This document shows positions 1 to 64,000 of a stretch of DNA of 64,000 nucleotides, in pieces. The position numbers and the translations under genes are program-made. The notes beneath the pieces are model-generated. The model ran no database searches. It worked only from the letters and a program-made list of their open reading frames with translations, and was not told the origin of the DNA. Numbering within the stretch: the stretch's first letter is position 1; the number at the start of each line of letters is the position of its first letter. This DNA comes from Eledone cirrhosa (Eukaryota): positions 1-64,000 of the forward strand of contig CAXHJY010001123.1 in the NCBI GenBank assembly GCA_964016885.1, written 5' to 3'.

Positions 1-590
1 GCTGAAGCTGGCGCAGTAATGCACCAGCCCCTCCAATTATTGCACATAATTCAGCCTCCTGTTTCCATCACTCGGCTCCGATCATACGCCTTTTCGAGGT
101 CTACGAAACAAGCATACACCACTTGGCAATACTCCAAAGATTTCTCAAACACCTGCTACATTGTTCGATTGTGCATGCGTCTTGACTTTACCGGGAAGGC
201 TTAACAAAGAGATCCCTCTATAATTGGAGCAATCTCTTTTGTCTCCTTTTTGAAAATTCGGATTATCAGTCCCGATTATCATTGCTTAGGTGCCTTTCTT
301 GAGTTCAAGTCCAACCAGCATACACGAATCATCCAGAAAATATCTTCTCACTTTAAACCTTTCAGCATCTCAGGGAGAATTTCATCCTCCTCAGTGGCCT
401 TGTCACATTTGAGCTCTTTAATTGATCTTGTGACCTCAGCCTCCGAAAGGTTAGTCATCATTCTCTGATGCATCTCAGGTACACTAGAAGCTGCTATTGC
501 GACCGGATTTAGGAGATTAGCGAAGTATTCTCTCTAACTCAGACGTTAAATGTTATCAGCTAAATTTGCTGTGTTCCTTTTTTGTATGTC
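1..590 (-). pseudogene. Degenerate non-LTR (RTE-like LINE) reverse transcriptase fragment
   Basis: Minus strand at 78-110 reads CFVDLEKAYDR (LINE RT motif). Upstream it reads EAEVTRSIKELKCDKATEEDEILPEMLK, a typical pre-RT segment. Several stops and frameshifts. Confidence 0.75.
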
Positions 591-930
591 CAAAGAAATG
601 TGTATAATCAAATAAGTTAGGCGAAGGTACAGTGAAAGTGTTCGGTGACTTGGAATTGCTAACGTTAATGATGTTACAACATCACAGCGTATAGTTTCAT
701 CAGTTCTTGGTTAGGTTTTTAATTCTGACATAACCATATCTACATAATTCCTGCATGATAACTTTCATTCTTTATATAGTGCTAAAGTTTACTTCATTTG
801 GCACGCTATGCAGTACTTGACAGATAAACCAGTGGGAGTCTCTATGTTGTCATTCGACACAAAACATAACAGCATAATCTCCCTCAAATCACTTAACTGT
901 CTTAAATAAGGAAGCAAAAATCAGAGTATA

Positions 931-1107
931 TAATTGTTTCTACTATTGGCACAAGACCAGCAATTATCCCAGTATTTTATTTTATCGACCCCGTAAGGAT
1001 GAAAGGCAAAGTTAACCTCGGCGGTATTTGAACTCAGACCATAAAGGGGCGAAACTCTACGCTGGAAATCATGGCGTCCGACCCTCTACCGATACTGCCA
1101 ATCCACC
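931..1107 (-). mobile_element. tRNA-derived SINE copy (Meta/MESC-like central domain)
   Basis: Matches the ~180-bp family repeated more than 20 times in the window: A-box-like TGGCAGTATCGG, B-box GTTCAAATCCC, core GCCTTTCATCCTTACGGGGTCGATAAAATAAAGTACCAGT, tail AAAGTAGAAACAATTA. Confidence 0.85.
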
Positions 1108-1420
1108 ATATAATATTAAGCAGTCTAAGAATATGGGAGGAAAATCTTTGGGGCATTTATTCTGGCTCATTGCATTGAAGTTCAAATCCCGTCGAGGTTA
1201 AACTTTGCCTTTCATCCTTCCAAACAGGTGGAATGCTTAGGGCTGGTTTTCTCGATCTGGGGTTAGACAACAACAGGAAGAAGTAAACAATAGAGATCCA
1301 AAGTGTGAAATCTCTGATTGAAAACCTGTAAATATTTGACGACTTACAGCCTCAGGGTTGTACACTGCTGATTTCCGTAGATATTTCCCTTCTTCCATTG
1401 TTTATAATCTGACGGAATTT

Positions 1421-1953
<533 letters not shown>

Positions 1954-2352
1954 ATATAGAAACTATTGTGAGCAAGAGCAAGAAGCCAACAGTATTTCAT
2001 AATATATATAAACAGCCTATCTCTGCGGTCGACTGATGAGATAGGATTGTCTGTATTAGTTCATTTTCTTGTCTTCGTCCATATTTTCTATTAACGTACA
2101 ATATATATATATAGAGAGAGAGAGCAAGAAAGCGAGAGAGAGCGGGGGGGGGGGGGGGAGGGGAGACATACTGTATTTAAATTGTAGTAAAAGGAGAGAA
2201 GACATGCTATTTTACTGTTCTGTTATGGATTCTGGCAATCATGCGGTTTAATTTCCGTTTGATTAATGACTTGTTTCTATTAGGATTGGGAGCCATTTTT
2301 TTTATTCCAAGACAAACATTTTACTTCATAAACTAAAATATTAATATAGCTT

Positions 2353-4058
2353 GGTGGATTGGCAGTATCGGTAGAGAGTGGGACACCATGCTTTGCAGCA
2401 TAGTTACGTCCCTTTACGGTCTGAGTTCAAATCTCGCCGAGGTTCACTTTGCCTTTCATCCTTACGGGGTCGATAAGATAAAGTACCAGTAATGCACTGG
2501 TTATTTGCTGGCCTTGTGCCTAAAGTAGAAACAACTATTTATTTATTTTATGTTCTGATTTATTTATTTATTTATTTATTTTGTATTGCATGCTTAGGGT
2601 CGATGAGGTGGGGATGGCGGGGCTAAAAATACCCTGACACGGTGGATGGTACCAGTAATGTACTGGGTAATTGCTGGCCTTGTGCCAAAAAGTAGAAACA
2701 ATTAATATAGCTGTCAATCTCTTTTTTATTTTCTACGAGAGTAACACTGCTGTTCTTGTTCTTGTTGTTGCTACTCTTGTTGTTATTACGGTTGAGAGTC
2801 GGAGACCATACTTTGCAGCATAGAGTTACGGACCTTTACGGTCCGAGCTCAAATTTCGCCGAGGATAACTTTGCCTTTCATCCTTACGGATCAATAAAAT
2901 AAAAAGCACCAGTAATGCACTGGGGTCGATTTAATCGATTTTCCCCTCCCCTTTAAATTACTGGCCTTGTGCCTAAAGTAGATATCATTATTATTGGCAG
3001 TATCGGTAGAGGGTCGGACACCATGCTTTGCAGCATAGAGTTACGGCCCTATACGGTCTGAGTTCAAATCTTGTTTATTTTCTACGAGAGTAACACTGCT
3101 GTTCTTGTTCTTGCTGTTGTTGCTACTCTTGTTGTTATTACGGTTGAGAGTCGGACGCCATACTTTGCAGCATAGAGTTACGGACCTTTACGGTCTGAGT
3201 TCAAATTTCGCCGAGGTTAACTTTGCCTTTCATCTTCACGGGTTCGATAAAATAAAGTACCAGTCACGCACTGGGGTTCGATTTAATCGACTTTTCCCTC
3301 CCCCAAAATTGCTGGCCTTGTGCCTATATAAGAAACCATTATTAGGGTGGAGGATTTGCAGTACCGGTGGGGCATCGGACATCATGCTTTGTGGCATAGA
3401 GTTACGGCACTTTACGTTCTGAGTTCAAATCACGCTGTGGTTAGCTTTGCCTTTCATTCATACGGGTTTGATAAAATAAAGTACCAGTAATGCACTGGGG
3501 TTCGTACATCTCTTTCGAATTCCGTCGATATGATGACTGGCCTGGGGTTTAAAAACAACAACAACTACAACAACAATAACAACAATAATTACAACAACAA
3601 TAATAACAACCACAACAATATCAACTACCACAAGAACATCTTCATTAACAGCAACAGCAATCATCATTATTGCGGATTGGCAGGATCGGTAGAGGGTCGG
3701 ATGCCATGCTTTGACGTATAGAGTTACGGCCCTTGCCATTCTGAGTTCAAATCCCGCCGAGGTTAACTTTGCCTTTCATCCTTACGGGTTCGATAAAATA
3801 AAGTACCAGTAATACACTGGGTATTTGCTGGCCTTGTGTCAAAAGTAGAAACAATTATTAAGAGTCAAGGGCGATGGATTGGCAATATCGGTGGAGGGTC
3901 GGACACCATGCTTTGCAGCATAGAGTTACGGCACTTTACGGTCTGACTTCAAATCCCGCTAAGGTTAACTTTGCAAGTCATCCTTACGGAGTCAATAAAA
4001 TAAAGTACCAGTAATGCACTGGGATAATTGCTGGCCTTGTGCCAAAAGTAGAATAATT
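2353..4058 (+). mobile_element. Cluster of about 8 head-to-tail full and partial SINE copies
   Basis: Copies start near 2353, 2650 (partial), 2790, 2993 (partial), 3140, 3346, 3673 and 3869, all on the + strand. Confidence 0.88.
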
Positions 4059-4451
4059 ATTAAGAGTCAGTGCAGAAGCCTGCTAGAAGAAGAAGAAGAA
4101 GAAGAAGTAGAAGAAGAAGAAGAAGAAGAAGAACAACAACAACTATAACAATAACAGCACCACGACCATGAAATAATTATTGAAAACCCATCGACTCAAA
4201 GAAAATCCATTCAAGATTTAATAGAATTTGGGAAGCTATTTCCAAAGAAAAATAGAGGAGGATTTTCTTTGATATAACGTTGCTACCATTTAAACTAATT
4301 GCCACAGAGATGCAATTATTACAGTGCAAATTACTCTTATTTTCCATTCCTTACCGAAGGAATGGAACTTGATTCCGTCAAACAATGAACATTTTAAAGC
4401 CATCTTATATCCGTAAACAACAAGGACGTCAAACGAATAACAAATATTATA

Positions 4452-4642
4452 TAATTGTTTCTACTTTTGGCACAAGGCCAGCAATTATCCTAGTGTATTA
4501 CTGGTGCTTTATTTTATCGACCCCGTAAGGATGAAAGGCAAAGTTAACCTCGGTGGGATTTGAAATCATAACGTAAAGGGCCGTAACTCTATGCTGCAAA
4601 GCATAGTGTCCGACCCTCTGCCGATACTGCCAATCCACCGCC
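4452..4642 (-). mobile_element. SINE copy, full length
   Basis: Reverse complement of the family consensus GGCGGTGGATTGGCAGTATCGG...AGAAACAATTA. Confidence 0.88.
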
Positions 4643-5180
4643 CTTTATATGTATATAAATAATGACATTGAAGTTTATGCCTTTTGCGTCGCCTTTTGAT
4701 ATCATATTTTGTGATATTCATCTTGGTTGAATCTCGCTTATTTCTTTAATGGCTTAGGTTGTGTTTTACGAACTAGACTTCTCGATATGCGGCATCACGT
4801 CATCTAAATGGATAGTTTGAGGGTTTAAAGTCGAGGGAAGACGGTAGAAGGTGGGGCATGGCTTATTAGGTAAAGGGGTCAAAGTCGCTGCAGATAATAA
4901 TAGTTTTATACATTTTATTATATAGAAACTACGTAATTTCGACAGCAGTAGCTTGATAACGTCTGTGTTCCCCATTTGGTGGCTGTTGTGGTCCGGTTCG
5001 GAATGCCGATTTCAAGAAGGTAGGTAGTCCGCGTTCGGTTTACCGAATTTGGTGAGTGAGTCATGGTTTGATTTAGCAAAAGTCATGAATGCAAATTGGC
5101 GTTCAGTTTAGGTGTTTACTAAGTGTTTATGGACACACACACACACACACACACAGACACACACATATATATATATATTG

Positions 5181-5400
5181 TGAAGGTGCGTGGCGAGGTT
5201 GTGATTTCGATTCCTAAATCGGGCGATGCGTTATGTCCTTGAGCAAAACATTTTATTTCACGCTGCTCCTTCTGCCTGGATTTGCGACCGACAGATAGTA
5301 TTAGCAAATGGAAAGATCAATGGAAACATTGTTTCCTCGGTCCGATTTGACAAACTTCACCCCACTCGTTAAGCGAATGAGGTCTGGGATCTTGTCGATC
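5181..5400 (+). mobile_element. Second SINE family (GTCCTTGAGCAAAACA-type core)
   Basis: TTCGATTCC B-box followed by ATGCGTTATGTCCTTGAGCA...TTTATTTCACGCTGCTCC. Related copies at ~21285-21490 (-), ~46200-46335 (-) and ~46500-46620 (+). Confidence 0.7.
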
Positions 5401-6687
5401 GACTGTTGAAATAAGTATGATAATTATTTAAGAAAAAATGCACTGTTTCATTATTCATTCACTTATTCACCCTTTTTCCTTGGACAATTATTCCTTTCTT
5501 TCGTTTATTTTCATTAATTCTTTTAATTCTTTCTCTTGTTTTTTTTTTTTTTTACATTTAATTTCTATTGATTTACTGTTCGTTTCTGCTTTTTAAACAA
5601 AAGTTATCTAATACCTTTATTCTTTATTTTTCCTTTTCGCTTTCTCTGTATAATTGTCAAACGTCAAAGAGTACATAACTATTCATCATTGATTTCACTT
5701 TACATTCCTTAATTCCAGCAAATTAACATAAAAACGCGAGCAAATCCACAACAATTCATCAACTATATTTAAGTTTGTTTATTCTGAAAAGCTTTCTTCT
5801 TTAGTTCGTTTAAATACAAAAGAGAAGTGACAAAACATATAAAAACAAACAAACAACAAAAGCGCACAGAAAATTAATGGTAGATCCTTTGCATGGTTGA
5901 GTATCCTGCTAGAAATAGCAACCACATCTCTCTGAAATGTTTTTTTTTTTTAAATTATTTAATCGGGAGGAAAGACACTGCTCAAGATCTTTATATTTCC
6001 AGGGCTGTCAAAACTAACAGGACGGGAGGTGCTTTAGTAATTGAGAGTAGGATTGAGGGAAGGAGTGAAAAAGGGATAGATGGAGAGATTGAGGTGTTGA
6101 GGGCAGATTGAGAGAATGTTTAAGGGTAGACTGAGACCTGATTAAATGATGCAACGGAGTCTATTACGCTAAGGGAATCTATGAAAGAACCTTTACCTAA
6201 TTGTTTAACTCTTCACTCTCAAATGTATTTTTCAAATCATTTAGCCACGAGGAAAGAGCAGCACACATGGCCAGAGTTACGCCGAGGTTAGCTTTGCCTT
6301 TCATTCTTACGGTTCAATAAAATAAAATACCAATCATGCGCTGGGGTCGACTTTCCAATCGCCAAAATTGCTGGCCTTGTGCTTAAAGTAGAAAAATTTA
6401 TATTTTCAGAACATCCAAGACTGATGAGGGATGGGAAGAAGTCCAAAGACTCCTGGTAAGTAGATAAAGACTCCCTCAATATCTTGGGCCATTATTTTGT
6501 CTCGGAGTAGAAAGCAACAATCACACTTTCAAATTTCGTTCTACAGCAGATAGAATTTAAGATAATGAGAGCATTTATGAGTATGCAATGAAAACCTTGC
6601 ACAATTTCAGTTGCCATATTACGTAATCATATTGGGACATTAAATTTCCAGCCAATATAATTGAGATTCATCGCACACGCACACACT

Positions 6688-7640
<953 letters not shown>

Positions 7641-7879
7641 GTATAATTTAAGAAACTGTTTTTATTCATTTATTATATATAGACATTACTACAATATCTT
7701 TGAAGTGTCGGACTTTGCAAAATCGATTTGTTGGGAACTTGTCTATGATGCTAGATTTCAATAGATGCCAAACATTGCCTGGCAATTCTACATTGCACTG
7801 GAAACATATCTTATCTTTAATCTCTATTATGTTTTTCTTGTCGCGTTTGCTTTTATTTTGTATACAATGTTATTGAATT

Positions 7880-8085
7880 GAATTGGGAGAGCGTCGGACA
7901 ACATGCTTAATGGCATAGAGTTATGGTCATTTACGTTCTGAGTTATAATCCCGCCAAGGTTAACTTTGCTTTTCATCCTTACGGGGGTCAATAAAATAAA
8001 GTACCAGTAATGCACTGGTGTCGATTTAATCGACTTTCCTTTGCCGCACAAATTGTTGTCCTTGTGCCTAAATCAGGAACCATTA
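7880..8085 (+). mobile_element. SINE copy
   Basis: Family consensus match. Confidence 0.82.
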
Positions 8086-8091
8086 TATTTA

Positions 8092-8682
8092 CTAGCAGAA
8101 AAACCACACTTCGGATGGTTTTCTGCTGGGATGTGTAGTGTGTATATTGATATTATACGTAAGTATATATACATGTAGATATGATACAATTAAACAAATT
8201 GTAATTGACAATATACACAGAAATTAAACGAAGACTGTGTTACAATGTCTTATGTAATCAGTAACGTAATCCATGATACATTAAAAAAGACGATATTATA
8301 TATAAACTGCATTAGGAGAAAATTAGTGACGGAAATATATTAATGTTTATTTAAACGATCGCTAACCGGAAGTGTTGACATTTGAAAATTTTAAAGAAGT
8401 GAATCTTTAAATAAGTAATAAAATATATTTAATGAACAGCCACGAAATTTAGTAGATAAATTATGTAATATTCATTCATTATTTATTCAAAGGTTAACTT
8501 TGCCCTTCATCCTTACGGGGTCGATAAAATAAAGTAGCAGTAATACACTGGGGTAATTGCTGGCCTTGTGCCTAAAGTAGAAATAATTATTTATTGAAAG
8601 TAATCCAACTTACTTTACAAACGGAATAAAAGATATATATTCTGGATGCAGTTCCGCACTCCTTACTTTATTATAGTTTAGA
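8092..8682 (-). mobile_element. Short non-autonomous Helitron
   Basis: Minus strand begins A|TCTAAACTATAATAAAG and ends in the hairpin AGCAGAAAACCA..TGGTTTTTCTGCT running into CTAG|T. A partial SINE is nested at ~8490-8590. Confidence 0.65.
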
Positions 8683-8749
8683 TTACACAAACACACACAC
8701 GTCCGCACACACATACATACACGTACACACACATGCACACATACACACG

Positions 8750-8862
<113 letters not shown>

Positions 8863-9156
8863 AACAATGAAAACAAAAAAACATGTGGTTTAGTGCTTAA
8901 TAATTTCATTGTTTTACAATCGTTTCAAAGGGTGAAATGAACCAGGATATTATCAATACATTGATTAACTGATATCAGTTATGTAACGACGATAAACTGC
9001 CAAACTGACGTGTTTTATCGAGGGTAATACTATCAAGTTATCTAACTGGTCTCGATCAGTCGATATATCGATATTAAATTGATTCATTTCACTCATTATA
9101 ACCATCGCCAAAAAATTGATTAATAAAGATCTAAACTTATATATATATATATATAT

Positions 9157-9553
9157 AAATGGAAAAAAATGAAACGAAATTTCATTTCTCACTCTTAGTA
9201 CGGCTGTTACTTAAATATAACCGAACATTTATTATAATGCTAGGTTTGTTTTTAAACAAACATCCCGAATTAAGCCGTACAGTGTTTAGCAACCATCGTT
9301 GCCCTTTTGTTCAACACTGACAAAGGAACGATGTACTAGTTTCAAGCTTATTAGCTATCGTCAGCACCGTATACCTTCCTGCCAGATGATTGAACGTCTG
9401 AAAGTATATACTTTCCTTATACATATTAACGGCTGAGCAGCCTAATTTGCATATCGAGTGAGTTAGTCGGCCGGGCGCACCAAAAATGATAAATGGAAAA
9501 AATGAAACAAAATTTCATGTCTCACTCTTAGTACGGCTGTTACTTAAATATAA
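9157..9553 (-). mobile_element. Miniature non-autonomous PLE/retrozyme-like unit with a 63-bp terminal direct repeat and a hammerhead
   Basis: 9157-9220 is repeated at 9491-9553. Internal hammerhead at 9328-9370. A second family copy lies at 63848-64000. Confidence 0.65.
9328..9370 (-). ncRNA. Minimal type I hammerhead ribozyme
   Basis: ACGGUG CUGACGA UAGCU AAUA AGCUU GAAA CUAG UA CAUCGU: stem I, canonical core, stem II, palindromic ACUAGU stem III, GUA cleavage triplet. Confidence 0.82.
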
Positions 9554-10055
9554 GTATGTATACGTACATACATATATGTATTAAATTTTATATCTGTATT
9601 ATATATTGCATTGTATTGTATATTATATTATATTTTTTATATCTTATTTCTCGGATTATATTACTATGTTGTATTTCGAGTATTGGACATATATTGTACT
9701 TTTAACGTGGCTATTTTAATGTTTGCTTGCTCTCTTGCCCTATAGTTTTTATGTACCAATGTACCCTATTAGGCTTGACACGTCTTTCCTGGATAACTTT
9801 CCGAAATATCCTTCCTTACATAATACCGGGTGTGTTATAAATATTATATATTTTTACCCATTAGTAATTAAGTGCCCTTTCTTAGTTACCTGAAATCTAA
9901 ATATGTCGCAACATCCTAGACCTTGCCTCCTTATCCTGTTTTTATATTACCTGCATATTATATCTTATAATGTAACATTTAAATTTCTATTTTTCTATTT
10001 CTCTATTCTTCTGAATTTTGGCTTGTTCTAGCCGTTGATATTTTTTGTCTTTTCC

Positions 10056-10100
10056 TTGCTCTGAAGAGTCCTAATTACTGGGACGAAACATTGTAGGCGA
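10056..10100 (+). ncRNA. Minimal type I hammerhead ribozyme
   Basis: UUGCU CUGAAGA GUCCUA AUUAC UGGGAC GAAAC AUU GUA GGCGA, followed by AAUAAA. It lies in an AT-rich, 3'UTR-like tract (~9570-10247) that ends at (TA)n. Confidence 0.85.
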
Positions 10101-10266
10101 ATAAAGATTTTTAATGTATTAAAGGCTTCTTTGTTGATTTATATAATTTTTTCGGCTCTGTTTGATAACATTGAGCTATCTCTTGTACTGTCATTTCTCT
10201 AATGCGATAAGTGTGTTTGACTCTAATGCACTCACGTGTTTTTATCTTATATATATATATATATAT

Positions 10267-10796
10267 ATAAAATATTAAACAAATAATGAATAAACAATTC
10301 CTTATATTACACAAAAAAAGTTCATTATTTAACGATCGTTTCTGGGATATATATGTGTGTTAGAATTGGTATGCATATTCAACAGATCTATGTACAAAAT
10401 TATACAAAATTATACAAATTATCAAGATTAAATATACATACCAAACACATATATACGCCGTCTTCTGAAGACGGCGTATATATGTGTTTGGTATGTATAT
10501 TTAATCTTGATAATTTGTATAATTTTGTATAATTTTGTACATAGATCTGTTGAATATGCATACCAATTCTAACACACATATATATCCCAGAAACGATCGT
10601 TAAATAATGAACTTTTTTTGTTTAATATAAGGAATTGTTTATTCATTATTTGTTTAATATTTTATCTTGACTCTGTATACCGTTTATCTTTCACCGAAAG
10701 TGGTTTTTCATTACATCTCTTCTTTCCATGATATCCGGAATACATTGAGTTCTCCATACGGATTGGACACTACCGTAAACTCTTGGTAGATTTATC

Positions 10797-10800
<4 letters not shown>
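10267..10800 (+). mobile_element. Fold-back solo pLTR of a PLE (near-perfect ~400-bp palindrome plus ~135-bp tail)
   Basis: Arms 10267-10465 and 10467-10665 with a 1-nt centre. The right arm plus tail is homologous to 17595-17922. (TA)n on both sides. Confidence 0.85.
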
Positions 10801-10872
<72 letters not shown>

Positions 10873-11600
10873 TATCTGTATTTTTAACCGCTGGTCAATC
10901 AATGATTAACGTTGATTGCCAAATAAATTAAGTATGGAGATATAAAAGATACAGAAGCAAAAGCCAACCAAACAGTGAGTTGTAATTACTGGGACCGGAC
11001 ACAACCCTATGTAGTTATGAAGCAAACGTCTTAACGGCAAAGCCATGTTTGCACCTATTTACCTCTGTAAGTTCCAGTGCCAGATCTGACACAACAATAT
11101 CAAGTAGACGTGTGACCATGCTGTTACTATGGTTACATCTGTTATGATTCCCTTTTACGTAAATACACCGAACCGCTGTTGGCAGACGATTTTCACTTTA
11201 ACAATAGTAACAGTGACTTACCAGCACCACACCACCTCCACCACCACCACTAACAACAACACCACCACCGTCACTGCCCCCCCCCCAACAACACCACCAC
11301 CGTTACTGCCATCACACCTCCCCATACCAGCACCCCCACCAACAACACCACCGTCACTGCCAACACACACCCCTATACCAGCACCACCACCACAACACTA
11401 CCAACAATAACACCACCGTCACGGCCATTGCCCCCACCCCATACTAGCACCACCACCAACACCACCGTCACTGCCATCACCCTCCCCCCATACCACCACC
11501 ACCACCACCAACAACAACAACACCACCGTCACTGCCGTCGCACCTCCCCCACCAATACTAAATCACTAACACGAGCACTACTATCATTACTTATAACGAC

Positions 11601-11795
11601 AGCGGCAAAATGGATTGGCAGTATCGGTAGTGGGTCGGACGCCATGTTTTGCAGCAAAGAGTTACGGCCCTTTATGATCTGAGTTCAAATCCCTCCGAGG
11701 TTAACTTTGTCTTTCATCCTTACGTGGTCGATACAATAAAGTACCAGTAATGCACTGGGTATTTGCTGGCGTTGTGCCAAAAGTAGAAACAATTA
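11601..11795 (+). mobile_element. SINE copy
   Basis: Family consensus match. Confidence 0.85.
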
Positions 11796-11802
11796 TACAT
11801 TT

Positions 11803-14693
11803 CACCACCACCATCACCACCACCACCGCCACCACTACCACCACCACCACCACCACCACCACCACCACCACCACCACCACCACCACTACCAGCACTACCA
11901 CCACCATCACCATCATCACCACCACCACCACCACCACCACCACCACCACCACCACCACCACCACCACCACTACCACCACCACCACCACCACCACTACCAG
12001 CACTACCACCACCATCACCATCACCACCACCACCACCACCACCACCACTACCACCACCACCACCACCACCACCACCACCACTACCAGCACTACCACCACC
12101 ATCACCACCACCACCACTTCCAGCACTACCACCACCACCATCAACACCATCACCATCACCATCACCATCTCCATCATCATCACCATCACCATCACCATCT
12201 CCATCACCATCACAATCACCATCACCATCACCATCTCCCTCACCATCACAACCACCATCACAATCACCATCACCATCACCATCACCATCACAATCATCAA
12301 CACCATCACCATCACCATCAACATCAACATCACCATCATCAACACCATCACCATCACCATCACCATCACCATCACCATCACCATCACCATCACAATCACC
12401 ATCACCATCACAATCACAATCACCATCACCATCACCATCACCATCTCCTTCACCATCACCATCACCATCACAATCACCATCACCATCACCATCTCCATCA
12501 CCATCTCCATCACCATCACCATCACAATCACAATCACAATCACCATCACCATCACAATCAACATCACCATCACCATCACAATCACCATCACCATCACAAT
12601 CACCATCACCATCACCATCTCCATCACCATCTCCATCACCATCACCATCACCATCACCATCACAATCACCATCACCATCACAATCAACATCACCATCACC
12701 ATCACAATCACCATCACGATCACCATCACCATCACCATCACAATCACCATCGCCATCACAATCACCATCACCATCACCATCACAATCACAATCATCATCA
12801 CCATCACCATCACCATCACAATCACCATCACCATCACCATCACCATCACCATCACCATCCCCATCTCCATCACCATCTCCATCACCATCACCACCACCAT
12901 CACCATCACCATAACCATCAACATCACCATCACCCCACCCTCACCATCAACATCACCATCAACATCACAATCACCATCAACATCACAATCACAATCACCA
13001 TCACCATCACCATCACCATCACCATCTCCATCACCATCACCATCACCATCTCCATCACCATCACCATCACAATCACCATCACCATCACCATCACAATCAC
13101 AATCACCATCACCATCTCCATCACCATCACCATCACCATCACCATCACCATCACAATCACCATCACAATCACCATCACCATCAACATCACCATCACCACT
13201 ACCACCATCACCATCACCATCTCCATCACCATCACCATCACCATCACAATCACCATCACCATCACAATCACCATCACCATCACAATCACAATCACCATCA
13301 CCATCACCAATCACCATCACCATCACAATCACAATCACCATCACCATCACCATCACAATCACCATCACCATCACCATCACCATCACAATCACCATCACCA
13401 TCTCCATCACCATCTCCATCACCATCACAATCACAATCACCATCACCATCGCCATCACCATCTCCATCACCATCACAATCACCATCACCATCACCATCAC
13501 AATCAACATCACCATCACCATCACAATCACCATCACAATCACCATCACCATCACAATCACAATCACCATCACAATCACAATCACCATCACCTTCACCATC
13601 ACAATCACCATCACCATCACCATCACCATCCCCATCTCCATCACCATCTCCATCACCATCACCACCACCATCACCATCACCATCACCATCAACATCACCA
13701 TCACCCCACCCTCACCATCAACATCACCATCAACATCACAATCACCATCACCATCACAATCACAATCACCATCACCATCACCATCACCATCACCATCTCC
13801 ATCACCATCACCATCACCATCTCCATCACCATCACCATCACAATCACCATCACCATCACCATCACAATCACCATCACAATCACCATCACCATCTCCATCA
13901 CCATCACCATCACAATCACCATCACCATCACAATCACCATCACCATCACCATCACAATCACCATCACAATCACCATCACCATCAACATCACCATCACCAC
14001 TACCACCATCACCATCACCATCACCATCACCATCTCCATCACCATCACCATCACCATCACCATCACCATCACAATCACCATCACCATCACAATCACCATC
14101 ACCATCACCATCACAATCACAATCACCATCACCATCACCAATCACCATCACCATCTCCATCACAATCACCATCACCATCACCATCACCATCACAATCACA
14201 ATCATCAACACCATCATCATCATCACAATCACCATCACCATCACCATCACCATCACCATCACAATCTCCATCACCATCACCACCACCATCACCATCACCA
14301 TAACCATCAACATCACCATCACCCCACCCTCACCATCAACATCACCATCAACATCACAATCACCATCAACATCACCGTCAACATCACCAGCAACATCACC
14401 ATCAACATCACCATCACCAGCAACATCACCATCACCATCACCATCAACATCAACATCAACAGCAACAGCAACATCAACATCACAATCACCATCAACATCA
14501 CCATCACCATCAACATCACCGTCACCATCACCATCAACATCACCAGCAACATCACCATCAACATCACCATCACCAGCATCATCACCACCACTTTAACATC
14601 AAACACATCAACAACATCAACAACATCACCAATAACAACAGAAGTGACATTATCAACAACAACAACAATAGTATCAACACTAACACCAACAAC
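11803..14693. repeat. (ACC)n/(ACCATC)n simple satellite with higher-order duplications
   Basis: Direct reading. The landmark CACCCCACCCTCACC recurs at ~12931, 13702 and 14320. Confidence 0.95.
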
Positions 14694-16079
14694 AAGTAAT
14701 TCCCAATAATTGCACACAGTGGCATAATAACCTGAAATTATTGATTTTTCTATTGATTAGGCACAAATCCAATTTCGTTTTCTTCGTTTTTTTTTTCATC
14801 GTGAAACGGATTTTTTTCATCGATCCTGAAAGAAAATTACAGCAAAAACTGACCCCAGTAACCTATAATTCGATCTGATATTAACCCTAACACTCCAGCA
14901 AAGACTGGACAAAGATTAATTTGTGTCACATTCTTGGCAAGGAATTAAACTTTAGAGTTTTATGTTCCTATTTCTGCGCTTTGCAAAAGTTAAATGAAGG
15001 CCAGTCTTATCCCGGTTTCGTGTGTACCACAGAGCTAGCTTTCAGCTGAGTGTACTGATGAAACGTGGAATAAAGTAATTAGCTCAGAGACAACATGTCA
15101 TCCAGCCTGAAAATGGAACCTTTGAGCCGAATAATTCAAACCACTTGGTGACGCACCTTTAGGGTTGTCGCAGTAATGTCCGTTAACAAACCCCCATTTA
15201 AATCTCCTTGCGGTGTGGAGGCAGCATGGAGGAATAGGTAAAGAGTTCGTTTCACAATCATTACATACTGGGTTCAAACTCCTTGCGTGGCGTCTTGCAT
15301 AGGTTTCATTTACCATAGCCTCGAGTTGAGCCAAGCATTGTGAGTAAAATTGAGTAAACGGAAACTATTTGGAATCCTATCAAATAGGTAGATATACAAA
15401 CACGATAGATAGATATACATCACACAGGATAGATATATATGTATGTATATACATATATATGTATACATACATATATATGTATATACACATATATGTATAT
15501 ATTAACAGATATATTTATGTATATACATACATATGTATATCTATATATATATATACATATCAGGCTCCCAAACTATGCTTCCGCTGCGAGAAAGGTTTGG
15601 CGCGACCAACTGGCCTGTCACTCCTCATAGCGGTGTCATCCAATCTCACAATGTAAATGTTGTTGGTGTTAGGAGTGCACCCAGCTGTAAAAAACGCGGC
15701 CAAATGTACAATCCCATCAGAGCAAGATACGGTGTGGCCAATCCTGGCCAGACTTTCTATTTCAAGTCTATTATTGTTGTTGATCTCAGTATTTGTACTT
15801 GTAATTCAAAGAATCAGCCTTGTCGCTCACTTTGTCATGCTGATTCTCCCCGAAAATTCGTTATGGGTACAAGTATCTATGTAACTTTCTCAGTACAAAT
15901 GTCTTGTAACTATCTCAGTACAAATGTCACAGAGAAGAAGAAAATAAAATAAATAAACAGATAAAATAAAAATGGCGTAGACATACAATACAACAGGAGG
16001 AACATAGTAGTACCACTGATGATGTTGCAGATGTGCACGAAATAACTTTGTTAAACTATATATATACAACAAAATATAA

Positions 16080-16670
16080 GTGCCTATAATGCATATAAAT
16101 GTAAAAAGAACCATGAATATACCACCAATACATCAAACTAACCATAATACTAAAATAAACCACAGCAAACCACCATCTCATTCACATACAACAAGTCGAG
16201 AAAATTCTACACCTAATTTGACTAACTCCCCTGATATAACATTCACGAAAGGTTGTAACTGTAGAAACAAAGCAAATTGCCCATTAAAAGGAAATTGCCT
16301 TATTAATAACATAGTATATAAATGTAAAATTAACACTAAGGACTCAACTTATTCATATATAGGAGCTACTTCTAACCAATTTAAAGTAAGATTTAATACC
16401 CACAAACACAGTTTTAAAAATGCCGCATTAGCTAATACAACATCCTTAGCTGAAATAATTAATAATTATATAAAAAAGAATATCGATTATAACCTGACCT
16501 GGAGTGTGCTCAAAAAGGCCACCCCTTATCAAAATAATAGGTATGAATGTAGATTATGTTCCCAGGAACTTTTTGAAATAATGAAACTAAGGATATCCTA
16601 TTAAATAAGCGACAAGAATTAATATATCATGTAATCATAGAATTAGAAAAACTTTTAAATATTATAAACC
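16080..16670 (+). pseudogene. C-terminal GIY-YIG endonuclease fragment of a third PLE family (Nematis-like linker)
   Basis: CNCRNKANCPLKGNCLINNIVYKC...YIGATSNQFKVRFNTHKHSF...CRLCSQE. Frameshifted near the end; 5'-truncated with no RT. Confidence 0.85.
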
Positions 16671-17412
16671 TAATTAATATACACTTATATTTTACAAATT
16701 ATTATAATAACATTTTTTTTTTAAATTAGTTAACCTATAATTAATATTCTACTACTAATGAACTGCATAATTTTATTTCCCTTTTACAGCTATCTTTTCC
16801 TAAAATTTATACCAATAAGTATACATATAAACTATTTTAATTTCAGGTTATGAATCTATATTCCTTGTAATCTATATAAGTTTGTTATTTTTCACTAATA
16901 CATTTATCCCCCCCCCCCAATTTTTTTTCCTTCGTTTTTAACAACATTCTTTAATTACATCTAACTCTTATTTATCATATCTATATGAATTAATATAAAT
17001 TTATCCATACAAATATACCTATCAATTAAATTAATTTCTTTTCTTTTTATAGATCTAAATTCCTTATGTTTTAAATAAGATTGATATTTTTCACTAACAC
17101 ATTTATCGTAAATTTTATTCTTCTTAGATTTTAACATTAGCATTATTCTTTAATAACATCAAATTTTCGTGTACCTTTCACCGGTTTGACCTATTTTCAT
17201 CCCCAAAGTAATCTTTTCATTCAAAATACTCTTTCCATTCAAAACTGAAGTCTGCATTCCTCTACCCGTAAATTAAATTTCTACTACTACTATTCTATCA
17301 ACTTGACCACTTACTACCTTTCTATTGGTCAATTCAAAACCTGTTCCCAAACAGACCTATTATATTAAATCTTTGTTGTTTTTTTTTCTCAATAAACAAA
17401 TATCATTATTCC

Positions 17413-17591
17413 TGGCAGTATCGGTAGAAGGTCGGACGCCATGCTTTCCAGCATAGTTACGTCCCTTTAAGATCTGAGTTCAAATCCCGCCGAGGTTGAC
17501 TTTGCCTTTCATCCTTACGGGGTCGATAAAATAAAAGTACCAGTAATGCACTGGGTAATTGCTGGCCTTGTGCCTAAAGTAGAAACAATTA
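17413..17591 (+). mobile_element. SINE inserted in the PLE pLTR
   Basis: Family consensus match, with ATTATT on both sides. Confidence 0.85.
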
Positions 17592-17725
17592 TTTCTGAAG
17601 ACAGCATATATATGTGTAGGTATGTATATTCCCTCTGATAGTTTGTAAATTTTTTTTACATAGATCTATATGATATACATACCAACACACACATATATAT
17701 CCTAGAAACGATCGTAAAATGATGA
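17591..17725 (+). ncRNA. Hammerhead ribozyme with a long (~100-nt) stem II
   Basis: AUUU CUGAAGA [AUAUAUAUGUGU.GGUAUGUAUAU ... AUAUACAUACC..ACACAUAUAUAU] GAAAC GAUC GUA AAAUGAUGA. Confidence 0.72.
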
Positions 17726-18198
17726 ATTTTTTTAATATAAGGAACTGTTTCTTTGTTTTTATTCATTATTTTTATTAAGTTATTTTGACTCTGTTTTCCT
17801 GTGTTCTTCATCTCTTCATCGAAAAAATGTTGAATACATCTTCTCTTTTCATGATATTTGGATTACATTGAGTTCTTCATACGGATTGGACACTGCCGTA
17901 TATTTTGGTAGATTTATCTACATACTTTGCTCCTAATGTTATAAAGGTATTCATATTTTTATATATATATATATAATTTTATAACTCCCTATATATATAG
18001 TTGAGCTCTTTTTCTTGTCCATTATCCATATCACAATGGAAAAACAATACTTGGGAACTTCTTTAAAGAATATACCAATACCTTTCATCCTTACGGGGTC
18101 GATAAAATAAAGTACCAGTAATGCACCGGGTATTTGCTGGCCTTGTGCCTAAAGTAGAAACAATTATATTATATTATATTATATATAAATAAATATAC

Positions 18199-18226
<28 letters not shown>

Positions 18227-18232
<6 letters not shown>

Positions 18233-19282
18233 GAATAATCGAGTATCGAAAAATCGGCGCACGAGTTCACGATAAACAAAATTCGATATGAGCGGCAGAG
18301 GGCTCCATAATTTAGATAAATCAGAGCTATAACTATCGTTAAAATACCGTCACACATAGAACAAGTCTATCGAAAATTTGCGATCCGGAAGATTCGGGAC
18401 ACTCAGATAAAAAATCAATAAATCAATAAATTAAATGAATGTAAAAAGCATACCCGGACCCGCTAGGAAGATGTTAAATATAGCTTCTTGGGTTTCTGTA
18501 AATCCTTAAACTGTTCTCTATCAGCTCACATGAAAATATATAAGACTTCTAGATACCAGTGGACAGGAAAATTTACTTCTTCAACGAGCTTTGTCCAAAC
18601 GAATGAAATGGCTTAACCCAAGCTAAATACGCACATGGAATTCGGCAAGGGAGATAACCTCTACATCCGCGAAAAATATTCGGGAAAATGTGGAAATACA
18701 CATATCGAATAAGAGTGCTCAATAGACATGTTAAAATAAACAGGAGCTATTCCTCATTTAATAGAAACGACAAAAAATGAACAATAAAATTAACTGGTCA
18801 ATAGCTAGGTCTAGAGCTAAATATAGTAGAATAATCGAGTATCGAAAAATCGGCGCACGAGTTCACGATAAACAAAATTCGATATGAGCGGCAGAGGGCT
18901 CCATAATTTAGATAAATCAGAGCTATAACTATCGTTAAAATACCGTCACACATAGAACAAGTCTATAATCAACCGTACGATCGAAAATTTGCGATCCGGA
19001 AGATTCGGGACACTCAGATAAAAAATCAATAAATCAATAAATTAAATGAATGTAAAAAGCATACCCGGACCCGCTAGGAAGATGTTAAATATAGCTTCTT
19101 GGGTTTCTGTAAATCCTTAAACTGTTCTCTATCAGCTCACATAAAAATATATAAGACTTCTAGATACCAGTGGACAGGAAAATTTACTTCTTCAACGAGC
19201 TTTGTTCAAACGAATGAAATGGCATAACCCAAGCTAAATACGCACATGGAATTCGGCAAGGGAGATAACCTCTACATCCGCG
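18227..19282. repeat. Partial tandem duplication (~445-460-bp unit, ~597-bp period)
   Basis: 18227-18671 is nearly identical to 18824-19282, with one small indel. It abuts (TA)n. Confidence 0.92.
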
Positions 19283-20087
19283 CATTGCTGGTTTTAATCA
19301 CACCTGGCTGCTTGTGTTGCTAAATTGATAATGCAGATTTACATCAATTTCATAAAAACGGAAACCAAATGGGACTTCACTTGAAAATATTATCCTTTTG
19401 GAGTTGTAGGTTTTTTTGCGGAGCGTATGTGAGTGACCGTTACTGCCAAATAAGTTTAGCAGTTACAGTCGAAATGCGATTACTTTATAGTAAGCCTAAC
19501 AAATTCTATACAGTAAATCTAGGTTGGCCCGATCAACACTCAATGATAAATGATGAGTGGCAACTATAAATTCGATTTTGAAAAGGTTTTATACCGAATG
19601 TCTTGACAACGTATAGGAATTGGATCGTGTTTAACATCAATAAATACTCAGGGAAAATTCAAATCTCTCTTTCTACATTCATACATACAGACACACACAT
19701 ACACATACAGGCACACATACACGTACAACAATATATTGATCACTCTTACTCATGCCAACTGAGAAGAATATACTTTGTTTATGAGGCATAATAGGACTAA
19801 AATATGTCAGTTGCTTTCCCCAGTTCACTATAAAGACCAGATCCACTTATAGGAGTCTTTCTACCAATCACTTAAATAGATCTTAATCGAATTTCTCAAC
19901 ATATTGTATTACATATATTTGTGCTCAGTATACAAATTCCGCCGACATCAACTTTACCTTTCATCCTTTCAAAGTTCATGAATAAATCGATTCTTCCTCT
20001 ATATCTCTATCACCTCTCAATATTTCTATATCTGGAAGTAACTGGCTATGGTTAAACCTAAAGAGGGATGGGTTCTGCCAGGTTTAA

Positions 20088-20308
20088 CCCTTTAGCATTT
20101 AAACCGACTGTATCCGGCTAGAATTCTCTCACCTCTTTCTGTTCAAACCACCCATAACCGGCTGCTCATACTTATGTTAAGGTAATATTCTCAAAATACA
20201 TAATATCAAAATCTCAGGGATTCGATATTATGTGAGATAATTATGTGAGGTAAAGCCTTTACCACGAACATACAAAAGTAGATATAGAGTAATGTAAATG
20301 GTAAAGGG
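20088..20308. mobile_element. TTAA-target (piggyBac-type) MITE
   Basis: TTAA|CCCTTTAGCATTTA ... TAAATGGTAAAGGG|TTAA terminal inverted repeats. Confidence 0.75.
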
Positions 20309-20989
20309 TTAAATGATCAAGACATGTCGTGTATCACGACGGCGTTCTTACGAATACATCAGGAGTTATGGGTCAATGACATGGAGAACGCTCCGATGCG
20401 GTACTTTCATTCAGGCATTGCTGGTTATATTCCCTCCTACATAAATGTACGACAGCCTTATGTCAATAGAAAAACTATTAATTATTAATATATTAAATTA
20501 TTCAATTACCTATTGGTCTATTTATTATCCTTTCATCTATTTTTTTTTTCAATTAATTTTAATTTTAATTCTCATAGAAATCCGTTTACATATATTTTGC
20601 TATTTCAATAATATTTTCAGAATATATTTTGTATTTAAACATTGAATTAATTTTCGATTTTGTCAGTTTAACAGAATTAAATAGAGTGCTTGGTTAGATT
20701 TTGTTTATTTATGCATTTGATAATTTAAATCTGTTCAAATTAATTGAATACATTAATTCTGATTTCTCAATTATACTCATTTTATATCATATAAAATCAA
20801 ATATACTGATTATATCTCCATTTTATATACTGATAGTATACCCATTTTATATACTGATTATATACCTATTTTATATACTCATTCCATACTAATTTTATAT
20901 AGATATTTCATACGAACCTTTTCTCATAATTGTACTTATATACTTGATGAATTAAACGCATTTCGTATTTATGTATATCTATCTATATA

Positions 20990-21023
<34 letters not shown>

Positions 21024-21244
21024 CTAAATTTAAATTACATTTTCTACATAATTGTCTACGTTTCTACCATAAGTATACATATGTGTGCGTGGATACTTAA
21101 TATACAAACAATTTAATACACATTTCATACACTGAATTTTAGAATAATTATATTAATATATTTAAATAAATCCATTTCCTATATCCTCTATTTTGCATTA
21201 TATATACACATTTTATATATTAATTCTATAATCTGTTTTCTAGA

Positions 21245-21280
<36 letters not shown>

Positions 21281-21717
21281 ACAGTCGATTGACTTTCGTC
21301 AAATCGGACCGATTAAACATTTTTCCCATTGCTCTTTTCAATTGCTAATACTATCTATCTGTCGCAACTCAGGTAGAAGGAGCAGCGTGAAATAAAGTGT
21401 CATGCTCAAGGACATAACGCATCGCCCAGTCCGGGAATCGAACTCACAACCTCACGATTGTGAATCCAATTTCTAACCACTCAGCCACAGAGAGAGAGAG
21501 AGAGCTAAGTATCATTTTCAGCATAGTTACGTCCCTTTACGATCTGAGTTCAAATCCCGCCGAGGTTGACTTTGCCTTTCATCCTTACTGGGTCGATAGA
21601 ATAAAGTACCAGTAATGCACTGGGTAATTGCTGGCCTTGTGCCTAAAGTAGAAACAATTATAAGATATATTAGTTATAGGCGAAAAGATTAGGCGAAAGG
21701 TTTTATAATGTTAGTCT

Positions 21718-21760
21718 CTCCGATGATCCCAGACCTATGTCTGGAAGAAACGATCGTTAG
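21718..21760 (+). ncRNA. Variant hammerhead (CCGAUGA core)
   Basis: CU CCGAUGA UCCCAGAC CUAU GUCUGGAA GAAAC GAUC GUU AG. Stem I is short. Confidence 0.55.
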
Positions 21761-21801
21761 CAATTACATGCCTTAAACAAAATTTGATTGTTATCTATGT
21801 T

Positions 21802-21931
<130 letters not shown>

Positions 21932-22229
21932 GAGTGCCTAGAAATACCGATGATGTGTACAATTCTTGACCACTCATAGAATGACAACAACAGGATCTAA
22001 GCCGACAGGCGAAGTATATCGATGTAAAAGGACAAGAATCAAGACGTATCTGAGGGCCTTGCGATTTTCAGAGTCAGGTTCGATGATCACACCGATCGTG
22101 CCTCGAGCTGGTTACTAGACAAACGATTGTAATATGTACAATAAATTCCATTCGTCGCAACACTGATTCTCTTTTTCTGTGATATCATCCACTGCTCTAC
22201 GCATACGGACGCTTTAAGCATCCAACACC

Positions 22230-22267
<38 letters not shown>

Positions 22268-22336
22268 AAAAAGAGATGAAATCGAAAATGCAACTGGAGT
22301 CTTATTTAAAAAAAATATATATATATTTATTTGGTT

Positions 22337-22374
22337 CCTTTACCGGTTTCGCAGTTCTTCTGCTTTTCAAAAGG
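22337..22374 (-). ncRNA. Minimal hammerhead, U3-A8 variant (intact)
   Basis: CCUU UUGAAAA GCAG AAGAA CUGC GAAA CCG GUA AAGG, with a palindromic ACCGGU stem III. Confidence 0.8.
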
Positions 22375-23227
22375 TGAGTTGAGATGGAGGGTCTGTGGTT
22401 TTTCTCACATCTGGTTGGTCTCTGAATGTTACTTGTTTTATATGGAAAAAGTGGCTCGAAATGCCAGGTTTTTCGAGAAGTAATTTGATTGGTTTGTCAA
22501 TAATTATAATAAATTTCGCGCCAGTTCGCGTTACAATAGTTCTTCAAGTAAGAGGGTGGGGGGGGGGGGGGGTTGTCACAGGTTGTTTTTTCATATATGA
22601 GTGTTTGAATTTCTTTTTACTTGAAAAAAGGAGGCTCACGAAGGCTTTTTTTGGGTTTGTTATAAATGAAATTATGGCTGTCACGTGAACATATTTTCAT
22701 TAAGTTTTTGTGCCCTTATTTGGAAATCCATTCTGTAGCCTTTTTAGAGAATTTTTTGATAAGTGAAAGATAATGGTCAAGAGAAAGGGATGGGAGAATT
22801 GTTCTGGTTCAGTGAATATGGTTAGTTCGCTGGGGTATCAGAATTCAGATTTTCTATTGAATAAAGAAAGTAAAGATATGTGTGTTTATTTGTGTGCTTG
22901 TGTGTGTGTGTGTGTGTGTGTTTGAATTTCTTTACTTTAAAAAAAGGTGGCTCACGAAGATTTTTTTTAATAAACGTGATTTGATTGGTTATAAATGAAA
23001 TTTGGCTGTCACGTGAACAAGTTTTCATTACATTTTTGCGCCCTTATTTGGAAAACTATTCTGTAGTCTTTATAGCGAATGTTATGACAATGGAAAGATA
23101 GTGGTCAAGAGAAATGGGATTGGGAGAATTGTTCTGGTTCAGTGAATATGGTTAGTTCGCTGGGGTGTCAGAGTTCAGATTTTCTATTGAAGTGAAGATA
23201 TGTATGTTTATTTGTGTGCTTGTGTGT

Positions 23228-23272
<45 letters not shown>

Positions 23273-23865
23273 TATTGGAAGATGATTCTATTAGTAGAAA
23301 TGGGGGAGGGAGTTGTGTGCGTGTGTATATGGGTGTTATGTGTGTGTGTGCAAGTATGTTAAGATGGAAAGAATATATATTTTGTGTGTGTGTATATATA
23401 TGTGTGTAGGAAAGTGGTTCTATTAGTAGAAATTAGTGTGTATTGGGTGTTATGTGTGTGTGTGCGAGTATGTTAAGATGGAGAGAATATATATTTTGTG
23501 TGTGTGTATATATATGTGTGTAGGAAAGTGGTTCTATTAGTAGAAATGGGGAGGGAGTTGTGGGTGTGGGGGTTGTTATGTGTGTGTATGGGTGTTATGT
23601 GTGTGGGAGTATGGTTAGCATGTTAAGATGAAGAGAATATATATATATATATATTGTGTGTGTGTGTATGTGTGTGTGTAGGAAAGTGATTCCTTTAGTA
23701 GGAATATTTTTGAATGAACATATTTTCCTTACTTATTGGTGTTTGCTGTTGTATTGTCAGTGCAAACGTATGTTAAGGTTTATTTAGTTCGGGTTTTTAT
23801 TTTCTAAAGTAGAAGGTGTTATGTGTGTGTGTGTATGTCATATTATGGTATTGTCATAATGTATA

Positions 23866-26166
23866 TTAAACCATATTTAATGTTGGTTTATATTTTTGAA
23901 TAAACATATTTTCCTTATTTATTCGCATTTGTTCTGTTGTATTGTTAGCGCAAAGGTAAAATGGGAAGACTTGGAATTTGGGTGTCTTATTACTTGCGCA
24001 AATGTCTAGATGTGCACTTAGTGGTATCTGTCTCGTGGTTGGATCTCGTAATTGTTGGCGATGAACTGTCATTCTGTTTCTGAGTGTGAGTTTAGTTTGT
24101 CCTATATAATCTTCATTGCATCCTTTACATTTAATGGCATAAAGTAGATTTTTTGATGAGCAAGTGAAGTGATTTTTTACAGTAAAATTTTGTCCTGATT
24201 TAAATGTATACGTGTTGCCTTCAATGAGGTGAGTGCAGGTTCCACAATTAGAGCGACCACATTTTTTGATACTTGGTTGTGGGTTTGTGGTAGGTAATTT
24301 GGCATTGGTGAGTAATGTTTTCAGTGATTTTGGTTGTCTTTTGCTTTTGATTATTTTGTGTGTTTCAAGGGCTTTTTTCATTCTTGGGTTTTGTTTTAGT
24401 AGTGGGATGTTATTGTGAATAGTGTTGTAAGCTTCCGCATTTCTTGGGTTGTGTGTTGAGATATATGATAGAATATTGGACGTACCTTGAATTTGTTTCT
24501 GTTTCCGTAATTCATCAATGCCTATTGCTTTAGCCCTTTCTATTCCATTATTTATTAGTAATAGTGGGTACTCTCTCTCGAGTAGAATTTCCTTTAATTC
24601 TTGAAGTCTTTTATTTCGCGTTTCATAATTGGAGACAATTGTGCAAATTCTTCTTGCTAGGTTAAAAGGAATGTTCGTCTTCCTGTGCTTTGGATGGTTG
24701 GAGGTGAATAGCAGATATTGTTTGGAATCTGTTGGTTTGTAGTGTATGTCAGTTTCGATATTTGTGTCTTTTTTTAAGATTAAGATGTCCAGAAATGGGA
24801 GTTGATCTTGGCTGTATTCCATTGTGAATTGGATGTGGTTATTGATGCCGTTTATTAAGTTTTTGAAATCCTTCAGTTGGTCGAGTGTGTGGGACCAAAG
24901 AATGAGGCAATCATCCAAGTAGCGTTTCCAATTCTCTGATAAATATTTGTGGAAGTTCAATCCGTATTTTGATTTGGACTGTTCATATATCTGGACTTCT
25001 AAGTATGCCATGACTAAGTTGGCATAAGTTGGAGCGGCTTTTGTACCCATCGCAGTCCCCAATATTTGCTTGTAAGTATTGCCATCGAAATCAAAAAAGT
25101 TGTTCTGTAGGATGAATTTTAATCCCTCGGTGATGAAGCTTTTTTCTATTCTGTCAGGTATCTCATTGGGATATTTCTCTAGCCAGAATCCTATTGCTTC
25201 TAGTCCGTATTGGTGTGGGATCGTTGTGTAGAGATTCACTACATCGAAAGACACAATAATGTTGTTGACATGTTTGGGGAGGTGGTTTAAGAGGTCCAGA
25301 TCGTCTCTTACAAGGCTTGGTATGTGTTTCAGTATTGGTTTCAGTAGTATGTCTATAAAGTTGCTCAATCTGTGTGTTTCACATTGTGGGCCCGCTACAA
25401 TTGGTCTTAATTTAAGGTCTGTGGGGTATTGTGTGTTCACGCAGGCTGAGGTGGATTGTTTACAGGCATCGTTGATTATTTTACACTTGTGGATCTTCGG
25501 AAGTCCGTAAAGGTTGCTGGTTTTGTATTCAAAATTTGTTAAATAATCGCGTTCCTTTTTAGTTAGGTCTTCCTGGTATCGATAAATCAGTGTATTTAAT
25601 TTGGTCATAATTTTTGATTGCTGGTAGTTTTTTACTCTTTCATAGTAATTAGTATTTTGTAAGAGAGAGAACATAGAATTTTTATATTTTTCAGCCTCCA
25701 TAATGACAACAGTACTTCCCTTGTCCGCTTCCTTAATTATAATGTCCGTATTGTTTTTTAGTTCATGGATAATCTCCCATTCCCTTCGACTCGTGTTGGG
25801 TTTGGGTTTAGGTTGCGGTAGTTCATGGTATGGGAAGGTAGCTATGTGGTCACAAAATTTGTCCAGAACTCTGTTTCTACCTTTTGTTGGGTTGTAGCTG
25901 CTTTTATTCCGTACAATTGATTCGTCGTTATTCTCCTTGTCAAAGAATTCCTCTGTGAGACGTAATTTTCTACAGAAGTGTGAGATATCGTCATTTATCG
26001 CGTTGGGGTTAGGGTATTGTGATGTTGGTGTGAATTTCAGACCTTTGGAGAGAATTTTTACTTGTTGGGCTGAGAGGTTTGTATTTGAAATGTTAATTAT
26101 TTTCGGTTTTTCAAAATCGGTTTGTGCCACCGGGTGTCGTGAGTCCTGTAGCCTTGGTCTAAAAAA
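23866..26166 (-). CDS. PLE reverse transcriptase plus C-terminal GIY-YIG endonuclease (-1 frame relative to ORF1)
   Basis: IKEADKG, LYGLPKIHK, LRPIV, SFDVVNLY, GTAMGT, RYLDD, LPFLD, CGRSNCGTC, LLYAIKC..C...YIGQT...R...H. Open from the slippery site to the stop. Confidence 0.95.
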   Translation of the reverse strand, partial: FFRPRLQDSRHPVAQTDFEKPKIINISNTNLSAQQVKILSKGLKFTPTSQYPNPNAINDDISHFCRKLRLTEEFFDKENNDESIVRNKSSYNPTKGRNRVLDKFCDHIATFPYHELPQPKPKPNTSRREWEIIHELKNNTDIIIKEADKGSTVVIMEAEKYKNSMFSLLQNTNYYERVKNYQQSKIMTKLNTLIYRYQEDLTKKERDYLTNFEYKTSNLYGLPKIHKCKIINDACKQSTSACVNTQYPTDLKLRPIVAGPQCETHRLSNFIDILLKPILKHIPSLVRDDLDLLNHLPKHVNNIIVSFDVVNLYTTIPHQYGLEAIGFWLEKYPNEIPDRIEKSFITEGLKFILQNNFFDFDGNTYKQILGTAMGTKAAPTYANLVMAYLEVQIYEQSKSKYGLNFHKYLSENWKRYLDDCLILWSHTLDQLKDFKNLINGINNHIQFTMEYSQDQLPFLDILILKKDTNIETDIHYKPTDSKQYLLFTSNHPKHRKTNIPFNLARRICTIVSNYETRNKRLQELKEILLEREYPLLLINNGIERAKAIGIDELRKQKQIQGTSNILSYISTHNPRNAEAYNTIHNNIPLLKQNPRMKKALETHKIIKSKRQPKSLKTLLTNAKLPTTNPQPSIKKCGRSNCGTCTHLIEGNTYTFKSGQNFTVKNHFTCSSKNLLYAIKCKGCNEDYIGQTKLTLRNRMTVHRQQLRDPTTRQIPLSAHLDICASNKTPKFQVFPFYLCANNTTEQMRINKENMFIQKYKPTLNMV

Positions 26167-27299
26167 TGATTTTTCTGGAATGTTTTTTCAATGGTATTAT
26201 TATATCTAATGGTATTTCCCCTGTTGTTGTGTGGTCTTGTATAGAAGTTTCGGACGTATTGAGGTTCGGTTTGTTGATAGTCCGGGTTGTAGATTTTGTT
26301 CCTTTGTGTGGGTTGGGATCTACGGTTTTGGAACAGGCTCTGTGTGGGCAGGGGTCTACGGTTTTGGAATAGGTTTTGTGTGGGTTGTGATCTGCGGATC
26401 AGGTCCTGCCTTGTGTTCGGGGATCTTTGGTTTTTGTTAGTAGGGTTATAGTTTTGTCTATGGTTTCTGGGATTATCGTTATAGTTTTGCTGGGGGTATG
26501 TTGGACGTTTTGTTACTTTTTTTGTTATTTGTTGTGCATGTGGTGTGTGAGTTTTAGTTTGTTTTAAAAATGGGTTACCTGTATGTTGTTCATTTTTGAA
26601 GTCCATTTCGTAGTTGTTGAACCAGGTGGCGTTTTTTTCCCATCGCTGGAGGGATGTTAGTTCTTCATCCTCACAGTTTTCTTTCCAAAGTTTTAGGGTT
26701 TTTTTGTAGAGTAGGCCTTCAGAGTGCTTTGAGATTTCTGTGTCCATCTGTTGGTCGAGTGACTTGAATTTTTCTTCGTTGGAGTTGGCTCTTAATCGCA
26801 ACAATTCTATTTCTGTTTTAAATTTTTCCAATGCCATCTTTTCTCTAAGTCTTTGTTGGTTTTCTGGTTCATTCGGGATGGGTTTTATTTGGAGTTTTTT
26901 GGGGAGGATGATTGGGGTAGAGTTTAGCCACTTTTCATATATGTCTGCCTTGCCATTATTTTTTAGGAGATTCCAAAGGGCGAATTTGCGGGCTGTGAGC
27001 TTTTGAGTCCATATGTTGATTAGGGTGTTTTTCACTGAGTGGACATCTCGTAGATTGGGTTCTAACGGTTGTTCCAGATTTTGGAGCATTGCTGTTTCAA
27101 TGGTTTCGAACAGCTTAGTTAATACTGGAGTAATATTCGTCTCTTGGGTATTTTCTGTTTCTTCGTGGGGTCCTTTTTTATAGATGTGTATTTGGTCCAC
27201 TTTCTTGGTCAAAATTGAGAGTTTAGAGGAAATCTCTTTGAGTTCATTTAAGATGTCCTGGTTCAGTGAGTTGTTGTTTTGTTGAGACTTTGGTGGCAT
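26097..27299 (-). CDS. PLE ORF1, 400 aa, coiled-coil N-terminal half and N/Q/R-rich repeat C-terminal half
   Basis: ATG-initiated uninterrupted ORF directly after the upstream pLTR. A homologous remnant exists in the second PLE. Confidence 0.85.
   Translation of the reverse strand: MPPKSQQNNNSLNQDILNELKEISSKLSILTKKVDQIHIYKKGPHEETENTQETNITPVLTKLFETIETAMLQNLEQPLEPNLRDVHSVKNTLINIWTQKLTARKFALWNLLKNNGKADIYEKWLNSTPIILPKKLQIKPIPNEPENQQRLREKMALEKFKTEIELLRLRANSNEEKFKSLDQQMDTEISKHSEGLLYKKTLKLWKENCEDEELTSLQRWEKNATWFNNYEMDFKNEQHTGNPFLKQTKTHTPHAQQITKKVTKRPTYPQQNYNDNPRNHRQNYNPTNKNQRSPNTRQDLIRRSQPTQNLFQNRRPLPTQSLFQNRRSQPTQRNKIYNPDYQQTEPQYVRNFYTRPHNNRGNTIRYNNTIEKTFQKNHFLDQGYRTHDTRWHKPILKNRK
26160..26166 (-). 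promoter_or_regulatory. Putative -1 ribosomal frameshift slippery site U_UUU_UUA
   Basis: CAT TTT TTA is in ORF1 phase. The -1 frame is closed by TGA at 26188-26190 and open from there through RT-EN. Confidence 0.75.
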
Positions 27300-27464
27300 T
27301 TTCGGTCTTCGTGTGGTGGGTATATATTAGAAAGTGAGGTTTATTTTACAAAATGAAAAATAACCGAGGTGTCCTACACGAGTGAAAGTATAAAGAAAAA
27401 GAGATGAAATCGAAAATGCAACTGGAGTCTTATTTAAAAAAAAAAAAAATATATTTATTTGGTT

Positions 27465-27502
27465 CCTTTACCGGTTTCGCAGTTCTTCTGCTTTTCCAAA
27501 GG
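27465..27502 (-). ncRNA. Hammerhead of the upstream pLTR (core U4G mutation)
   Basis: CCUU UGGAAAA GCAG AAGAA CUGC GAAA CCG GUA AAGG. Confidence 0.6.
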
Positions 27503-28947
27503 TGAGTTGAGATGGAGGGTCTGTGGTTTTTCTCACATCTGGTTGGTCTCTGAATGTTACTTGTTTTATATGGAAAAAGTGGCTCGAAATGCCAGGTTTT
27601 TCGAGAAGTAATTTGATTGGTTTGTCAATAATTATAATAAATTTCGCGCCAGTTCGCGTTACAATAGTTCTTCCAATAAGAGGGGGGGGGGGGGGTTGTC
27701 ACAGATTGTTTTTTCATATATGAGTGTTTGAATTTCTTTTTACTTGAAAAAAGGAGGTTCACGAAGGTTTTTTTTTGGTTGTTTATAAATGATACACATA
27801 CACACACACAATATATATATATATATATTCTCTTCATCTTAACATGCTAACCATACTCCCACACACATAACACCCATACACACACATAACAACCCCCACA
27901 CCCACAACTCCCTCCCCATTTCTACTAATAGAACCACTTTCCTACACACATATATATACACACACACAAAATATATATTCTCTCCATCTTAACATACTCG
28001 CACACACACACATAACACCCATACACACACACACAACTCCCTCCCCCATTTCTACTAATAGAATCATCTTCCAATACACACATACACACACACACACACA
28101 CATACACACACAGAAGCACACAAATAAACATACATATCTTCACTTCAATAGAAAATCTGAACTCTGACACCCCAGCGAACTAACTATATTCACTGAACCA
28201 GAACAATTCTCCCAATCCCATTTCTCTTGACTACTATCTTTCCATTGTCATAACATTCGGTATAAAGACTACAGAATAGTTTTCCAAATAAGGGCGCAAA
28301 AATGTAATGAAAACTTGTTCACGTGACAGCCAAATTTCATTTATAACCAATCAAATCACGTTTATTAAAAAATCCTTCGTGAGCCACCTTTTTTTAAATT
28401 AAAGAAATTCAAACACACACACACACACACACGCACACAAGCACACAAATAAACACACATATCTTTACTTTCTTTATTCAATAGAAAATCTGAATTCTGA
28501 CACCCCAGCGAACTAACCATATTCACTGAACCAGAACAATTCTCCCATCCCTTTCTCTTGACCATTATCTTTCACTTATCAAAAAATTCTCTAAAAAGGC
28601 TACAGAATGGATTTCCAAATAAGGGCACAAAAATTTAATGAAAATTTGTTCACGTGACAGCCATAATTTCATTTATAACCAACCCCCAAAAAGCCTTCGT
28701 GAGCCTCCTTTTTTCAAGTAAAAAGAAATTCAAACACTCATATATGAAAAAAACAACCTGTGACAACCCCCCCACCTTATTTGAAGAACTATTGTAACGC
28801 GAACTGGCGCGAAATTTATTATAATTATTGACAAACCAATCAAATTACTTCTCGAAAAACCTGGCATTTCGAGCCACTTTTTCCATATAAAACAAGTAAC
28901 ATTCAGAGACCAACCAGATGTGAGAAAAACCACAGACCCTCAACTCA

Positions 28948-28985
28948 CCTTTTGAAAAGCAGAAGAACTGCGAAACCGGAAAAGG
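28948..28985 (+). ncRNA. Hammerhead of the inverted pLTR (cleavage triplet mutated to GAA)
   Basis: CCUU UUGAAAA GCAG AAGAA CUGC GAAA CCG GAA AAGG. Confidence 0.6.
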
Positions 28986-29116
28986 AACCAAATAAATATA
29001 TATATTTTTTTTAAAAATAAGACTCCAGTTGCATTTTCGATTTCATCTCTTTTTCTTTATACTTTCACTCGTGTAGGACACCTCGGTTATTTTTCATTTT
29101 GTAAAAAAAACCTCAC

Positions 29117-29842
<726 letters not shown>

Positions 29843-29857
29843 ATATATATATATATA

Positions 29858-30190
29858 TTTCAAAGTAAGGTTTTCTAATATATCCCACATGGGTAAAAAT
29901 ATAGGAAAAAGAAGTTAAAAATGTAATTGGGGACTTTAAGAAGGTTTATTTACAATTCTTTATAACTTTAGTGGTTTCGCAAGTTTTATGATTTTCAAAA
30001 GTTAAAAGAGATGGAGAGATGTGTGGTTATGCTGACTTGTAACTAGCCTGATGCGAGTGTCAAGTCAGCATAACCTCACCTACCTCCATCTCTTTTAACT
30101 TTTGAAAATAATAAAACTTGTGAAGCTAGTAACGTTATAAAGAATTGTAGACCTTCTTAAAAACTCCAATCGTATTTTCAACTTCTTTTT

Positions 30191-30195
<5 letters not shown>
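29858..30195 (-). mobile_element. Older, diverged fold-back pLTR (UUGAAAA-type hammerhead remnant)
   Basis: Imperfect arms 29901-30039 and 30061-30195. AACUU UUGAAAA...GAAA...AAGUU on the minus strand. Shares CUCCAUCUC with the 22-29 kb element. Confidence 0.6.
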
Positions 30196-30245
<50 letters not shown>

Positions 30246-30250
<5 letters not shown>

Positions 30251-30452
30251 AACCAGTAAGACCCCGACAGCTGAGCTCAAGCCGTTTCGACGGCTAATTC
30301 TGGACTCAATATTTGAGTCCAGAATTAGCCGTCGAAACGGCTTGAGCTCAGCTGTCGGGGTCTTACTGGTTCCTATTACCCACTCTACTACCTCAAGTAT
30401 TGAGTACTTTGGTGCGTTATGGTCCACCTGGTTCCTTACCACATTTCCTTCG
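30246..30452 (+). mobile_element. Fold-back solo fragment (131-bp perfect palindrome plus tail)
   Basis: Arms 30246-30309 and 30313-30376. Relatives at 47735-47922, 41453-41491 and 63525-63590, all next to (TA)n. Confidence 0.75.
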
Positions 30453-30515
<63 letters not shown>

Positions 30516-30519
<4 letters not shown>

Positions 30520-31293
30520 CCGGCGTTGCTCGGGATTTGCTATAGGGTTCTTATATATTTGATATATATTTATCCTTATCGAACCTCGTGAAATAAATAC
30601 GTTTGTTTATATTTTGTTATTGTGTATGCAAAAATATCTGTCCATAAATATATAATTATATATATATATATATATTAAAATAACAGACTAAAGTTTAAGC
30701 AAAGAATCACTGCTTTCACCCTTAACGGGATATTCTACCTAAAAGCAGTATGAAGTACATACACTAAGACTAATTGATGTAATCTTTGGCCTTGTTTGTT
30801 TATATTTTGTTTTTGTGTATGCAAAAATATCTGTACACGAATATCTATATTAAAATAACATATTAATGTTTAAGCAAAGAATCGCTGCTTTCAACCTTAA
30901 CGGGATCTTCTTAAACTAAAAAAAATAATCTGGAAAACAGGAAGACGATACTTTGGTTCGTGAAGACGTTCCCTGGCATAAGAATATATATACACACACA
31001 CACACTGATCGCGTCATAATGACGTAATGCAGACAGTCAGGCATACAGAGAGATATTATGAAGGCGCGACGTCATATCTATGTATCTATCTAAAAAGAGA
31101 AAATCTAAAGAGAAAGAGATCGCTAAATCGCCTAATGCAGTCCCTAGGGCATTGAAAATTTGAAATTTCTTTTGCTCAAAACACTTCCGGGGCCATACGA
31201 GTTACATGTATAAAGTTTGAAAAAAACCGGTTGGGTATATCTCGAGTTTTAGGGAAACAGACACACAGACATCCTTTGTTTTATATATATAGA
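30516..31293 (-). mobile_element. Non-autonomous Helitron with nested fragments
   Basis: Minus-strand 5' end A|TCTATATATATAAAACAAAGGATGTCTGTGTGTCTGT. 3' hairpin CCCGAGCAACGCCGGG. No terminal CTRR is visible before the (TA)n tract. Confidence 0.62.
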
Positions 31294-31315
31294 TATTTAT
31301 ATATATATATATACA

Positions 31316-31456
31316 CTCCAGATACATATTTGTGCACAGGTATAGAATTTCTGGACACACTCCAGATACATGTGTACAGTTTGTGCACAGGTATAAATTT
31401 GTGCACAGGTATACAATTTCTGGACACCCTCCAGATACATATTTGTGCACAGGTAT
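31316..31456. repeat. Short minisatellite (CTCCAGATACATATTTGTGCACAGGTAT...)
   Basis: Three to four degenerate units. Confidence 0.8.
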
Positions 31457-31683
31457 TCCAATACGGCAAGGCCTAATGGATCCCCCTTGCAGTACGTACA
31501 ATCTGGACACACACACACACACCTTGGTATTATGCCAATACTATATATCATTTCACACCTTTTATTATTAAGGTTTTTGATGTTCTATTGAGAGAATCGA
31601 TTTTACTGAAAATATCGAATAATGTACACCATTTTAACAGAAATAAATACTGATCCACCCACCCCCACACACACACACACATT

Positions 31684-31787
<104 letters not shown>

Positions 31788-31971
31788 CACACACACATAC
31801 ACACGCGTATATTAACATACAAAGAGACATACAAAGAGACATACACACACACACACACACACTTCTCCGTATAAGACAAGAGCTTAAAAAATATCTTTTA
31901 ACATGCAAAAATATCCCCCCACACTTACAGACACATTCCTACTGACCATCCCTCTACCACGAATTACTCAG

Positions 31972-32006
<35 letters not shown>

Positions 32007-32149
32007 TCTTAATAGGCATTTGAACTGTCAACAGGCTGCGGTTCGCACACACATTCCTGCTGACCATTATCACAACAACGAACCTCTTTACTACTACTAC
32101 TACTACACACACACACACACACATATTTGTTGTGAAAGACTTATTTCTC

Positions 32150-32518
32150 AGTCAGCCGACACAAACCTACATTTGGCGCAAAATCAATTTTTTACATTCA
32201 CATGACCTCTACCGATCAATCAAAATTGTTTTGACCACAAGAATTTTTGCAACACGAATTTGCGCAAAACTTATTTTAATACCGCTGGAGCCACTTTTTT
32301 AACATAAAAACAGGTAGAATTCCCAAAACTAATCAGATCAGAGCAAACATCACGGACGCTCTATCTCAAAATTATTTTTGAAAAGCATTAGAAATGCGCA
32401 ACCGGTAAAACTTAAAACCAAAACCTAATATTAACCAATACTATTACTAATTCTCACTTATTCCTAATTAAACTATTTTTCACTGTGAACAATTTGTCAG
32501 CATTTTCTATTCCGTTTA

Positions 32519-32520
<2 letters not shown>
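32150..32520 (+). mobile_element. pLTR remnant of another Neptune-like family
   Basis: GAGCCACTTTT motif at 32288, then a decayed hammerhead UUU UUGAAAA GCAU UAGAA AUGC GCAA CCG GUA AAA at 32375-32410. Ends at (TA)n. Confidence 0.62.
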
Positions 32521-32558
<38 letters not shown>

Positions 32559-32819
32559 TACAATAACAGAGATAGTTTAAAGCTAATCTCTGACTGGTAA
32601 CCATCTCACTCAACAAACATTAGGTTATATTTTAATATAAACCCAATTTAAGTGTTTGGGGTGCTAATAATATGTATTATGTGAAAAAGCCAGTTGTATT
32701 ATTTTATGAGATATAATTAAAGTTAAAATATATCTCTCTTTCCAAACAATTGTTTCATTATAAGTTTTCTACAATCTCGGAGAATATTTCCAGTTTATGT
32801 AGAAGCCTAAAATACATTC

Positions 32820-32870
<51 letters not shown>

Positions 32871-33040
32871 TATAGATAGGTAAATATACACGGGTGTGTA
32901 TGATTGTGTATAGAAGATTATATTAATAAGAGGAATTCCAACTTTGTCTGATTTACTCGTTTTATTTACAATCCTTTAAAATATATATAATGGTATTATA
33001 ATGAAATAGTATGATAGAATATTAAATTCTAAGTGTTAAT

Positions 33041-33079
33041 TGAACAAGTACTTTCATGCTTTCGCAATCTTCAGGTTCA
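33041..33079 (-). ncRNA. Minimal hammerhead ribozyme
   Basis: UGAAC CUGAAGA UUGC GAAA GCAU GAAA GUAC UU GUUCA, with a palindromic AAGUACUU stem III. Confidence 0.8.
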
Positions 33080-33453
33080 TGATATGTGGTGACAGTCGAG
33101 TTTGTAATTTTCAACTGTAATGAGATGGGTAAATTTCCTACCTTTTATACATTTTATACAGAGAAAAGTGGCTCCAGAATGCAAAGCCCTGTAAACTGTA
33201 TTTCGACCAATCAGTGTGTAGTTTCACTGAATTACTACAGCTGATTGGTTTAAGCGTCACGGCTGGTTGAGCATGCTAACGACCAATAGTCATATCCAAC
33301 GTATCAATTGTTTTGCTTTTTGAAATGATGAAAATAGCATTTTCTATTAATCATCACCATCAACATCACTTTTATTATTATTATTATTGTTGTTGTTGTT
33401 GTTGTTAGTGGTCGTGGTCATAGTGGTAGTAGAAGTAATACCCCTAGGCGTTA

Positions 33454-35767
33454 TTATTGTTCATTTAGCTTGGGTTTGAATTTATCAATAAAATTCTTTT
33501 CTTTGATTTTTCTCTTGATTTCACTTGGGCTGTGTAATTTGTAGAATGGGAATATTATAAATATTCCCTGACCACATGTTGCCAGGTGGCCGCTTAGGGG
33601 TATCTGACGGACATTTGGGTCTCTGATTTGTTGACGGTGTACCCGTGCACGTTCCGATAGTGCATTTCCAGTTTGACCGACATATAGTTCTTCACAATTC
33701 GGGCATTTAATGCAGTAAATTAGATTTCTGCTTTTGCAGTTCATATTTGCATTTGTGAATATTTTTCCAGTTTTTGTTTTCATATATTGACCGGCGTGTA
33801 TGGATTGACATGTGCCGCATCGATTATCATTGCATTTAGATACAGTGAATGATTGGTCTTTGTTGTTAAGGTCAAACTTTGCTTTTGTTAGCAATTGCTT
33901 CAAATTTTTTGGCTGTCTTTTACTAAGAGTCAAAGATCGATCTCTGATTAAGCCTTTTAATTCATTACTTTGAGCAATGATCGGTAGGTTTGCTTTGGCA
34001 GTGTTGAATATATTCTGGTGACATGGGTTGTGTGTCATTATAAATGGTATGACCAGTTCTTGGTTTCTTCTTCCTTGGGTTGTTCTAAGTTGTTGTATAG
34101 GTATTTTTATAGCCCGCTGTATGCCATTTTCTATAAGTAGAGATGGGTATTTTTGTTTGAGCAAAAATTCTCTTAGTTCTGTTAGGCGTTTGTACCTGGT
34201 ATTCGTATCTTCTACAATGGTACAAATTCTTCTGGCTAGGCAGTATGGGATGTTGCGTTTTGTATGAGGTGGATGGCACGACTTAAAATTCAGATATTGA
34301 TGGGTGTCTGTGTGTTTATAATATATATCCGTGGTAATGGTGGTGTCGTTTTTGATTATCATTATATCTAGGAATGGTAATTTGGTCCTACTCATCTCTT
34401 TTGTGAATTGGAGAGATGGGTGTAGGTTATTCAGGAGGATATTGAACTCATCCAGAGTATCTAGAGATTCTGTCCAGATGATGAAACAGTCGTCAAGGTA
34501 TCTCTTCCAAGATTTTTCAATGTACTTTCTAAAGTCAGTACTATATTTTTCCTCTATTTCTTGGTAGAGTTGTTGTTCTAAGTATCCCATTACAGAGTTC
34601 GCGTAAACGGGAGCAAACTTCGTTCCCATCGCTGTGCCTCTAATTTGGATGTAATTCTTTCCATTGAAGAAGAAAGTGTTGTTTTCCAGAATAAGTTTAA
34701 CTGCGTCTAATATAAATGGCGCTGTGAATCTAATGGGAATCACTTCTCTATGTTTTTCCACCCAGTATTTAACCGCCTTTATTCCTAAATCATGTGTAAT
34801 GTTGGTGTAAAGGCTTACCACATCAAAACTGAGTAGAAGTGAATTCGTTTCCGTGGTTTTGGGAAGATGGGACAGGAAGTCGATATCATCCCGGATGAAA
34901 CTGGGTGTGTGAATACATAGTGGTTTCAAAATAATGTCAGCAAAATTGCTTAGACGGTGAGTGGGACATGTTGGACCAGCTATAATAGGTCTAAGTTTTA
35001 AGTCTTTTGGGTGTAATAATTTAATGTACTCACTGTTTTGTTCTCTTACTGCCAGTTGTATTTCTTTTGACTTGTGAACTTTCGGTAGGCCATACAGGTT
35101 GCTGGGTTTTGGCTCAAAATTGGTGATGTAGTCTCTTTCCTTATCAGTAAATGAGTTGTGGTATTTTGAAGCCAGGTTGCTGATCTTCTTCATGATGTTG
35201 TGGTCTATATTTGACGGTATTTCATGATAGAATGTTGTGTCTTTCAGTTGTTCCTCAACCAAATCCTTGTAGTATTCAGTATCTATTATAACAACTGCAC
35301 CCCCTTTATCTGCTTGTTTAATAATTATTGTTTTATCATTTTGTATACGTTTAAGTGCAGACATTTCTGATTTGTTAATGTTTGGCCTAACATTAGTATT
35401 ATGTCTAAGAGGAAATTTAGACAGGATGTCAATGTATTGGTCGAGATAGATATTTCTTCCTTTTGGCGGAGTGAAATTTGATTTATTCTTTACTAGTCAT
35501 TCATCACTCTCATTATTTTTATCAGCGAAGAATTCTACAAGACGCAATTTTCGACAGAAATTCTTGGGTATCCTCCTTCAGTTCTTGGTGGTTGACTGTT
35601 GGAGTCGGTGTGAATTTCAGTGCTTTTGACAGAATTTGCATTTCATCATTGTCAAGATCTCTTTTAGATAAATTAATTATTTTAGGATCTACGTGTACAG
35701 CTGTTTTGGGTATGTTTCCTCCTGGAGTTTTTCTTTTTCCGGTTTTTGTTGTCCTGACGTTAAAAAA
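33454..35767 (-). pseudogene. PLE RT-GIY-YIG ORF (636-aa open core; N-terminal part has a +1 frameshift at ~35560 and a TGA at ~35498)
   Basis: KIINLSKRDLDNDEMQILSKALKFTPTP...IKQADKGG, YGLPKVHK, RYLDD, CNDNRCGTC, LIYCIKC..C..LYVGQT. Confidence 0.92.
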
Positions 35768-36400
35768 TGGATTTTTCTCTGTTCAGGATTTATATTCCTG
35801 TTGGTGTTCGGTTGATGAACTTTTGGTCGTGATATTATATTTAGTTTCGTTATGTATTTTGTCCTATTTTTGGTATTCTGTATATTATTTTTCTTCCTGT
35901 TAGCATTATTTTTAACAATCTGGGAAAGTGACCTAGGTTTGCTTTCAGGTTTAGATCGTTTTTTCGTCCAGTTTCTTGTGGGCAATCTCCGTTGAGATCT
36001 TGAGAGTGATCTGGTTATTCTACGTTTTGTTTCCACATTCCTTGTTGGTAGTCTCTGTTGAGATCTTGAGAATGATCTCCTGGTTTTACTACTTCTCATG
36101 GTCTGGTCAAAGGAATACCTATCGTGTTTGTGCTTTTTGTTCATGTTGTGTGCGATAGGGTGTTTTTGTAGAAAAAGCGAAGAGTTATTACCGTAGTTCT
36201 TCTTTGATTCAAGGTAAGGTGAGTGTTTGTGTTGGCACGTGTTCTGGCGTATGTTGTGTTGATGAGATTGTCCACTTTTAATGCTTTTTCTCAGGGTTCC
36301 AGAGTCTTTACCGTAATTTGCAGCATATTCATCGAGAAATAATTGTTTCTGCTGCCATATCTTTCTTGATTTGTTTTCTTCTTTTGAGATATCTCCGATC
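35689..36400 (-). pseudogene. 5'-truncated ORF1 of the second PLE
   Basis: W..DISKEENKSRKIWQQK aligns with WKENCEDEELTSLQRWEK of the first ORF1. Arg/Ser-rich repeats RSQQRLPTRN and RSQRRLPTRN. Confidence 0.75.
35761..35767 (-). promoter_or_regulatory. Putative -1 frameshift slippery site U_UUU_UUA (second PLE)
   Basis: CAT TTT TTA is in ORF1 phase. The -1 frame opens after TGA at 35783-35785 and leads into KIINLS...LKFTPTP. Confidence 0.75.
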
Positions 36401-36410
36401 CAAAAGAAAT

Positions 36411-38028
36411 ACAAAAGAAATACAACTGGCAGTAAGAGAACAAAACAGTGAGTACATTAAATTATTACACCCAAAAGACTTAAAACTTAGACCTATTATA
36501 GCTGGTCCAACATGCCCCACTCACCGTCTAAGCAATTTTGTTGACATTATTTTGAAACCACTATGTATTCACACACCCAGTTTCATCCGGGATGATATCG
36601 AATTCCTGTCCCATCTTCCCAAAACCACGGAAACGAATTCACTTCTACTCAGTTTTGATGTGGTAAGCCTTTACACCAACATTACACATGATTTAGGAAT
36701 AAAGGCGGTTAAATACTGGGTGGAAAAACATAGAGAAGTGATTCCCATTAGATTCACAGCGCCATTTATATTAGACGCAGTTAAACTTATTCTGGAAAAC
36801 AACACTTTCTTCTTCAATGGAAAGAATTACATCCAAATTAGAGGCACAGCGATGGGAACGAAGTTTGCTCCCGTTTACGCGAACTCTGTAATGGGATACT
36901 TAGAACAACAACTCTACCAAGAAATAGAGGAAAAATATAGTACTGACTTTAGAAAGTACATTGAAAAATCTTGGAAGAGATACCTTGACGACTGTTTCAT
37001 CATCTGGACAGAAGCTCTAGATACTCTAGATAAGTTCAATATCCTCCTGAATAACCTACACCCATCTCTCCAATTCACAAAAGAGATGAGTAGGACCAAA
37101 TTACCATTCCTAGATATAATGATAATCAAAAACGACACCACCATTACCACGGATATATATTATAAACACACAGACACCCATCAATATCTGAATTTTAAGT
37201 CGTGCCATCCACCTCATACAAAACGCAACATCCCATACTGCCTAGCCAGAAGAATTTGTACCATTGTAGAAGATACGAATACCAGGTACAAACGCCTAAC
37301 AGAACTAAGAGAATTTTTGCTGAAAACAAAAATACCCATCTCTACTTATAGAAAATGGCATACAGCGGGCTATAAAAATACCTATACAACAACTTAGAAC
37401 AACCCAAGGAAGAAGAAACCAAGAACTGGTCATACCATTTATAATGACACACAACCCATGTCACCAGAATATATTCAACACTGCCAAAGCAAACCTACCG
37501 ATCATTGCTCAAAGTAATGAATTAAAAGGCTTAATCACAGATCGATCTTTGACTCTTAGTAAAAGACAGCCAAAAAATTTGAAGCAATTGCTAACAAAAG
37601 CAAAGTTTGACCTTAATAAGAAAGACCAATCATTCACTGTATCTAAATGCAATGATAATCGATGCGGCACATGTCAATCCATACACGCCGGTCAATATAT
37701 GAAAACAAAAACTGGAAAAATATTCCCAAATGCAAATATGAACTGCAAAAGCAGAAATCTAATTTACTGCATTAAATGCCCGAATTGTGAAGAACTATAT
37801 GTCGGTCAAACTGGAAATGCACTATCGGAACGTGCACGGGTACACCGTCAACAAATCAGAGACCCAAATGTCCGTCAGATACCCCTAAGCGGCCACCTGG
37901 CAACATGTGGTCAGGGAATATTTATAATATTCCTATTCTACAAATTACACAGCCCAAGTGAAATCAAGAGAAAAATCAAAGAAAAGAATTTTATTGATAA
38001 ATTCAAACCCAAGCTAAATGAACAATAA
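36411..38028 (+). pseudogene. Inverted partial RT-GIY-YIG copy
   Basis: Starts at KEIQLAVREQ. A 1-nt insertion near 37323 splits it into the 359-aa and 194-aa ORFs. Confidence 0.92.
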
Positions 38029-38410
38029 TAACGCCTAAGGTATTACTTCTACTACCACTATGACCACGACCACTAACAACAACAACAACAACAACAACAA
38101 CAATAATAATAATAATAAAAGTGATGTTGATGGTGATGATTAATAGAAAATGGTATTTTCATCATTTAAAAAAGCAAAACAATTGATACGTTGGATATGA
38201 CTATTGGTCGTTAGCACGCTCAACCAGCCGTGACGCTTAAACCAATCAGCTGTAGTAATTCAGTGAAACTACACACTGATTGGTCGAAATACAGTTTACA
38301 GGGCTTTGCATTCTGGAGCCACTTTTCTCTGTATAAAATGTATAAAAGGTAGGAAATTTACCCATCTCATTACAGTTGAAAATTGCAAACTCGACTGTCA
38401 CCACATATCA

Positions 38411-38449
38411 TGAACCTGAAGATTGCGAAAGCATGAAAGTACTTGTTCA
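38411..38449 (+). ncRNA. Minimal hammerhead ribozyme (mirror of 33041-33079)
   Basis: Same sequence on the + strand. Confidence 0.8.
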
Positions 38450-38563
38450 ATTAACACTTAGAATTTAATATTCTATCATACTATTTCATTATAATACCAT
38501 TATATATATTTTAAAGGATTGTAAATAAAACGAGTAAATCAGACAAAGTTGGAATTCCTCTTA

Positions 38564-38657
<94 letters not shown>

Positions 38658-39330
38658 TATATATATATATATATATGTATACTGTATTTGGCTAAATCAT
38701 AATTTATTATGTCTTTCTATCTCATTTCTAGAGAAAATAAAATACACATTACAACTCTTGTCACTCACCGAGTCCTCTCAACAACTTTGGATCTTTTACA
38801 CGCACACATATACGCACACACTCACATATACAAACACATATATACACATACATACACATACATATATACTCACACATATTTACACACATATATATATATA
38901 AACGGGAAAAGACATGTACATATAATTATATTATTGCAGTTTAATCTGATTTTCGCTTTCGCTATTTCCGTATTATTTCATTTATTCTTGTTTTGATTAA
39001 AGTATTTGCAAAAACATATTTACTCCAATCTTTACATATTTATAAACATTTATTCTTTAAGAGTATCTACATTTTAAATATGTTTCTATTCTCAAAACAT
39101 TGAAATTTTCTATATTTTCGTTACATTTATATTTAAGTTATACATGTATATTTTTTACTGCATTTGGTTATGATATTGTAATTTATTTTATTTATTTATT
39201 TTATTATATGTATATCTATACTATATTTATTCATACTAAATAATTACGATTTATTCTATTTGGTTTGTTTTAACATGTTAATTGGTTCAGTTCTTGCGTT
39301 TGTGTTTGTATTATGTTAACATAGAGTAGA

Positions 39331-39550
39331 GGGCGGTGGATTGGCAGTATCAGTAGAGGCTCGGACACCATTCTTTGCAGCATAGAGTTACGGCCCTTTA
39401 TGATCTGAGTTCAAATCCCGCCGATATTAACTTTGCCTTTCATCCTTACGGGGTCGATAAAATAAAGCACCAGTAACGTACTGAGGTCGATTAAATCGAG
39501 TTTCTGCTCCCCCACAATTGCTGACCATGTGCCTATATAAGAAACCATTA
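39331..39550 (+). mobile_element. SINE copy
   Basis: Family consensus match. Confidence 0.85.
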
Positions 39551-39726
39551 TGTTAACATAGAGGTCCTGTTTCAAATTGATGTCTTATCCAGCCAGCCTG
39601 GGAAATATTGATGAAAGGGCATCTGCACCATCTTTCAAGGATAACTTCCTCTCAGTCCATCTACTAGTTCTGCTTGAAATAGCACCCGAGTTTCATCCTT
39701 AATTACATTATCGTATCTTAAATTGG

Positions 39727-39912
39727 CAGTGAATTGGCAGTATCGGTAGAGGCTCGGACCCCATGCTTTCCAGCATAGTTACGTCTCTTTACGGTTTGAG
39801 TTCAAAACCCGTCGAGGTTAACTTTGCCTTTCATCCTTTCGGGGTCGATAAAATAAAGTACCAGTAATGCACTGGAATAATTGCTGGTCTTGTGCCAAAA
39901 GTAGAAACAATT
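39727..39912 (+). mobile_element. SINE copy
   Basis: Family consensus match. Confidence 0.85.
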
Positions 39913-40015
39913 ATCGTATCTTAAACAAAGGTTAATACACCGGATAATGCATTCCTAGATCATTTGGTATGTGGTTAATGATGGTGATGCTGGAAAGAAT
40001 GTTAATGTGCCTGAG

Positions 40016-40067
<52 letters not shown>

Positions 40068-40530
40068 GCGCGTGTATAATTTCATCAGACTAACTAAAAT
40101 AGAGGCATCAGAACTTTCTCCGAGGTCTCCGACGGCCACCCTTCTCTAGCCTTCTCCCAAACCCTCACATTTTTGCCTGTATTCGTAATTCTCACTTTAC
40201 TGCTGGTCTACAACGATTCCATTAGCTTTCAATGTTTCTGCTACAAAAATAGAATCGATTCATCCAGAAAGCAGCGAATTAACAGATTCGTTATGATGTC
40301 GGGTTACATGGCTTGATATTTTGTTCTGGCTCACTGAGGCCAGAGTTCAAATCCTGCCAAGATCAATTCATCGAGGTCGATATATAAAGAAGCAGTCTAA
40401 TACTTGGGTCTCAGTTTAATCCATTTGGAGGTGTGGACAAAACGAGGCCCTGAGCAGCACTGGCCGACTTTGTTGGTCAGCTTAAACCTGCACTTCAGGT
40501 GCCCAGTGGATCAAACAGCAACAACACCGT

Positions 40531-40582
<52 letters not shown>

Positions 40583-40619
40583 CACTACCACCACCACCAC
40601 CACCACCACCACCACCACC

Positions 40620-40702
<83 letters not shown>
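40531..40702. repeat. (CTA)n(CCA)n(CTA)n trinucleotide repeat
   Basis: Direct reading. Confidence 0.97.
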
Positions 40703-40704
<2 letters not shown>

Positions 40705-40819
40705 ATTTCAAAATGTGGTGCTTTATTGACATACCCTTATCCGGGACCTTCCAACAGTAATGGTTGCATTCTTTAAGGGTATGTCAATATTTATTCATAA
40801 AACTGCTCTATATTATATT

Positions 40820-40873
40820 TTATCTGATGAAAGCACACCATAATTTAACTTGGTGTCCTTGAAATATGTATAA
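40820..40873 (+). ncRNA. Putative hammerhead in a short fold-back fragment
   Basis: UUAU CUGAUGA AAG CACACCA..UGGUGUC CUU GAAA UAUGU AUAA. Cleavage register is imperfect. Preceded by an inverted repeat at 40724-40790. Confidence 0.5.
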
Positions 40874-40919
40874 TGAAATAAATATGGTTTTATACATATA
40901 GTTTCCATTTGTTAATATC

Positions 40920-40965
<46 letters not shown>

Positions 40966-41068
40966 TAGGTGTCCCCCAAAAATGTATATACACAAGATGT
41001 GGATTCTAATAAATATTGCCTGTACAGGTAAAACAAAGTGTGTATACATTTAAGGAGGACTCGCTCTC

Positions 41069-41136
<68 letters not shown>

Positions 41137-41215
41137 CACATATATATACATATATATATATACATATATATACACATATATATATATACACATATATATA
41201 TACACATATATATAC

Positions 41216-41259
<44 letters not shown>

Positions 41260-41273
41260 ATATATATACATAC

Positions 41274-41341
<68 letters not shown>

Positions 41342-41647
41342 ATATATATATATAGAGCGAGTCCTCCTTAAATGTATACCCACTTTGTTTTACCTATATT
41401 ATATATATATATATATACATACATATATGTACATATATATATATATATATATAACGGACGGAGCTCACCTGTCGGGGTGCTGACTCTTTTGCTATATATA
41501 TATATAGTAATAATAATAAATTTGAAATCTAAAATCCAAAGAGGGCTCGATAAGGATAAATATATATCAAATATATAAGAACCGTAGAGCAAATATTTAT
41601 TAAAATAACAGATTAAAGTTTAAGCAAAGAATCCTTTGCTTAAACTT

Positions 41648-41740
<93 letters not shown>

Positions 41741-44203
41741 TGGGAACAAGACTGATAAAGAGGAATATGGTGGAATTTAGAAATTAATTATAATTTACTG
41801 ACTTATTGTTAAATAGGTTACGAATTAAACGCAAATAGAACTAATTAAAAAGGAATGGTAAACATCTCAATATACGAGGGAGAATCGATATATGGATACA
41901 CACATACACACACACAGATACATACACACACACACACACACACACATGCACACACAAACACTCACACACACACAGACACACATACACACACACAAACACA
42001 GACACAGACAAACGTAGATACAGACAGACACACATGCATACACACACACACAAACACACACACACTGACACAGACAAAAACAAAAACTCAGTCACGCATA
42101 CATACACATACACTGACACACATACACACACAAACACACAAACACACATACACACATACAGACACACACACACACATATATATATATATATCAATATAAC
42201 TCTACAAATTAAGCTGACTCTAATACAGTATATTTTATACATATATATACATAGATACATAGATTGTTTTACTTATGCATATAACTAGGTATACATATAA
42301 AAATACATACACACACATATATCGATATATATAAAGTGAAGTTGGACGTTGTTTGTTTCTTTGTTTGGTGTCCCGAACTTGCAGGCTACACCGTTCATCC
42401 GATTTTCATGAAACTTGACACATATATAAAACTCGACCCGTAGATTGGATTAGGTTACTTGAAACTTTTGAAAAATTGATAATCGAGCTCCCATAAGCCA
42501 AACATCGATATTTTCAAAAATCGTCCGTTTTCGATGAAACTCGACGCAACTGTGTGTTTTGATCCGGGGAAGAACGTGGGCTACATTAATAATCGGACCC
42601 CAAGCGGCAAAAATCGATATTTTCAGAATTCGTCCGATTTCAATGCAATTTGATATTACAACAATAATAGATCTATTAGGAGTTACTCCAAGGCTGCAAA
42701 AATTCAGAAAGTTTTTTTAAACTCATAAATCATGCGTTAAATGAGACCTTTAAGAGTTAGGGCAGACAATTATTCATAGATTAATTATCAATGGCGCAAT
42801 ATTGTGGAAATATGCAAATCTACGCCTTTCTCTATGGGAAAATGGAAGGCTTTACAAACAGATATTTGGGGTTCTTTGAGTAGAATTCTTAATTCTTAAA
42901 TAATTTTGCAGTCAACAAAATATATGACAGAATGTTTTTCATATTTTTTTTTAAATATTTCGATTTCAATGAAATTTAATGTGTATGTATTCGAACACAA
43001 GCACTTTTAGTTTACATCTGGCGCAATCAAAATCAATTTCATATGCCCATATAAGCACGCACACATTGTGACTCATGCGCGTTATTGATTGGACGGCCTG
43101 TCTATACCACGAGCAGTATGTTTTCTCAACGATAGATACACAAACAGGTATGCACGCACGCGCCAACCGCCTTTTTCTTTTTGTGTGTATCCGCTTTTTG
43201 TGAACAACAATAAATCCGTCCGTCTCACTAAACGGTCATTTACAGAATTTGCCCACTTACTTATTGGTGAGTTAGTGCTTATTTATTTAGACTACTTGCA
43301 TGCCAGTTCAGTTAAATTTAATTCATTTTTCGCCTTCCTTAAATTTAAAAATCCCCATTGGGACTAGGGGATTGTTGACATCTTAGCGTTAAACTTTTCA
43401 TATTCCCCCTTATTCAAGTGCAAATACAGTATTATCCCTATCTGATAGGAAACCAAATTTAATGGTGTCTTTTGTGATGCCAAAAGCTAAAAGCGGTGAG
43501 TAAATTTTCAAACAGTCTTAAATAATTATGCTTTTTGAAAAAAATTTACTAAAAATTACTTTGACCAAGTTGTATTGGACACATGCAAAGTTGTAAAAAA
43601 TGTTACGTCCGTTCCAAATTTTTCCTTTTTTAAACAAAAGGTTCTAAAAAATTACTTAATTCATAACACTACTGTCACAGCCTTTTGCACAGGAAGTGAG
43701 TAAGTTTTCGGGTTTTTAAACGTAAGTTCACCAGGGTTTGTGTCTTTTCCATTATTAGCCCACCTCTAATGGCATTTTTTGTTCTGTTTACGACTAAATT
43801 TTATGAGCGTATTTGCAAATTGCTATTGTTCTTTAATTTTTTAATTAGTTGTCATAGACCATCTGCATGCAGTGTAATTGATTGCGCACACGTACACACC
43901 TGCATGCAGATAAAGAATGACAGCTAATAAAAAATCGATAATTTGCTTATTAAGACATCGGTCAGAAGAGAGATTGAATGTACTTTAGAAAATCTTTTGA
44001 ATATATTGTTCTTTTTGGCATGATATGTCAGAAATATAGCTACTATTCACTTCGGTTATTTTTTGTAACTAAAAAACGGTTCCTTTTGGGTGGATACTTA
44101 ACGAGAAAAATCCCAGGGTTTTGGACAAGTTTGTTTCAGGCACTGTATAGACGCCAATTTTGTCACACCTTGGTCATGAATTTGTATTCTTTTCCAATAA
44201 ATA

Positions 44204-44457
44204 CCGTATTTTCCGCTCTATAAGGCTCACCGGGATATAAGGCGTATCATTTAAAATCAGGTCCGCGGAACGGCGTGTAAGGCCAACCAGGAAAATGCTA
44301 TCTTTACTTTTAGTCTAGATCTATTACTTCTGTTAGAGCCGTGATTGATTACCATTGTATTAGTTATACATAAGGCTCACCGGAGTATAAAGCGCAGAGC
44401 TGTTTTTTAAAGAAAATTTAGGTATTTTAAGTGCACTATATAGGCCGGAAAATTCGG
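44204..44457. mobile_element. Tc1/pogo-type MITE nested in the Helitron
   Basis: TA|CCGTATTTTCCGCTCTATAAGG ... TATAGGCCGGAAAATTCGG|TA. Confidence 0.78.
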
Positions 44458-44581
44458 TAGGTTATTATAATTATATTTCCAAACCTTCCCATTCACCAGT
44501 AACCATGCTAGCGAATTTGGTGTCACCTCTCTCTGTACTTAATCACCCATCCCTAACCTAACAGCTTCGTTACACGACGTT

Positions 44582-45470
44582 ATGCCCACACGGAAACGTT
44601 CAAGACTTACCTCCAAAAAAGATACAGCTACTGGTTTGAGACGACGAATTAGGCGTTCTCAGGTATGCGTTCATTCACAATTGGTTAATCCTTTATGCAA
44701 TATTCTCCCTCAATGTTAGCAAGCACTGCGTTTATCCCAACTGTCACCTCTTTTAAGCAACTACAACATTCTAATCGTAGTTATATTAAATTTATTGTCT
44801 TACCTTGATTCCCTTTTGTTCATATTACACTTTTTTACTATCGGCACAGTGCCTTTGGCTTAGCTAACCAGTAGCATAAATTAACTTTCTCTAGGAAACA
44901 CCTGCTGAGTGCGAATCTCGACTCGCTGAGAAACGTCTTTCCCAGCTGGTTGAGTCACCAACATCTCGTACGACGCGTCTTGCTGGCGTTCGCCTTCGTT
45001 ACCAACAAGCGCTTGCAGAGGAGTCACCAACATCCCGTACGACGCGGCTTGCTGGCGTTCGCCTTCGTCGTCAACAAGCGCTTGCAGAGGAGTCCACGGC
45101 AGACAGAGACAACAGGCTTGCTGCTAAGCGTTCCCGGCATACATTAGCTACTGCTGCCAAGAGCTCAGGCTGGGTAAAAGCAGCCTTCAGATATAACCCC
45201 TCTGAGGATTACTGACTTCTGCCTACAGTTTCCATTGGCAAAATGGATAATGTCTGTACATCCTGCAAGGCAATGAAGTGGCCAGGCGAGGCGCCTTCTA
45301 TGTGCTGTGCAGGAGGTAAGGTGCAACTAGAGGCATTGGCTGACCCGCCAGACGTTCTTCTGAATCTACTTACAGGTGACGACACTACGGCTACAACGTT
45401 CCACCGTAACATGTGGAAATACAACTCCTGTTTCATGATGACCTCCTTTGGTGTAGACAATAACAACACC
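44582..45470 (+). pseudogene. Helitron RepHel N-terminus (two exons: 44582-44662 and 44895-~45470)
   Basis: MPTRKRSRL...RRSQ|GT..AG|ETPAECESRL, 23-aa repeats, CTSCKAMKWPGEAPSMCCAGGKV, KYNSCFMMTSFG. One in-frame TGA at ~45213. Confidence 0.8.
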
Positions 45471-45605
45471 AACAACAGCGTGAACCCCAACAACAACGTT
45501 GCACCTGTGATACGCGGGAAGTAACTTTCACACATTTTAACAACAGAGCAAAAGTCGACTTACACCCGGGCAATACCGGGTACTTCTGCTAGTATATATA
45601 TACAT

Positions 45606-45666
<61 letters not shown>

Positions 45667-45733
45667 AATTTAAAACTTTATAAAGTAACTGTCTCTCGCT
45701 CTCCCCCTCTCTCTCTATAGATATCTATATTTA

Positions 45734-45792
<59 letters not shown>

Positions 45793-46341
45793 ATCTATCT
45801 ATTTATCTAACTATCTCTCTCTCTCTATATATATATATAGGAGAGAGAGAGAGAGAGAGAGAGAGTGTGAGAGTGCTAGAGAGAATGAGAGGGAGAGTTG
45901 TGGGTCGGAATGAAAGGAAAGACCAACCGACATACACTGTAGAAGTCATACATCATAACAACAGTCTGACTTAACCAGTTTCAAGACGAAAACACGTCTA
46001 ATTATATTCCCCATCTTGTTTTTCTCTCCTCAAACTTTACTCATGCGTGTTTTCGTCATGAAACCGTTAGTGTGGCGTTGTTACGTCAAACTCTTATGTA
46101 TGACAGGTTTAGCTTACCTCCTCCAATGTATATCTCGTTGGAGGTGTCTTGGGTGACTTAATGATAGGGACCCCAGTCCTATCATCTCATTTCTACAGCC
46201 GAGTAAACTGAAGCAACTTGAAATAAAGTGTCTTGCTCAAGGAAACAATACATCACCCAGTCCGAGAATTGAACTCGCAATTGAACTTTCGATTGCAAGC
46301 CCAATGCTCTAACCACTAAGCCATGCTCCTTCACAAACTCT

Positions 46342-46394
<53 letters not shown>

Positions 46395-47234
46395 TACACA
46401 TACACATACATACCCCCCCACACACACATACACATACACATACATACCCCCCCCCCACACATATATATATATATTCACCCACATATATATGTGCATTGTG
46501 ATAGCGCATGACCTTATGTTAAGGATTGCGGGCTTCCGATCGTCATGTGATTTGATTCCGGTATCGGGTGAATCGGTGTTATCTTGAGCAAAACGACTTC
46601 ATTGCAGGTTGTTCTAGTACAGCTGAAAATTAGTAGCAACAGCAACAGCAGCTGTCGTTTGAAACTGCGACGAACAGGCGTCCTTGACCAATGGGGAACC
46701 TTGTACACATGTTGTAAAGATCTTTTATATATATAGCAGTTGTACTTTTCAAACCCTTTTTTATGACATTTTTTTCCGTTTTATTAAGCCTTATCATCCA
46801 GGAAGTAGGTATGTAAACAATCCATTTTTAGAACCGTTGAACGATAGGAAGATTGAATTTGTAAGTTAGCAGCGTCAATGTATTTTGACTATGAAAAATA
46901 ATCTAATATATAAATAAACGTCGTGTGTGGAGCTCGAATTTTCAAACTTACGAAGCACGGAGGAAATGAATTTATAAAATGTGGTGTTTGATTGTTCGTA
47001 GTGGACGTTGACAGCATTTTTTCGTCTCTAAGTTTCTTTGCCCGATATTATAAGCTATTCTATAGCAACTGAATAGGATTGGAATCATTTTCTGTGCCCG
47101 AGCTTCGTTCATCTTCCTATAATAAATGAAGAGTGAATAACAAATTTAGACTTATAACATAATTTTACTCTACGTACGTTTCAATATACAACAGCCGGCC
47201 ATACCTCAATATATATTGGGCATTCGTCTGCTGT

Positions 47235-47268
<34 letters not shown>

Positions 47269-47307
47269 TAGAGAGGGAGGGTGGAATTGGAAATACCACG
47301 GAAAATA

Positions 47308-47469
47308 CCGTATTTCCCGGCGCCGAAGACGCTTCGTCCAGGTGGACGCACCCTAATTTTGACGACCAAAAATTTGAAAAAATTATTATAAGCAGCCTCG
47401 AGGACGCATGGTAGATTTTTGAGACGTATTTTAGAGGAAAAGTAGCGTCTTCGACGTCGGGAGATACTG
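47308..47469. mobile_element. Tc1/pogo-type MITE
   Basis: TA|CCGTATTTCCCGGCGCCGAAGACGC ... GCGTCTTCGACGTCGGGAGATACTG|TA. Confidence 0.8.
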
Positions 47470-47734
47470 TATATTTGAGGATCTGTTTTTCTATTTTTCT
47501 TCTTTGATTCGTCAAAGTGACATAATTGTATATTAAGTACCAGTAATGTACTGGGTATTTGCTGGCCTTGTGCCTAAAGTAGAAACAATGATTGTATATT
47601 CTGAGTTCAAATCCCGCCGAGGTCAACTTTGCCTTTCATCCTTATGGGGACGATAAAATAAAGTACCAGTAATGTACTGGGTTATTGCTGGCCTTGTGCC
47701 AAAAGTAGAAACAATTATTGTATATATATAACAA

Positions 47735-47921
47735 AGAGGGTGTGGTAAGAAACCAGGTGGACCATAACGCACCAGAGTACTCAATACTTAAGGTAGTAGA
47801 GTGGGTAATATGAAAAGAATCAGGACCCTGACGGCTGAGCTCCGGCCGTTTCGACAGCTACAACCAAACTGTTCGGATCTAGCTGCCGAGACGGCCGGAG
47901 CTCAGTCGCCGGGGTCCTGAC

Positions 47922-47922
<1 letters not shown>
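47735..47922 (-). mobile_element. Fold-back fragment related to 30246-30452
   Basis: Arms ~47820-47863 and 47879-47921. The tail matches 30375-30450 in reverse. Confidence 0.72.
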
Positions 47923-47978
<56 letters not shown>

Positions 47979-50664
47979 TACTCTTTTACTCTTTTACATG
48001 TTCCAGCCATCCGGCTGAGGCCATGATGTTTAACTTATGCCTAAGTTTCCATCGGTAGAATACAGCTACAGCTAACAAATACTTATCCCTAACTGTAGGT
48101 TCTGGAATTAAGAAACATTATTAATTATCTCGATAAATTAAGACAACCAGCATTGGAAGAAAATTCCTTTATCAGAGGGGTTCTTTAATTTAGTAAACAG
48201 ACTTTATCTTTATTGAACCACGCATGCGCGTGGTTCAACCACCAACTAGATATCTATATATCATGGACAATATAACAGGTTTGTAATGACGTTAGAAATA
48301 GCACCCATGAAACCTGTCTAGTATAGTACCTTACATTTAACTGAATTCGTGGTCAGCTGCACTTTAGCGTAATAGCTAACGCACTCGGCTTGGATTTGAG
48401 AGATACTGTGTTCAATTCTCCGTAGTGACTGCGGCCAACTTTTTCCATTTCTGCGCTATTTCTTATAGCGATCTACTGTTGTTACAGCTACTTTCGGGGT
48501 TACAAAGTATGCAACTGAAACTGCACCAAAATGTATAAATATATACACATATCTAAATATAGGCATTCAAATATGCCTGAAAATATGTATTTGTACAGAT
48601 ATATCTATATTTGGTACAGATATATTTATATTTACTTCGGCTGGTAGCACGCTTTTTAATATAAAAGGATAATGATCCCATAACTCCTTGTGGAGTCGTA
48701 GAGGCACCATCATACGGCTTGTCTAGGGCACACTTAAACCTGGCGGAGCCCAACCCTCTCCAGGTATGAATACAGTCGATTTTTTCTATAGAGGAAGAAT
48801 CAACCCCAGTACTGGACTAATATTTTTTTATGGACCTCGAAAGGCTGAAAGGCAAAGTTGACACCAGTGGTATTTGAACTCAGAGTACACAATGAGGTGA
48901 GACAAATACCGTAAAGCATTCTATCCACCGTCTTAACGACTCTGCCAATTCGTCACCTTAATATACAACTTAATATATAACTTAATTTAATTACCAATAT
49001 GAGCGCTAATTATATGCAAATTAGTATGTCCATTTCAGAATAATACTAAGAACGAATGGGCATATATACCCATCGAATACATGTTTCCTTGTGGTTGACA
49101 GGATAATATACAAGTCCATTAATGAAGGTCCAATTAGATCCGAAAATTGCTTAAAGATGTTTATCATATTTTCAATTTACAGGAAAATTTATATTTTCTA
49201 GCATGTTTACAAATATTAGATATGTGTATATATTTATACATGTTGTTGCACTATCAGTTACGCACTCTTTATATACGCAGATATAATTTTATCACATACA
49301 TACATATATATATAAAGAGAGATAAACAAACAGGTAGATTACATCATGAAAAGCCAATTACCCAAATACACACACATATACACACATGCAAATGAACACA
49401 CACACACACACACACGTATATATATATATATATATATATATATACAAACATACCACACATACGTACACACACACAATCATACACACACAATCATACACAC
49501 GCACACATATGAGAAATGTTTCTATCTCTCTAACCATTAATTGTCCTGTTTATAAATTTGAAGAATTATGGAACAACGCCAACGTTAAACCATATAGAAA
49601 TCGTCCCCCCATACCAAAACCTCTCCCCAAACCACCCAGAATCACCCACACAACATCCCCACCATCACCTTCCCCCATTCCAATAATGGATGCTATCTAG
49701 AAATATGGCGTCAAGCATAATTACGCGTTATATGTTCAGGAAATCCATAAAATGTATCCGTCTTCTCACTCCATCATACACACATACATACGCACATACA
49801 TACGCGCATACATACGCACATAAATACATACATGCATACATACAAACATACATACGCTGATAAGTACATGCATGCATACATATATACATGGTGGCTGCCA
49901 ACTCGTTTTCGAGTACGACCACTACTTTATATCCATGTAGGAGAACCCCTACCGATGCGCTGAACGAGTGTGACTTTTTAGTCCAGCCAGCGACTTGAAA
50001 ACTCTGGTACAAACACTACACTTGTGACAATTAATGACACATAGTGCTGGGCCCATGGTACCATGTGACGACAAGTGCAGAGAGATCTCCAGATATAAAG
50101 CAATGCCTGTGCCGTGAAGCTTTTATAGTGAGCAAAGGCACTGCAAAAAGCCAGTCCCACTCTCTTAACCAAGATGATATTTACCAAAAAGAAGAACAAA
50201 TCAACATCATTGGATACCATCAGGGTTGCAGGTGTTATATCAGAGTTTTCCTTCTCCTAGAATTCTGCCTTGACAAAGGCTAAGGGGTCATCTCTCCCGG
50301 TGATTTTGGATGGCCATTGACTCTTAAGAGCTCCTTTGCCCTTTGACAGGTTTTGTTTTTAGTCCTGCAGGATGTCCAAAGTCATCCTCCTCACCAAGAA
50401 ACCTTGGTGGGGTTGCCAGTTTAGTCGCCAACGACCCGACCATGAGACAGGTTGTACTGGGATACATGTTACCAGCAGCACCAACTGGTGACCTGACATA
50501 TATACATATATACATACACACATATACATACATACATACATACATACATACATACATACATACATACATACGCACATGAATACATACATACATGCATACA
50601 TACATACGTACGTACATACATACAGACAGGCATACAAACAGACATACATTATATACCTATACTA

Positions 50665-50698
<34 letters not shown>

Positions 50699-50901
50699 TC
50701 ACACACGCACACACATATGTATATATAAATATAATACATACAATATTACATACATCCTTGTATACAGAGATGCATATAAACATACACGCATATACATACA
50801 TACACACATACATACATGCTACACACCCAGACAACACTCACACAATATATATATATATATAAAGATATCTATCTATCCATCCATATCTCTCTCTCTCTCT
50901 C

Positions 50902-50943
<42 letters not shown>

Positions 50944-50981
50944 ACTCTCACTCTCTCTCTCTTTCTTCTCTCTCTCTCTCT

Positions 50982-51027
<46 letters not shown>

Positions 51028-52495
51028 ATATATACACATATATATATATATATATATATATACAAACATACATTGATATATAATTAGTGGATTTTAAATT
51101 TCAATAAAGGAGATTTGTTTCTATGTTGAAGGACTGGTTACATCAATATTGAAGATGAATTTGAATATAAAACCAGAAGTCACACACGCATAGATATTTT
51201 CGTGATTCCGTACTAACATATTATATAGGCATATTGAGTGCGTCTATTTATTTATTTATATATCTTCCTATTCCACTCTACATCTACTTCTAAATATTTC
51301 GTAATTTATCCCCCCCCCCCCTCACGCAGGTGCCCACGCATACACTGACACGTGCGTGCACAAATACACGCATACATATACATATATTAAAGTTTTCGTT
51401 TCTTTTTGTGGTTATTTCGTCAAAATCACATCTGATCAAAGGTGCTACAGCCATGATCATGTCTTCTATTTAGGTCTATCTTGACTATATCATCTAATGT
51501 TAACATATTATCTTATGCCACTGATTTGAGAGTGATTTGGCAGCTATTTCTAGCTGGTCGCCGTGTAACCGTATACCTGTTGGGTAAGATAAATAAAAAT
51601 AGGTTACACTATGAAATATTGACCTTGAGTTAAACAAAAATAACAATAAAATGTTTGTAAACAAAACCTCCTTTACTTGGTCGCTTGATCTACAAGAAGT
51701 AGCAGCTAAATCCCCTTCAAATCACACCCTGTTTTCGTTAGGAAAAAAGAAGAAAAGTGGAACTTGAACTCAGAATGCAAAAAAAAAAAAAAAAAAAAAA
51801 AATACTAGAAATTTCGCAAGGCATCTCTGCCCAAATCACTTTCCTGGAGTGACACTTTATCGACCTCGAAAAGATGAAAGGCAACGTTAATCAAAACGAG
51901 ATTTGAACTCAGCGAGAACAGAGGAACCTAATAAGCAAAGTATTTACGATTCAGTCAGTTCGGTGCAATCTATCTGTCAGGCAACCGTACAGATTCTTTT
52001 TTAATAAATTTCACTCACAAGACTATGTCGAAGCGGCGAGTTGGCAAAGTCGATAGAACGTCGGATAGAATACTTCGCGGTATTCGTTTCAGCTCTCTAG
52101 GCTTTGAGTTTGAATCTCACCGAGGCCAATTTTGCCTTTCAACAACCAGATTTAAAATACGCTCCTACGACTCCACCAGGAGTTAATGCCCCATGGCATG
52201 GCATGTTGTATAAATGAATACATTTTTCACAGGCAAATATAATGATGTATTAATACAGAAGCAACGTCATAACATCGTTCTAAAATCAATGAAGCTAAAG
52301 AGGAAGTTATTAAACCATAGAGGCACCAGACACCGCCATATTCTCTTAATGTAGGCTTCGAAATATCAGCAATTGTTAAACTGATAAATATAACATTTTG
52401 ATAAACGATCTTTGCAAACGAAAGGAAACATTACTGAAATTATACATTCACATTGATGAGCTATTCTTGTATGTATATATATATATATATCTATA

Positions 52496-52530
<35 letters not shown>

Positions 52531-52897
52531 CAAATAGAAGTACAGCATAATCAAAGCTCTGGCTGCAGCTAAGCTAACGAATGCAATTGGCATGTGCGGC
52601 TAAGCACTCAATAAGGTATTTTACCGTAGACTAATAATATTACGTTTAGACAGCTTTGCAAATTGAAGATTGCAACCGGTAAGCCAATCGCAGGGACCAA
52701 AGCAATGAGAAAACCAACTCAGGATAATTTGACAAACCTGGACCATGGCGTCGATATTATGCAATACCTCCGCTAGCTTTCTGTGAATGCGAAATCAACA
52801 AAATCCACTTGCGGGGCATGCAAGTTATTGGTTTTGGAAGATCGAACAGAGGATTCACTTTCTCAACAGGTATCCGTTCTCAGGCGCGCCGGTAGTG

Positions 52898-52978
<81 letters not shown>

Positions 52979-52980
<2 letters not shown>

Positions 52981-53222
52981 ACACTGGTGCGTTATATCCG
53001 TAATGGTAGAGCACTCAGTCCATGGGACAAGTTTGGTAGAAGTAGTATCACAACAGTTAGTTCACCATACCCACAACAATTGTGCTCTACCACTACGGAT
53101 ATTACCTTCCAGTGTTCTACCTCTATACACATCTCCAGCACCGATCAGCAGATTCTTCACCACGTGGGAGTTTTGTTTTCTACCCTGTGAGCGCTCTCTA
53201 TATCCTCGTGTCCTACACAACT
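52979..53222 (+). repeat. Diverged fold-back fragment plus tail next to (TA)n(GA)n
   Basis: GAACACTGG..ATATCCGTAATGGTAGAGCAC pairs with GTGCTCTACCACTACGGATAT..CCAGTGTTC. Confidence 0.6.
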
Positions 53223-53777
53223 ATATATATATGAATGAGAAAAACTAGAAATATCAAATTTTTGCTAGCTACTTCCCGTGTTTGTAAAGTGGACGTGCGT
53301 AACAAAATGGAAGAGACAACTTACCAATTGTGACCAATCACAATCTATACTTCTGTACTTATCGCCACTCTCATTCCCTCTAATGACCCACTAACTCAGT
53401 GTATTGGTTTCGTGTTTGCTTTCCACTACCTCAACTTGTACACTGATGTATTGTACGTATGCATGTATTTTTGCATATTTGTTTAAACTTACATATAAAT
53501 TATCTAATATATTTGACCATAGATTCTTCGGTTGAAGAATGTATATCTTTGTACGTGCATAAATTTATTATATAAACACGTCCATCAGCCACTTAACTTC
53601 AGTTTCTCCAGAATTTAACAACATAGTACGAGATAATGGATTACGTAATAATTCAGGTTTCGTAGGCAACTAGATAACTATTGAAACACGTGTTAGAAAA
53701 TCTGTTGTATAAATTACTGTTTGATCGAACTTCAACAAATATTGCTTAGTTTTCCCGTTACACGCACACGCACACGC

Positions 53778-53905
<128 letters not shown>

Positions 53906-54001
53906 CCAGTGAGTGTGACGGCAAGTTCACACGGGTAAGGTGAGCAGTCGCTGCTTAGGTTCACGTCAGTGGAGAGGTGTAGAGCTAAACAGGGTGTAAT
54001 A

Positions 54002-54175
54002 TAATTGATTCTACTTTTGGCACAAGGCCAGCAATTAACCAGTGCATTACTGGTACTTTATTTTATCGACCCTGTAAGGATGAAAGGCAAAGTTAACCTC
54101 GGCTGGATTTGAACTCAGATCATAAAGGGCCGTAACTCTATGCTGCAGAGCATGGCGTCCGACTCTCTACCGATA
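54002..54175 (-). mobile_element. SINE copy
   Basis: Family consensus match, flanked by a duplicated ACAGGGTGTAATATAATT. Confidence 0.85.
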
Positions 54176-54539
54176 CAGGGTGTAATATAATTATACATAG
54201 ATTTGTTAAGCCTACATTACGTTTATTGATTGGTGACACGCGTTTCGCTATTGATCAACTGAAGGTTCATCTGTATCGATCTGGCCCGACTCTGGAATCA
54301 AAAGCTCGTCGGAACTCTGGTGTTGTAATGACAGAATGAACCATTATATAAGCTTCTTCTCGCCATTTTAGAACATTATCAAATGTTCTACGATTATGCA
54401 TAAAAGTTACTACGTTAAGCTAAATATAGGCATAATTCTTCTCTATTCTGTCCGCCGTGGCTGTGGGGAGGCCACCAGTATGATTAACTGGACTTGTCAT
54501 TTTATCAGTCAGATGTTCCAATGATTCTCTATATATTCG

Positions 54540-54846
<307 letters not shown>

Positions 54847-55086
54847 TATATATATATACATGCATGATTAAATTGTGCCTTGAAATCAATTAGTTTTAAC
54901 CCAATATACATATACATTAATCCCGTTAGCTTAAATGAACCTTAAAAATCAGGAGTTCCCAACCCCCCAGTGTGAACCTGTCTACAGAGACTTAGCTTGA
55001 ATTCTTGTGGTAACCTCATACCGCAGGGTTCTGCAAAACACAACATAACCCTCTCTGTTCAGGGTACGTGAGACCGCCTGTGAGAC

Positions 55087-55760
55087 GTGGGACGGCTGGG
55101 ACTTAGCCCAGTAGACGTCCCTCCTCCTTCTCCCCTTGCTGACGTCAAGTCCCTCCAAAGCATTTGGGATGCCATTCAGTGCAGCCTGGCTTCAGACAGG
55201 CTCACACGCCAGCTCGACCAGCACCACCTTGCCTGTTTTCGCACGGCCTCCAAATCCCACAGTGGTGCCTGCCTTCATGCCTTGCCCTCCTTCTCCACTG
55301 GCACATAGCTAGACAACAATAGCCTGCCCATCGGCGTTTCCTTGAGGCTCGGACTCCAGATCTGCGCGCCACACCAATGTCGCTGTGGATCCACCGTGGA
55401 CTCTTTCAGCCTCCACCCGCTTTCCTGTCTCCACAGTGCCGGCCGCCTTCCACGCCATGCTGCCCTCAAAGAGGTCATAAAACAAGCATGGCTTTGACGC
55501 TGTAGGCTTCCCTTCCCAGCTCGAGCCGGTGGGGCTGGACCGAGAGGACGGCAAAAGGCCAGATGGCATGACCATCTTCCCGTTCCGCGGTGGCAAACCC
55601 CTCGTCTGGGATGCCACTAGCACCGACACTTTCTCCAGCCGCAACCTGGTGCAGTCTGCGACTAACCCAGATTCTGCTACCCGTCGATCTGAGGGGGCCA
55701 AACTCTTCAAATACCAGTCGCTCTCCGAGGTTGTACCCTTGCAGGCGGAGACTGGACGAA
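55087..55760 (+). pseudogene. C-terminus of a restriction-like-endonuclease non-LTR retrotransposon (CRE/NeSL-type)
   Basis: GC-rich island encoding [29 protein letters not shown]...RH (zinc knuckle) and GKRPDGMTIFPFRGGKPLVWDAT (PD..D REL motif), with a stop and a frameshift. Confidence 0.8.
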
Positions 55761-56279
55761 TTAAATACAAAAGAACTTCAGTCCAAAAATGTCAGTCCAA
55801 ACAAGCTATTTCAAATTATATACTTTAAAAAAAAAAAAAAGATTTGATCTCAGTTGAAAAAACTTTTCTTTTTTAAAATTCTATATTTCACTGTTAGCTG
55901 TTGTAATATTTTGAGTGGATAGACAATTCTACATTTCAAACTGTTAAGTCAAAATACAAAAGATGCAAAATATGAAGAATTTCTTTCCTCTCTTTGAAAT
56001 CAGAAAACTCAGGGGAAAAATAATACCTTGCAAAATAAAATACCTCGTAGCAAAATAAAATACTTAGTAGCAACGAATGAATTGAGAAGCTTGGTGACAG
56101 TGAGAAAGCCGTTATATATATATATACATAGATATATACACACAGATAAACGCGGACGCACACACATACACACAAACTTGTGTGTGTGTGTCTTGGTTTT
56201 GGAACAGAAAGGATTTTGCATCCAGTTTTTATTGCCAGGTCTAAGGCCACTGTTCTTTTCAACAACGCCAAATAACAAC

Positions 56280-56445
<166 letters not shown>

Positions 56446-56505
56446 AATCGAAAATCCAACTGGAGTCTTATTTAAAAAAAAAAATATATATATATTTATT
56501 TGGTT

Positions 56506-56543
56506 CCTTTACCGGTTTCGCAGTTCTTCTGCTTTTCAAAAGG
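56506..56543 (-). ncRNA. Minimal hammerhead, U3-A8 variant (intact)
   Basis: Same sequence as 22337-22374. Confidence 0.78.
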
Positions 56544-56618
56544 TGAGTTGAGATGGAGGGTCGGTGGTTTTTCTCACATCTGATGTGAGAAAAACCACAG
56601 ACCCTCCATCTCAACTCA

Positions 56619-56656
56619 CCTTTTGAAAAGCAGAAGAACTGCGAAACCGGTAAAGG
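56619..56656 (+). ncRNA. Minimal hammerhead, U3-A8 variant (intact)
   Basis: CCUU UUGAAAA GCAG AAGAA CUGC GAAA CCG GUA AAGG. Confidence 0.78.
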
Positions 56657-56931
56657 AACCAAATAAATATATATATTTAAAAAAAAAAAATAAGACTCAA
56701 GTTGCATTTTCGATTTCATCTCTTTTTCTTTATACTTTCACTCGTGTAGGACACCTCGGTTATTTTTCATTTTGTAAAAAAGACCTCACTTTCTAATATA
56801 TATATATATATATATATAAATAACTGTTTCTATTTTAGGCACAAGGCCAGCAATTACCCAGTGCATTACTGGTACTTTATATATATAAATAACAACGCCA
56901 TATATATATATATATATGGTGTGTTGTTATT

Positions 56932-57028
<97 letters not shown>

Positions 57029-57029
57029 T

Positions 57030-57083
<54 letters not shown>

Positions 57084-57168
57084 AAAAAATAAATAAATAC
57101 ATACATAAATACATACATAAATAGATAAAAGAATGAATGAGTAAAAGAAATATATAAAAAAGAAAATA

Positions 57169-57418
57169 GCTCGCCAAGTCATGACTTGGCAAGCTATTTA
57201 GAACACTGGTTTAACCGCTTTACTTCCCTTCGAAGAAGAGATATTATCTCGAAAATTAAGGACATTTAAATAAATCTAAGGTAAAAGACTAATTGTCAAC
57301 AATATCTTTTGCATTTGCATTTTTAGTCTATGTCCAAACCAGCATTGTTTGGCTTTACAAATTCAAACCGTTTATACCTCATTACACAATGCTTCAAGTG
57401 AACTATAACTTTCTCCTA
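57169..57418 (+). mobile_element. Solo pLTR of the 29405-29842 family with a tiny 5' fold-back
   Basis: GCCAAGTC-AT-GACTTGGC hairpin, then sequence similar to 29620-29842. Confidence 0.75.
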
Positions 57419-57490
57419 TATATATATATATTTATATTATTCAAAATATTAACAAATGAAAGATATTCACATAATCAAAATATATGCTTA

Positions 57491-57547
57491 ATTATATATA
57501 TTTCAAAGGTACTGTATTGTTTTTTTCAGTACGTCTTCATCAGATAA
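57491..57547 (-). ncRNA. Putative hammerhead similar to 40820-40873
   Basis: UUAU CUGAUGA AGA CGUACUG..CAGUAC CUUU GAAA UAUAU AUAA. Confidence 0.5.
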
Positions 57548-58726
57548 AAGATATGATTTGATATATGACATACCGCTACGGTCTTGATTATACAATTCCA
57601 GTATTGGCAGTGATTTATTTCATCAAATCTCAATGTTTATATACCACAAAGTATGATAAACTTAAGTATGATAAACTTAAAGAAGAAAAGGACGTAGAGC
57701 AAATTCGAGATATGAGAGAGGGTGTATATAAGAGGAAAGGCAAGAAAAATAAGTAAATACATACATAAATACATACATAAATAGATAAAAGAATGAATGA
57801 GTAAAAGAAATATATAAAAAAGAAAAGAGGAATAACGACAAAAGATGGAAAGTGTAAGGAAAGTAAAGGGAACAGAGGGGGGGGGGGGGAAAGGAAAATA
57901 AAGAAAAATAAAAGAATCATCAAATAGAGAGGGATAGAGAAAATAACCGTTGTTTTCAAATGCTAGATCAAATAGGACATCCAATATATTCTACTAAACA
58001 ATTGAATATCTTAGTATTTGATTATGCATTAGCTAATTATACTTATATATTATATCAAAAGTAATCAGTATAGATTATTTTCTATAGCAATCTATATAAT
58101 TTAATATAACACATTATAGATTATTATTTTTAATTTTAAGGTAAGATATTCTATAAATATTTTGTTACAACTTTAAAAGAATTAATTTTTAAAGCGTATT
58201 TAACCAATTATTACATATGCATTAAAATATAATACCATACATAAATCAGCATATAATATATTTAGAAAATATATTACTCAAATTATTTAATTATGATATT
58301 CTCTTTATAAAATCTTCACTATTTTTTAATTTTCATTTAATTTCTAGGATTAAACTGCAGTTACATTTACTCGCAAAAGTTTAATTTCATTAATTTAATG
58401 AAAGGTTATATTTACTTCTGTATTTACTAATTTTGATATTTAGTTTAATTTTAATGATAGTCTGTATTATTAGTCTACATATTTCAAAACTAATATAATT
58501 CAGCAAGCTAGTCAAAAAGAAAGGAAATTTTTACGGACAATGTAAACAAAAGGAAGATGACTCATTCACCATATACAAACATTTATAACATATCCCTACT
58601 CACACATTCCGCGATATTTCGAAAACCATAAATCACTTAAATATAAATCCATGTATATATACAAATTTATAAATGCATAGTTATATACATACGTAAATGT
58701 ATGTATGTATATATGTATGTATGTAG

Positions 58727-58781
<55 letters not shown>

Positions 58782-58959
58782 ATAATAATACATTTGAAGA
58801 CTAAAATCCAAAGAGGGCTCGATAAGGATAAATATATATCAAATATATAAGAACCGCAGAGCAATATATATATATATATATATATATAAATCTACATACA
58901 TACATGATGGCTGCCCCCTCGTTATCGAGTATGGCCATTGCACGAGAAAAAAAAAATAT

Positions 58960-58991
<32 letters not shown>

Positions 58992-59152
58992 GTATACATA
59001 TACATACACATACATATATATTAATAGCAATAATAATAATAATAATAACAACAATAATAATAACGACAACAACAACAATAATAATATACATATATATATA
59101 TATACACAGACACGCACACACATAAACATATCTATACACACACACACACACA

Positions 59153-62138
59153 CGATAGCAACTAACAGCGCTGCGATTGAATGTGGCTTTTTAGCCCAGC
59201 CAATGATCTAAAACGTCTTGCACAGAGTCGGCAACCAAAACATTCACTGGAAATAGCCAGCTGTGGTTGGAGTTCGTGTACTTTTGCATGTCGTTTGAGC
59301 CCTCCTGCTGATTTACATTCTCTACCACATGTTTGGCAAGCATGATGAGTAGCATCTCCAACAGCAGCCTGGTAGTCAACCACTGGTCTTACTTTATGAC
59401 TGCGAAGATGACTTTCGAGTCCAGCTTTGCTTAGGCAGAGTCTCGCACAGACGCTGCATGTCAGCACCATAGGAGGACCCTCGCCGTCTGGAAGTGCAAC
59501 AGCAATGCCCTTCCTCACATCTCGCTTTACTTTCTCGTATGCGATTCGAGATGCCTCAAAGGCAACTTTTCCCTCATATACAGTCTTTCTCCATTTATTA
59601 CGATCAGCAACAATATTTTCCCATGTATCAGCAGAGATGTTAGCGTCTTTCAAAGAGGCTTTCAAGGAATCCTTATATCTCTTTTTTGGTTTATGTGGCG
59701 GTCGTTTTCCTTTAACTAACTCTCCATAAAAGAGTTGTTTTGGTATTCTAGAATCCTTCATCCTGGCAAGGTGACCACTCCAACGGAGTCGTTGCTTAAG
59801 CACAAGAGCTTCTATACTGTCACACATAGAGCTTTCCAAAATCTAGACATCACTGATGTGGTCTCTCCAGTGAACGCCATGGATCCGTCTGAGACACATC
59901 TGTTGGAAACGCTCCAATTGCTTAAGGTGGTGTCGATATGTGACCCAGGTCTCGCAGGCATAAAGAAGACAAGAGAGCACACATGCCTTGTACACCTTTA
60001 CCTTTGTCTTCTTGCATATGTCTCGCCGACCCCAGAGTTACCTTTCTAACTTTCCGAAAGCATCACTTGCTTTCCTAATCCTAAGTGAGATTTCACTATC
60101 AAGGTTGACAGTGCTTCCCAGGTAGACACACTGATCAACCACTCCAAGTCGTTTACCATACACATAGATATTTGGTTCACTGTACTGCTTGCCAGGGGCA
60201 GGTTGGTACATGACGACGGTTTTCTTGAGACTGACAGTCAATCCTAGGGCAGTGCAAGCGTCAGAAAATGCATTCAAAATGTGCTGCATATCACTCTCTT
60301 TGTGCGCTACACGATCGCAATCATCTGCATACAAGAGGTCTCTTATGATTGTAATTATGTAAATACTTTTGTCTTTGCAGCAAAGCGCCTGATGTTAAAT
60401 ATGCTGCCTGAGGTTCGATATCGGATTTAAACACCATGCTCGCAATTGCTGAATGCAATACAGAAAACCATTGCAAAGTATATGGCAAACAGGGTCGGTG
60501 CTGGAATATCCCCCTGTTTCACTCCATATTTTACTGAGATAGGCTCCGACATGTTACCTCCGACATTAACCCAAGCCTTTATGTCGTCATGGAAAGACCT
60601 AACTAAAGCAAGGAACTTATCAGGGCAACCAAGTTTCTGGAGAACCTTCCATAATGCATTTCTGTTAACAGTATCGAAAGCTTTTGTCAGATCGACAAAA
60701 ACCTGATACAGATCCAAACCTTGTTCCATGCACTTCTCCTGGAGCTGTCTAGCTGAGAAGATCATATCAGTAGTGCCGCGTCCAGCACGAAAACCAGATT
60801 GACTTTCAGGAAGAACACAATCTGCAATGTGTGTCAGCAGACGGTCCAGAAGCACCCTACATAAAACTTTCCCTTCGGCAGAAAGCAATGATATATCTCT
60901 GTAGTTCCCACAATCATTCCTGTTACCCTTTCCCTTGTACAAAACCACCATTACTGCATCTCTCCAGTCCTCAGGTACGGATGCATTAGCCCATATCCTG
61001 CCAAACAAAGAGTGAAGATGTTGCAGGAGTCTCTCACCACCATATTGTAGGAGCTCAGCATGTATGCCATCCATACCTGGAGACATTCCACTGTTCAGCT
61101 TCGAGATAGCCACTGCAACCTCCACAAGTGTCGGAGGTTCTGCGAGAGGTACTTTCACAGGACTTTCTGGAATGAGATTGAGGAAATCTTCATTGATGAC
61201 AGACGGCTGATTCAAAAGATCATCAAAGTGCTATCGCCCCCTTCGTAGAATTCCTTGTGAGTCACGAAGAAGTTCTCTGCCATCCTTGCTGCGAAGCGGT
61301 GTCACCAGAGAAGAAAACGGTCCATAAACTTCCCGCAAGAGACTGTACAACAGCTTTGTGTTATTGGAATCTGACGCAGTTTGTATCTCCTCAGCCTTCT
61401 CACTCCACCACTGATCCTTCATCTGAGAAAGACTCCGCCTAACACGTGATTTTACATCCTTGAGTTCCTCATGCAACGTATTCCTCTCCTGTGGTTTTGC
61501 CGTCAAGTAGCGTGACAGAGCACGCCTCTTATCAGCCAGCAAGTCTTCTATATGTACATCATTCTCATTAAACCAGTCCTGATGTTTTCTCTGCACCAAT
61601 CCCAGAACACGCCTGCCTACATCATAAACCGACTTTTTAAGAGTCGGCCAATCCTCACCAAGATCTGCAGCCTGCATCTCTTCTCGCAATGTCCTCTTCA
61701 CATTTTTATCCTTAAGACGAGCAGCATTCAATCTTTTGGGCAGGGGAACACCAGGAGCCCGGATTTTACGTTTAGTGATTAGTTTCCCTTTTGCGCGTAC
61801 CAGGCGAAGAGCACGAACACACTGCACATCCTGTCTGTCACGCATCCTGACTAGGACGTAGTCCAAAAGATGCCATTCCTAAGATGCAGGATGCATCCAT
61901 GTGGTCTTAAATTTGTTCTTTTGTTGGAACATGGTGTTGGTAACACACAGATCCAGCTCCTCACACATCTGCAGCAGGAGCATACCATTGTTGTTACACT
62001 TCCCCACCCCATCCCTTCCGATTACATTCCATGTGTCAAAATCCCTACCCACTCTAGCATTAAAGTCACCAAACACGATGACTTTGTCTGCCTGAGGGAT
62101 ATTTCTTAAAACACCTTTCAAGGCATGGTAAAAGGACA
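59153..62138 (-). mobile_element. 5'-truncated RTE-clade LINE (APE-RT-zinc fingers), frameshifted
   Basis: GDFNARVG, TWMHPAS and DYVLVR (APE); SPGMDGIHAE, QSGFRAGR, FVDLTKAFDTV, GVKQGD and YADD (RT); LRWSGHLARM; C-terminal C2H2 motifs. Split over at least six reading-frame pieces. Confidence 0.93.
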
Positions 62139-63236
62139 CATACATACATACATATATACATACATTTACGTATGTATATAGCTATGCATTTATACATTTG
62201 TATATATACGTGCATTTATATTTAAGTGTGTAAGGATGTTGACATGATTATTTATGTTTTTTTTTATCTTGGTACGGAGAAAATTCTGTCTCCAGATTTT
62301 ATTACCTAGGGAGATTAAATACCACAGCTTGGGCTGAAAGCTGACCAGATTCTCAACCTCATCAAACACTAACGCAGGCCTGTGTGTGTATATGTGTGTG
62401 TGTGTAATGTATGTATGTATGTATGTACGTATGCATGCGTGTGTATGTTCGTATGTATGTATACACCCGCACCTTTCATCACCATTGTTTCTTTTTGTTG
62501 TCATTTCTGTTGAAGTTGTTCTTGTAACTGTTGTAAAAGTTGACATCCTTATGTTCATTTTCTTTGATTTCTTTTGTTTTTCTTTTATCTCCCTAGGGAA
62601 TTCGTTGACAAGCTTCTTTTATTTATTTTCTTCGCTTTCTTCATTCAAATGCATTCACACTGGTTGTCTAAGAGACGGACAAATATGACTTATAAAAATT
62701 ACCAAACTAAAGGGGCTTCGAGCCCCCCCCCCCGGCGGGGGGGGGGGGGGCAGGCATGTGCCCCAGTTGAGAACCTTTGTTCTAGTACAATCTCATGCAA
62801 AAATACATTAGATAATGTCATTCTGCTTCACATTTTCTTTCTATCCCCTTCCTTCTCTTATACCGTATGGAAACAAATTGCTTTCTGTCATGTGATCTGG
62901 TTTTTGATTTTTGCTTTTACAATCTAAGAGTCGTTTCCAGCACGAGATCGCTGTCGTTATTCCTAATGTTCTAGGAATTAACTGAAGAAATAACGCTAAA
63001 GATAATAAATTTAATTAGATATACTGCTGACATTGATTCATTGTTCAATAAAACTGTCATCTGTCGTTTGAATTCCACATCAGTAACTGAAACACTGGAT
63101 ACTCTCAGTAAAAGAGGTTGGATAATGATGTACTTTAGAGGGGGGTCTTTGCACCGTACAGGAAAAACAAATAACCAAACAAATAATGGTGTTTTAGTAG
63201 AAGTCAGGAAGGAAGAAACGAATAAAAGAAGAAATA

Positions 63237-63426
63237 ATAATTGTTTCTACTTTTGGCAAAAGGCCAGCAATTATCTCAGGGTATTACTGGTACTTTATTT
63301 TATCGACCCCATAAGGATAAAAGGCAAAGTTAACCTCGGCAGGATTTGAACTCAGATCATAAAGGGCCGTAACTCTTTGCTGCAAAGCATGGCGTCAGAC
63401 CCTCTACCGATACTGCCAATCCACCG
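63237..63426 (-). mobile_element. SINE copy
   Basis: Family consensus match. Confidence 0.86.
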
Positions 63427-63587
63427 CATTAAAGAATAAATAATAATAAAAACAAGATAGAAAGAAGGAAGGAGGGATGAATAAGGGAAATATGAAAATA
63501 AAGTGTGAAAGGAAGAAACGAAATAGCTAGTTCGGATCTAGCTGTCGAAACGGCCGGAGCTCAGCTACCAGGGTCCTGACTCTTTTC

Positions 63588-63664
<77 letters not shown>

Positions 63665-63706
63665 TATGTACACGTACATACATATATGTATGCAGACGTA
63701 CAGTAG

Positions 63707-63742
<36 letters not shown>

Positions 63743-63947
63743 TATGTACACGTACATACATATATGTATGCAGACGTACAGTAGTATGTATATATATATA
63801 TATACATACATGCAAACATATATATATGTACGTATGGATTCACCTAACATTTATTATAATGCTCGGTGTGTTTGTAAACAAACATCCTGTATTAAGCCGT
63901 AGTGTCCAGCAACCATCGTTGCTCATTTGTTCAACACTGACAAAGGA

Positions 63948-63990
63948 ACGCTGTACTAGTTTAAAGCTTATTAGCTATCGTCAGCAACGT
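63948..63990 (-). ncRNA. Hammerhead of the 9328-9370 family (GAAA mutated to UAAA)
   Basis: ACGUUG CUGACGA UAGCU AAUA AGCUU UAAA CUAG UA CAGCGU. Confidence 0.62.
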
Positions 63991-64000
63991 ATACCTTCCT

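Follow-up and report, generated by a model that had tools for sequence, protein, structure and literature searches.

Two Penelope-like elements at this locus encode their reverse transcriptase (RT) in the −1 frame relative to an upstream open reading frame (ORF1), and the question is whether this break of phase is a programmed frameshift signal or an accident of copy decay. The window, i.e. the whole stretch of 64,000 nucleotides that was analysed, is AT-rich, microsatellite-rich eukaryotic DNA, and both elements lie on its minus strand. Element 1 is intact. Element 2 is a dead copy, 5′-truncated and carrying one extra base and one stop. Their RT proteins are 48% identical. The relevant features are as follows.

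26097..27299, minus strand: ORF1 of element 1, intact, 400 aa, with a helical core and a disordered N/Q/R-rich tail
23866..26187, minus strand: RT, CX4CxxC linker and GIY-YIG of element 1, in the −1 frame, 773 codons open, first Met at codon 163
26160..26166, minus strand: slippery heptamer T TTT TTA of element 1
35761..35767, minus strand: slippery heptamer T TTT TTA of element 2 (CAT TTT TTA, His-Phe-Leu), −1 phased
35689..36405, minus strand: 3′ part of ORF1 of element 2, about 238 codons, ending in the stop TAG (35691-35689); the inversion has removed the 5′ end
35522..35782, minus strand: start of the −1 (RT) frame of element 2, with a 91 nt overlap with ORF1; the first AUG comes after the conserved KIINLS motif
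35497..35560, minus strand: two lesions of element 2, one additional base near 35558 and an RT-frame TGA at 35499-35497
33454..35496, minus strand: remaining RT and GIY-YIG endonuclease of element 2, 680 aa open (Pfam RVT_1 E 3e-6, GIY-YIG E 3e-6)
36412..38571, plus strand: inverted copy of the 3′ 2.16 kb of element 2, 98.7% identity (blastn)
33045..33079, minus strand: hammerhead-ribozyme-like motif in the 3′ terminal region of element 2 (pattern with paired stem I; twin at 38411 on the plus strand)

The ORF1 of element 2 is broken off at about 36405 by the inverted copy of the element's own 3′ part. The hammerhead pattern gave no match for element 1, and the Rfam hammerhead models gave none at E ≤ 1 in 22000-39000, a region where Rfam at this threshold returned sub-threshold miRNA-type matches only, none of them at either junction. 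Other repeats populate the window. Direct and inverted copies of the 5′ terminal region of element 1 flank this element and recur near 56.5 kb (22261-23515, 27321-29129, 56432-56822). Between the two elements lie long near-perfect inverted repeats flanked by (TA)n (30251-30371, 29537-29668, 29995-30105), for which Rfam gave sub-threshold hairpin matches. A region of about 3 kb (11701-14709) with several frames open on both strands and a GC skew of −0.99 is probably a tandem repeat.

The initial annotation had reported a His-Phe-Leu slippery site in element 2, followed by a −1 frame homologous to the RT N-terminus, and the same site at the equivalent place of the other element. Both observations proved correct, including the coordinates. 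On the minus strand, ORF1 of element 2 reads AAA ATC CAT TTT TTA ACG (K-I-H-F-L-T) with the heptamer at 35767-35761, and the identical heptamer of element 1 is found at 26166-26160. The −1 frame of element 2 opens past a TGA at 35785-35783, and the ORF1 stop (TAG) is 23 codons beyond the Leu; in element 1 it is 20 codons past the Leu. The −1 frame of element 2 (...PFFNVRTTK...VDPKIINLSKRD...KALKFTPTP) runs into the RT N-terminal motif and matches both the RT N-terminus of element 1 (tblastn, 44% over 55 aa, E 1e-7) and an HMM of the RT N-terminus (E 3e-16). The truncated ORF1 itself matches the ORF1 family profile (hhalign probability 95.4, E 1.8e-8; HMM E 2.6e-9). A plain DNA alignment of the junctions of the two elements does not bring the heptamers into register. 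Since the 9-mer CATTTTTTA is by itself no rarer than expected by chance (3 occurrences in the window versus 2.68 expected), the argument is carried by the phase of the heptamer, its position and its conservation.

We therefore turn to the junctions of related elements. RT-based scans gave 91 loci, 75 from metagenomes and 16 from bacterial assemblies. The latter are probably host contamination, a hazard of a kind noted in the available text of PMC8557442; the entries filed under names of bacterial symbionts or MAGs (P0021, P0041, P0048, P0063, P0120, L076-L091) are probably host DNA. The ORF1 family and the RT start were both present in six of the 91 loci (L001, L002, L005, L008, L013 and L077); L002 consists of two identical tandem junctions, and in L008 ORF1 is broken farther upstream. 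In all eight DNA junctions, two from the window and six from public contigs, the RT occupies the −1 frame, and the overlap contains a phased U UUU UUR. The heptamer is U UUU UUA in seven and U UUU UUG in one (L077). There is one phased U UUU UUR per ORF1 frame, inside the RT overlap, in each of seven frames (L008 left out), and the phase and place of the heptamer are not due to chance. Because two stops shut the −1 frame of L001 right up to the heptamer, so that the frame opens exactly there, and the entire overlap of L005 is 13 nt, the site is pinned to the heptamer. Common to the eight junctions are two ORFs that overlap in −1, a phased heptamer that is conserved, and an RT frame with no usable AUG. 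In a distant ninth element (L023, RT about 31% identical) the upstream frame ends with D-R-F-L on T TTT TTG. A quick RT tree places all the U UUU UUR elements that it holds in one clade (support 99), where they make up 7 of the 10 rows; the other three are contigs that end before the junction, L008 and L013 are absent from the tree, and L023 sits on a long branch. Three scans of viral contigs and one metagenome scan with ORF1 gave no matches.

The heptamer also leaves a footprint in the ORF1 proteins. The ORF1 profile retrieved 770 clusters (50% identity) at E ≤ 0.001, the best 150 of which are 57-553 aa long; a search with a broad ORF1 alignment gave 7 proteins, all already in the set. From the 154 proteins of the ORF1 set, 49 were put aside (16 without the end of the core, 33 with a tail shorter than 90 aa) and 105 were scored. 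Phe-Leu occurs within the last 50 aa in 83 of these 105 homologues, as x-Phe-Leu 10-40 residues before the stop, against a mean of 9.3 and a maximum of 19 in 2000 shuffles. The reversed Leu-Phe is found in 8/105, and Phe-Leu in the preceding stretch in 0/100. The residue before Phe-Leu is H, S, R, P, N, Y, D, L, G or F, all of which can be encoded by NNU (83/83). K, E, Q, M and W, none of which has a codon ending in the U that begins the heptamer, never occur there (0/83), whereas they make up 21% of the tail background. Hence, the footprint is that of a nucleotide motif, U-UUU-UUR, and not of a peptide. The 22 tails lacking Phe-Leu comprise four with Phe-Phe only and 18 with neither; several of the 22 look truncated or decayed. 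Two complete-looking ORF1 proteins (P0157 and P0164) have D-Y-F-R where relatives have D-F-L, and may use another slippery sequence.

Comparison of ORF1 ends with RT starts gave four protein pairs that are codon-compatible in the −1 frame and none in the +1. The initial annotation had set against its own reading the possibility that families encode an in-frame fusion, and this finds little support: no fused ORF1-RT-EN was found among the best 120 of 509 RT homologues (478-803 aa, for an allowed range of 425-1353) or among the best 150 of the 770 ORF1 homologues (at most 553 aa). The in-frame ORF1-RT chimeras detected were two, both short and ending early: P0170, which reads through the site as FFF, and P0270, which lacks the junction.

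These patterns make it likely that RT and endonuclease (RT-EN) are made as an ORF1 fusion by programmed −1 frameshifting on U UUU UUA. Most ribosomes would reach the stop 10-40 codons past the site and release the ORF1 protein of about 400 aa. A minority would move back by one nucleotide while tRNA-Phe and tRNA-Leu occupy the heptamer, giving the predicted junction peptides H-F-L-N-V-R in element 2 and H-F-L-R-P-R in element 1, where the fusion would have about 1,140 aa. The expected outcome is a surplus of ORF1 protein relative to enzyme similar to that of gag-pol.

The best surviving alternative is separate translation of the RT, whether ribosomes re-initiate once ORF1 has terminated or start internally at an AUG or near-cognate codon in the overlap; the U-rich motif would then be a protein motif or serve to couple the two. 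The overlap does contain a −1-frame AUG in some families (P0013, P0014 and P0043) and in close relatives of element 1, element 1 has a GUG at that place, and the called start is upstream of the conserved xxN[LIM]S motif in 55 of 120 RT homologues. We keep re-initiation as a minor rival because of these overlap AUGs and upstream starts. Yet in 8/8 DNA junctions the first AUG of the RT frame lies inside or after the motif, leaving none ahead of it (codon 163 in element 1), as do the called starts of the other 65 homologues, some of which may be cut by contig ends. Furthermore, the −1 frame of L001 and L005 opens 0-3 nt before the heptamer, and a protein motif fails to explain why the residue before Phe-Leu always has a codon ending in U (83/83) or why TTT TTR is found in 8/8 junctions. 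We regard separate translation as unlikely. As a separate observation, a D-x-x-W motif occurs a few codons past Phe-Leu, at variable distance, in several members (P0001, P0002, P0004-P0006, P0130, L002, L013, and 26121-26132 on the minus strand of the window), and its Trp codon yields AUG, GUG or CUG in the −1 frame.

The two frames could instead be joined in the RNA, by an intron or by slippage of RNA polymerase on the T6 run adding one U. Introns are known in Penelope-like elements, according to the Fig. 1 legend of PMC8557442, and P0170 reads FFF through the site into the RT, as a longer run of T would give. Against such joining, both frames stay open around the heptamer even in overlaps of 13 nt, and the run has just six T and ends in R at the codon phase that tRNA re-pairing requires. 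We regard joining at the RNA level as very improbable.

Element 2 is itself a decayed copy, in which a further break of phase and a stop lie within 270 nt of the heptamer, and we used sequencing runs to separate the state of the copy from that of the family. Four runs (family contigs of X1, X4 and X5, raw reads of X19; four of the 21 listed, chosen with element 1) were mapped on 35050-36410. The TGA at 35499-35497 is missing from the family at a depth of 13876/13876 (X1), 42/46 (X4) and 3443/3505 (X5), and in 138/142 raw reads of X19. The extra base near 35558 is missing from family contigs in 2127/2134 (X1), 31/31 (X4) and 1799/1959 (X5); it is missing in 0/25 raw reads of X19, but there the coverage reaches 0 at 35545. 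Only two indels attain a 10% share in the four runs, neither within the T6 run. A frequent substitution is found at 35770, 3 nt upstream of the heptamer of element 2; the substitutions listed are 40 of 192, and there may therefore be others inside the heptamer. Because nearly all family contigs lack the lesions and no indel in T6 attains that share, both lesions are private to this copy and the −1 junction appears to be the state of the family. That a homopolymer assembly error or the random decay of one long ORF produced the junction is scarcely credible given the same break at the same motif in independent assemblies, the counts of ORF1 C-termini and the lack of a full-length fusion among the homologues examined. 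The argument for selection made in the initial annotation is thus upheld by the eight DNA junctions, the 83 of 105 ORF1 C-termini and the family reads.

Programmed frameshifting usually relies on a downstream RNA structure, and we searched the junctions for such a stimulator. Folding of the 75 nt past the heptamer gave z scores of −0.2 for element 1 and +0.65 for element 2 relative to shuffles. Values below −2.5 were obtained in only two of the eight junctions, L001 (z −3.1) and L005 (z −2.6), which have clear hairpins. A scan for simple H-type pseudoknots found none in 6/8 junctions and none exceeding shuffles in the other two. In neither window element was a 3′ hairpin or pseudoknot found 5-9 nt downstream. 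There is no 3′ stimulator common to the clade: some families have a hairpin and none is detectable in the window elements. The initial annotation had also pointed to a downstream CAGGAC...CCGG kept by both elements. It is indeed present in both, 11 and 26 nt past the heptamer in element 1 and 4 and 18 nt in element 2. It is not conserved across the clade, because CCGG occurs in 2/8 junctions and.AGGAC in 4/8, at unequal spacings. With no associated structure either, it was discarded as a common stimulator.

Other signals are restricted to few junctions. Pairing of the 30 nt past the site with the next 2.5 kb exceeds shuffles in one of eight (L002, 0/30). A stem enclosing the slippery site is found in three: element 2 (6/200 shuffles), L002 (0/200) and L013 (5/200). 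Its arms are GUCACGCC...GGCGAGGAC in L002 (1305-1352) and L013 (2102-2149), and UCCUGA...UCAGGA in element 2 (35755-35790, minus strand); covariation of this stem among the three sequences was not significant. The GC content of the 30 nt past the site is higher than that of the RT region in 7/8 junctions, only slightly so in element 2.

We also measured the distance between the slippery site and the ORF1 stop. It is 10-40 codons from the Leu in all 83 proteins, never less than 10 and exactly 10 in 24 of them, and the peptides between Leu and stop are unrelated among the distance-10 proteins. Farther on in that frame the stop frequency is 0.065 per codon (31/480), hence about half of unconstrained cases would be expected to stop within 10 codons. 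Among the DNA junctions the distances are 10 (L008 and L023), 12, 12, 17, 19, 20 (element 1), 23 (element 2) and 1 (L005). The two junctions with distance 10 have no 3′ hairpin; the one with distance 1 has a hairpin.

According to the available text of PMC7544199, a ribosome that queues behind another one at a stop is located about 30 nt upstream. Since such a queue would put the follower just as it leaves the slippery codons, the ribosome terminating at the ORF1 stop could act as the roadblock and stall the next one on the slippery site, with no RNA structure required. We consider this idea doubtful. On the quick tree (79 rows), 22 of 23 distance-10 rows fall in one clade of 35 rows, and element 2, like three relatives, has a distance of 23. 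The ORF1 stop of each window element falls on RT codons where the conserved motif begins, and high GC content of the stretch would by itself make early stops scarcer. In the collision literature, no title among the matches listed (titles only) concerned a −1 signal driven by a queue at a stop. We do not claim a periodicity of 10, 20 and 30 codons in the spacing of the stop, which is clustered on the tree and, in the window, overlaps codons of the RT motif. If the queue idea were true, enzyme output would be set by how densely ribosomes load the RNA and how fast they terminate.

The ORF1 protein is predicted by AlphaFold2 (65 sequences) to form long helices (pLDDT 93-98 at residues 81-250), followed by a tail that is disordered beyond about residue 260. 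The 65 members have no Pfam family in common. Foldseek gave no fold match at E ≤ 0.001, and the best VIA-align hits (Z up to 8.7) were generic helical bundles. Atlas feature scores against Gag-like clusters reach at most 0.83, a level that provides a lead only. The basic tail and the analogy with other systems suggest that ORF1 is probably an RNA-packaging or chaperone protein, with a putative role as an RNA-binding oligomer.

Both elements encode a Penelope-type RT followed by a C-terminal GIY-YIG, for which the Pfam match is above the cut-off while that of RVT_1 is just under it. Element 2 further shows features of endonuclease-bearing (EN+) Penelope-like elements, a hammerhead pattern in the terminal region and an inverted partial copy. 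Canonical EN+ elements have a single ORF (Craig et al. 2021, PMC8557442, available text), and the accessible part of PMC6431247 describes elements that have RT and EN in one ORF, or two ORFs and no EN. The clade differs in that it is EN+ with a separate ORF1 of about 400 aa, lacking a Pfam family, and a conserved −1 overlap; the separate ORF1 is present in 8/8 junctions. A CX2-5CxxC linker and CCHH residues in the endonuclease characterize Neptune and Nematis (PMC8557442, available text), and C643, C648, C651, C687, C690, H709 and H726 are invariant in 38 of our sequences. By eye, the motifs look closer to Neptune1_Ap than to Nematis in the supplementary alignment, the tree being without named references; Neptune is paraphyletic in the tree described in PMC8557442. 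We describe the elements as a two-ORF, EN-bearing, Neptune-like clade.

A frameshift after ORF1 is already known in some Penelope-like elements: according to the Fig. 1 legend of PMC8557442, a frameshift with a pseudoknot can set ORF1 apart. In the available text of PMC12602865, a Neptune from killifish has two ORFs that do not overlap, and no frameshift is reported. The accessible parts of PMC3905857 and PMC5408684 mention esterases in Penelope- or Neptune-like elements, and that of PMC3846280 holds nothing relevant. A limited search of the Penelope literature, which does not establish absence from print, found no description of the heptamer in EN+ elements. What is new is the breadth of the evidence, together with an ORF1 stop at least 10 codons downstream, about one ribosome length, in 83 proteins. 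Our elements share with other two-ORF Penelope-like elements a coiled-coil-type ORF1 upstream of a Penelope RT, joined to it, in our case probably, by a frameshift. Athena/Terminon elements, attributed to Arkhipova et al. 2017, are reportedly two-ORF Penelope-like elements with a frameshift. Athena/Coprina are EN− and telomeric, with stretches of telomeric repeats at the 3′ end. The window elements have a GIY-YIG endonuclease instead, and no pseudoknot was found.

The −1 frameshift of HIV-1 gag-pol uses the heptamer U UUU UUA and has the structural ORF upstream of the enzymes. Our elements share the order of structural protein and enzyme and the heptamer, often with G as the next base: in 62 of 83 ORF1 homologues the next residue has codons that start with G. 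They differ from HIV-1 in having no LTRs, protease or integrase, in an ORF1 without match to a Gag family or fold beyond the lead-level Atlas scores, and in the lack of a stable hairpin past the site in 6/8 junctions.

The RT scans also revealed a second clade (L054-L060, L062-L066 and L073) with a different ORF1, of up to about 430 codons, in −1 overlap with the RT. Its junctions carry a phased G GGU UUU/C with the ORF1 stop 0-1 codon later, in 13 of 15 loci (not L074 and L075); examples are at L063:2180, L058:1753 and L055:2141. Most single folds have a hairpin 4-9 nt downstream, none of them individually significant, and the consensus fold is empty. The G GGU UUY clade may represent an independent frameshift signal.

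These results describe a large clade (770 clusters) with an unannotated ORF1 family and a likely retrovirus-like control of the ratio of ORF1 to enzyme. Annotation pipelines would call its intact copies broken and their RTs truncated. The clade also provides a natural series of U UUU UUA junctions, mostly without a classical stimulator, with which it becomes testable what else could drive −1 frameshifting.
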